A DNA stretch of 40,322 bases. Origin: a candidate division WOR-3 bacterium (GTDB taxonomy: Bacteria > Hydrothermota > Tepidihabitantia > SM23-42 > JAOAFX01). Below the pieces are notes generated by a model. That model did not search any database, was not told the DNA's origin, and was given only the letters and a program-made list of their open reading frames with translations. Location: positions 1 to 40,322 of the forward strand of contig JBDRWI010000015.1 of the NCBI GenBank assembly GCA_039802265.1, read 5' to 3'. A program made the translations under genes and the position numbers. This document shows positions 1-40,322 of the stretch, one piece after another. Numbering within the stretch: position 1 is the stretch's first letter; each line of letters opens with the position of its first letter.

Positions 1-32
1 AAACCGTCTCTTTGTGCGGAGACCATTTTCAT
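1..32 (-). CDS. Probable 5' end of a gene running off the window (MKMVSAQRDG...)
   Basis: ATG at 32-30 preceded by AGGGGAG (45-39); open to the window edge; only 10 codons visible. Confidence 0.3.
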   Translation of the reverse strand, partial: MKMVSAQRDG

Positions 33-33
33 A

Positions 34-669
34 TCATTCTCCCCTGAATATCTTGTGGTTTTTTTTAACTATAATGAAAAATTTCATTACCATTGTATAG
101 GAATTTTTCAAATTCCTATACAATAAAATATCACCGTTGGTAAGTTGTTTACCAATGTTCGTACAGACATGAAGATTTCCGGGTCCTACATCCACAGGTT
201 GCCCCCAATTCTGAGAAAACCAACCGCCTGTTTCATAAACTGCAGCCATTCCACCCCAGGAAGGACCAGGGAAAAGATATGAAAATGAAAGATGAGGACC
301 ATTGCCAGTACCATTATCTGATGCGATCGAGTTAGGATATCCCCCGGAAAATAATAGTGAATCGTGTACCCAGAAAGACAAACTCCCGGATGTCTGATGA
401 ACATTCAGGTTATGTGTGAATCCACGATTTACTATTTGAATTGCATCAACTATTGGATTATACCCAATACACTCCTGCTTCTGTGTCCAGAGTGTATATC
501 CGTTTACTGAAGAATCAATTACTGTTGCCGGCTGTGGTAACCTTGAAGAAGAAACGATAAAAATATTTCCGCTACCGAGCAATGACTTATCTATTCTTTT
601 TGCGGGCGGGTCTTTTTCCTTAATAATCCCCGCCATCAAAAATAAGACACAAATTGCCAAAATTGTCAC
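34..669 (-). pseudogene. Truncated paralog of the adjacent secreted protein (signal peptide plus N-terminal domain only)
   Basis: GTG start with AGGAGG RBS and hydrophobic signal peptide; strong similarity to 671..2233 (QECIxYN, IQIVNR, LNVHQ, GPHxSFSY, GGWxS, PVDxG, GKQLxNG) that stops abruptly at a perfect palindrome (92-124). Confidence 0.6.
92..124. repeat. Perfect 15-bp inverted repeat ATTGTATAGGAATTT-TTC-AAATTCCTATACAAT
   Basis: Read directly from the sequence. Confidence 0.9.
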
Positions 670-670
670 C

Positions 671-2233
671 TTAACCTCCTAATTTCATTACCTTCTTAAC
701 CAAAGCACCATCGGGGATTTTTAAATTTATAAAATAGACCCCGGATGGTAGTGGATGGATGGAATTGTCATCACCAGACCAGATAATCTGGTTAAACGGT
801 TGAATGGTTAAATGGTTAAATTGTTTTACCATTCTACCCGAAGCATCGTAAATACTTAATGAAATTTCGGATTGCGGATTGCGGAATGCGAAATTGTTTG
901 GAATTTGAGTATTGAAATTTATTTGGTCATTGTGCTTTGGGATTTGGAATTTAATCACGCAGTGATTTTTAAATGGATTTGGAAAGACTTCAAGTCTCAA
1001 CCTTACATCTTCCACCTTTAACTTTTTATCCTCTTTGCTCCCGGTGTAATCGTTGAAGGTAAAGTAAATTCCTATATCACCGCTTCTCAATCCATTAAAG
1101 GCAGTCCAATAAGGGTCATAATTGCCCGCAGCACAAAGAATGAATGCGCGTCTCCTTGTTATGTCAAGCCTCTTTGCAATCTGCTGAAGGCCCAATCGTA
1201 AAGAATCATTCTGGGCGGTAAGATTCTCAGGTGTGCCCCAGGTTATTCCCTGGTCAGTTGACCAGTTAATATAAATATCATTCCAGCAAAGAGAGTCATT
1301 GAGGTCATTCCTTGGCATACTGTAAATTACTGCCGCCAGATTTCCTCCGGTTGCGATTGTCGGATAGAAGCATTCGGTATCCGGCGCCCCGAATGTTGAA
1401 GAGACTGCAACACAGGATTCACCCTCAGCATAAGAGACATAGACCTTGGAATAATAGGGATATGTATCATCCGCACCATTTCGGACATCAAAAACCAGCA
1501 ATGGATTTCCTGCATCGGTAACTGCCATCTGTTTCCAACCGAGTATACTTAACGGATAGGGATTGGGCAGGACTATATCATAGGTATCAGGAGAAGATAT
1601 CCCGATTGTATCAATTCGGCAATAGAGAATATTCATAGAGTCGTCGTACCAGAAGACATAGCCAACTTCATCATTGATATCAAAGCCCCAGAGATTCCCA
1701 TAGCCAATGATTCCTGATGATAGCATTGTGGTGAGGTCATACGAATAGATACTACAATAAATTTCATTATTTATCCCGCAAATTATAAAGATAAGGTTAC
1801 CATTGGAGAGTTGCTTACCGAGCACAAGGCGCACACCGATATTACCGATTCCAATATCAACAGGATAGCCCCAGCACGAACTATACCAGCCACCGGATTC
1901 AAATTGTGCCCCAGCCCCACCCCGAATAGGACCGGGAAAGTAATAGGAAAAAGAGATATGCGGTCCGGGGTTTGAGGCAATGGAGTGGGGATAGCGAGCA
2001 GAACCCATTTGTCCGCTGTATACAAAAATGTCGTGAGCCCAGAAAGAAACTTCTCCATCGGCCTGGTGGACATTCAAATTCCCACCTGGGTATAATGCCC
2101 GATTCACAATCTGGATACCATCAATCACCGTGTTATATGCAATACACTCCTGCAGTTGCCCAAAGAGGGTATGAACATTGGATGAGTCAAGGATTGACAG
2201 TTCATTGATTAAATAAAATATGAATGGAGCCAT
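671..2233 (-). CDS. Secreted protein with a C-terminal T9SS type A / FlgD-Ig-like sorting domain and an Asp-box/BNR-like motif
   Basis: C-terminus VFPNPF...IYDASGRMV...WSGDD...LPSGVYFI...KKVMKL; Asp-box-like STDQGITW; likely start ATG 2233 with GGGAGG RBS (ORF track starts at 2257). Confidence 0.75.
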   Translation of the reverse strand: MAPFIFYLINELSILDSSNVHTLFGQLQECIAYNTVIDGIQIVNRALYPGGNLNVHQADGEVSFWAHDIFVYSGQMGSARYPHSIASNPGPHISFSYYFPGPIRGGAGAQFESGGWYSSCWGYPVDIGIGNIGVRLVLGKQLSNGNLIFIICGINNEIYCSIYSYDLTTMLSSGIIGYGNLWGFDINDEVGYVFWYDDSMNILYCRIDTIGISSPDTYDIVLPNPYPLSILGWKQMAVTDAGNPLLVFDVRNGADDTYPYYSKVYVSYAEGESCVAVSSTFGAPDTECFYPTIATGGNLAAVIYSMPRNDLNDSLCWNDIYINWSTDQGITWGTPENLTAQNDSLRLGLQQIAKRLDITRRRAFILCAAGNYDPYWTAFNGLRSGDIGIYFTFNDYTGSKEDKKLKVEDVRLRLEVFPNPFKNHCVIKFQIPKHNDQINFNTQIPNNFAFRNPQSEISLSIYDASGRMVKQFNHLTIQPFNQIIWSGDDNSIHPLPSGVYFINLKIPDGALVKKVMKLGG

Positions 2234-2458
2234 AATTACCTCCCTCGGATATATCAAAAAATGGAAGATGGTTCAAAAGGGCTCAAGAAGTGAAAGAGGA
2301 TTCTGCCATGTTGAGCCCTCTTTAGCCTTTTATCCCCTTTTTGTATCACCATAAAGTCCTTATATTTATTATATTCCAGATTGTTTATGGAAACCAAAAA
2401 GAGAAGGACGAGGAGTTATGGATTTTTCAATAGTTTTTGCCACCCAACCTTTCTTCCA

Positions 2459-2486
2459 TTGACTCTCGCAATGAAATATATATAAT
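2459..2486 (+). promoter_or_regulatory. sigma70-like promoter TTGACT-N16-TATAAT
   Basis: Near-consensus hexamers ending 11 nt before ATG 2498. Confidence 0.6.
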
Positions 2487-2497
2487 TTTTCCGCAAA

Positions 2498-4495
2498 ATG
2501 AATACAAGATATAAAAAACGGATTGAGGTGGTCAAAGACTATCTTGAAAGCAAAGAATCTTTAAGGAAGGTTGCAGGAAGATTTGGTATTTCCCATCTTA
2601 CCCTGTGGCGCTGGGTGAGGTGGTATAAAAGCGGAGGAGAGGAATCTTTAAATAGGGAAAAATTTTTTTCGCCATGGAATAGGATGGACCCCAAAATTGA
2701 AAAAGAGATTGCCCGGATAAAAGAAGAGATACCGGCAATTACCATTGCCCGTGCTAAAAAGATTCTTGAAAGAAAGGGCATCCGAGTTTCCAAAAAAACC
2801 ATCTGGAAGGTCTGGAAGAGATACGGCTTAATCAATAGAGACATCAATCTCAATAGTCCCATTCTCTTACAAAGACCCGAGGCATTTCTTGATGAAGAGA
2901 TATTAAGTCTTTATAATCTTATGGATACAATTGGACAAATGGATTTTCAGGACTATTATAAAAATGTAAAATATTTGAGGGTTCGGTTAGAGAAAAAAAG
3001 ACTTTTTTATTCTTCATTGTATGCAGGAATTCTGGAGGCAATTTCTTTAAGCTGGATGGGTAAGGCAAAAGAATGCGTTAGACTCTTACAGGATTTAAGA
3101 AATAAATTGCCCAAAAAGGGAGATGCACTCCTGAAATTTCATATCTACATCGGACTTGCAATGGCGTATGCAAGGATGTTGAGAATAAAAAAGGCAATGG
3201 AACTGGCAAAAGTGTGTAAATACCTGTGCGGGCTGATAAAAGTTCCAATTCTTTATCGTGAGATTGCTAATCTATATACCCACATTGGTTATCAAAATAA
3301 GGCGCTAATTATTGTTGAAAAATTACTCAGGGATAAATTAGAGAGTTTAACAATGAATGATAAAGATATATTGAATGCAGATATGGCAATTCTCCTTGCA
3401 TCGGCAGGTAAGTACAATGAATGCCTCAAGGCACTGAGGGCGATTAGAAAAGATGCATCATATCTTCCATTTCTCTCACCTCTGATAAAATCCCAGTGCA
3501 CCCTTGGGCAGGGGAAGATCTATGAAAGTCTGGAATTTGCCCAGGAAGCTCTGGCAAAGGCAAAGAAATCTGAAATCCTTAACTGTCTCCATGTCGCATC
3601 GCTAACCATTGCCGCCTGCTTTATGGCATTAGGGCAAAAAGAAGATGCCCGTAGGATGATTAAAAAATATAATCCTTTATTTAGTAAACACAGAATGGAA
3701 AAGGATTTAATGGTGCGCCGACTTTTACTGTCTCAATCCCTAAAAAGTGAGAAATTTAAACATCCGGTCTGTAGATTGATCGGGCTATTAAAGATTGCGA
3801 ATAAATCAAAAAAACTCACTGACTACCATCGTGCTTACAGATTTGCTCAAAGATATAAACTTATGGGTATTTTTCACCGATTTATTCTATTTTTTCCAGA
3901 GATGATCGCAGAATTTATAAAAAGGGGCTGGAAGGTATTCCTTCCGCGCCCACTTTTAGACCTGCCGGTATTTAATAAGGAATCAATCGTATATACAGTC
4001 AATTTCCTTGGTGATATAAAAATTTATCGAGAAATTCCACTCAATGTTAAATTGACACCAAAAGAGGCATCTTTTCTTATCTTCCTTGCCACACAAAAAA
4101 GGCACTCAATACCTCTAAAATTGATATACGAAAAATTCTGGCATAGTGAGAAAAGCCCTGCTCGTAATCTTTCCCATTTACTATGGAATCTAAAAGAGAA
4201 ACTCGCCATTCCTAGTAATATGCTACATATGAAAGGTCCTGATTTGATATGCAGATGCCATTTCTTAACCGACTGGGATGAATTTGAAAGGTGCTTGATT
4301 CAGGCCGAGGCAATGAAGCGACTGGGAGACATGGAAAGTGCCAAAAATGAATACCAAAAGGCGATTTCCCTATTTAAAGGCGAGGTCTTTAAAAATATCT
4401 ATGACAAATTTGCAGTTGAAAAGCGGGACGAAATCCTTGCTAAATATGAACTTGCCCTTGAGCGATATAAAGAGTTGAAGAATCATATATCTTGA
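2498..4495 (+). CDS. Regulator-like protein: N-terminal transposase-type HTH, central TPR-like helices, C-terminal winged-helix/BTAD (SARP-like) region
   Basis: SLRKVAGRFGISHLTLWRWVRWY HTH and VSKKTIWKVWKRYGL second HTH; helical repeats; C-terminal VNFLGDIKI...LTPKE...LSHLLWNLKEKL...TDWDEF...YQKAISLFKGE typical of SARP/BTAD. Confidence 0.65.
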   Translation: MNTRYKKRIEVVKDYLESKESLRKVAGRFGISHLTLWRWVRWYKSGGEESLNREKFFSPWNRMDPKIEKEIARIKEEIPAITIARAKKILERKGIRVSKKTIWKVWKRYGLINRDINLNSPILLQRPEAFLDEEILSLYNLMDTIGQMDFQDYYKNVKYLRVRLEKKRLFYSSLYAGILEAISLSWMGKAKECVRLLQDLRNKLPKKGDALLKFHIYIGLAMAYARMLRIKKAMELAKVCKYLCGLIKVPILYREIANLYTHIGYQNKALIIVEKLLRDKLESLTMNDKDILNADMAILLASAGKYNECLKALRAIRKDASYLPFLSPLIKSQCTLGQGKIYESLEFAQEALAKAKKSEILNCLHVASLTIAACFMALGQKEDARRMIKKYNPLFSKHRMEKDLMVRRLLLSQSLKSEKFKHPVCRLIGLLKIANKSKKLTDYHRAYRFAQRYKLMGIFHRFILFFPEMIAEFIKRGWKVFLPRPLLDLPVFNKESIVYTVNFLGDIKIYREIPLNVKLTPKEASFLIFLATQKRHSIPLKLIYEKFWHSEKSPARNLSHLLWNLKEKLAIPSNMLHMKGPDLICRCHFLTDWDEFERCLIQAEAMKRLGDMESAKNEYQKAISLFKGEVFKNIYDKFAVEKRDEILAKYELALERYKELKNHIS

Positions 4496-4520
4496 TTTAC
4501 ATTAAACTTCTATATATAAT
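4492..4520 (+). promoter_or_regulatory. sigma70-like promoter TTGATT-N17-TATAAT for the pepA operon
   Basis: Hexamers at 4492-4497 and 4515-4520; RBS AAGGAG before ATG 4543. Confidence 0.6.
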
Positions 4521-4542
4521 AGACCAAACTTAAAGGAGAAAG

Positions 4543-6039
4543 ATGGAAATAAAGATATTGAATCAGTCAATCTTAGATTATAATGGAGATTTGTTGGTCG
4601 TTAATCTCTTTGCGGGAGTAAAAATACCCGGTGGTGCTACAGGGGCAGTAGATAAGGCACTGGATGGTGCCATCTCGTCGATGATCAAGGATGGTGATAT
4701 AACCGGTAAACTCGGGGAGACTGTAATCTTTCCCACCTTTGGAAAGATAAAGGCAAAGAAGGTGATGGTAGTAGGACTCGGGAAGAGTGAAAACTTTGGA
4801 ATTGAGGAAATCCGAAAGGCAAGTGGTTCGGCCGCAATGGCGGCAAAGAGGTCAAAGACCAAAAGGGTTGGAACAATCCTTCATGGCGCAGGAATCGGTG
4901 GTATTGACCCCCAAATAGCTGCTCAGGCACTCGCCGAGGGAACAATCCTCGGACTTTATGAATTTAATACCTACAAGAAACCTGAAGGGAAAGTAATTGA
5001 TGAATTTGCAATTATTGAGATTGACAAGAGCAAGATACCGCCAATAGATAAAGGTGCCCATCTTGGCAGTATCCTTGCCGAATCACAGAATATTGCCCGG
5101 GATTTTACAAATGAGCCGGCAAACAACCTTACGCCGGAGAAATTTGAAAAGAAGGTAAAGGAAATTATAAAAGGCTTTGGCCTTGACGAAAAGATTACCG
5201 TCACCACAATGGATAAAAAAGAGATTGAAAAATTAAAAATGGGTGCCCTCTTATCGGTTGGGCAGGGTAGTGACAATGAACCGAAATTCATTACATTGCG
5301 CTATAAAAATAGCAAGGGACCACTTGTTGTCTTGATTGGCAAGACACTTACCTTTGATTCGGGTGGCATTTCATTAAAATCTGCGGAAGGAATGGGGGCG
5401 ATGAAGGGTGATATGACCGGTGGTGGTGTAGTATTTGCAACAACAATTGCCCTTGCCCGCACCGATACAGCGATTAACCTATTAACGATTATGCCCGCAG
5501 TTGAGAATATGCCCTCTGGAAAGGCATCAAGACCCGGTGATATAGTCCAGGCAATGAATGGAAAGACGATTGAGATTATTTCAACTGATGCCGAGGGGCG
5601 TATGACCCTGGCGGATGCCCTGTGCTTTGCGGAAAGGGAGGGGGCAGAAATAATTGCTGACATTGCGACCCTGACCGGAGGTTGTGCAATTGCCTTTGGC
5701 GATGTTACCGCGGCCGTAATGGGAAACGACCAGGAATTGATAGATAAATTACTTAATATCTCAAAAAAGACCGGTGAAAGGATGTGGCAATTACCCCTCT
5801 TTGAAGAGTATGAAGAAAAGATGAAGAGCGATGTTGCTGATATAAAGAATTCTGCAGGCAGACTTGCCTCGCCGATAACCGCCGGGATATTTTTGAAGTC
5901 ATTTGTAGCAAAGGCGAAATGGGTGCACATTGATATTGCCAATAAGGAATTTGCCGAAAAAGATAGATTCTATCAACCAAAAGGGGCAACCGGTTTTGGT
6001 GTTAGAACACTATTTGAATTCTGTCGGGAAATAGAATAA
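4543..6039 (+). CDS. pepA: Leucyl aminopeptidase (M17 family)
   Basis: GKTLTFDSGG, MKGDM, STDAEGR, ATLTG, WVHIDIA and GATGFGVR M17 motifs. Confidence 0.95.
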   Translation: MEIKILNQSILDYNGDLLVVNLFAGVKIPGGATGAVDKALDGAISSMIKDGDITGKLGETVIFPTFGKIKAKKVMVVGLGKSENFGIEEIRKASGSAAMAAKRSKTKRVGTILHGAGIGGIDPQIAAQALAEGTILGLYEFNTYKKPEGKVIDEFAIIEIDKSKIPPIDKGAHLGSILAESQNIARDFTNEPANNLTPEKFEKKVKEIIKGFGLDEKITVTTMDKKEIEKLKMGALLSVGQGSDNEPKFITLRYKNSKGPLVVLIGKTLTFDSGGISLKSAEGMGAMKGDMTGGGVVFATTIALARTDTAINLLTIMPAVENMPSGKASRPGDIVQAMNGKTIEIISTDAEGRMTLADALCFAEREGAEIIADIATLTGGCAIAFGDVTAAVMGNDQELIDKLLNISKKTGERMWQLPLFEEYEEKMKSDVADIKNSAGRLASPITAGIFLKSFVAKAKWVHIDIANKEFAEKDRFYQPKGATGFGVRTLFEFCREIE

Positions 6040-6057
6040 TCTGTTATAAATCGGTCC

Positions 6058-7284
6058 ATGAAATTGAAAAGTACAATTTTACTCTTGTTCTTTACCACCA
6101 TATCCTTTTCTCAGAAAATTACCGATTTTCGATTGACACCGACCGCTGGTTATGATATGGATATCGGTCTGGGATTTTATGGCAGAACAGGAGAGGAAAA
6201 GAATTATAAAGCACAACGTCTATCAGGAAATACAAGCTTAGACTTTGACGGGCGAATGGAAAGCGAACCTAGGGTCTTTGAGGGAAAATTATCTTTCTTT
6301 TATTCCCCTTTTTTGGACAATATAAAATGGACTGATACAGTCAATCACCGGGATGAGAAATTAAAAGGGGCTTCTTTGTGGCTTGTTGAGGCATTGTCTG
6401 GAGATTTTTATATTAACAACTCCAATCTCTTCTGGCTAATTTCGGGCAATGGTAGTGTGGATTGGAATTACTACAATATTGACAGTAATTACAGCCACGA
6501 TGTTTATGGTAACTTTGACGCCACCGGCGGCATCGGACTGGGACGCCTGCGTGATGGAACCGCCTCCTATAAGGCAATGGAAATTGTAGATATCTTGATT
6601 AGAGAAAAGGTAATTGAGAAAAAATTAAAGAGTGATGAGATTCTCGGCCTCGCCCAGTTATTGAATCAGAAATGGAATTTTCAATTGCGCTATCAACGAT
6701 ACGAAAAATTCTACTACAAAGAGATTGAAGATTACTTAAAGTCTATCGGTATCTATAGAATTCCAGCATATGTCTGGTTCAAGATTAAAGAGGTTATTGA
6801 TGAAGATATCACACCGCGTGAATTTGGTTTAAAATTATCCGGTGGCTTTGGCCTCACCGGTTATGGCTATGCCTCGTATAGTATAACTGATGGTGATACA
6901 CTTTCCGAACTGAGAGGAGACCCGCTCGTGCACTTTAAGACATCCCTTCGTCTTGCCTATCCATTAACATATCGCTTCCAATTAAAGGAGATGATGGATT
7001 TGACTATCACCGAAAAAAGTCCGTCATTCTCCTCCTCTCTATCACTTATCTATTTAATTTATCCGAAATTTGTGGCGGATATTTCTTATGATTGGCAGGA
7101 CTATCTTGACCAACTCAAACAAAAGAGAATAAAAAATCACATTATAAAATTTACCCTGAATTACTATCTTGAGGATAGAACATCTATTGGCTGGTCAAAC
7201 TGTTATATATACATGAAAGAAGGGCCGGGAATACCCCAAAAATATCTCACGACTAACATTAGGTTGAACTATGATGTCTTATAA
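6058..7284 (+). CDS. Hypothetical exported protein, probably an outer-membrane beta-barrel
   Basis: Signal peptide MKLKSTILLLFFTTISFS; amphipathic beta-strand pattern; C-terminal IRLNYDVL. Confidence 0.55.
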   Translation: MKLKSTILLLFFTTISFSQKITDFRLTPTAGYDMDIGLGFYGRTGEEKNYKAQRLSGNTSLDFDGRMESEPRVFEGKLSFFYSPFLDNIKWTDTVNHRDEKLKGASLWLVEALSGDFYINNSNLFWLISGNGSVDWNYYNIDSNYSHDVYGNFDATGGIGLGRLRDGTASYKAMEIVDILIREKVIEKKLKSDEILGLAQLLNQKWNFQLRYQRYEKFYYKEIEDYLKSIGIYRIPAYVWFKIKEVIDEDITPREFGLKLSGGFGLTGYGYASYSITDGDTLSELRGDPLVHFKTSLRLAYPLTYRFQLKEMMDLTITEKSPSFSSSLSLIYLIYPKFVADISYDWQDYLDQLKQKRIKNHIIKFTLNYYLEDRTSIGWSNCYIYMKEGPGIPQKYLTTNIRLNYDVL

Positions 7285-7290
7285 ATCGCA

Positions 7291-8388
7291 ATGCCGGAGT
7301 CCATACTACAACTTTCCAGAACTGTAGAAGAATTAATACTAAAGGCACTCGGTCTGGAAGGAATAGATAAAGATAACTTAAATATCTATCAAAATAGAAT
7401 CGATAGTCTGAGAAAAGAGATGGCGATACTGGCGCAAAAATTTATAGAGCAAGAATTTATTGAATCCAAACTACCGGATGCGTATCTGGCATTAAATTTT
7501 CCGGCAAATATTATAAAAACCGAATGGGTGGTTGGGAAATTAAAGAAAATTTATGGTGATTCCTTGCCCCATCAGGCTCTCAATGTCCTTGATGCTGGAT
7601 GCGGTGAGGGCGCAGGCACAATCGGTATTTTTAATTCGCTAAAGGATATTAAAGACATAAATTTCCTGGGCGTTGATGCCTCAACGGCGATGATAAATAG
7701 ATATAGAAAATTCACTCAATCCCTCGAAATCAATGCAAAAAGTTCTGTGGAAAATATAGATAAAAGTTTCTTTAAGAAATTTCAAAGTCAATACGACATT
7801 ATTATCCTTTCCAATATCCTGGGTGAAATTTCCGGAAATAAATTAAATCTTATCAAATCTGCCCTTACAAGTTTACATAGTCCAGGAATTTTAATAATTA
7901 TTGAACCAGCCCTGAAATTTAATGCCCGCTCCTTAATGGAGATAAAATCCAAATTAAAAATCGGCAATGTAATACTACCCTGTAACCATAACTCTCCCTG
8001 TCCCTTATTAAAAAAGAAGCATGAATGGTGTTATCAATCAATCCCCTGGGTTGTGCCCCAATATCTTGAATTGCTCAATCGGAAGTTATTCCGAGATTTG
8101 CGATATTTAAAGTTTTCTTATTTAATTATTGCAAAATCTATTGAAACGAAACCCAAAATTATACCGGTCATCAGCCCGGTCTGGGAGGAAAAAGGAAGAA
8201 AGAGGTTTTTTATCTGCCTGAATGGCAAAAGGATTGAGTGTATTCGCTCCAATAAGGATGAAAGTGATGAAAACAGAGTCCTTGATTCAATAATTAAGGG
8301 CGACCATATACAATTGGATAATTTCCTTAAGCGAACCGAAGAAAGTTATCTTGTCCTCAAGGAGACAAAAATCAAGATGGTGTGTTGA
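7291..8388 (+). CDS. Class I SAM-dependent methyltransferase, Rsm22/METTL17-like
   Basis: VLDAGCGEG motif I; IIIEPA; LPCNHNSPCPL...EWC and KFSYL segments characteristic of the Rsm22-like family. Confidence 0.7.
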   Translation: MPESILQLSRTVEELILKALGLEGIDKDNLNIYQNRIDSLRKEMAILAQKFIEQEFIESKLPDAYLALNFPANIIKTEWVVGKLKKIYGDSLPHQALNVLDAGCGEGAGTIGIFNSLKDIKDINFLGVDASTAMINRYRKFTQSLEINAKSSVENIDKSFFKKFQSQYDIIILSNILGEISGNKLNLIKSALTSLHSPGILIIIEPALKFNARSLMEIKSKLKIGNVILPCNHNSPCPLLKKKHEWCYQSIPWVVPQYLELLNRKLFRDLRYLKFSYLIIAKSIETKPKIIPVISPVWEEKGRKRFFICLNGKRIECIRSNKDESDENRVLDSIIKGDHIQLDNFLKRTEESYLVLKETKIKMVC

Positions 8389-8415
8389 CTGCCATCACCG
8401 TAATCAAATAGAATC

Positions 8416-10122
8416 TCACCCTTCAATCAGTTGATATTGATATAACTTCCAATACAAACCTTTCTTGTTTAGCAGTTGCTCTGGCATACCTTCTTCAACA
8501 ATCTTACCCTTGTCCAGAACATAGACATAGTCACAGATTGAAAGAACCGATAATCTATGTGAGACAATAATTAAGGTTACCCCGCGAATTTCCGAGATTT
8601 GCTGGATGAGTTTCTTTTCGGTTTCCGCATCAAGATTACTGGTGGCATCATCAAGAACCAGAATTTTCTTCTCATTCAATAATGCCCGGGCAATTGCTAT
8701 CCTTTGCTTTTCACCACCTGAAAGTTTTAGCCCTCTTTCACCGATCAATCCGTTATAGCCCGCTGGAGAATTTTTAATGAAATCGTCTAACTGGCATATC
8801 TCAATAACTTTTTCCAGTTTATCTTTCTCAATCTTCTTTCCAAATACGATGTTATTATATATGGTATCTGAAAATAGCGATGGCTCCTGGGGAGCATAGG
8901 AATATAGCCCGCGATATTTTTTCAAACTCAGTTCACAACTTGAAAATCCGTTTAATTTTATAGCACCCTTTGTTGGTTCCGATAAACGCATCAAAAGTTT
9001 TAAAAGCGTCGTTTTACCCGAACCAACAGTCCCGGCAAGGCCAATTTTCTTACCGGCGGTTATTTTTAAATTGATGTCACTTAGCACTGGTGGTAAATCT
9101 ATTCCGTAAGAGAAGCTCAAATCTTCTACTGTAATACTTGAAAAATCAAATTCTATTACCTTTCCGGTGTCTGACACATCCGGGGGATAATTCTTTATCT
9201 CTTCAATCCTTTTCACCTGGACCTCAGCCCGTTTTTTGACTACAAAGAAATTGGCAATATCAATCATTGGATGGAGTAAGGTCAAGATATAAGCCATAAA
9301 GGCAATCAATCCTCCGATCGTTATCATATTCTTTATCACAAATATCCCACCGCATAATAAAATAAGCACTATCCCCATTTCCTCTATTGAAGCAAACATA
9401 TTCTGAAGCAAAGATTCAATCCTGAATACCTTCCTTGCCGAATCTATCCTTCTCTGTAATAATTTCTTGAATTCGCCTTCATTCTGTTTTTCCAGGGTGT
9501 ATGCCTTGATAATACGAATCCCGGAAAAATTTGACTGGAGAAAATTATGGACGAGCGAAATTACCTCACGCCAATTTTTAAAATATCTATAAACCTTGGG
9601 CGAAAAAAATCTATAGCCTAAAATCGTAATTGACATAGGCAAGACGGCAATGAGCATCAGTCTCCATTCAATACGCGAAAGAAAATAGACGGCAAAGGCA
9701 ATGGTCAGGACACCCTCAAGGGGTCGGAATATGCCGGAACAGGCAAACCAGGATAATTCACCAAGGTCTAAATCAATCCTTTCCAAGACATCTCCGGCGG
9801 GAAATTTATTAAAGAATGTATGCCCTTTAGTAAGGATAGATTTGAAGATATTATTCCTTTCCTTGAGATTAAAGATTTCATTGGTCCTGCCCCGGGTATA
9901 GGGCAGGAATACACCAGCAATAGAACGCAGCAGACCAATGGCACCCAGAAGAATGATGGCATTTATCAATTGTCTGATGCCAAATTCCGATTTTATGCCG
10001 TCAATAATATCTTTCAATATATAGGGAAACAACAAGACAAGAAATGTGTATATAGATGTGAATATCACCAGAAATATCAACCTGCCGGTCCTCTGTTTCC
10101 AGAATGCCACAATCGTCTTCAT
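8416..10122 (-). CDS. ABC exporter half-transporter (TMD+NBD), MdlA/YheI-like with degenerate Walker B
   Basis: TM domain; GTVGSGKT; LSGGEKQR; LVLDDATS. Confidence 0.9.
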   Translation of the reverse strand: MKTIVAFWKQRTGRLIFLVIFTSIYTFLVLLFPYILKDIIDGIKSEFGIRQLINAIILLGAIGLLRSIAGVFLPYTRGRTNEIFNLKERNNIFKSILTKGHTFFNKFPAGDVLERIDLDLGELSWFACSGIFRPLEGVLTIAFAVYFLSRIEWRLMLIAVLPMSITILGYRFFSPKVYRYFKNWREVISLVHNFLQSNFSGIRIIKAYTLEKQNEGEFKKLLQRRIDSARKVFRIESLLQNMFASIEEMGIVLILLCGGIFVIKNMITIGGLIAFMAYILTLLHPMIDIANFFVVKKRAEVQVKRIEEIKNYPPDVSDTGKVIEFDFSSITVEDLSFSYGIDLPPVLSDINLKITAGKKIGLAGTVGSGKTTLLKLLMRLSEPTKGAIKLNGFSSCELSLKKYRGLYSYAPQEPSLFSDTIYNNIVFGKKIEKDKLEKVIEICQLDDFIKNSPAGYNGLIGERGLKLSGGEKQRIAIARALLNEKKILVLDDATSNLDAETEKKLIQQISEIRGVTLIIVSHRLSVLSICDYVYVLDKGKIVEEGMPEQLLNKKGLYWKLYQYQLIEG

Positions 10123-11918
10123 TTATCCGCCTTCTGTTGTAAGTACTGGAGTCTATAAAAATTGTAGTAAAATCCCCTTTTCTTTAAGAGTTCGTTATGA
10201 CTTCCCTGTTCAACAATTCTACCATTGTGGATTATCAAGATTCGGTCCGCGAGTCGGGTGGTGGTCAGACGGTGGGCAATGATAATTGCCGTTCGGTTCT
10301 GGAGTAGCTCTTTTAAGCCTTCCTGGATAATCCTTTCACTCTGCGGGTCAACTGCCGAAGTAGCCTCATCAAGGATGATTATCTCGGGGTCAAAGACCAA
10401 GGCCCGGGCAAAGGATAACAATTGCCTTTCACCAAATGAAAGATTTATGCCCTGTTCAATGATGTCGGTATTGTAGCCCTTGGGTAGATTTTGTATCCTT
10501 TCGTGAATCCCGATTCGTCGGGCTGCCTCCTGAACTCTTTCCGTGGATATATCGTTATTAAAAAGACGAAGATTATCCAGAACCGTGCCCGGAAAGAGAA
10601 TGACATCCTGGGGAACAAAACCAATCTTTTTACGCAGGGTATAACGATTAATCTTATTCAGGTCTATTCCATCAATACTGATAAAACCGATATTGGGCTT
10701 GTAGTATTTTAACAAAAGTGAGACGATGGAGGTCTTACCACCACCGGTCTCACCCACGAATGCAATCTTTTCTCCCTTATTTATCTCAAAATTAAGGTCT
10801 TTTAATACCCAATCTTCATTCTCATAGGAAAATCGCACATCGTCAAATTTAATCCTTTCATTCAAAATTGAAAATTCGGACTTTTCAATATTGTCTTCAA
10901 ATTCCGAAGGCAGGGAAAGGATATTGAAGATCCTTTCGGCCGCGGCAAAGGAGCGCTCAATGAGGTTTATCTGGTCCGATAAGCCCCTTAAAGGATTGAA
11001 AAACCTCGTTATATAATTTATAAAGAGAAAGAGTGTCCCAATCGTTATCATCCCTTTCAAAGCCCATATACCACCAATCCCCAATATAAGTAAAATACCA
11101 ATAATCTCGCCCAAGTCAACCAGAAACCAGATACGATACCAGTAGAGCATTGACTTCATCTCTAAATCAAACTTATCCCTGCCCAGGGTATTGATTTTCT
11201 TTAAAAAGTTATCTTCTTGAAGAAAAATTTGAACAACCGGTAAAGCCCTTACTGTCTCCATTATAAAACTGTTTATTTCTGCAATCTTTTTGCGAACACT
11301 GACATATATCGGTCTGACATTCTTTCCAAACCACCAGAAGGCATATAAAAAGACTGGAAGCAGTATTAAAATCAAAAGATACAATCTATAATCTACTACA
11401 ATCATAATAACCGACATCCCCAAAAGTAAAATAAAATCCTGGGCAAGCACAACTGCGGTTGAAGAGAATAGACTTTTCAATGTCTCGGCATCACCCTCTA
11501 CACGGGTTATCAACCTGCCCACAGGATTCTTATCAAAAAATTTAACTGGAAGGGTGATTGTGTGGCGAAACAGGTCAAATTTTAAATCTGCAATCGCCCG
11601 TTCGCCAATCATGGCAATCTCAATCTGCTGGAAGTATCTTATCAGGATGGTCAATCCCTGGATTACCAAATAAATAAAGGCAATGAATACAAGCCCCTGA
11701 ATATCTTTTTGTGGAATTTCATAATCAAGCACCCTTTTTATAAGTATCGGACCAATGAGTGTCAGCAGTGTAGAAAGCAAAAGCAGTATCGTAGCGATGA
11801 TTATTCCTTTGATATATGGTTTAAAATAAGGAGCAAGGCTTTTTATTAGCCTAATATCCTTTCCACCCTTTTCTTCCTCTTCTTCACCAACAAACTCTTC
11901 ATCACCATGCCACCACAT
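10119..11918 (-). CDS. ABC exporter half-transporter (TMD+NBD), MdlB/YheH-like
   Basis: TM domain; GETGGGKT; LSFGERQ; IILDEATS; AHRL; 4-bp overlap with the partner gene. Confidence 0.9.
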   Translation of the reverse strand: MWWHGDEEFVGEEEEEKGGKDIRLIKSLAPYFKPYIKGIIIATILLLLSTLLTLIGPILIKRVLDYEIPQKDIQGLVFIAFIYLVIQGLTILIRYFQQIEIAMIGERAIADLKFDLFRHTITLPVKFFDKNPVGRLITRVEGDAETLKSLFSSTAVVLAQDFILLLGMSVIMIVVDYRLYLLILILLPVFLYAFWWFGKNVRPIYVSVRKKIAEINSFIMETVRALPVVQIFLQEDNFLKKINTLGRDKFDLEMKSMLYWYRIWFLVDLGEIIGILLILGIGGIWALKGMITIGTLFLFINYITRFFNPLRGLSDQINLIERSFAAAERIFNILSLPSEFEDNIEKSEFSILNERIKFDDVRFSYENEDWVLKDLNFEINKGEKIAFVGETGGGKTSIVSLLLKYYKPNIGFISIDGIDLNKINRYTLRKKIGFVPQDVILFPGTVLDNLRLFNNDISTERVQEAARRIGIHERIQNLPKGYNTDIIEQGINLSFGERQLLSFARALVFDPEIIILDEATSAVDPQSERIIQEGLKELLQNRTAIIIAHRLTTTRLADRILIIHNGRIVEQGSHNELLKKRGFYYNFYRLQYLQQKADK

Positions 11919-11925
11919 AACCTCT

Positions 11926-11953
11926 ATTATCTACAAAAATCCAGTTGCGTCAA
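11926..11953 (-). promoter_or_regulatory. Putative promoter TTGACG-N16-GATAAT, 7 nt before the ABC start codon
   Basis: Read on the minus strand. Confidence 0.45.
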
Positions 11954-12009
11954 GGATACTGTAATCCTTGCCATCAACCGGATAAATTCAAAAGAATATA
12001 TGGCAGTTG

Positions 12010-12114
12010 GGCTTAGGTTCTGAAATAGAATAGGGTTTAGTATGTTGGTTTCGTTTGATGAAACTTTTCCCAACCCTATAGGACAAAACCCAATCCTGTT
12101 TCTTAACCCAGACC
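12010..12114 (-). other. Long imperfect inverted repeat, possibly a structured RNA, in the capA-ABC intergenic region
   Basis: Arms 12010-12039 and 12085-12114 pair with several G-U wobbles on the minus strand; inner GUUGG/CCAAC and GUUU/AAAC stems. Confidence 0.4.
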
Positions 12115-12192
12115 TTTAGACTATCCGACTTTGTTTGCTTGGAATTTCTTCCTCTGGATTTAAAGTCTGTAGGAAGGGCCTGTTGCTTTTTG

Positions 12193-13275
12193 TTATTCTT
12201 CTTTAGTAAAATTTATCTCTGGATTATCAATGTGGTCAACGGTCTCTTTTAATGCAGCAACCATCCTTTCGTAATTCTTCTTTCCGATGTATTGTAATGA
12301 ATCCTGCGCATAGAGTTTAATGGATTTCTCTATCGGCAGGATTTTGAATTTGTAAGAATCGCCAACCCTGTATTTGGCAACATAGGTTGGAATGTATTTT
12401 ATTTCTTTGAGATATACCGTGTTACTATCCTTGGCAATTGTATATTTCAGTATAATCCCGGTATCAGTGTATTTCTTCCGCTGTCCACAGAAAAAATTAC
12501 CCAGGGAATAGGCAACAAATATCTTTTTATCTTCTATTTCTAAAACCTCTACAGGCTGTATTACATGGGGATGAGAACCAATAATCATATCCGCTCCCAT
12601 TTCGGTAATCTTTTTCACCGTCTTTTTTTGTTCTTTATTTGGAAATCTTTTATATTCAATGCCAAAATGGAGGGCAACGATAACAAAATCACAAAGCGGT
12701 CTCGCCTTTTCAATATCCTTTTTAATCTCATCTAAATCTATCAGTTTTACCATCCAGGGTTTGGGGATTGGTATCCCATTCATTCCATAGATATAACTCA
12801 AAAAAGCAATTTTGATGCCATTTTTTTCAAAAACATATATTTCTTTACTCTCTTCTTCTGTTATATAGGCACCAACCTGAACCAGTCCTGTATCTTTTAT
12901 TATCTTCGTGGTTGTTCTTAATCCCTTAAAACCATAGTCAAGGGTATGATTGGTGCGAAAAAGGAGGTCAAATCCAGCATCCCTTAGAGCATATGCCAGC
13001 TCTTCGGGAGTCTTAAAACAGGGATAACCAGTATACGGTCCGACTGTATCAAGTGCACCACCAAACCAGGCGGTGCTCAAATCAACTGAACTTAAATAAG
13101 GTTTTACTTCTTCAAAGCAGGGATAAAAATCATAGAATTTCTCTTTTGAATTATAGACACTATTCAATATACTATTATGAATAAAAATATCGCCAACCGA
13201 GATGATTGTAATTTCCTGTGGATTTTGAGAAAATAAAAGACCAGTCCACAATAAGTAACAAAAGGTTTTCAACAT
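12193..13275 (-). CDS. CapA (PGA_cap) family metallophosphatase-fold protein
   Basis: VGDIFIH, TNHTLDYG, LHFGIEY, GSHPHV, YSLGNF; N-terminal signal-like segment. Confidence 0.85.
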   Translation of the reverse strand: MLKTFCYLLWTGLLFSQNPQEITIISVGDIFIHNSILNSVYNSKEKFYDFYPCFEEVKPYLSSVDLSTAWFGGALDTVGPYTGYPCFKTPEELAYALRDAGFDLLFRTNHTLDYGFKGLRTTTKIIKDTGLVQVGAYITEEESKEIYVFEKNGIKIAFLSYIYGMNGIPIPKPWMVKLIDLDEIKKDIEKARPLCDFVIVALHFGIEYKRFPNKEQKKTVKKITEMGADMIIGSHPHVIQPVEVLEIEDKKIFVAYSLGNFFCGQRKKYTDTGIILKYTIAKDSNTVYLKEIKYIPTYVAKYRVGDSYKFKILPIEKSIKLYAQDSLQYIGKKNYERMVAALKETVDHIDNPEINFTKEE

Positions 13276-13280
13276 ATAAA

Positions 13281-13308
13281 ATTATAATAAAAATGCCAAA
13301 TTAATCAA
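13281..13308 (-). promoter_or_regulatory. Promoter TTGATT-N16-TATAAT, 5 nt before ATG (leaderless)
   Basis: Minus strand TTGATT aatttggcatttttat TATAAT tttat ATG. Confidence 0.6.
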
Positions 13309-13401
13309 GATAAACTAAAACCTTTTTAGCAATCTGGCGAACACTGAAACCCTAAAGATGCTCCATCTTAAAATCCATGCACCTTCCAGCAACCATAAAA
13401 A

Positions 13402-13434
13402 GTCAACATTTTTCGCCAGGCGGAAGGTGTTGAC
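13402..13434. repeat. Imperfect palindrome GTCAACATTTTT...GGTGTTGAC
   Basis: Read directly; related copy at 14310-14343. Confidence 0.6.
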
Positions 13435-13489
13435 CAATATTATACTTTATTAAAAGATATTGTGTCAAACTTGTCAGCGGGAGGTTACA

Positions 13490-14347
13490 ATGAACTGTAC
13501 AAAGGTGCTATTGCTAATCGTAACTGCGGGTGCATTAATAACTCGTTGTGCCCAAAATGAAAAGGCAGAGGTTGAGGAATTTCTTGATAGATGCTGGTTT
13601 ATCGGCGGTGAGGCCCGTACTTCTGATGACAGCACGACAACACCCCAGGGTTCAATTGGTGGTCCAGGTCTTGCACTGGACACCTTTCCCTTCTATGTGA
13701 AATGGGTCCGGCGTATTGAACGACCTGATACGACCAGGCATTATGAAATTGATGTTATAGGAGATAGCGCATTTGTTACAATGACAGCATACTTTAAGGG
13801 AACACCACCGGAGTATGGTATCTTTGTTGTCAGCGATTCTCCGGTTGGCTCGGGATTGGTAATGGTGCGTGAAATCACCGATAGTGTTGTGCGAAAGATA
13901 AAGTGCTACCGTAATGATACAGGCTGGCACCTGGTAAGTATGACGGTTGCTGATATTTACACTGTGGGCACAGAACATCCGGTCACAATTACAAGAATAG
14001 AAGTGCGAGTTGGAGGTATTCTTGTCTTCACGGTTAATGACCCCAACACTTATTTCACAAAAGAACAATTGCCAGCATTCAAACCAAATGATACAGTGGA
14101 GGTAACCGTCTATTGCCAGGCTGAAGGTGATTCAACCTGGGCATTTTTGCATCACGGTGCAGAGCATAGACCAGGTGTAGGATTAAAGAGACACTGGCGT
14201 CAGCCATTCTATCGTGATAATACCACAACATTCAAGCGAACGTGGATAATCGCGGACGACTCAGTCCTCGTAACACCTGCAGTAAGGTATAGTGCAATTG
14301 ATGTCCTCGGTCACATTTTTTACTCTGCGTCAAAAATGTTGACTTAA
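13490..14347 (+). CDS. Hypothetical lipoprotein, possibly truncated at the C-terminus
   Basis: ATG 13490 with GGGAGG RBS; MNCTKVLLLIVTAGALITRC lipobox-like signal; last codons lie in a palindrome. Confidence 0.65.
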   Translation: MNCTKVLLLIVTAGALITRCAQNEKAEVEEFLDRCWFIGGEARTSDDSTTTPQGSIGGPGLALDTFPFYVKWVRRIERPDTTRHYEIDVIGDSAFVTMTAYFKGTPPEYGIFVVSDSPVGSGLVMVREITDSVVRKIKCYRNDTGWHLVSMTVADIYTVGTEHPVTITRIEVRVGGILVFTVNDPNTYFTKEQLPAFKPNDTVEVTVYCQAEGDSTWAFLHHGAEHRPGVGLKRHWRQPFYRDNTTTFKRTWIIADDSVLVTPAVRYSAIDVLGHIFYSASKMLT

Positions 14348-14561
14348 ATATTCAATATGTAGGACAAAACTTTCGTAGTTCGCACGGTTGAAGCCTTGCC
14401 CTACGACCTTCGGGAAAAACTAACCGGTTACCTTCCAATACTTAATAATGAATTTTTGGTGTAAAGAAAAAAAATACAAGGGTGTCTTTTATTTCTTTCC
14501 AACCGAAGCCGGACGCTACGATGAAAAATAAAGATTGTAAACGCCCGAATTCATTCGGGCG
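14310..14561. repeat. Cluster of REP-like palindromes: 14310-14343, GTAGGACAA...TTGCCCTAC (14359-14404), CGCCCGAAT-TC-ATTCGGGCG (14542-14561)
   Basis: Inverted repeats read directly; GTAG foot typical of GTAG-family REPs. Confidence 0.65.
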
Positions 14562-14667
14562 AAAAATCTCTGAGTTTCAGAGGTTCCCCCTTGATGATGT
14601 TCTTTCCTTAAACAAATTCAGAATGGGTCTTCCACAAAAATGGTTAAGAACTGTGTTGTTTTCCCCC

Positions 14668-14695
14668 TTGCATAATTTATCAAATTCATTATAAT
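14668..14695 (+). promoter_or_regulatory. Promoter TTGCAT-N16-TATAAT upstream of the four-gene radical SAM operon
   Basis: Hexamers at 14668-14673 and 14690-14695; RBS AGGAGG at 14707-14712. Confidence 0.6.
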
Positions 14696-14713
14696 GAAAA
14701 CATAGAAGGAGGT

Positions 14714-15106
14714 ATGATGAACTTGCCATTTGGCGAAATTAAGAATAATCTGTTAATAATGAAATTCTCAACCGCGGATTATTCTATTGCTTCGGTATTA
14801 GCAGCAATAAAACTCCATCTTGATGTGATTGAGGAGATGGGTGCGATATTTTTGGGTGCCCAGACCGAGGTTGTTGCTGGACCCACACCGGTCTTCCAGC
14901 CGGTTCCGGTTGTTGCCCAGTTTGAATATACCGGCAAGGGCGATGCCAAGGCGACGCTTGAGAAGGTTTATAAACTTGTCTGGCAGGGAATTGTCAATTC
15001 ATTCCCTGATGAAACCTGCTGGTCTCAGGCAAAACAGGCATACTCTGATTTCATATCGGCACAGGCAGACTTATTAAGGGCAAGGATTGAGGCAAGTAAA
15101 GAGTAA
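14714..15106 (+). CDS. Hypothetical 130-aa cytoplasmic protein
   Basis: Strong RBS AGGAGG (start 14714 or 14717); no recognisable motif. Confidence 0.75.
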   Translation: MMNLPFGEIKNNLLIMKFSTADYSIASVLAAIKLHLDVIEEMGAIFLGAQTEVVAGPTPVFQPVPVVAQFEYTGKGDAKATLEKVYKLVWQGIVNSFPDETCWSQAKQAYSDFISAQADLLRARIEASKE

Positions 15107-15152
15107 ATGCCTAAAAGTCCAAAATACCTAAATACCTAAATGCCTAAATGCC
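15104..15152. repeat. Degenerate 8-bp tandem repeat (TAAATGCC/TAAATACC)n
   Basis: taaatgcc taaaagtc caaaatacc taaatacc taaatgcc taaatgcc. Confidence 0.8.
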
Positions 15153-15179
15153 GGAAGACTCAATGAAACAGCAAGTAAA

Positions 15180-16688
15180 ATGATAATTCTTTTTTGTCTT
15201 TTTTCTCTTACTGCTGACCTGCGCTGGGTTGAGGTTGATGTCTCATTATGGCAGGATGGAAGGGCGGATTTTGTCTATAAAGTCCGCTGGAATGTCATTT
15301 CCGGCTCAATGAGTGCATTCTATCTTATGGGCCTTTCAGTTGAACCATTCTTTGACTATGAAAATTCTTACGCCCTTGATGAATATAATAATAAATATCC
15401 AATAGACATCAAAGACCTGGGCGGTGGTAAATATGATATTGTGCTCGGTAAGGGGAAGAGATACGGACCCGGTCAGATTACCTTTATAATCCATTTTGGT
15501 GGTGATTTAGGTAGGAGTAGAAATCTTGCTGTAACACAGAGTGAATTTGGTGAACTTGTAGTATTCCACTGGGCGCCACCCCAGTGGGATGAACCGCTGG
15601 AACATTATACTGTAAATGTGTATTATCCCATAGAAACAATGAGCAAACAGGTGAACCCGGATGACTATGGCTTTCGCACGGAAAAATTTATGAACGAAAG
15701 ATATCTTCTGGACTACTTTGGGCAGGAATTTAAGGGAAAGTACTATTTTGCAGTTCGGATTCACAAGAATGATATATCGACAATGGAGAAAATGGAGATC
15801 CAGCAGTATATTCCAGCTAATTATTTTAACGCCGAAAAGTTTGGCCGGATTGAAATCAAACCCGAGCGTAGACGAAAATTTTTTATCCCTTATGACTTGC
15901 TATACATGTTATTTTCCATAATTCCATACCTATTCTATTCCAATCGCAAGGCACAAAAAATAAAAGGACTGTACAGTGAGGTACAGAGCCTGAATTGGCT
16001 TAGAAATGACTGGGTCCCACCAAAGATTGAGGTTGCAACATTCAGGAAGTCCGGCAAGGTTGCAAAACTTGACCTGATTGAGGCTGCAATATTCCTTGAC
16101 TATCCGGTTAATAAGGTCTTTACAATAATTGCTGAAAAATTGCAGAAGGATGGAATTTTGAGTATCTTGAATTACAATCCAATCAAACTCTCGGTTTTGC
16201 AAAGACCATCGGGTTTGAAATACTACGAGGCAATGTTTCTTGATGCAATAAAGAGTGATGGCACAATGGATGAGGCAGGATTAAAATCGCTTGTGATGCA
16301 GGTTGTTGAGAATATCCAGACAAAGGCCTGGGATTGTGACCTAAAGGCAACCAAGGCATATTATACCGAAAAGATCGGCTCCCCTGATGTGGAAGAACCG
16401 ATTGATGAAACTTACAGTGATATGTCTTATTATTATTATCTGCGCAACCAGCAGTTTGGCCGCAGTGGTTATTATCAACAGCTGGAGGATGGATTTGTCA
16501 TATATGGTGAACCAATAAAAGATTATTCAACTTTTATCCGTTCTGACGCCTGCCACAGTGCCTGTTATGTCCATACCGCCTGTCATGATGCCTGCCATTC
16601 GGCCTGCCACAGTGCCTGCCATTCGGCCTGCCATAGCGCCTGCCACAGTGCCTGCCATTCGGCGTGTGTGAGTGGAGGGGCGCGGTGA
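15180..16688 (+). CDS. Single-pass membrane protein (DUF2207-like N-terminal domain) with a C-terminal (CHSA)n Cys/His repeat tail; candidate radical SAM substrate
   Basis: Short hydrophobic N-terminus, beta-rich domain, one TM helix (FFIPYDLLYMLFSIIPYLFYS), helical domain, then CHSACYVHTACHDA(CHSA)6CVSGGAR. Confidence 0.8.
   Translation: MIILFCLFSLTADLRWVEVDVSLWQDGRADFVYKVRWNVISGSMSAFYLMGLSVEPFFDYENSYALDEYNNKYPIDIKDLGGGKYDIVLGKGKRYGPGQITFIIHFGGDLGRSRNLAVTQSEFGELVVFHWAPPQWDEPLEHYTVNVYYPIETMSKQVNPDDYGFRTEKFMNERYLLDYFGQEFKGKYYFAVRIHKNDISTMEKMEIQQYIPANYFNAEKFGRIEIKPERRRKFFIPYDLLYMLFSIIPYLFYSNRKAQKIKGLYSEVQSLNWLRNDWVPPKIEVATFRKSGKVAKLDLIEAAIFLDYPVNKVFTIIAEKLQKDGILSILNYNPIKLSVLQRPSGLKYYEAMFLDAIKSDGTMDEAGLKSLVMQVVENIQTKAWDCDLKATKAYYTEKIGSPDVEEPIDETYSDMSYYYYLRNQQFGRSGYYQQLEDGFVIYGEPIKDYSTFIRSDACHSACYVHTACHDACHSACHSACHSACHSACHSACHSACVSGGAR
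16548..16668 (+). repeat. 12-bp coding tandem repeat encoding (A)CHS units
   Basis: gcc tgc cay (tcg/agt/agc) units with synonymous variation. Confidence 0.95.
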
Positions 16689-18085
16689 TAATCAAATACC
16701 TAAAATCTAAAATGCCTGAATGCCTGAATGAGAAAATTAAGCTCCAAAATCAAAATTTAAAATGTCAAACAAATTCCAAATTCCAAATATCAGACGGAAA
16801 AGAAGAGATAAATTTAGAATGGGTGGACGGGTTTGTAAGAGAAATCAAACCATATATATATGTAAGAGATATGGATAATCTTTTAATTTTAATACCCAAT
16901 CAAGTACATAGATTGAATCAATCAGGTGTTACAATTCTAAATTATCTTCTCAAGGGCAACTCAGTCACCAAACTTCTTGGATTGGTAGGAGATAATGAAA
17001 CGAAAAGAAAAGAGTTGCATTACTTTTTCTGCGATTTGCGGGCGATTGTTAGTGGATGTCTCAGGGAAGGTGAAAAGAGAGAGGCAATATCCTATTATGA
17101 ATTTAATGGTGATCTGAATAATTATCCAGTCCTTTCAGAAATTGCCGTTACCTATCGTTGCAATCTTGATTGTGAGTTCTGTTATGTTGGTCATAGGGAT
17201 TACCCTGAACTTGGTACTTCTGATTTGAAAAAGATTATCTTTAAGATATATAATGAAGCGAAAATCCCATCAGTCAGTTTTACCGGCGGCGAGCCTCTAA
17301 TGAGAAATGATATTGTAGCACTTGTTGAATATGCCCGCAAGATTGGCTTATGGACAAATTTAATAACCAACGGCACCTTGCTTGACAGCAAACTTGCAAA
17401 ATCCCTGAAACAGGCAGGCTTGAATAGTGCCCAGGTAAGTTTAGAAGGTCCTGATGCCAAAATACACGATAGAATCACTGGAATTCCCGGTTCTTTTGAT
17501 AATACAATTGCCGGGATAAAATACCTCCTGGAACAGGGTCTATCTGTCCACACAAACACTACTGTCTCAAGACATAACATAGATTATCTTCCAGAAATAT
17601 TAAAGTTGATAAAATCGCTGGGATTGAGAAGGTTATCAATGAATTTAATGATTCCCTGTGGAAGTGCCGAGAAGAGAAGGGATTTATGGGTCTCATATTC
17701 AGAAATCGGTCAACATATATTAAAAATCAAATACCTTGCGCAAAGGGAAAATATCCAATTCTTATGGTATTCCCCGGTGCCGATGTGCGAATTCAATCCC
17801 ATAGCCTATGGTTTTGGCAATAAATCCTGCGCTGCAATTACCGGGCTTCTGAGCATTGACCCGCTGGGTAATGTCCTGCCCTGTTCTTCCTGGAGAGAAC
17901 CGGTTGGCTCGTTATTAAGAAATAGTTTCAAAAAGATATGGCATTCTCCGATGCTGAGTTATTTTAAGAATGCTGATTATGCACCGGCAGAATGCCATCA
18001 ATGTACTGAATTTAAGATATGCAAAGGTGCCTGTCCATTATTCTGGAAGGTATTCTCTCCGGGGCGAGGCAGGGAGATTGATTGA
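16685..18085 (+). CDS. Radical SAM/SPASM-domain enzyme with an N-terminal PqqD/RRE-like domain (PqqE/peptide maturase-like)
   Basis: CNLDCEFC (17159-17182), SFTGGEPL, ITNG, VSLEG; SPASM C-x17-C...CxxCx5Cx3C; RRE-like HRLNQSGVTILNYLLKGNSVTKLL; GTG 16685 overlaps the upstream TGA, with GGAGG 6 nt upstream. Confidence 0.9.
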   Translation: MIIKYLKSKMPECLNEKIKLQNQNLKCQTNSKFQISDGKEEINLEWVDGFVREIKPYIYVRDMDNLLILIPNQVHRLNQSGVTILNYLLKGNSVTKLLGLVGDNETKRKELHYFFCDLRAIVSGCLREGEKREAISYYEFNGDLNNYPVLSEIAVTYRCNLDCEFCYVGHRDYPELGTSDLKKIIFKIYNEAKIPSVSFTGGEPLMRNDIVALVEYARKIGLWTNLITNGTLLDSKLAKSLKQAGLNSAQVSLEGPDAKIHDRITGIPGSFDNTIAGIKYLLEQGLSVHTNTTVSRHNIDYLPEILKLIKSLGLRRLSMNLMIPCGSAEKRRDLWVSYSEIGQHILKIKYLAQRENIQFLWYSPVPMCEFNPIAYGFGNKSCAAITGLLSIDPLGNVLPCSSWREPVGSLLRNSFKKIWHSPMLSYFKNADYAPAECHQCTEFKICKGACPLFWKVFSPGRGREID

Positions 18086-18086
18086 G

Positions 18087-18998
18087 ATGGACTCTTATTC
18101 CATTCTTGGTAAAATCTCCCCAAAATTGAGAAATTTTGTTACTGTCATTTTATTTTTTACCGGTTTTGCCCTGCAATTGAGTTCAAGGAATATCCTCCCT
18201 GGATTACCCTTTATTGCTTCCTGTGTTTTACTGAACTGGATTAAAGGTTTTTCGATAAAACCAATCCGCCCCCAAAAATTGGAATGGACAGAAGTAACAC
18301 CGGAAAAGATTGCCATGGTTGGCAGGCATTGTGAGGGTTTAAAGAGAATCCCTAAAAATCTGGGATGTGCCGCATTTATAATCATCACTTTTTTCGTAAT
18401 ATTCGGCATAGGCTTTATTTGGGAGTTATTATCAAATCTAAGTAAATATCAATTTTCGGTCTTTGTCTTAATTATTGATTCTATAATTATCTTTTCCGGC
18501 GTAATGTTGAGTGGCGGCCGTGACATCTGGATTCCCAATAATCTGGATGTTAAAATTCCGATTATTGAAAGAATATTAAATCACCCTCTACTTAAAAAAG
18601 ACCCCAGTCTGCAGATAATACCTTACCTTGAAATCGGCAAGACAAAGGATGGCACATTTCCCAATGATACAAGGATACTGATTAAATTTAAGGATGCACC
18701 AGAGGATTTTATCGGTGTGCAATTTCAGATTTCAATAAATGATGTTCAGGGCAAAAAATATCCTTATTGCTACTGTGTTATCATTGCCCGGAAAACCTTC
18801 GGGTTATTTGCGAAATTTGTTCCTGTAGAATTAGAAAGAATAACCATTGAAACTGAAAGAAGCAGTGATACAGATGTGATTATAATTCGCCAGACCACAA
18901 CAAAAAATACTGGTTATTACACAGACACCCAGGTCCAAGATTATATCCTGAAAAACAGCATCAATATTACAAAAAGTATTCTTTCTAATCCAGCATAA
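18087..18998 (+). CDS. Hypothetical integral membrane protein (about 4 TM helices plus soluble C-terminal domain)
   Basis: ATG 18087 is 1 nt after the rSAM stop, with GGGAG upstream; four hydrophobic segments (ORF track starts at 17970). Confidence 0.75.
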   Translation: MDSYSILGKISPKLRNFVTVILFFTGFALQLSSRNILPGLPFIASCVLLNWIKGFSIKPIRPQKLEWTEVTPEKIAMVGRHCEGLKRIPKNLGCAAFIIITFFVIFGIGFIWELLSNLSKYQFSVFVLIIDSIIIFSGVMLSGGRDIWIPNNLDVKIPIIERILNHPLLKKDPSLQIIPYLEIGKTKDGTFPNDTRILIKFKDAPEDFIGVQFQISINDVQGKKYPYCYCVIIARKTFGLFAKFVPVELERITIETERSSDTDVIIIRQTTTKNTGYYTDTQVQDYILKNSINITKSILSNPA

Positions 18999-19022
18999 AA
19001 TCATCTGTAATTATAGCAAATC

Positions 19023-19050
19023 TTGACTTTGTTCAATAAATCACTATAAT
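19023..19050 (+). promoter_or_regulatory. Promoter TTGACT-N16-TATAAT upstream of sucCD
   Basis: Near-consensus hexamers about 350 nt upstream of sucC. Confidence 0.6.
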
Positions 19051-19240
19051 TGAGATGGGGTTATTTGTTTTAAAACATAGCCGCAAGTATTAGTTTGCGG
19101 ATAAAAAGACTTATGGTAGCGCGAAAAAAGAAAAAATAATTTTAATGGGGTAAGGCTTAATAGCCTCTGATTAAATCAAGGGTATGCAGTTTGCACTACT
19201 TATGGTGCATAAAAAATGCTATGAAATTTAATAAGATTAT

Positions 19241-19374
19241 CCCCTCCCTTGACGGGAGAGGATTAAGAGCCTGCCCTGAATCCTGACCCGTCTTCAGGAC
19301 AGGTTTATTTCAGGGTGAGGGTGATAAAATTGGTTACCCCTCACCTTTGCCCTCTCCCACAGAGGGGGAGAGGG
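19241..19374. repeat. Paired CCCTCTCCC...GGGAGAGGG REP-like elements with a nested 47-bp palindromic insert
   Basis: Compared with the uninterrupted copy at 36733-36768; insert 19268-19314. Confidence 0.8.
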
Positions 19375-19398
19375 ATTTGATATATCTGAGGAGGTAAC

Positions 19399-20529
19399 TT
19401 GAAGATTCATGAATATCAGGCAAAGGAATTTTTCAAAAAATACGGTATACCTGTGCCGAAAGAAAAGGTATGCCTCAGTCTTGATGAAGTGATCTCGGCA
19501 GCAAGGGAGATTGGATTGCCCTGTGTTATCAAGGCACAGGTGATGGTCGGCGGAAGGGGAAAGGCGGGTGGCATAAAAGTGGCAAAAACCGAAGATGAGG
19601 TCAAGACTTATGGTTCGCAGATACTCGGGATGGAGATAAAAGGACTAAAGGTGAAAAAGGTTCTGGTCTCTGCCGCGATTGAAATTGCATCCGAAGCCTA
19701 TTTGGGCATTATCATTGACCGTAACGAGAAAAAGACCGTATTAATGGCATGCAAAGAAGGAGGAGTAGAAATTGAGGAAGTAGCAAGACAGAAACCCGAG
19801 GCAATATATAAAGTTTATGCTGACCCCTTAATCGGATTACTTGAGCACCGGGCAAGAGAGATAGGACTATTTCTTTATGGCAGTTCTAAGAATGCATTTG
19901 AGTGTGCGTCAATCGCAGACAAACTTTATAGATTATTTGTTGAAAATGACGCCTCACTTGCCGAAATAAATCCTTTAGTTGTAGATAAATCGGGAAATCT
20001 TATCGCCCTTGACGCCAAGATAAACTTTGATGATAACGGACTTTACCGCCACCCCGAGATTGAAGCGTTGAGGGATAGAGAGAGTGAAGATGAAAATGAA
20101 TTGCTCGCTCGAGAAAGAGACCTTTCTTATGTAAAACTCAATGGTAATATTGGCTGTGTGGTAAACGGCGCCGGTCTTGCCATGGCAACGATGGACCTGG
20201 TAAAACATTTTGGCGGTGAACCCGCAAACTTTCTTGATATTGGTGGTTCCTCTTCGCCGGAAAAGGTGAAAAATGCTTTGGAAATTCTATTAAGAGATAA
20301 AAATGTAAAGGTGATATTCTTCAATATCTTTGGTGGTATAACCCGCTGTGATGATGTAGCGCTGGGGATACTTGAGGCGAAAAAGTCTTTAAATATTAAA
20401 CAGCCAATCGTAGCACGCCTTACCGGAACAAATGAAGACAAGGCAATGGAGATTCTTAAAGAGGCGGGGTTGATCTTTGCAAAGACAATGGATGAAGGCG
20501 CAAAAAAGGCAATTGAACTTTTAAAATAA
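19399..20529 (+). CDS. sucC: Succinate--CoA ligase beta subunit
   Basis: [59 protein letters not shown] start with GAGGAGG. Confidence 0.97.
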
Positions 20530-20545
20530 CAAGGAGCACCATAAA

Positions 20546-21415
20546 ATGAGTATTTTGGTAAATAAGAATACAAGATTGGTTGTTCAGGGTATCACCGGGC
20601 GTGATGGCAGTTTCCATACCCGCCAGATGCTAAATTATGGAACAAATGTAGTAGCGGGCGTAACGCCTGGCAAGGGAGGAATAGAGGTAGAGGGTGTACC
20701 TGTCTTCAATTCAGTCGCGGAGGCAGTGAAGAAAACAAATGCCAATACCTCGGTGATTTTTGTCCCGGCAAAATTTGCTCCCGGCGCAATGTATGAAGCC
20801 ATTGATGCCGGTATTGAACTGATTGTCTGTATATCTGAGGGAATTCCCACGATTGAGATGGTAAGGATTGTCGCGTACTTAAAGGATAAAAAGTGCCGAC
20901 TCATCGGCCCCAATTCACCGGGACTCGTATCACCTGGCGAAGCAAAAGTAGGAATTCTGCCCGGACATATCTTTAAGAAGGGGAAAATCGGCGTGATCTC
21001 CCGTAGTGGGACGCTCACCTACGAAATAGTTGATCATATTACAAAAATAGGGCTCGGACAATCAACCTGTATCGGAATCGGCGGTGACCCGATAATCGGT
21101 ACAAAATTCATTGACTGCCTTGAACTATTTGCCAGTGACCCTGATACTGAGGCGGTAGTCATTGTGGGAGAGATTGGGGGAAGGGATGAACAGGATGCAG
21201 CTGAATATATCAAAAAGTATTTTAAGAAACCGGTCTTTGGATTTATTGCTGGAAAGACCGCACCCCCGGATAAGAGGATGGGGCATGCCGGAGCGATAAT
21301 CTCGGGTACGGCGGGAACCGCGGCTGAGAAGATAAAAGCATTTGAATCCGCCGGAATAAAAGTAGGAGAGACACCCGCCCAGGTTGCGGAGTTAATAAAA
21401 GCAACACTGACTTAA
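20546..21415 (+). CDS. sucD: Succinate--CoA ligase alpha subunit
   Basis: [35 protein letters not shown] (phospho-His). Confidence 0.97.
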
Positions 21416-21501
21416 ATACAACCGGTGCTCCGAAGTATGATTGAATAAGAGTAGAAAAGATTAGAGAAATATTAAGGTTTGCACTACTTCAATAAGCATT
21501 A

Positions 21502-22059
21502 TTATTCCCTTAATTTCGGGGATGTGATATCCAGTGCCTTGGCAATGCGGGAACAGATATTCTGTAAACGATCAAACAATTCCAATTCAGAAATATCCTT
21601 TTTGTGGATTCTATCCAGAATATCCTCGAGTTCGGAAAATGTCCTTATTAATTCCTTATAGTCATAACGAAGGACCTTACGCAAGGTATTATATAACTTA
21701 TCATAACTCTGGGCAACACCATCAATTATATCACCCTTGCGGAAGACTAAATTTCCGGTATCTTCGCCCGTGCCAAGTTTCTGGATGTAATTACTTAACC
21801 GATATAACGGTCCATAAATTTTATTAGAGAGAAGAAGTAATAATCTCCACGATAGAAGATACAATATCAATGCCACAATTGTAATAACTGAAAGTTGAAC
21901 AAAAACGCATTTGTTGGGAGCAAAGACCTCTTTCCGGAATAGTATTAAAGAAGCAGCCACCAAGATCAGGGAAACCAAGATTATAAGAAGGAGTATATAT
22001 CCAATCAACCGGTATTGTAAGCGATTAACAATTAAGGTCTTTCTGCGGTTCTTTGCCAT
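21502..22059 (-). CDS. Hypothetical membrane protein, 2 TM helices plus HAMP-like segment
   Basis: Two TM helices followed by SNKIYGPLYRL...FRKGD. Confidence 0.65.
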   Translation of the reverse strand: MAKNRRKTLIVNRLQYRLIGYILLLIILVSLILVAASLILFRKEVFAPNKCVFVQLSVITIVALILYLLSWRLLLLLSNKIYGPLYRLSNYIQKLGTGEDTGNLVFRKGDIIDGVAQSYDKLYNTLRKVLRYDYKELIRTFSELEDILDRIHKKDISELELFDRLQNICSRIAKALDITSPKLRE

Positions 22060-22065
22060 ATTAGA

Positions 22066-22133
22066 ATTTTACTCGGATAATTAACCCTGTCAAGCCTCTA
22101 TAAGATTGCAATTTATCTTTTTTTGAATATAAT
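22066..22133. promoter_or_regulatory. Divergent promoters: minus TTGACA-N16-TAAAAT (22093-22066) and plus TTGCAA-N16-TATAAT (22106-22133), both apparently leaderless
   Basis: -10 boxes lie 6 and 5 nt before their ATGs; no SD sequences. Confidence 0.65.
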
Positions 22134-22138
22134 CTTCT

Positions 22139-23155
22139 ATGAAGCAAAACATCAAGGCCTATTCACTCACAAAACTACAGGAACTTATGGAGGAGCTTGG
22201 ATTAGAACCTTATCGGGCACAACAGGTCTTTCAGTGGCTCTGGCAGAAAAATTCTATTGACTTTGAAAAGATGACAAACCTATCAAAAATACTCCGAAAA
22301 AAACTTGATGATAAATTTGTTATTAAAAATCTGTTGATTGTTGAATGTCTAAAATCTGGTGATGATGCAAAAAAGTATGTATTTGAACTTGAAGATAAAA
22401 AAAGAATTGAAGGGGTCTACATCCCTGAGGCAAATCGTAGAACAATCTGTGTTTCAACTCAGGTGGGCTGTCCCCTGAGATGTAAATTCTGCGCCACAGG
22501 ACTTTATGGCTTCTCAAGAAACCTGTTCGCCTGGGAGATTGCCAATCAGATTCAATTGGTTCAATCGGACATCAGTACAAAGCCAACAAATATTGTATTC
22601 ATGGGCATGGGTGAGCCGCTTTTGAATTTAAGCGAAGTTTATAATGCCCTTGAAATACTATCTTCAAGTATCGGTCTGGGTATAAGCCAACGCCATATTA
22701 CAGTTTCGACAGCCGGGATAATTGACGGCATGCGTGAATTATTAAATTCTCAATTCAAGGTAAAACTCGCCATCTCCCTCAACTTTGCCGATGAAGAATT
22801 GAGAAAAGAGATGATGCCGGTGGCAGAAAAGAATCCATTAAAAGAAGTCCTCAAGATTGCCCGTGAATACTCGCTAAGGAAAGAGATGGTGACATTTGAA
22901 TATGTAATGATAAAAGGACTGAATGACCGGTTAATTGATGCCCGAAGACTTGTTAAATTGCTGAAGGATATCCCTTCAAAGGTCAATCTGATTCCGCTCA
23001 ATGAGTATCCAGGTCTCCCGTTTAAGAGCCCTGAACCTGAGGCAATCAATAAATTCAGGGATTTTCTCTATAATTTTAGGCATACTGTAACTATCCGTAA
23101 ATCAAAAGGACAGGAAATACTCGCCGGTTGCGGACAACTTGCGGTAAGGACATAA
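22139..23155 (+). CDS. rlmN: 23S rRNA (adenine2503-C2) methyltransferase RlmN
   Basis: CVSTQVGCPLRCKFCATG, VFMGMGEPL, FEYVM, VNLIPLN, AGCGQL. Confidence 0.95.
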   Translation: MKQNIKAYSLTKLQELMEELGLEPYRAQQVFQWLWQKNSIDFEKMTNLSKILRKKLDDKFVIKNLLIVECLKSGDDAKKYVFELEDKKRIEGVYIPEANRRTICVSTQVGCPLRCKFCATGLYGFSRNLFAWEIANQIQLVQSDISTKPTNIVFMGMGEPLLNLSEVYNALEILSSSIGLGISQRHITVSTAGIIDGMRELLNSQFKVKLAISLNFADEELRKEMMPVAEKNPLKEVLKIAREYSLRKEMVTFEYVMIKGLNDRLIDARRLVKLLKDIPSKVNLIPLNEYPGLPFKSPEPEAINKFRDFLYNFRHTVTIRKSKGQEILAGCGQLAVRT

Positions 23156-23160
23156 AATAA

Positions 23161-23186
23161 AAAAGCCCCATTAAAAATGGGGCTTT
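23161..23186. terminator. Bidirectional intrinsic terminator AAAGCCCCAT-TAAAA-ATGGGGCTTT
   Basis: Hairpin with A/T flanks between convergent rlmN and pckG. Confidence 0.8.
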
Positions 23187-23203
23187 AAACCGCATTCCTT
23201 GAT

Positions 23204-25087
23204 TCATGCAAGTCGGTCTGGAGTTATGTACTCACCATATTTCTCCTTGTAATCGAGGAGTCTGCGCTTCTGCTCCTCCAGTACATCAAAAAGAATCTGG
23301 GGTGGATTCAATACCCTGGTCTTGTAAACATTCACTATCCGTTCAATCTTGGCAAGATGCTCGGGAATGCGAACCATAAATTGTTTATTATAGTCTTCTT
23401 TTGAGTAGTCCTTTTTTAGAACCTCTTTAAATAACCGCTTGAGGTCTTCGTATTTAGGAATGAGTCCTGTTGGTGTCTTGATTGCCGCAACATCATTATG
23501 AACCCGCAATTCCATCCACTTATACCATACCCTCTTGTCGGTCTTTTCATTTAAGAATTTTCCGTCTTTATCCTTCAGAAAATAGTTTACGCCAAAAATT
23601 TTGGGCGGATTATTTAACCCTTCAGCAAACTTCAGGTTGTTCATTATATATTCAGAAATTGGAATTGAAAGAAAGTCAAGGTTGGACATCAGATTGAACT
23701 CCCTTACCCCTTCCTTACCTAAAGTTGCGGCAGTTGTCTCGGATTCCAATGAGGCACCCTTGGTTATTATTCCGTGTTGCCAGTCAAATGCCTCTTCAAC
23801 CGGAACCCAGGTATCAGAATCCCTGCCTCCATAAACAATAGCCCCAACCACCACACCTTCCGGATTATTCAACGCCTCGACATCAAGATTTTTAAACATC
23901 TTTAAATCAATGGTAAAGCGGGCATTAGGATGTGATACCGGAATCTCCTTGCCCTGGGCATCCTTTTTACCCTTAAACCATTCTCCTGAATGATTCTCTC
24001 CCTTTTCTGGAATCTCTCCGTCCTTTCCAATCCAGTGAACACCACCTTCGGGCGTTACCAGGACATTGGAAAAGATGATTTCGCCCGGAGTATGTAATGC
24101 CTCCCATTGATATTTATCATCCTGAGAGTTTACACCCTGAATAATCCCAAACATCCCCTTCTCCACATTCACTGCCCGAACAACACCGTCTTTCTTCCTT
24201 AAGTAGGCAATATCATCACCAACGATGTTCTCACCCTCAAGCATTGCCGTGGATGTCTTACCACAAAGTGAGGGAAAGGCACCAAGAAAGTATGTCTTTC
24301 TTTTTTGAGGACCATTGATTCTCATTACGAGCATATGCTCGGTGAGCCAGCCCTCTTTTGAACCACGATTTATTGCCAGACGCATGGCAAGTTTCTTTAA
24401 GCCGATTGTATTTCCACCATACTGGGTATTGGTGCTATAGACAATATCCTCCTCAAGGTCTATATAGATTCTTCTCTTATCTAAATTCTTGCAGGTCTTC
24501 CTTTCGTCAAGTTCACCCTGAGAATGGACAAATTTGAAGAATCTCGCCTTTGGTCCCTGTTTTATGAATTCTTGATAACCAGGTCGGTAGAGCAAGGTCT
24601 CACTATGGGCAACATAACTTGAATCGGTCAACTGGACGGCCGGAATAGAGAATTCTGAATTTGTTGGACCAAGGCAGAAGAAACAGACATAAGCCTCCTT
24701 TCCCTTCATAATATCCTTCAATATCTCATTAATGTCCGCCAGTGCCGAATCACGGTCTTTTGTCTCTATTGCCTGGTCAAGCTTCTTGCCTGCGGGAACA
24801 AGAATCCCGGTATTCTTTTTATCCCTGCCCTGGTCAAGATAATTGTCAAAATGGATGGTATGGCCCGGTGTTTTTAATCGCCTCTCTTCTCCATTTTTAA
24901 TCGCCGATTCCCGTATATAATTGAAATCATCGGGTGTATCGGCACAGACAAAGACACGCTCTGGATTACACAACTCAAGGTACTTGGCAAGAAATTGGTA
25001 CAAGGCCGGATTTTCTATCTTACTCAATTTAGCAAATTCCTGCTTGTTAAGTTTTTTTTCCAGAAATTTCCTGGCTTCGTTGGTCAT
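23204..25087 (-). CDS. pckG: GTP-dependent phosphoenolpyruvate carboxykinase
   Basis: YGGN, WLTEHM, AFPSLCGKT, VGDDIA, HPNARF, YGGR; start ATG 25087 with AAGGAGG. Confidence 0.92.
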   Translation of the reverse strand: MTNEARKFLEKKLNKQEFAKLSKIENPALYQFLAKYLELCNPERVFVCADTPDDFNYIRESAIKNGEERRLKTPGHTIHFDNYLDQGRDKKNTGILVPAGKKLDQAIETKDRDSALADINEILKDIMKGKEAYVCFFCLGPTNSEFSIPAVQLTDSSYVAHSETLLYRPGYQEFIKQGPKARFFKFVHSQGELDERKTCKNLDKRRIYIDLEEDIVYSTNTQYGGNTIGLKKLAMRLAINRGSKEGWLTEHMLVMRINGPQKRKTYFLGAFPSLCGKTSTAMLEGENIVGDDIAYLRKKDGVVRAVNVEKGMFGIIQGVNSQDDKYQWEALHTPGEIIFSNVLVTPEGGVHWIGKDGEIPEKGENHSGEWFKGKKDAQGKEIPVSHPNARFTIDLKMFKNLDVEALNNPEGVVVGAIVYGGRDSDTWVPVEEAFDWQHGIITKGASLESETTAATLGKEGVREFNLMSNLDFLSIPISEYIMNNLKFAEGLNNPPKIFGVNYFLKDKDGKFLNEKTDKRVWYKWMELRVHNDVAAIKTPTGLIPKYEDLKRLFKEVLKKDYSKEDYNKQFMVRIPEHLAKIERIVNVYKTRVLNPPQILFDVLEEQKRRLLDYKEKYGEYITPDRLA

Positions 25088-25181
25088 TTTACCTCCTTCA
25101 AAAACAAAAGATAATTTGCCACGCATTCACAATAATCCAGAGGATAAAATCCCCCTGAAAAAAACAACCTCACTCCCTATG

Positions 25182-25202
25182 CCTCCCTTTGGAAAAGGGA
25201 GG
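25182..25202. repeat. Palindrome CCTCCCTTT-GGA-AAAGGGAGG (REP-like)
   Basis: Read directly. Confidence 0.6.
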
Positions 25203-25346
25203 ATCGACGGGAAATATTCTATTCGTTCAAATCGGTCTAAATTTAAATTATATCTATTTTTGAAAAAAATTCAATAATTACATTTTACAATCGTTTAATC
25301 ATATCCTCCTGGAAATTACGCTTAAATACTTACCGGATGAAATTAT

Positions 25347-26273
25347 TTAATCAAGTTGCTCAAAATTTTTATATTTTAGATAAATGGGGACAATAAACTT
25401 AACAACATTTTTGGCATCATTGGTATCATGAATATAAGGGTCTTTTACATAATTGAGAATTATTATAATAAATATTGTATCCTTAAAGCACTCAAGTCTG
25501 TCATATTCCTTGGGTTGTCTTCTTTCAATATATCTTTTCAGTCGCTCTACTGCCTTAACAACAACACCAAGTCCACCATAACTAATTCCGCCTGGGTCTT
25601 TACTCGCCGATTTGATTTCTTGCAGGGCAGAGAGTAGAGAAAGCTCTACCTTCGTTTCGTAGTCTTCAATCAGCTTAGAAACATCCTCGGGTGGCGCAGT
25701 ATATTTATTTATTGCACTGAAATCAATGTTCTTCCCCCGATTCAATAAACCATACAAATCACCAATCCGGCTTACATACTCCCTTGTTTCGGTTGATAAT
25801 TTACTAAAAAGTTCTTTGTTTTGTAGCCAGCGCAAACTTACAGCAACCTTTGTCCGCTTTTTTGTCTTATCCACATGGGTCTCACCGGGTCTATTATGGG
25901 TGGCATCAATAATCCTGCTGATTGTCTGGGGATTTAAATTTATCGACTCATAATCAGATAGATTGAGTAAGGTATGTAGCTCTTTTAAAATTGAAATTGC
26001 CTTCTTTTCTTTCTCCTCATCGGATAAGCCAATATAGGTATTATCAACGAAAAATTTTATAAGATACTTATTAATTGTGTACCTGCCCTCAGCGAGTTCT
26101 TGTTTACTAACAATCCTCGGGCACCATTCGGCAAAACTCTCTACATCCGATTTTTTAAGAAATTCAATATCATAAGGTAGCTCGGTAATAACCGTATCTG
26201 GCTGAATTAACCACTGAAGATTTAGCAGGATATCTTCAAGGTTTTCAAGGTGATTCTTACCGGTCCAGGCCAT
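25347..26273 (-). CDS. Hypothetical helical protein
   Basis: 308-aa ORF with upstream TTGATT-N16-TATATT promoter-like site; no recognisable motif. Confidence 0.65.
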   Translation of the reverse strand: MAWTGKNHLENLEDILLNLQWLIQPDTVITELPYDIEFLKKSDVESFAEWCPRIVSKQELAEGRYTINKYLIKFFVDNTYIGLSDEEKEKKAISILKELHTLLNLSDYESINLNPQTISRIIDATHNRPGETHVDKTKKRTKVAVSLRWLQNKELFSKLSTETREYVSRIGDLYGLLNRGKNIDFSAINKYTAPPEDVSKLIEDYETKVELSLLSALQEIKSASKDPGGISYGGLGVVVKAVERLKRYIERRQPKEYDRLECFKDTIFIIIILNYVKDPYIHDTNDAKNVVKFIVPIYLKYKNFEQLD

Positions 26274-26350
26274 CTTTCCAAATTCCCAATTTCAGAAAAT
26301 ATACCTAAAATTAAATTAAAATCAAGATATATTTTGTAATTTCGTTAAAT

Positions 26351-27364
26351 CTATGAAGCATTCAACCTGACAATGACACAGATTAATCCGAGAATAAACT
26401 CAAATCCCAATATAATTAACACCACATCCGTTTCATAGACCCTTTTTTTAATTTTCTTCAAAAGAAAGATCACAAGATGCGTCGTGTCAAAGATTTGATT
26501 GTAAGGTTGTTCAATACTGCCATCTTTGTTTACTCGGGCAAATGCCTCAACCTGAAGCCCCTTTCTTAACGGTAGAAAAAAATCTAAAAAATAGGGTATA
26601 AAAAGAAACAGCGCATACTTCTCAACACCGCCCAGAATTGCACATATTGCAATATAGGCACCTATTGAATATGTTAATGTGTCACCCGGGAATATCTTTG
26701 CTGGGTACCAATTATAAAATAGAAAGGCAATAAGTGCGGATATACCAATCAGAGAGAGCATTACAGCAAAATATTGGTGACTTAAAAAAGAAAGCAATGA
26801 AATCACACCAAGAATTATAACCCCCATCCCTGCCTCCAAACCATTATAACCCGCAAGCATATTGAATGCGTTAGCAGAGCCAACTATACCTGCCGGAATT
26901 AGTAATAATGGGTATAAAAGCCCGACATCTTTCAGACCTAAAATTGGCAGGTCAATGGTTGTGCGATGGAAATTTACCAGAAGAAAGGGAATTGCCGCAG
27001 GAATTGTTAAAAGCGGTTTCTGCCATTGCCTTAATCCTTTCTTCCATCCTCCAACTGTATCATCAAGAATGCCAATGATTGCCACAAATAGAATGGTAAT
27101 TACCAGACCAAAGGTTGTTATAACATTTTTATAGGTATGATACACGCAGATTTTAATCAGCGTATAATAAAAAATGCCGGAAAAAATACCCGCAAGGACA
27201 ACCACACCTCCAGCCTCGGGTATTAATTCAGAATTCATTTTGTGCATATCCTTACCAAGAAGATTAATCTTCTTGGCATGCCTTATCCATACTGGAATCA
27301 AAAGCAAGGTTATAAAAAAAGAGAAGAGAAGCACGGGAATAAAGATAATCGTTTCTATATTCAT
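26351..27364 (-). CDS. Polyprenyl-phosphate GlcNAc-1-phosphate transferase (MraY/WecA/GPT superfamily), AglH/Alg7-like
   Basis: GKDMHK, IPEAGG, ILDD, NAFNMLAGYNGLE, YPAKIFPGD; multiple TM helices. Confidence 0.85.
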   Translation of the reverse strand: MNIETIIFIPVLLFSFFITLLLIPVWIRHAKKINLLGKDMHKMNSELIPEAGGVVVLAGIFSGIFYYTLIKICVYHTYKNVITTFGLVITILFVAIIGILDDTVGGWKKGLRQWQKPLLTIPAAIPFLLVNFHRTTIDLPILGLKDVGLLYPLLLIPAGIVGSANAFNMLAGYNGLEAGMGVIILGVISLLSFLSHQYFAVMLSLIGISALIAFLFYNWYPAKIFPGDTLTYSIGAYIAICAILGGVEKYALFLFIPYFLDFFLPLRKGLQVEAFARVNKDGSIEQPYNQIFDTTHLVIFLLKKIKKRVYETDVVLIILGFEFILGLICVIVRLNAS

Positions 27365-27384
27365 CAGGGGCCGTTTTTTTCTAT

Positions 27385-27412
27385 ATTATACTTAAGTTTA
27401 GAAAAAAATCAA
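27385..27412 (-). promoter_or_regulatory. Promoter TTGATT-N16-TATAAT
   Basis: Minus-strand hexamers 20 nt before ATG 27364. Confidence 0.55.
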
Positions 27413-27432
27413 GAGAAAAAAAGAATGATTTG

Positions 27433-28440
27433 CTACCGAGTTATTACATTGATAATGAAATTAATAAGTTCTGAATTGACAAATGGATTTATGAAAGTCT
27501 TTTTTTCTATTTTAATATTGCCGAATTCACCTTGGGATGAAATAGCAACGATTCTATTTTGCTCCATTAAGTATCGGTCAACTGCACCTGGTTTACCTTT
27601 AAATACTGTATATGCAGGCGTGCCTAAAATTGCTGCTTCCCGATTCATTGTGCCACCTGCACTGAGCACAAGATCAGAATAATATATTAAGTTTCTACCA
27701 TCAACAGCATTATCAATGACGATGAGATTACTGTATTTCATTTCCATTAGAATGCGCCGCTGGGCTAAAGAGCGCGGAATTACCAGGACAATTACATTAT
27801 TGTGTTCAACGAGATATTTTAATGCTTCATAAAATAAGTCATTTTCAAATTGATGGTATAATGCCATCGTTGCCGGCGGTCTTGCGGTAATAATAACCTT
27901 ATTCTTGTCTATGCCCATTGAATTAAGAAAATTGGGGTCGGGTTTAAAGTCAGAAAGATAGACTTGTTCTTTCAATCCAGGATATTTAACTGCCTTGTTT
28001 ATGGCGCCAAATCTACTTAAAGATGCCACAGGAAAATATGTTGGAACAATTACCTTACTGGCAAAACGGAACGTCAGGTGATTCAATGGTTGATATTCAT
28101 AATCCATAAAGACAAACGAAGGTAGACCCATAAATCGTGCTGCCAAAACCAACGATGGCGAATTGAAGGTTAGGGCACGGTCAATCTTTTTATCTTTTAT
28201 ATATTCATATAACGATTGACTGCGCACTAAGACATCTAAAAATTTCCGACCGATATTTGCTCCAGCGTGGGCGCCGATCAAAGTGTGGGACATATTAAAG
28301 TTATTCAGCAAAGGTACAGTTTGGGCATATTCACGCGCGGTTATCAATACTGAATGCCCCTGCTTTCTCAATCGTTCAATTATTGGCGTAAAGAACAAGA
28401 CATGGGGCGAGTTTACAATATCAATCCAGAATTTCATCAA
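27433..28440 (-). CDS. DUF354 family GT-B fold protein
   Basis: WIDIVNSPHVLFF, TAREY, DYE, SAGGTMNREAAILGTP. Confidence 0.8.
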   Translation of the reverse strand: MMKFWIDIVNSPHVLFFTPIIERLRKQGHSVLITAREYAQTVPLLNNFNMSHTLIGAHAGANIGRKFLDVLVRSQSLYEYIKDKKIDRALTFNSPSLVLAARFMGLPSFVFMDYEYQPLNHLTFRFASKVIVPTYFPVASLSRFGAINKAVKYPGLKEQVYLSDFKPDPNFLNSMGIDKNKVIITARPPATMALYHQFENDLFYEALKYLVEHNNVIVLVIPRSLAQRRILMEMKYSNLIVIDNAVDGRNLIYYSDLVLSAGGTMNREAAILGTPAYTVFKGKPGAVDRYLMEQNRIVAISSQGEFGNIKIEKKTFINPFVNSELINFIINVITR

Positions 28441-29633
28441 TCCCCCGCATTCAGCAATGTTAATGCATAATACATCCAGACATTGGGCCAGCGAAGATAC
28501 GGAATTTTAATGGTCAAATAATGTTTGGCTAAAATCTCTACTTTTTGGAAGTAGAAATAACCATTTTTCTCATCCCACATATTTTCAACTGCCCAGTTGG
28601 CAATCTTCATTGCCATTTTAATTGCGGCAAAGTCAAGATCCCTGAATTTTAAGCAAGTGATAATCCCCTGAGCTGAACCGTGCAGGTCAATTGGATGCTT
28701 CTTATTACTATAATACCTCGGACATCCATCCTCTTCAAAAAATGTCTTCTTGTAATATTCGTAGCCCTTCAATAAAATTTGTTTGAATCGATTATTATCT
28801 GAGTAATTCAAGTTAGCCATTATGTTTTTCAGGCTAACTAACACAAATCCGGTATGAAAATTATCAATGTATCCTTCTTTCTCTCCCGTGCCGTAGAACC
28901 AAGAACCATCCGCATTCTGAGATAACACACTATACAACGCAGACCTGTAGGCAAATTCACGCAGATATTCTTCTTTTGTAAAAGAATAAACCCGAGCCAG
29001 TAATTCGGCAGCAAGTAAATTTGCATTGTGGACGCATTTATTATCGATCGGCGAATAACTAAAACAGAATGGAATGTGCAATTCGCCTGTTTGTTTGAAT
29101 TGGCTTAATCTGTTAAGGTCGTTCAATATGAAATCGCAAGAACTCCGGCCAACATCAAGATAATTTTTGTCTTTTGTTATTTCATAGGCATCCAGAAAGG
29201 CATTGGCAATGCAGGCGGTATTTACGGCGGTTGGAGTCCCGGCCGGCAGGTAAAAAACTGCCGACTGCCAGTCAAAATTATATCCCCAGCAATAACCGCT
29301 AAAACCAGGGCTGCTGTAGACGATTAGCCAGTCAAGGATTTCTTGGGCATTTTGAAGATAAATTGGATTTTTAGTCTGCTTGTAGCGCAGTAAATATGCT
29401 CCGGCAAGCAGGCCCATTGCCTTTGGATTTCTTGTTTTTCTTACACCGAGAATTGGCCGAAGATTGATCGGAGACCTCTTCATAAATTGTTGAGCATACA
29501 ATCTTAGCCCTGGTAAACCAAATGTCAAGAATCTCAGAATCGGGCTGTTGAGGCCATCGTAAGGGTCGTAGCCGTTATAGCCATCGGTTTTAAGAAAATG
29601 CTCAAGTTTGGTGATTATCTGCTCAATTTCCAT
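28437..29633 (-). CDS. Conserved polysaccharide-locus protein with probable (alpha/alpha)-toroid fold
   Basis: GYDPYDGLNS, WGYNFDWQ, VHNANL, IDNFHTGF, YLRW motifs. Confidence 0.7.
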   Translation of the reverse strand: MEIEQIITKLEHFLKTDGYNGYDPYDGLNSPILRFLTFGLPGLRLYAQQFMKRSPINLRPILGVRKTRNPKAMGLLAGAYLLRYKQTKNPIYLQNAQEILDWLIVYSSPGFSGYCWGYNFDWQSAVFYLPAGTPTAVNTACIANAFLDAYEITKDKNYLDVGRSSCDFILNDLNRLSQFKQTGELHIPFCFSYSPIDNKCVHNANLLAAELLARVYSFTKEEYLREFAYRSALYSVLSQNADGSWFYGTGEKEGYIDNFHTGFVLVSLKNIMANLNYSDNNRFKQILLKGYEYYKKTFFEEDGCPRYYSNKKHPIDLHGSAQGIITCLKFRDLDFAAIKMAMKIANWAVENMWDEKNGYFYFQKVEILAKHYLTIKIPYLRWPNVWMYYALTLLNAGD

Positions 29634-29864
29634 ATATTATTTCAAGATGCATCTTAGATTGAAGACAGTCTCCATCGGCACCGTAGTCCCTTATGTGCAA
29701 TCTTTTTGATATTTAGCATTACTTGAGTGATTAGAAAATTTTTCATATTGCTATACCGGATGTGTCTGCGGTGTCAGTATCTTTTCAACAATACGCCTTT
29801 AGTAGAATATTGCCTTCAGTGTAGTATATCTTAATTCTCAAGTGCCTGCAGTGTGCTATTCTTT

Positions 29865-32087
29865 CTATGCTCCTGTCTTCAAATTTATTTCAGGTATAAA
29901 TTCTGTCTTTCCACTTATCAGCGATTCATTTATCGCAAATGTCGCCAGGGTCGCTTCAACGATTTCGGCAAAGGAAATTGGTGATGGTTTACCATTTTTA
30001 ATTGCATCAAGGAAGGCAATGACCTCATTTTTATGACCCTTATCCTGTTTCTGTTTTATTCTTTTACTTTTTCCGCCATCTGAAAAAATCATTTCGCAAA
30101 AATCGTCAATGATACAAATCTTCCCATTACCAAATATTTCTACACGTTCCTTGGGAAAACTACTATCGCCGACTGCAAAATAACTGATTGAACCAACTGA
30201 GCCATCTGTGTATTTCAATGTCACCAGGATATTCTCATCTCTTTTAACATTCTCGCCACTCAAAGACTCCGCATAAACCGATTCAAGCGGGGCACCAATA
30301 AAGTAATTTATTAAATCCACAAAATGGCAGACCTCACCAATTATCCTCCCTCCCTGTTCATATACCCAGTGATTTTGGGGTAGTGGACCGGCATTTACAC
30401 GGTAATTGATGAGAAAGGGACCGACTTTTTCGTGCAGAAATTCTTTTGCGTGCAGAGTTAGGGGTGCGAACCGGCGATTGAAGCCGATGAGTAGAATCGG
30501 CAAATCACCCTCACCCATACCCTTTCCCTTCAAGGGCGAGAAACTTGCAATGCTGTTATGAACTTTAATGATTTCATTAAGCTCTTCCTGATTCAAACAC
30601 AGGGGTTTTTCGCAGAAGGTATTTTTCCCGGACTTGAGCGATTCTATAATCAATTGGGCATGGAGATTATGTCTTGTTGCGATGAATATAGTTGTGATTG
30701 CTTTGTCGTTCAATAATTCTTTATAGTTGGTAGTGCAATATTTAAACCCATATTTTTGTGCAGTCATCTTTGCAATCGGACCCTGTATGTCGGCAAGGGC
30801 GATAAGGTTTATTCCTTCAAATCTCAAGTTGGGTAACAGAAAGGAACGGGCAAAATTCCCCGCGCCGATGAAGCCGACCGATACGGATGATGCACGATGC
30901 ACGATATCTGAGTCCGGATATTTTTCTTGACCAATTAATATCTTCGCTGTATGTTCTTTTTTGGTATCATATTCAAAGAGAACTCCAAGATATTTTTCTT
31001 TTGTCTTGCCAAGAATCAAATCATAGGCCCTTTGCGCATCTTCAATCTTGAATTTATGGGTAATCAATGGTGCGATATCCAATTTCTTTTCTGCCATTAA
31101 ATTTAAGACCGCCTCCATATTTCTCTTTTCAGTCCAGCGCACATAACCAATCGGATAGTCAATTCCCTTCTCTTCATACTGTGGGTCATATCTCCCTGGA
31201 CCATAGGAGCGAGATAAAATAACTGAAAGTTCTTTTCTATAATACGGCTCTCTGGGAAAGTCAAGTTTCGCCACCCCCACAAGGACTATCTTTGCCCTAT
31301 CCCTTGCAATCTGGGGTGCAAGTAAGAATGGTTCATTACTTTCTGTTGCCGCAGTAATGATAACCGCATCGGCACCATTTCCTGAAGTTTGATAATAGAT
31401 ATTTGATACAAGATTTTTCGATCTGGCATTAAATGCGAAAACCGCGCCCACCTTTTTTGCCAACTCTATTTTTTCGTCATCTATATCAAGTCCAATAACC
31501 CGACAACCTGCTGCCTTGAGTATCTGGACTGTAAGTTGACCCAATAATCCAAGGCCGATAACTGCAACAGTTTCGCCAACCCGAACATCTGCCTGTCTTA
31601 TCCCCTGTAATGCAATTGAACCGAGTGTAGTAAATGAAGCCCAGTCAAGAGGAACACCTGCCGGGACCTTTGCACATAGATTTTCTGGAACACAGATGAC
31701 TTCGGCGTGGTTTGCATATCCGGCACCCGCACAGGCAACCCTCTCCCCTACTTTTATTGAGTTCACGCCCTCTCCAACTTCCAATACCACGCCAGCACTA
31801 CTATAACCCAGTGGAGTAGGCATCTCCAGCCTTTCCATTGCGGTTTTATAAGCAGTGATTAACCCCTGTTTCTTTGCCAGATTCAAAACGCGCTTAAAAT
31901 CCTGTGGCCTTGATTTTGCCTTTTGTAAAAGGCTCTTTTTTGCAAGCTCTATACTTGTCCGCTCGGTTCCCACACTGATTAAAGAATACGCATTCTGAAC
32001 TAAAATCATTCCAGACTGGACAACCGGGGTTGGGACCTCTTCTACCGAAGATTTCCCTGTTCTATAATTTTGTATAATTTGTTTCAT
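29865..32087 (-). CDS. Bi-domain oxidoreductase (MDR/Zn-ADH-like plus Gfo/Idh/MocA)
   Basis: SLISVGTE, LGYSSAG, GLGLLG, SRSYGPGRYD; then IGAGNFA, EKPL, GFNRRF, GEVCHFVD. Confidence 0.88.
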   Translation of the reverse strand: MKQIIQNYRTGKSSVEEVPTPVVQSGMILVQNAYSLISVGTERTSIELAKKSLLQKAKSRPQDFKRVLNLAKKQGLITAYKTAMERLEMPTPLGYSSAGVVLEVGEGVNSIKVGERVACAGAGYANHAEVICVPENLCAKVPAGVPLDWASFTTLGSIALQGIRQADVRVGETVAVIGLGLLGQLTVQILKAAGCRVIGLDIDDEKIELAKKVGAVFAFNARSKNLVSNIYYQTSGNGADAVIITAATESNEPFLLAPQIARDRAKIVLVGVAKLDFPREPYYRKELSVILSRSYGPGRYDPQYEEKGIDYPIGYVRWTEKRNMEAVLNLMAEKKLDIAPLITHKFKIEDAQRAYDLILGKTKEKYLGVLFEYDTKKEHTAKILIGQEKYPDSDIVHRASSVSVGFIGAGNFARSFLLPNLRFEGINLIALADIQGPIAKMTAQKYGFKYCTTNYKELLNDKAITTIFIATRHNLHAQLIIESLKSGKNTFCEKPLCLNQEELNEIIKVHNSIASFSPLKGKGMGEGDLPILLIGFNRRFAPLTLHAKEFLHEKVGPFLINYRVNAGPLPQNHWVYEQGGRIIGEVCHFVDLINYFIGAPLESVYAESLSGENVKRDENILVTLKYTDGSVGSISYFAVGDSSFPKERVEIFGNGKICIIDDFCEMIFSDGGKSKRIKQKQDKGHKNEVIAFLDAIKNGKPSPISFAEIVEATLATFAINESLISGKTEFIPEINLKTGA

Positions 32088-32221
32088 ATAAAATTCCTCG
32101 CTTTGTTAGTTCTATTTGCCTCATTGATTTTATTGGTTAAATTAGTGATAAACCAATTTAACCAACCCAACTACTTTTGCTATTCAAATAAATTATAAGA
32201 TTATTAATCTTTTCAGACCAC

Positions 32222-32342
32222 ATCATCTGCTACATAACAATGGCTAACCAATTCTGCACCTGAAACCGAGAATAATCGAGAAACTTTATTATTATTTCGG
32301 TGAAAAATCCTCAACAATATTTGCCACGAATATAACAGCATC
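32222..32342 (-). pseudogene. Decayed four-helix-bundle (23S rRNA IVP-like) gene remnant
   Basis: Minus-strand fragments DAVIFVANIVEDF, IKFLDYSR and SGAELVSHCYVADD, separated by stops and frameshifts, resemble the family pattern S..ANIAEG...F..FL...RGS..E....L..A. Confidence 0.6.
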
Positions 32343-32389
32343 CAGTTCTCTTTCAGCCAATAAAATCAATAAAACTAATAATGGAAGTT

Positions 32390-34342
32390 TTACAAGGAAA
32401 TCGGGCTACTACCATCACTATCAATAAATGTCCGAAACCAGACTTCAAGGGTCAAAAATGCCCAGATGCGCAGGGCATTGTCTTCTTTTCCAGATTTATT
32501 TTCTTCTATTATCTTCTTTACATATTCATAGTTCAGATAACCTCTATTCTTTACTGTTTTTTCACTTACCAATTCCTCAATTAAGGAATTTAAATCCCGG
32601 GCAATCCAGGAACGAAGTGGTGCACCGAATGGTGCCTTGGGTCTGTTGATTATCACCTCGGGCAGGGCACCTTTCAGCGCCTTTTTTAGGATATATTTCT
32701 GCCTGAAATTCATTATCTTTTCATACGCCGGTAGTCTGAATGCGAACTCAACAATTCTATGGTCAAGAAATGGGGGCCTTACTTCAACTGATGCAGCCAT
32801 ACTCGCCTTGTCAGTATAAGTGAGATTAAGGCATGGTAGATACATCTTTGTATCACAATAACACATTTGATTGATAATATTTTCGTTTTTAATTTTTTCT
32901 TTAAGATCGTAAAACTGTTTTATCGGAAACAATTCGTGATATACCTTGTGAAAATCAGAATTCAATAGCCTTATTATCTCAAATTGGCTGTAATAACTTG
33001 AATTTCTAATGTAACTCAAAAAACTATAGGGAGAGGCACTACGGGCAAACCACTTTGCCCATCTAAATAATCTATATCCCCTATTCGCACTTGCTACCGA
33101 TAAATTACCAAGAATGCCATCAGCAAGTGATTTTCTAATTTCAACCGGCAAAAGTCTGAAGAAATTGTCCACCCTGACCGAAAGATATTTTCGGTAGCCC
33201 CCAAAGATTTCGTCGCCGCCCATACCAGAAAGTAATACAGTGGTTCCATTTTCCTTTGCTGATTTGCAGATGAGATAAGTATTTATTGCCGCGGGGTCGG
33301 CAATTGGTTCGTCAAGGTGCCAGATAATTTTAGGTAATAACTTAATAATATCGGGTTTGATTATAAACTCCCTATGATTGGTATTGAAATATTTTGAAAC
33401 CAATCTTGCATACTTACTATCATCAGGCATTGCTTCAAAAGATTGGTCTTCTTTGGAAAAGGCAATGGTATAAGTTGTCACCGGTTGGTCAGTAATCTGG
33501 GTCATCAGTGCGACGATAGCACTTGAATCAAGCCCACCACTTAGGAATGCACCGAGCGGAACATCACTAACCAATTGATATTTCACACTATCTTTTAAAA
33601 GTTCAAATAATCTTTCTGGCGTATTATTATCAAAATCTTCCCTTATATCAATATGAACGTCCCAGTATTTATGGGTTGAAATATTATTGTTCTTAAAAAC
33701 AAGATAATGTCCAGGCAAAAGTTTAAATATATTCTTTAGCATCGTCTTTTCATTCGGGACCCATAATAACAAGAGCACTGAATAAAGTCCATCAAGCTCT
33801 GCTTGCCGATTAATTCCGGGAATTTGTAAAATAGATTTTATCTCTGAAGAAAAGATAAATTTATTATTTAACTTAGTATAATAAATTGGCTTTATTCCAA
33901 GTCTATCGCGGGCAAGAAAGAGAGACTGATTCTTCTCATCCCATATTCCAAAGGCAAACATCCCATTGAACTTATGCAGACAATCAACACCCCATTCTTC
34001 ATAAGAATGAAGCACTACTTCGGTATCAGTATTTGATTTGAACATATGCCCTTTTTGTTCAAGGGCTATGCGTAATTCTTTGAAATTATAAATTTCACCA
34101 TTATAGACAATCCAGATTGTTCGGTCTTCGTTTGCCATCGGTTGATGTCCGGCTGGTGATAAATCTATGATAGACAATCTTGTATGGGCAAGGCCCACAT
34201 TATATTGCATAGTGCCTGCTGCATAGTACTTGGTGAAAGTACCAAAGTCATCCGGTCCCCGGTGGGTCATCAGCCTCGTGGCCTTTTCCAGAATATTTTT
34301 TTCTATCGGTTCTTTAGAGATTATGCCAAATATGCCACACAT
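32390..34342 (-). CDS. asnB: Asparagine synthase (glutamine-hydrolysing) family amidotransferase
   Basis: MCGI, HRGPD, RLSIID, NGEIYN, RDRLGIKP, LSGGLDSS, SGMGGDE, EVRPPFLD. Confidence 0.93.
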   Translation of the reverse strand: MCGIFGIISKEPIEKNILEKATRLMTHRGPDDFGTFTKYYAAGTMQYNVGLAHTRLSIIDLSPAGHQPMANEDRTIWIVYNGEIYNFKELRIALEQKGHMFKSNTDTEVVLHSYEEWGVDCLHKFNGMFAFGIWDEKNQSLFLARDRLGIKPIYYTKLNNKFIFSSEIKSILQIPGINRQAELDGLYSVLLLLWVPNEKTMLKNIFKLLPGHYLVFKNNNISTHKYWDVHIDIREDFDNNTPERLFELLKDSVKYQLVSDVPLGAFLSGGLDSSAIVALMTQITDQPVTTYTIAFSKEDQSFEAMPDDSKYARLVSKYFNTNHREFIIKPDIIKLLPKIIWHLDEPIADPAAINTYLICKSAKENGTTVLLSGMGGDEIFGGYRKYLSVRVDNFFRLLPVEIRKSLADGILGNLSVASANRGYRLFRWAKWFARSASPYSFLSYIRNSSYYSQFEIIRLLNSDFHKVYHELFPIKQFYDLKEKIKNENIINQMCYCDTKMYLPCLNLTYTDKASMAASVEVRPPFLDHRIVEFAFRLPAYEKIMNFRQKYILKKALKGALPEVIINRPKAPFGAPLRSWIARDLNSLIEELVSEKTVKNRGYLNYEYVKKIIEENKSGKEDNALRIWAFLTLEVWFRTFIDSDGSSPISL

Positions 34343-34357
34343 TTGGAGTTTTTAGTT

Positions 34358-35221
34358 TTATTTCTTCCCATAAACAAACAAATACCAGCCGAATCTCTTT
34401 GCCAGTAATCTTTCAAACCAGAAAGGTGCTAATTTTGTATATTTTCTTAATGGCAGATGTGCAACCCTAAACTTAAGGTCCCCAAATTGATCAAAAAGTT
34501 TTTTCACATCATCTTTAGTATATGCTCTGGCAATGGGACACTCTACACCATCGGTAGCATGATTTAAAAATTCTGATGGTCTAAAATAATTTTTACCGAT
34601 TTTGATAAAATTTTGGTAATGTTCTTCAAGCCACCTCTTTTTTAATTTCTTAGTTAAAATGGGTCTAAATATAATATAGATTAAAACAATCATTCGTAAT
34701 ACAATCATAATCCTGAAATAGTAGTTAAGGCTATTTTTATGATAAAGCATAATAATTATCTCACCGTCTGGTTTTAATACACGATAAATTTCGTTGATAG
34801 CCTTTTTAATATCAGGGGTATGATGCAAAACACCATGGGCATATACCATATCAAAACTTTTATCGGCAAAATCCATTTCTTCTACGTTCTCAATCTTAAA
34901 TTCTCCATTTAGATTGAAGAGTTGAAAATGGTTTTTAGTTGCATTAACAGCGGACTCTGTTAAATCAATGCCGGTATAGATTGCCCCATTCTCTGCAAAA
35001 CGCCTGCCATCCGCCCCCATACCACAACCAACTTCAAGAACTTTTTTCTCTTTATATCTATCGAAAGAAACAAATTCATTTAAATGCCATTCGGTTGTAT
35101 ACCTGAATCTTGAATATTCTTCAAAAAATTCTCTTGTGCCGAAACGATTTTTAATAAATTGTTTACCGCAGATATTTTGATTCCAGAAGGATTTGACTTC
35201 TTTTATTTCAAGGTTTTGCAT
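34358..35221 (-). CDS. Class I SAM-dependent methyltransferase
   Basis: VLEVGCGMG, FDMVYAHGVLHH, RVLKPDG. Confidence 0.88.
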   Translation of the reverse strand: MQNLEIKEVKSFWNQNICGKQFIKNRFGTREFFEEYSRFRYTTEWHLNEFVSFDRYKEKKVLEVGCGMGADGRRFAENGAIYTGIDLTESAVNATKNHFQLFNLNGEFKIENVEEMDFADKSFDMVYAHGVLHHTPDIKKAINEIYRVLKPDGEIIIMLYHKNSLNYYFRIMIVLRMIVLIYIIFRPILTKKLKKRWLEEHYQNFIKIGKNYFRPSEFLNHATDGVECPIARAYTKDDVKKLFDQFGDLKFRVAHLPLRKYTKLAPFWFERLLAKRFGWYLFVYGKK

Positions 35222-36035
35222 GTTTTTTAATCAGGGAACTAATTATTTCTTTCGCATTCTCACTGAAGGTCTTCGCAAATGCATAGTTTTCAATAAGACC
35301 TTCTAAATCATATCTTATGCTCGCTTTATCAATCGTGCTGACAATTTCCATCAGTTTTGGATATAATTCTGATTTATCTCTGATTCCTTCAATACAATCT
35401 ATATTCGGCTCAACCCCTTGCTCAAGATACCACATCAAATCATAGTAATCCCTGCCTTTAACCGCTGCCAATATCTTCCCTGTTTTATTGGTTCTTTCCC
35501 ATTTCCTGTATAGAATTGCACGAATCTTTGTTGCCATCAAGGTTGGCAAATCAAAACTCTTTACTAATATGGACTCGCCAAATTTAAAAATAGGTTTTAT
35601 CTCAATACGGTATCTTTTGCAGAAGTCAAAAGTTGTATAGACTTCTATTTTTAAAAATAGAAAATTTGATTCAGATGTTTTTGCAAGATTCAGCAAATGG
35701 AGTATAGGGAATTTCAATACGCACCTGAATTTCTGAATTTTAAAAGTTGCCATAAGATTGTGCTTTTTTGCGAAAAAACTTATGAGGTCACTTGATAGTT
35801 TTCCAAGATTAATTTTTTTTCCAATATCTACGAAATCAAGGTCCTCTGATAAACGGGGCAATCCGTAGCAATGTCTTAAGGAAGAACCGCCGTAGAAAAT
35901 TAAATTGTTGTATTCATTATGAGAATAGATAAAAGAAAGAGTAAGAACTTGAAGATACTCTTTCACAACATTCCTCTTAAACACTACCGGAGAGTCTTCC
36001 TTTTCTGCTAATATTGTTCTGATATATTCGTGCAT
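35208..36035 (-). CDS. abiEii: AbiEii-family nucleotidyltransferase (type IV TA toxin)
   Basis: FYGGSSLRHCYGLPRLSEDLDF, ATKIRA, KGRDYYDL. Confidence 0.88.
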   Translation of the reverse strand: MHEYIRTILAEKEDSPVVFKRNVVKEYLQVLTLSFIYSHNEYNNLIFYGGSSLRHCYGLPRLSEDLDFVDIGKKINLGKLSSDLISFFAKKHNLMATFKIQKFRCVLKFPILHLLNLAKTSESNFLFLKIEVYTTFDFCKRYRIEIKPIFKFGESILVKSFDLPTLMATKIRAILYRKWERTNKTGKILAAVKGRDYYDLMWYLEQGVEPNIDCIEGIRDKSELYPKLMEIVSTIDKASIRYDLEGLIENYAFAKTFSENAKEIISSLIKKHAKP

Positions 36036-36038
36036 TTA

Positions 36039-36683
36039 TCAAAAGAGGTAGGAAAATATTTCCTGCATTCTCTTTGAGCCGTCCATCTCAATGTAGTTTT
36101 CTAAATTTCTTATCTCACCTTTGCTAAAAACATCAAGATTCAATCGTAGTTCCATAGCCATTTTTCTATTTAGAATCATTTTCTTTCTTAAATATAAGAA
36201 ATCAAAAAGGGCTTTTGCTTTCTCGGCCTTGAAGTAAAAATATCCATTTGATTTCTCTACCCTATAACCACAAAAAAGGTTATCTTTTATCTTGTGATAA
36301 ATAAAAACACCAATATTATTACGGACCGTGTAAGTCTTGTTTCTGGTCATCAGAGTAAAATTCACCGGGACATCAGTTAAAATATTGTTTTCGTATAACA
36401 CATACTCTAAACTTAAATAGGAAGGGGGATAGAGTTTTGTTGAGATAAACTCTATCAAGGATGTAAAAGTGCCATTGGTTTTAGCTTTTTCAACAAACTT
36501 TGTTGATATGTAAAATCCTCTTTTGAGACGAATAACCTTGTTCCTGCCTTCTAATCGCGAAAGAGCAATCCTAAGGTGGTGTGCAGGCACATCAAGAATT
36601 TTCAGGTTATCAAAAGTGAAATAGGGAAGTTTTTCTATATAAGAAAGAATCCGCTCATTAAGAGAAGTATCTTTGTTTCTCAT
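36039..36683 (-). CDS. AbiEi-like antitoxin / wHTH regulator
   Basis: IRLKRGFY, PSYLSLEYVL, AEKAKALFDFLY; directly upstream of abiEii; start ATG 36683 (ORF track TTG 36692). Confidence 0.8.
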   Translation of the reverse strand: MRNKDTSLNERILSYIEKLPYFTFDNLKILDVPAHHLRIALSRLEGRNKVIRLKRGFYISTKFVEKAKTNGTFTSLIEFISTKLYPPSYLSLEYVLYENNILTDVPVNFTLMTRNKTYTVRNNIGVFIYHKIKDNLFCGYRVEKSNGYFYFKAEKAKALFDFLYLRKKMILNRKMAMELRLNLDVFSKGEIRNLENYIEMDGSKRMQEIFSYLF

Positions 36684-36694
36684 AATATACAATT

Positions 36695-36722
36695 ATTATA
36701 TATTATTGGAAATGAAAATCAA
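36695..36722 (-). promoter_or_regulatory. Promoter TTGATT-N16-TATAAT of the AbiE pair
   Basis: Minus-strand hexamers. Confidence 0.55.
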
Positions 36723-36732
36723 GTATCTTCAG

Positions 36733-36939
36733 CACCCTCACCTTAATCCTCTCCCATCAAAGGAGAGGAATTTTTGGGGAAAACTTACCTTTTACCATCT
36801 CCCTTCAAGGGAGAGAGAGTGGTGAGGATCGCGTATTTTACTCCTTTCGTAATATTACACTTAATCATATGTAATTGTCAATGTATTACGACAACAGCGT
36901 ATGTGCAGCATTTACTTCGGGGTTAGAAACCCCTCCTAC
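36733..36939. repeat. REP-like elements: 36733-36768, 36795-36827, and GTAG-type GTAGGAGGGGTTTCTAACCCCGA (36917-36939, minus)
   Basis: Palindromes read directly; the GTAG element supplies the TAG stop of the GT4 gene. Confidence 0.7.
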
Positions 36940-38207
36940 ACAGCTCCGTCTAAAACTTCGCCCAGAGATTCAATAAATTTTTCTTTTGTATAATATTTCA
37001 AAAATCGTTCCCGGCTCTTTTGCCCCATTCTTTTGCGTAGTTCAGTATTTTCTAACAACTGTATTATTTTCTGTGCAATCTGCTCTGGATTTTGTTTTTC
37101 AATAATAAAACCATTTTCTCCATCAATAACCATCTCTTTGATACAACCCATATTTGTGGCGATAATCGGCAAACCCGCAGCCATTGCCTCTATTATTACC
37201 CACGGTTGACCTTCATATCGATAATAAGTGGGAAAGACCAGAATATCAGCGGATAGCAATAACTCTTTCTTTTTTTCTTTATCCACCATGCCAATAAATT
37301 TAATAAAATGAGAAAGGTTTTGGGTGTTGATATAATCGAAAACTTCTTTTTTAACTCTTTCATCTTCGTGGAATTCACCGGCAAAGATGAACTGGATATA
37401 AGATTCACCCTCACCCTCCCCCTCTCCCATCAAGGGCGAGGGAATATTATTTTTTATAATTATGGGGATTGATTTTATTACATCAAAGAAGCCTTTGGAA
37501 AGCATCAGGTTTGAGAGGAATAAAATTTTGAACCCGGATAACTGGGTAATTGGGTAATTAAGTAATTGAGGAATTGAGTTTGATTGGTTTAAAGGGTTTA
37601 GTGCATAGTGCTTAGTGCGAGGTGCATAGTCAAGTTCTGCCTCGGTAATGTAGTTTTTATCGATTCCATTAGGGACAACGGCGATATTTTCTGATGGGAC
37701 TAGCCCTTCAAAGATATATCTTAGAGACTTACCAAGCACAATTGCCCGCGAAACTAATTTAAGCGAATTTCTTATTACAAGTTTTACGAATGGAGTGCTT
37801 TTTTCATATAATTCACGGAAATAGCCACCGCGCAGATGGATAATTACTCTTGCACCTAAGACCTTTGAAAGCAAAATAAATATAGCATCCCGGAAATAAC
37901 CAAGCACGGTTTGACTTATTGGTAAATAAACAATCCGGGGAGAATGTCTAATCAAATATAATGGCAATTTAAGAATGTGATATGTTGCAAGAGAAATATT
38001 ACGAAAGTCTAATTTGCCAATATGAGTGACGCTCCGGTGGTCAGAGGTGTCAAAATGAACTAAATTAAACCAGGTCTTTAATTCCGATTCCATTATCATC
38101 TCTGTGGCAACTGCCGGACCGATGTAGGGTGGGGGAAGGGGACCGAGTATAAGAATGGTCGTAGAGCGACGGAATAGACCCGAGGGTCGGCTTTGGTTTA
38201 TATCCAT
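36936..38207 (-). CDS. Glycosyltransferase family 4
   Basis: GPLPPP, VPNG, FLSNL...KG, EGQPWVIIEAMAAGLP, DGENG. Confidence 0.9.
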   Translation of the reverse strand: MDINQSRPSGLFRRSTTILILGPLPPPYIGPAVATEMIMESELKTWFNLVHFDTSDHRSVTHIGKLDFRNISLATYHILKLPLYLIRHSPRIVYLPISQTVLGYFRDAIFILLSKVLGARVIIHLRGGYFRELYEKSTPFVKLVIRNSLKLVSRAIVLGKSLRYIFEGLVPSENIAVVPNGIDKNYITEAELDYAPRTKHYALNPLNQSNSIPQLLNYPITQLSGFKILFLSNLMLSKGFFDVIKSIPIIIKNNIPSPLMGEGEGEGESYIQFIFAGEFHEDERVKKEVFDYINTQNLSHFIKFIGMVDKEKKKELLLSADILVFPTYYRYEGQPWVIIEAMAAGLPIIATNMGCIKEMVIDGENGFIIEKQNPEQIAQKIIQLLENTELRKRMGQKSRERFLKYYTKEKFIESLGEVLDGAV

Positions 38208-38326
38208 AAACGGCTACGGCTCTTACGAGCGGGTAAAGATGGTTGTGAACAACGGTTTTGGTTCATACTAATGAACGGGTTTGGCACTTCGTGCGGACAA
38301 AAGACAGCTGTGCAATCGGAATTGGT

Positions 38327-38731
38327 TCATTTTTGATGAACGGTTTTGGTGCTACGCACGGTTTTTAGCCAACGGATTGACTTTTTTAAGCGTGACAACA
38401 GAATACGGACCTTGATGATACGGTTCAAATAATGCTTGTAGGTTTTATCGTCAATATAATTGTTATTTTTAGCCTCTATCAAATGGTTTTCTGTTTCATC
38501 ATTCGATGTTATTGCCATTTCATAGTAATGATGTTTCTCTTTCAAAGACGACTTCCGAAATCCTTCGGCTATTTGAGATGGCACTGCACGAGATGAGCGA
38601 ATAATTTGGTCGCCAAGTCTATATTTTTCTTCCTTTGGGAATAATGGAACCAATTTGATAGCAATTTCCTTTGCAAGTTCACTTGCAACCCGCCAAACAA
38701 CCAAATCTCTAAATGTATTTATTTTTGCCAT
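38327..38731 (-). CDS. Four-helix-bundle protein (23S rRNA intervening-sequence protein family)
   Basis: FRDLVVW, FPKEEKYRLGDQIIRSSRAVPSQIAEGF; likely start ATG 38731. Confidence 0.88.
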   Translation of the reverse strand: MAKINTFRDLVVWRVASELAKEIAIKLVPLFPKEEKYRLGDQIIRSSRAVPSQIAEGFRKSSLKEKHHYYEMAITSNDETENHLIEAKNNNYIDDKTYKHYLNRIIKVRILLSRLKKSIRWLKTVRSTKTVHQK

Positions 38732-38764
38732 ATTATTTAGCCGTTGAAGACTCAATACCGTTTA

Positions 38765-40099
38765 TCAAAATACCTTTTTATCAATACCGCAAGAATCTTT
38801 TCTTGCTTTTTGTTCTGAGAGAACAAAACCAACAATCCCCCACAAAAGCCATTGGAATGCCGGATAGAATAACGGATAAGAGCCGATAGCCGAAGTCAAA
38901 TACATAATTATCACAAATATCCCGGTCAGGAATACCGGGTCTTTGTTTTTAATGTAATTGCGCACTATAAGATAAATACTCTGGAGGAGAAGTAATATAA
39001 AAACAATTAAACCAATAATTCCATTATGCCACAGGATTCTTAAATAATCATTCTCGGGATTTTTGGGAGATTTTTCTGCCCCTAATAATTTATTTATAAA
39101 TGGCATATTATTAAATTCATACATCCCTCCTTTCCATCTTCTATATCTACCCATAAATAGTGTATCAGGCTCCCATTTATTATTTCTCAGAATTAAAATA
39201 TCTATCTCTTTACGGAATAGACTACCTGCCTCACTTCGGAATGGGTTCAATGAAATAAATAAAATAACACCCACAACCACAAGTAATGCAGGGATGAATT
39301 TCTTTCTCAATATAAACCATAAGAATAATATCACCGGAAGCGTAATCCAGCCACCTTTTGTATAAGATTTGTAGATGATGAAGATACTGATAGCGATTAA
39401 AAGGTAAAGCATAGTCGTTGTGAGCGTTTGAAATGTTAGGTTCGATTCATTAGTTTTATTAGTTTGATTGGTCCTATTAGTTTTATTGGTTTCTACAAGT
39501 AAGGGAAGGGCGCAGATGATTAACTGTAAACCATAGAATGGAAAGTGAAAGAAATCGTGGTAAGGTCCTTTTATTCGAGTAAGTTCGTCTGAAATGCCAG
39601 CAACCGATGTTCGCGGAATCTTAGAAAATACCTCAAATAACCAGATTAAAATACAGATAATTGCCGGATAAATAAAGATTGATAAAACAAATTTTTTATC
39701 TTTTTCAAAATCAAAAATATTGAAAAAAAGAATCAAAGTTATGAAGCCGGTTAATACCCTTAGAAAATATTCAAATTTATCAAGCAAATTCCTTTCTGAT
39801 ATAATGAAGATGCTAATAAAATTTAAAATGAGGAAGATTAACCAGGGTAAACCAATCGGGCAATCAAGGATTTTGATACGCTCCTTGAGAATATAGGCTA
39901 TCCCCAGAATCACAAAAACCGCGGTATAAATTTTCAAAAAATTGATATTAAAAATAATATAATAATTCCAGGTAAGGTCAATTATTGGTTTGGCGATAAT
40001 CAATCCCGCAATTGCCCAGCGGGGGTATTTAAAAAAGGCGAATGCGAAAAAGATTAAACCGATAAATGCAGGAATGAAAATTTCAGGAATAATATTCAT
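38765..40099 (-). CDS. O-antigen ligase/polymerase (Wzy_C-like) membrane protein
   Basis: Multiple TM helices; SYTKGGW, GRYRRW, PENDYLRILWHNGIIG. Confidence 0.8.
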   Translation of the reverse strand: MNIIPEIFIPAFIGLIFFAFAFFKYPRWAIAGLIIAKPIIDLTWNYYIIFNINFLKIYTAVFVILGIAYILKERIKILDCPIGLPWLIFLILNFISIFIISERNLLDKFEYFLRVLTGFITLILFFNIFDFEKDKKFVLSIFIYPAIICILIWLFEVFSKIPRTSVAGISDELTRIKGPYHDFFHFPFYGLQLIICALPLLVETNKTNRTNQTNKTNESNLTFQTLTTTMLYLLIAISIFIIYKSYTKGGWITLPVILFLWFILRKKFIPALLVVVGVILFISLNPFRSEAGSLFRKEIDILILRNNKWEPDTLFMGRYRRWKGGMYEFNNMPFINKLLGAEKSPKNPENDYLRILWHNGIIGLIVFILLLLQSIYLIVRNYIKNKDPVFLTGIFVIIMYLTSAIGSYPLFYPAFQWLLWGIVGFVLSEQKARKDSCGIDKKVF

Positions 40100-40140
40100 C
40101 TATATATACTAACTTGTAGTATCAAACAAACTGCAAAATG

Positions 40141-40322
40141 TCAGTTTTGAATAACATCTTTGATAACCAAAGTTACCCTTTCCTTTTTTGCAATCTGTAT
40201 CATTGCCTCGGTGAAACCACTTTTGCTGAATAGACAATAAAATTCATTACGCCTTCCTTTACCCCAGATAACTTTTTTTGCTTTTGTTCTTAAGTCTTCA
40301 TATACATCTACCCCAACCGGTT
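40141..40322 (-). CDS. 3' end of an archaeal-type ATPase with DUF234 C-terminal domain (partial)
   Basis: Manual translation PVGVDVYEDLRTKAKKVIW...YCLFSKSGFTEAM...VIQN*; FSKSGF motif. Confidence 0.7.
   Translation of the reverse strand, partial: PVGVDVYEDLRTKAKKVIWGKGRRNEFYCLFSKSGFTEAMIQIAKKERVTLVIKDVIQN

What the first reader, a model, noticed from the sequence alone, without database searches (positions are those of the whole stretch)
14668..18998. Candidate new system: membrane protein with a (CHSA)n tail coupled to an RRE-radical SAM/SPASM maturase
Seen: a promoter-led operon of a 130-aa ORF, a 502-aa single-TM protein ending CHSACYVHTACHDA(CHSA)6CVSGGAR, a radical SAM/SPASM enzyme whose GTG overlaps that gene's stop (GTGA, GGAGG 6 nt upstream), and a 4-TM protein starting 1 nt later. 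I found no small free-standing precursor ORF, protease or exporter in the operon. Established: RRE-containing SPASM enzymes (PqqE, ranthipeptide and sactipeptide maturases, CXXX-repeat maturases) crosslink Cys- or aromatic-rich peptides, usually short free precursors. Inference: the substrate is the tail of the large membrane protein. With the N-terminal domain outside and one TM helix, the tail would face the cytoplasm where the Fe-S enzyme works. This would be a membrane-tethered RiPP precursor or a post-translationally modified sensor.
Basis: partly seen in the sequence, partly recalled or inferred. Interest (0 to 1): 0.92.

Follow-up and report, generated by a model that had tools for sequence, protein, structure and literature searches.

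The report
Enzyme-matured cysteine tail on membrane protein
A membrane protein of uncultured bacteria and Asgard archaea ends in a strictly conserved His-x-Ala-Cys repeat, and its gene nearly always lies next to a peptide-crosslinking type of radical SAM enzyme that most likely staples this tail in place; a related enzyme goes with a Cys-Ala tail that has no His, which points to sulfur-carbon bridges.

Summary
Observation confirmed. The 502-aa protein (signal-like N-terminus, beta ectodomain, one TM helix, cytoplasmic domain) ends in nine H-x-A-C units. In 19 relatives the 42 tail codons show 3614 synonymous and 0 amino-acid differences. The neighbouring RRE-radical SAM-SPASM enzyme is dedicated: 73 of 79 tail-anchored loci hold it, and 64 of 64 informative enzyme-anchored loci hold the tail. 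A sister enzyme clade with the same seven SPASM-region cysteines lies beside a homologous membrane protein ending in (Cys-Ala)n-GGGR without His (35 of 43 loci; no cross-pairing seen). The two tails share small residue plus Cys, not His, so Cys-Ala thioethers are my best guess. Closest tested precedent: CrpC/CrpA (PMC13692751), thioethers on a soluble 29-kDa protein; this enzyme is not in that family (64 bits, cut-off 525). No paper or family name was found. Modification, chemistry and function are inferred, not shown. The scan reported this system before on other genomes, and the Cys-Ala sister too. Verdict: new variant of a known kind, interest 0.72.

The parts
14668..14695 (+). candidate sigma-70 promoter (weak -35, 16-nt spacer, perfect TATAAT); unverified
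   Evidence: sequence; not listed by the consensus scan
14714..15106 (+). 130-aa soluble protein of no known family; accessory gene of this lineage and of Thorarchaeota-type loci
   Evidence: no Pfam/NCBIfam/PDB/Atlas hit; found in the same 14 of 151 phylum genomes as the tail; 7 of 79 tail loci; 15 of 17 top Asgard enzyme loci
15180..16688 (+). 502-aa type I membrane protein: signal-like N-terminus, DUF2207-related beta ectodomain (about aa 9-217), one TM helix (about aa 234-255), cytoplasmic alpha/beta domain (about aa 296-400), linker, Cys/His tail
   Evidence: model pLDDT 84.5; ectodomain matches ribophorin-I/M1-aminopeptidase N-domain fold, Z 14.8, rmsd 3.0, 181 aligned; DUF2207 hits in 8 of 18 proteins scanned, 3 over the cut-off; Atlas
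16548..16685 (+). C-terminal tail, nine H-x-A-C units then VSGGAR; proposed substrate
16674..16678 (+). GGAGG ribosome-binding site inside the Gly-Gly codons of the tail; translational coupling to the enzyme
   Evidence: 68 of 105 loci with Gly-Gly use GGA-GG, against 543 of 3358 Gly-Gly first codons in long frames of this genome, a rough background
16685..18085 (+). RRE (about aa 40-135) + radical SAM (C159/C163/C166) + SPASM enzyme with seven invariant C-terminal Cys (368, 382, 400, 437, 440, 446, 450)
18087..18998 (+). 303-aa membrane partner: N-terminal helical hairpins plus a C-terminal alpha/beta domain of no named family
   Evidence: model pLDDT 92.7; weak likeness to type III chaperone folds, Z 6.9-7.2; 49 of 79 tail loci; fused to an ectodomain homolog in P0188

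Best explanation
A protein-tail maturation cassette. The 502-aa protein is inserted in the membrane with its beta domain outside and its C-terminal half inside (predicted). The translationally coupled RRE-radical SAM-SPASM enzyme binds the cytoplasmic part (inferred; the RRE may grip the Y/F-x-x-F-like segment before the repeat, or the folded domain, as in CrpA), abstracts H from the small residue of each unit and joins it to a Cys sulfur held at an auxiliary Fe-S cluster, giving a row of small unnested Cys-Ala thioether rings (inferred by analogy). The donor is either the Cys three residues upstream (C-x-x-A, the CrpC direction) or the Cys directly following (A-C, the enteropeptin-like ring). 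The tail stays on the protein as a rigid array, with free His side chains in this subfamily, and works with the 4-helix partner as the inner end of an envelope-spanning sensor or metal-handling complex (weakest step). My odds: enzyme acts on the tail about 0.8; thioether chemistry given that, about 0.7; envelope-sensor function about 0.3.
For: Two-way linkage: 73 of 79 tail-anchored genome loci hold the enzyme (80 of the 117 matches had flanks, one had no host ORF); 64 of 64 enzyme-anchored metagenome loci with upstream sequence hold the tail (16 of 80 too short). Where the enzyme is not adjacent it lies elsewhere in 4 of 5 genomes tested. Phylum profile: tail in 14 of 151 genomes, core enzyme in 13 of those 14 (the 14th has the gene cut by a contig end) and in none of the other 137. 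Tail under strict protein-level selection. RRE in the family. Sister clade: homologous membrane protein (HHalign 99.9%, E 4.5e-36 over 371 columns), enzyme on the same branch (SH-aLRT 96, quick tree) with all ten Cys and the WY-x-P loop shared, tail (Cys-Ala)n-GGGR in 35 of 43 loci, none with the His tail. Residue before Cys is A/G/S in 852 of 852 sister-tail cases and 750 of 806 His-tail cases. Seven Cys for two auxiliary clusters leave one iron for another ligand. Precedent: CrpC makes Cys-to-(i+3) thioethers on a 28.8-kDa repeat protein (PMC13692751, Results and Discussion read).
Against: No biochemical or expression data. The Cys layout differs from CrpC (AuxI 3 Cys, AuxII 4 Cys, PMC13692751): here the late AuxII Cys is missing, an extra invariant Cys368 lies upstream and Glu461 is nearly invariant in the His-tail clade, so the open site may not be where thioether enzymes have it. 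The two residues after the AuxI Cys are Ser-Ser here and Gln-Ser in the sister, against His-Gln in CteB (PMC10288494 section 7). His is as invariant as Ala and Cys in this subfamily, which Cys-Ala rings alone do not explain, and some Asgard tails end H-S-A without a following Cys. Insertions (C-V-H, C-Y-V-H) break the C-x-x-A spacing in 97 of 858 links. The tree is a quick, unfinished search with six long-branch outgroups. In this protein the charge rule does not settle topology; over the family it favours C-terminus inside in 58 of 90, the reverse in 19 (rough count).
Confidence: 0.57

Rival explanations
1. The enzyme modifies the tail but uses the His: a His-ring-to-Ala-C-beta cyclophane on H-x-A (triceptide type), or a thioether from Cys to the beta carbon of the His three residues upstream (NxxC type).
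For: H-x-A-C spacing is never broken by insertions and the middle residue varies (S, D, N, G, T, A, Q, H, E), the pattern of triceptide motifs (HAA, HTK; PMC11499958, first third read). Aromatic residues replace His: Y-x-A-C 23, F-x-G-C 17, W-x-A-C 6. [quoted passage not shown]
Against: The sister enzymes share the cluster ligands and most active-site residues, yet their partner tails hold no His or other aromatic residue among the Cys-Ala repeats. F-x-G-C units have no beta carbon at the third place. A cyclophane leaves the invariant Cys unexplained.
Confidence: 0.15
2. The tail is not covalently changed: it is a Cys/His (or Cys-only) metal or Fe-S binding array, and the enzyme loads, reduces or reads it.
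For: Ten Cys and nine His in 40 residues, modelled as one helix at low confidence; partner genes of other subfamilies carry zinc-ribbon-like ends (all below cut-off). Related DUF2207-like proteins were not tested for enzyme neighbours.
Against: Intact CxxxCxxC and GGEP motifs, an RRE and a SPASM domain in 61 of 61 aligned members are the anatomy of a peptide maturase; strict Ala before each Cys and His-to-Trp/Tyr/Phe swaps are not expected of a plain metal ligand set.
Confidence: 0.12
3. Membrane-tethered RiPP precursor: the modified tail is cut off and acts as a free peptide.
For: Tail ends 4-8 residues after the last unit in 78 of 79 loci; it follows a variable, low-confidence linker; HxsA of the HXS system is processed after radical SAM maturation (PMC13128918, section 9).
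Against: No protease or exporter recurs among neighbours of the 79 loci (top clusters viewed); the ectodomain and cytoplasmic domain are conserved and well folded, which a disposable leader would not need; tail sequence is near-constant across phyla, unlike diversifying toxin cores (inference).
Confidence: 0.08
4. Other radical chemistry on the small-residue-Cys repeat, such as C-alpha epimerisation or Cys side-chain oxidation.
For: The unusual Cys layout and non-CteB active-site residues; alternating Cys-Ala in the sister tail would suit an alternating pattern (inference; epimerase and sulfatase-maturase precedents recalled, no call).
Against: No positive evidence; best family scores are generic SPASM hits far below cut-off.
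Confidence: 0.08

Closest known systems
CrpA/CrpC of Methanococcus voltae (TIGR04463 enzyme; PMC13692751, 2026; abstract, Results, Discussion read, supplements term-searched)
   Same: RRE + radical SAM + seven-Cys SPASM enzyme beside a protein with a folded N-terminal part and a C-terminal Cys repeat; thioethers from Cys to a residue about three places downstream; product is a protein, function unknown.
   Different: CrpA is a 28.8-kDa protein with a 17-residue repeat and C-x-x-Q/D motifs; here the substrate is a 500-930-aa single-pass membrane protein with a 4-residue H-x-A-C repeat. Enzyme scores 64 bits on TIGR04463 against a cut-off of 525 and has another Cys layout.
CXXX-repeat radical SAM targets (TIGR04117 Syntroph_Cxxx) and their maturase family TIGR04115
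   Same: Cys every fourth residue at a C-terminus, next to a radical SAM enzyme; defined in silico.
   Different: TIGR04117 is a 98-position model; the tail scores 13.9 bits and the best of 8 homologs 28.1, cut-off 50. The enzyme scores 32.7 on TIGR04115, cut-off 350. No membrane carrier is part of those models.
HXS antiphage system HxsA-D (PMC13128918; abstract and section 9 read)
   Same: Radical SAM maturation of a His-containing repeat on an envelope protein.
   Different: H-x-S repeats near the N-terminus, two enzymes, +8 Da change, periplasmic effector. The enzyme here scores 81.8 on HxsC (cut-off 267.9). No PADLOC hit for the membrane proteins.
Small-ring thioether RaS enzymes NxxcB, GggB, QmpB and the enteropeptin enzyme (PMC9389541, PMC13361665, passages)
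   Same: Unnested thioether rings over 2-4 residues, the ring sizes this tail allows.
   Different: Short free peptides under quorum control in streptococci; no membership test was possible.
DUF2207 membrane proteins (PF09972/PF20990; S. mutans SMU.243, PMC10457818, abstract read)
   Same: Related ectodomain and overall layout; a mutant of SMU.243 has stress-tolerance defects.
   Different: This protein has no Pfam hit itself; a search for DUF2207 with radical SAM found 0 papers.

Membership tests
Radical SAM/SPASM enzymes | CxxxCxxC motif and Radical_SAM domain | tested here: met
   PF04055 97.3 bits, cut-off 29.5; C159/C163/C166 invariant in 61 of 61
Radical SAM/SPASM enzymes | SPASM domain | tested here: met
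   PF13186 37.5 bits, cut-off 21.5; TIGR04085 41.2, cut-off 27
RRE-dependent peptide maturases | N-terminal PqqD-like RRE | tested here: met
   family level: PF05402 in 32 of 61 members, best E 1.7e-10; profile of the region ranks TfuB1, PqqD, TbiB1 as its top natural PDB hits, E 0.005-0.05; this protein alone has no hit
CrpC family (TIGR04463) | score over the curated cut-off | tested here: not met
   64.3 bits vs 525
CrpC family (TIGR04463) / ranthisynthases | AuxI with 3 Cys, AuxII with 4 Cys including a late one; His-Gln after the AuxI Cys in CteB | tested here: not met
   no conserved Cys after C450, extra C368, Ser-Ser after C400 compared with PMC13692751 and PMC10288494; cluster assignment here is by alignment only
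Ranthipeptide/sactipeptide systems | Cys-to-carbon thioether in the product | not testable with these tools
   needs mass spectrometry
Ranthipeptide/sactipeptide systems | short free precursor peptide | tested here: not met
   repeat occurs only in the 502-aa ORF in this genome; host ORF is the membrane-protein family in 79 of 79 loci
CXXX-repeat system (TIGR04117/TIGR04115) | target over cut-off | tested here: not met
   13.9 bits (best homolog 28.1) vs 50
CXXX-repeat system (TIGR04117/TIGR04115) | enzyme over cut-off | tested here: not met
   32.7 bits vs 350
Pfam PF27846 | domain hit | not testable with these tools
   precomputed on 14 homologs but absent from the local Pfam copy; its identity with TIGR04117 comes from an earlier agent's note only
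HXS system | H-x-S repeats and HxsB/HxsC enzymes | tested here: not met
   third residue is Ala 969, Asn 9 (two units per tail fixed by the search pattern); HxsC 81.8 vs 267.9
Triceptides | aromatic-x-x motif | tested here: met
   H-x-A in every unit
Triceptides | aromatic-to-C-beta crosslink by a 3-residue cyclophane synthase | not testable with these tools
   no such synthase family among the top 25 of 88 NCBIfam hits shown; chemistry needs NMR/MS
DUF2207 (PF09972) | N-terminal domain hit | tested here: inconclusive
   none for this protein; 8 of 18 scanned proteins hit, 3 over the cut-off; Atlas neighbours carry it in 17% of the top cluster
GOLPH3/GPP34-like cytoplasmic domain | fold match | tested here: inconclusive
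   3kn1 Z 5.7, rmsd 4.8, 131 aligned, residues 296-437

The most novel reading that the evidence does not exclude
An old superfamily of envelope-spanning receptors, shared by many anaerobic bacterial phyla and about 40% of the Asgard genomes searched (48 of 121 hold one of the two enzymes), whose cytoplasmic end is built by a dedicated radical SAM enzyme into a poly-thioether ladder. Two co-evolving versions exist: a His-studded one that could bind a row of metal ions or Fe-S centres, and a His-free Cys-Ala one. It would be RiPP chemistry used to make a permanent functional element on an integral membrane protein, possibly with radical-made lanthionine-like or thiomorpholine rings repeated eight to ten times.
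Probability: 0.3. Interest if true: 0.9.

Novelty: new variant of a known kind. Interest (0 to 1): 0.72.

Why it matters
It would extend RiPP-type radical chemistry from secreted peptides and soluble proteins to the cytoplasmic tail of an integral membrane protein, in a family spread over many uncultured phyla and Asgard archaea. The substrate is short, repetitive and invariant, and two sister enzyme-tail pairs allow swap experiments, so the chemistry can be settled by one co-expression and MS study. It also gives a handle on DUF2207-like proteins, whose function is open, and a possible tool for installing repeated small rings.

Tried and rejected
Co-folding of the enzyme (aa 38-466, three 4Fe-4S, SAM) with the tail region (aa 428-502): no answer, score 0.01 against a mark of 0.32; no evidence either way. 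Expression: no RNA holder listed; the two RNA runs laid gave 0 reads or contigs, which is no test, and the two holders are probably DNA. Heme c attachment at CX3CH: rejected by inference (tail predicted inside; sister tail has no His); the AhbD/NirJ top hits are far below cut-off. DNA slippage repeat: rejected. Enzyme-4TM fusions in L031/L098: artefact of ORF extension, the order there is carrier, 4TM, enzyme. Split operons in relatives G025/G027 and missing genes in G003, G022, G030, G033, G035: scaffold N-gaps or contig ends; in G023 and G032 none of the three genes was found. Phage-borne versions: no enzyme relative in viral contigs; of 103 pattern matches the two opened (L232, L239) were off-frame readings of Pro/Val/Thr repeats, the rest were only listed. 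Defence system: no PADLOC hit except generic viperin scores for the enzyme. Sequence-profile searches of PDB for the carrier, its cytoplasmic half, the 4TM and the 130-aa protein gave nothing below E 0.3; fold search of the 4TM model gave no clear match; no homology between carrier and 4TM profiles. Tail loss: tail-free query hits lacking the tail looked truncated or frameshifted by eye, but their DNA was not checked. Literature: ten searches found no description of this cassette or of the Cys-Ala sister; the library lacks most subscription journals. In the CrpC supplements three files were term-searched: no CHSAC, DUF2207, Thorarchae or WOR-3; of 9 CACAC hits I saw 2, both nucleotide; its homolog data set and figures may not be among those files and could list these loci.
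Full report
OBSERVATION. The four ORFs, the GTGA overlap with GGAGG 6 nt upstream and the 1-nt gap are as described. The 502-aa protein ends in nine H-x-A-C units (10 Cys, 9 His) and VSGGAR. The repeat is unique in the genome. Among 19 related loci the 42 tail residues are identical while 3614 of 7182 pairwise codon comparisons differ synonymously and none non-synonymously (kin, not independent), so it is kept as protein and is no slippage repeat. The promoter is plausible but was not listed by the consensus scan. The nearest named homolog (86% identity) is labelled candidate division WOR-3.

THE CARRIER. No Pfam or NCBIfam family matches it. The model (94 sequences, pLDDT 84.5) shows a beta domain to about residue 217, a helix from 238, an alpha/beta domain at about 296-400, a low-confidence linker and a low-confidence tail. 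The beta domain has the ribophorin-I/M1-aminopeptidase N-domain fold (Z 14.8, rmsd 3.0, 181 aligned); the inner domain resembles GOLPH3 only weakly (Z 5.7). DUF2207 is hit by 8 of 18 proteins scanned, 3 over the cut-off, and by Atlas neighbours. An N-terminal hydrophobic segment is seen in 76 of 94 members and a main TM segment in 90; a second, weaker segment in about half falls on short helices of the inner domain in the model; K/R are more frequent after than before in 58 of 90, the reverse in 19 (rough). So N-out, C-in is the likely family topology. In this protein the signal segment is short and both sides of the helix are basic, so it is predicted, not shown.

THE ENZYME. Radical SAM and SPASM domains pass their cut-offs; all named families shown score far below theirs (top 25 of 88; TIGR04115 32.7/350; TIGR04463 64.3/525). 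The N-terminal region is an RRE at family level (PqqD in 32 of 61; TfuB1, PqqD, TbiB1 as top natural PDB hits, weak E-values). Ten Cys are invariant in 61 of 61: three for SAM and seven more. Six map on the usual SPASM positions; the late fourth ligand of the second cluster is missing, while Cys368 and Glu461 are conserved instead.

LINKAGE. In 79 of 79 with a host ORF this is the carrier family; 73 have the enzyme in the locus, 49 the 4TM gene, 7 the 130-aa gene. Of the six without, one has 197 nt of flank; in four of the other five genomes the enzyme lies elsewhere, in the fifth it was not found. In reverse, of the best 80 of 527 metagenome loci found with the SPASM region, 64 had upstream sequence and all 64 hold the tail. 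In 40 relatives carrier, enzyme N-terminus and 4TM were found in 34, 34 and 38; the gaps are contig ends or N-gaps except two genomes where none of the three was found. In 151 genomes of the phylum the tail and the 130-aa gene occur in the same 14, the core enzyme in 13 of these and no other. The Gly-Gly near the tail end is written GGA-GG in 68 of 105 loci, fitting translational coupling.

THE SISTER SYSTEM. Six further phylum genomes had a weaker enzyme hit and no tail. All six have it directly behind a homolog of the carrier ending in a Gly/Ser linker and CACACACAGCACACAGGGR. The two carrier families align over ectodomain, TM region and inner domain (99.9%). The sister family is larger (2317 hits among 8000 scored candidates; the 120 listed all end in the Cys-Ala tail). 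Adding Chloroflexota and Asgard samples (17 of 201 and 48 of 121 genomes hold either enzyme), 35 of 43 sister-enzyme loci opened have the Cys-Ala tail beside them, 8 have no tail in view, and none has the His tail; for five of the eight-type genomes tested the Cys-Ala pattern lay elsewhere in three. A quick, unfinished tree (61 rows, six long-branch outgroups) puts both enzyme groups on one branch (96) with the sister group as one clade (100). They share all ten Cys and the WY-x-P loop and differ at a few positions such as E152/D, S252/T, S401/Q. Hybrid tails exist in Promethearchaeota.

MECHANISM. Shown: anatomy, selection, linkage, homology. Inferred: that the enzyme acts on the tail, and how. 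The unit is H-x-A-C, since insertions fall only between Cys and the next His (97 of 858 links). Taken alone this allows a His-Ala cyclophane (HAA/HTK type, PMC11499958) or a Cys-to-His beta-thioether (NxxC type, PMC9389541, PMC13361665). The sister tail has no His, and what both share is a small residue before every Cys (A/G/S in 852 of 852 and 750 of 806). With near-identical enzymes, the simplest common reaction is a Cys-to-Ala thioether, either C-x-x-A as in CrpA, where Cys precedes the acceptor, or the adjacent A-C ring known from enteropeptins. Against it stand the non-standard cluster ligands, Ser-Ser where CteB has His-Gln (PMC10288494), and the unexplained constancy of His. I give about 0.8 that the tail is the substrate and 0.57 for thioethers. 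The biological role is open; an envelope-spanning sensor or metal-handling complex with the 4TM partner (fused to an ectodomain homolog in P0188) is my guess at about 0.3, resting on layout and on the stress phenotype of a distant DUF2207 mutant (PMC10457818, abstract).

COMPARISON AND NOVELTY. It works like CrpC/CrpA, the tested case of an RRE-SPASM enzyme crosslinking a Cys-repeat protein (PMC13692751, found through an earlier agent's note and read here), but fails that family, the CXXX-repeat families and the HXS system on score and motif. Ten paper searches found no description; subscription journals are mostly absent, and parts of the CrpC supplement that I could not see may list these loci. 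Seen per paper: PMC13692751 abstract, Results, Discussion, term search of three supplement files; PMC13128918 abstract and section 9; PMC11499958 first third; PMC10288494 passages and section 7; PMC9389541 and PMC13361665 passages; PMC10457818 abstract. Earlier agents of this scan reported the same cassette on other genomes, the Cys-Ala version and the existence of a sister family; these are not independent support. What was tested here is the one-to-one match of enzyme clade and tail type and its use to choose between chemistries.

VERDICT. Real, widespread, undescribed as far as searched. New variant of a known kind: RiPP-type maturation of a protein, here an integral membrane protein. Interest 0.72; 0.9 if the modified tail proves to be a working element of a receptor.

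Noticed in passing
P0094, P0095: Promethearchaeota proteins carry a hybrid tail: H-x-A/N-C units followed by a Cys-Ala run ending GGGW, linking the two subfamilies.
   Followed up: partly
P0224-P0228, L401: Odinarchaeota-type carriers of 920-975 aa have a W-S-A-C unit, an H-D-D-C unit, an inserted Cys-rich segment in the cytoplasmic domain, and end H-S-A-G-G-W-G; their enzyme scores between the two clades (459 bits).
   Followed up: partly
L356-L369 (Chloroflexota sister loci): A second, divergent radical SAM-like gene follows the sister enzyme in 8 of 16 loci; the two inspected lack the SPASM cysteines.
   Followed up: partly
L021, L026-L028, L033, L036, L044, L345: In Chloroflexota/Myxococcota-type His-tail loci the 4TM gene is replaced by a ~400-aa helical protein plus a ~165-aa two-helix protein with a zinc-ribbon-like end (14 loci); a similar ~142-aa gene precedes the sister carrier in 6 of 6 loci.
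   Followed up: partly
L025, L047, L058 and 9 more spirochaete loci: A conserved ~206-aa membrane protein lies upstream of the carrier (12 loci).
   Followed up: no
P0188, P0055, P0058: P0188 fuses an ectodomain homolog to a 4TM homolog; P0055/P0058 have a duplicated ectodomain, as ribophorin I has two such domains (recalled).
   Followed up: partly
L030, L040, L043, L067: Myxococcota/Bradymonadales-type genomes hold two carrier-4TM pairs served by one enzyme gene.
   Followed up: partly
L023, L024, L052, L418: In Thorarchaeota the enzyme is transcribed divergently from the 130-aa gene and the carrier.
   Followed up: partly
P0230: A 286-aa protein of another architecture has internal H-S-A/N-C repeats, possibly a CXXX-type target.
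   Followed up: no
window 15107-15179, 16689-16790, 19240-19375: Low-complexity A-rich repeats between genes and inside the enzyme's 5' end, variable among relatives; stem-loops before the succinyl-CoA synthetase-like genes whose core 9-mer occurs 84 times in the genome.
   Followed up: partly
window 13460-14347 +: 295-aa lipoprotein-like ORF of no family upstream of the cassette; related DNA runs show a one-base insertion at 14344 near its end and no coverage of most of it.
   Followed up: no

Follow-up and report, generated by a model that had tools for sequence, protein, structure and literature searches.

Conservation, gene linkage and head-tail co-variation of a Cys- and His-rich protein tail encoded beside a radical SAM enzyme in a candidate division WOR-3 bacterium

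In contig JBDRWI010000015.1 of a candidate division WOR-3 bacterium (assembly GCA_039802265.1), of which positions 1 to 40,322 were analysed (40,322 nucleotides, referred to as the window), the gene of a membrane protein ends in a run of regularly spaced cysteines and histidines and is followed by the gene of a radical SAM enzyme (Table 1). This raises the question whether the run is maintained as a peptide, whether it is a substrate of the enzyme and what it could be for. The initial annotation, made from the sequence alone, had described a CHSA repeat kept at the protein level and had considered a thioether ladder, triceptide cyclophanes and a metal-binding helix.

Table 1. Features of the locus (positions in the window)
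Feature	Position	Strand	Basis
Type I membrane protein with the tail, 502 aa, distantly related to DUF2207	15180..16688	+	ORF, profile searches
Short predicted signal peptide, approximately residues 1-12	15180..15215	+	Hydrophobic N-terminus
Putatively exported beta-sandwich domain, residues 13-222	15216..15845	+	AF2 model, fold match
Strand residues 45-48, co-varying with last tail residue	15312..15323	+	Co-variation
Asp86, charge-swap partner of C-terminal residue	15435..15437	+	Co-variation
Single predicted transmembrane helix, approximately residues 234-253	15879..15938	+	AF2 model, hydrophobicity, K/R bias
Putatively cytoplasmic alpha/beta domain, weak GOLPH3/GPP34 likeness	16065..16376	+	Fold match
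(H-x-A-C)9 tail with one leading Cys, ending VSGGAR + stop	16548..16688	+	ORF translation, relatives' alignment
RRE/radical-SAM/SPASM enzyme, predicted GTG start	16685..18085	+	Profile matches, model
Third gene, 303 aa, hydrophobic N-terminal half and conserved soluble domain	18087..18998	+	No family

The tail as a conserved peptide

The tail comprises 46 codons and a TGA (141 bases) at the 3' end of the reading frame, and its translation bore out the annotated composition of 10 Cys and 9 His in the 45 residues from the first Cys, with GGAR at the end. Its conservation was studied in 20 genomes, i.e. the window and 19 related loci, omitting the own-genome or apparent duplicate loci L008, L012, L013 and L014; the closest named relative of the protein is a WOR-3 protein (86%). 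All 20 tail DNAs were different, and they encoded two protein versions that differ at the last residue only (Arg in 9, His in 11), the other 45 of the 46 residues being invariant. Out of 874 codon pairs 401 differed silently and 11 changed the amino acid. The pN/pS ratio was 0.009 in the tail versus 0.18 in the N-domain, 0.21 in the cytoplasmic domain and 0.35 in the linker, and the tail is the best-conserved stretch of the 502-residue protein. Stops interrupted the two other forward frames in 17 and 19 of the 20 genomes and the three reverse frames in 15, 20 and 2, and the amino acid identity in these five frames was just 51-77%. The silent codon drift and the low pN/pS indicate that the peptide and not the DNA repeat is conserved, as had been claimed.

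A neutral microsatellite had been named as the outcome that would overturn this claim. It fails because the tail codons drift silently, whereas the other frames are broken or divergent, and a neutral repeat is excluded by the pN/pS ratio across the 20 genomes. The probability that the tail is such a microsatellite, or an annotation artefact, is negligible. A DNA periodicity of 12, 24 and 36 bp remains in the tail (TRF), against which stand the purifying selection and the C-terminal, in-frame position of the tails in metagenomes, and the coverage of the region in pieces by the independent assemblies X1 and X2 argues against an artefact. The metagenome scan with the tail pattern yielded at least 120 stretches, 117 of which were recognised in frame by the filter; 116 of these lay at most 15 residues from the stop and, among the matches listed, the remaining three stretches were C-terminal as well. 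Viral contigs gave no match to the pattern.

The DNA of the units bears on how the array arose. Ser is drawn from both codon boxes in the window tail (AGT, TCG and AGC), as noted before. The accompanying claim that the units differ at silent positions was correct for five of the seven HSAC units, which are distinct in DNA, although the TRF periodicity persists. The TRF repeat and the limited number of distinct units together point to an array built by duplication. Unit identity in DNA was 0.77 within a gene versus 0.74 between different units of different genomes, a slight excess. Judged from these sequences, the array arose by duplication and is maintained by selection at the level of the peptide.

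When the tails were aligned across homologues, as the initial annotation had suggested, the unit of the repeat proved better written H-x-A-C than CHSA. In 128 distinct tails this unit is kept, while the number of units varies from 2 to 11 (mostly 7-11). His is followed by x-Ala-Cys in 994 of 1023 cases, with Ala at +2 in 997 and Cys at +3 in 1008. Position x is mainly Ser (708) or Asp (203), less often Asn (31), and other residues are rarer. Upstream units can have Tyr or Phe in place of His and Gly in place of Ala (YDAC, YSAC, FSGC). Cys recurs at +4 of Cys in 828 of 1052 cases, a count that includes the last Cys of each tail. The insertions V, VC, YV and AC sit between Cys and His and not inside the unit; they break a strict i,i+4 Cys ladder and leave H-x-A-C intact. 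A small residue stands directly before 94.6% of 1606 Cys in these HxAC tails and before 166 of 166 in the (CA)n tails of a sister family described below. Ala or Gly at +3 is also common (85% in both kinds of tail alike), and Val precedes 48 of 341 non-His Cys.

On an ideal alpha-helix the Cys and the His spiral round the axis (resultants 0.27 and 0.22, respectively), so that the proposed metal-binding helix with both residues on one face is unsupported and, in that geometry, ruled out. The terminal GG-A-R had been read as a possible processing site. Since the tail ends vary (GG in 71 and GGAR in 14 of the 128, with VSSF and VSKF common), it is not a conserved cleavage site. A cognate peptidase was not seen in the gene cassette, and a conserved cleavage motif upstream of the tail was not found among the relatives. 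The last residue behaves instead as a binding determinant, as set out in the following section.

The carrier protein and the co-variation of its two ends

The window protein itself matches no family of Pfam or NCBIfam, PF09972 and PF20990 included. Its relatives touch PF09972, PF20990 and TIGR04222, mostly below the cut-off (2 of 9 HxAC relatives passed PF09972 alone), some of them carry the label PF27846, and the Atlas neighbours are DUF2207 proteins. By these profile comparisons the protein is a distant relative of DUF2207 and not a member. The AF2 model of the 502 residues has a mean pLDDT of 84, with a block of 94-98 over residues 11-220 and a helical tail that is mostly below 50. The beta-sandwich matched 6s7o_E with Z 15.2 and an rmsd of 2.8 over 176 aligned residues, and its modelled fold resembles those of ribophorin I (luminal domain) and of M1 aminopeptidases (N-terminal domain). 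For the cytoplasmic domain the match to 3kn1_A was weak (Z 5.9, rmsd 4.2, 131 aligned).

Signal-peptide features, i.e. a positive n-region followed by an h-region, were found in 58 of the 69 full-length relatives with HxAC tails and in 109 of 114 (CA)n relatives. Lys and Arg were more abundant on the C-terminal than on the N-terminal side of the transmembrane segment in 68 of 101 HxAC and 98 of 110 (CA)n relatives. A second transmembrane segment downstream of the first was rejected, the best later segment being far less favourable on the scale used for membrane insertion; on this scale the tail, if unmodified, is too polar to enter the membrane unaided. Because of the signal peptide, the single transmembrane segment, the K/R bias and the lack of a later segment, the N-terminal head would be exported and the tail would be cytoplasmic. 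A promoter scan gave 20 against 16.1 in shuffles, which is no better than the shuffles.

Most of the tail is modelled with low confidence, but its residues 501-502 have a pLDDT of 92, and some of the structural alignments of the beta-sandwich extend to residue 502. Together these suggested docking of the tail end on the head, as deduced from pLDDT values, the assignment of one strand and the extents of the alignments. The mutual information partners of the last residue are 48, 46, 65, 86, 92, 89 and 45, all of them in the head. Among 71,968 pairs, 48-502 ranked 11th, 46-502 16th, 65-502 18th and 86-502 136th, in a ranking of the 101 rows less 7 whose ends were shorter. The clade ending in SSF/SKF is absent from the underlying alignment (A5), as are a few proteins that were fragments or exceptionally long; these were counted in the tally of hydrophobic ends given below.

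The residues in these columns change together. With a terminal Arg the G-F-Y/H at positions 46-48 was lost in 30 of 30 proteins, and with a terminal His it was kept in 60 of 63. Residue 86 was acidic in 88 of 92 proteins that end in His or Arg, and basic in none of them. Of the 9 proteins that end in Asp or Glu, 8 have a Lys, Arg or His at position 86, and these cover 4 of the 5 origins of an acidic end; the acidic-ended P0004 keeps Asp86 and is an exception to the charge swap. With hydrophobic or other ends residue 86 was acidic in 3 of 37. In the (CA)n family the terminal residue was Arg in 115 of 115, and Glu aligned with residue 86 in 103 of 115. The columns were chosen after the scan, and two tests on independent pairs were not significant, with 4 same and 0 opposite of 5 pairs (p 0.125) and 3 same and 0 opposite of 4 (p 0.25). 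Complex prediction with N-domain 13-222 and tail 468-502 gave 0.29 and 0.18 versus a mark of 0.32, and its controls were unfolded.

A charge reversal that has occurred repeatedly would be hard to explain without contact between head and tail. The co-variation argues that the last tail residue probably docks into a pocket of the exported domain of the same protein, formed by Asp86, strand 45-48 and residues 65 and 89. As the membrane would separate the head from the tail with which it co-varies, the tail probably crosses it. It could reach the head by being threaded across, by being exposed upon damage, or by being released and exported.

The adjacent enzyme, its cassette and a sister family

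The predicted GTG start of the enzyme gene overlaps the TGA of the tail gene; an alternative ATG lies at 16712. The enzyme matched PF04055 with 97 bits and PF13186 (SPASM) with 37.5 bits, both over the cut-off, and its CX3CX2C and GGE motifs were invariant in 69 of 69 sequences. The N-terminal part has no Pfam match, but is modelled as an RRE-type domain of three strands followed by three helices (residues 20-85 of the model). The nearest folds were SuiB, SkfB, anSME and CteB, with SuiB matched over the full length. None of the best 25 NCBIfam families came near its cut-off, the enzyme scoring far below every one (101 bits versus 625 for the StsB model, 84 versus 340 for PapB, 82 versus 268 for HxsC), and TIGR04119 had no match at the locus.

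Seven Cys of the SPASM region were invariant in 68 of 69 enzymes: C330, C344, C362, C399, C402, C408 and C412, in a numbering counted from 16799. Candidate ligands of AuxI are C330, C344, C362 and C412. The usual last Cys of AuxII is absent; a Glu lies 11-12 residues after C412 in 59 of 71 enzymes and a Cys at +10 to +14 in only 2 of 71, while the window enzyme's own copy has diverged at the +11/+12 site. In the (CA)n family a Cys occurs at +11 to +13 in 6 of 7 complete copies. On these alignments, either Glu would replace Cys as a ligand of AuxII or one site of the cluster would be open. According to the available part of a published comparison, SuiB and anSME have an AuxI ligand where C330 lies, and SkfB has an extra Cys and yet an open AuxI (PMC6231123). 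By analogy, C330 may occupy AuxI in the manner of SuiB and anSME. This is a mild argument against thioethers; it weakens that reading without excluding it, because the sactisynthase SkfB also has such a Cys. The catalytic-proximity residues of the window enzyme are Y, T, I, S, S and S. The corresponding residues are Y, T, I, S, K and L in StsB and F, F, T, S, H and Q in CteB, as far as given in the accessible text (PMC10288494). Four of the six thus equal those of the sactisynthase StsB, and one matches CteB. The combination Y-T-I-S may be common among PqqE-like enzymes.

The link between tail and enzyme is supported by other genomes. Among 201 genomes of the phylum 26 matched the substrate profile, 17 with an HxAC tail, 8 with a (CA)n-GGGR tail and one plain DUF2207 protein without Cys; the 25 Cys-tailed genomes are the same 25 that have the enzyme at E<=1e-50. 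In one of the genomes (G187) the enzyme gene lies far from the tail gene and is without its N-terminal part. Among the metagenome matches listed the cognate enzyme was present in 53 of the 58 loci with at least 1.5 kb downstream and was not present in the other 5. The enzyme tree and the tree of the substrate body agreed (r 0.905, 62 pairs), in part through shared ancestry. Because kin share traits, the linkage is overstated by this agreement as well as by the co-occurrence. A profile search at E<=0.001 gave 1080 clusters at 50% identity, distant kin included.

The third gene product has about four transmembrane segments by inspection, two of them above the threshold. Among the metagenome matches listed its gene lay beside that of the enzyme in 48 of 48 checkable loci, encoding a membrane protein as in the window in 32 of them and, in the other 16, a protein of about 400 aa that resembles a coiled coil; the type differs between clades. 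A conserved protease or transporter was not seen in the cassette.

The relatives with (CA)n-GGGR tails, which the initial annotation had mentioned, exist, and their genes too are followed by that of a related radical SAM enzyme. The two families are homologous over their whole length (hhalign probability 100, E 2e-44). The sister family counts at least 6357 clusters at 90%, and the tail was near-identical in all 120 among the matches listed. Its core repeat is strictly alternating (CA)n without His, and the orthologous enzyme is present. A hybrid, an HxAC tail that ends in GGGGSSGSW, was found in locus L130.

Possible maturation of the tail and related systems

The tail is probably the substrate core of the adjacent enzyme and would remain attached to the membrane protein. 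The enzyme, in the cytoplasm, would most likely abstract a hydrogen next to each Cys, and short Cys-S-carbon rings would form, one per H-x-A-C unit. Cys chemistry is favoured over His chemistry because the small residue before Cys is the clearest trait that the HxAC tails have in common with the His-free tails. The annotated option of a Cys thioether ladder thus survives as the likeliest chemistry, although its strict i,i+4 spacing is not conserved. By analogy with known maturases, the odds that thioethers of any spacing are installed on the tail are somewhat better than even. In the accessible descriptions, the Cys sulphur of enteropeptin is joined to the C-alpha of the preceding residue in a thiomorpholine ring (PMC12395415), NxxcB links Cys to an upstream Asn and GggB makes four-residue rings (PMC13361665, PMC9389541). 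A bond from sulphur to the C-alpha of the preceding small residue, giving a thiomorpholinone as in enteropeptin, would as a specific linkage be unlikely; a bond to the His at i-3, closing a four-residue ring as by NxxcB or GggB, would be rather unlikely, and thioethers at other spacings improbable.

After maturation the last residue would dock in the pocket of the exported beta-sandwich, the tail either threading across the membrane with the help of the third gene product or meeting the head upon a membrane breach. The function would then be that of a latch or sensor which closes on threading or on a breach. For this scheme as a whole, i.e. enzyme-made rings, docking on the head and a membrane-crossing latch or sensor, the chances appear slightly short of even. 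That the protein is a widespread, hitherto undescribed envelope device whose poly-thioether tail crosses the bilayer and is caught by its own outer domain is doubtful, though possible.

Several other readings of the tail were considered. One is an unmodified polynuclear metal or Fe-S tail, with the enzyme acting on another part or another molecule, or only loading or sensing the cluster. In its favour are the near-invariance of 10 Cys and 9 His, the helix drawn by AF2, and an AuxII that lacks its usual fourth Cys and could leave a site for a ligand from the tail. The Cys and His are, however, not on one helix face, the enzyme has an RRE and the anatomy of a peptide maturase, and the variable number of units also speaks against it, which makes this reading quite improbable; metal binding after modification is compatible with enzyme-made rings. 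The triceptide option, in which C2 of His would be joined to the C-beta of Ala in three-residue cyclophanes (as HaaB does on HAA) and the Cys would stay free, for instance to bind metal, is in keeping with the conserved His-x-Ala spacing. The motif, an aromatic residue followed by X-X with a C-beta at X3, is present at 997 of the 1023 His. The replacement of His by Tyr or Phe in upstream units fits as well, since triceptide synthases tolerate such swaps, according to the accessible text of PMC11499958. But the Cys at +3 is still better kept than the Ala, the F-x-G-C units lack a C-beta at X3, and the pattern cannot apply to the sister family, whose tails lack His and whose enzyme is orthologous. 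Cyclophanes are therefore decidedly improbable.

The enzyme might alternatively epimerise or otherwise edit the backbone at C-alpha, C330 being the hydrogen donor, and the resulting mixed D/L tail might span or thread the membrane. Alternating D/L peptides form pores, of which the strictly alternating (CA)n tail is reminiscent; the proximity residues resemble those of an enzyme that abstracts at C-alpha, and C330 is invariant. Against this, C330 appears to sit at the AuxI-ligand position of SuiB and anSME (PMC6231123, in the part available), and epimerisation does not require the conservation of Cys, so that this reading is highly improbable. Distinctly unlikely, too, is a fused precursor and receptor, in which the modified tail would be released by cleavage and exported, to act as a signal for the outer domain of the same protein. 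It would remove the problem of topology, and the head-tail co-variation would be receptor-ligand specificity; yet the cassette has neither a conserved protease nor a conserved transporter, the tail is not preceded by a conserved cleavage motif, and the third gene differs between clades.

The preferred scheme of enzyme-made rings can be compared with known systems; by these likenesses it would work most like CrpA/CrpC and the short-ring thioether maturases, and it lies outside the catalogued families tested. In the available text of PMC13692751, CrpC of Methanococcus voltae cross-links the 29-kDa Cys-repeat protein CrpA. As here, an RRE/radical-SAM/SPASM enzyme (TIGR04463) lies beside a large protein with a C-terminal Cys repeat, and the product is a protein. 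The repeat of CrpA, as described there, has 17 residues with C-X-X-Q/D, whereas the present one has the four residues H-x-A-C and belongs to a single-pass membrane protein; CrpC has three AuxI and four AuxII Cys, while the window enzyme has the extra C330 and lacks the last AuxII Cys. With 64.3 bits versus a cut-off of 525 the enzyme is outside TIGR04463, and the strings CHSAC, CHDAC and DUF2207 do not occur in the supplement text of that paper as available. For thiomorpholine or un-nested four-residue rings, KgrC (enteropeptin), NxxcB, GggB, QmpB and StsB are precedents in the accessible parts of PMC12395415, PMC13361665, PMC9389541 and PMC10288494. Those enzymes are described there as acting on small secreted precursors, in contrast to about ten units on the tail of a membrane protein; the repeat ends a protein of at least 500 aa, unlike in sactipeptides and ranthipeptides, whose short precursors consist of leader and core and undergo cleavage and export.

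HaaB/HtkB (PMC11499958, in the part accessible) and the His-Xaa-Ser system (HxsC, TIGR03977) share the His-x-small repeats beside a SPASM enzyme, but differ in that here each motif is followed by an invariant Cys and that the sister family has no His. The CXXX-repeat system (TIGR04117, TIGR04119) also combines a Cys at each fourth position with a neighbouring radical SAM gene. The TIGR04117 model has 98 positions; relatives scored 13-19 bits versus a cut-off of 50, the window protein had no match, and with the cut-offs of the two models (50 and 150) the locus falls outside this system. In the literature searched, nothing was found on CXXX, TIGR04117 or TIGR04119 or on the tail-enzyme system, nor, among the matches listed, on CHSA tail strings (strings of CA matched unrelated papers); the searches turned up no catalogued family for the system either. 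The search for DUF2207 with radical SAM, or for Gly-rich C-terminal tails of DUF2207, was likewise negative in a literature from which subscription journals are mostly missing.

Cross-linking of whole proteins by radical SAM enzymes has been demonstrated in few cases; QHNDH, MCR and the ribosome are named as the company of CrpA in the available text of PMC13692751. A whole-protein case with a membrane tail of ten repeated His-Ala-Cys units was not found in the literature searched. The system offers new enzyme chemistry. That a cytoplasmic end seems matched to an exported domain is surprising for membrane biology, and a membrane-crossing latch, if true, would be new in kind. The head-tail co-variation is a first concrete lead to the purpose of the tail and to the low-complexity tails, so far unexplained, of DUF2207-like proteins; if the scheme is true, the same head-tail logic would hold for the (CA)n-GGGR family and perhaps for the Gly-rich DUF2207 tails. 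The protein resembles DUF2207 (PF09972/PF20990) and TIGR04222 proteins in its exported beta-sandwich, transmembrane segment, GOLPH3-like domain and low-complexity tail with a defined last residue. In the canonical DUF2207 protein of locus L034, from a genome that lacks the cognate enzyme, further transmembrane segments are present and the tail consists of Gly and Ser without Cys.

Tail types and the forms that join them

The His-free sister family with (CA)n-GGGR tails, which like the HxAC tail protein is encoded before a related radical SAM gene, was found to be far larger than the HxAC family (its members include related loci L026-L033 and L156-L163 and related proteins P0215-P0334). Its tail comprises 19 residues and is almost invariant. 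In the seven (CA)n-GGGR loci that were checked, a third gene of either type was absent from all; in four of the seven the enzyme gene is followed by an acyl-CoA-thioesterase-like gene, a label that reflects our own reading of the sequence.

Hybrid tails were observed in L130, P0092, P0093 and P0182. One form, seen in L130, consists of HxAC repeats followed by an end (GGGGSSGSW) like that of the membrane-protein family DUF2207. In the other, carried by proteins named Promethearchaeota, the HxAC repeats are followed by (CA)n-GGGW. These hybrids connect the HxAC, (CA)n and DUF2207-like tails.

Third genes and neighbours of the cassette

For the third protein of the window (18087-18998) no family was found. 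In its soluble domain N218, P226, Y227, Y229, R268, G276 and T279 are invariant in 53 of 53 rows, and the polar ones among them resemble a putative binding or catalytic site. In the clade with SSF/SKF-ended tails the product of the third gene is coiled-coil-like, measures about 400 aa and contains a short hydrophobic segment; all its Pfam matches were sub-threshold. It is present in L036, L041, L051, L092, L111 and 11 more loci; the order in L092 is enzyme, coiled coil, tail protein.

In L006 (10287-11799) the genes after the cassette are LemA-like and HtpX-like, and in L034 (417-2670) a LemA-like gene lies upstream of the plain DUF2207 gene; we assigned these names by inspecting the sequences rather than by scanning for families. 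In L178, from G187 (one of the 201 genomes of the phylum), the tail gene and its cognate enzyme gene are about 560 kb apart, and unrelated sequence replaces the N-terminal part of the enzyme in a single open frame. This arrangement reflects either a rearrangement or a mis-assembly.

Repeats and surrounding genes in the window

Features of the window around the cassette
Feature	Position	Remark
Lipoprotein-like ORF	13460-14347	
130-aa ORF	14714-15106	directly 5' of tail gene, same strand
Short tandem repeats, 8-bp and 25-bp	15104-15152 and 16690-16800	flank tail gene
Several GC-rich hairpins	19081-19395	3' of cassette; high contig depth
AbiEii/AbiEi type IV toxin-antitoxin pair and '23S rRNA IVP' family gene	35208-36692 and 38327-38755	

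The element at 15104-15140 is joined to several other sequences in contigs and is therefore a dispersed repeat. The second flanking repeat makes up the enzyme's N-terminal extension, which is variable. The hairpin region suggests another dispersed repeat or a terminator cluster. Upstream, the 130-aa ORF had no Pfam or NCBIfam match. The lipoprotein-like ORF is shorter than its relatives in L002, L004 and L010, its C-terminus diverging from theirs past about residue 283, and is possibly frameshifted or truncated. Both the AbiEii/AbiEi pair and the '23S rRNA IVP' family gene are enclosed by a polysaccharide synthesis cluster.
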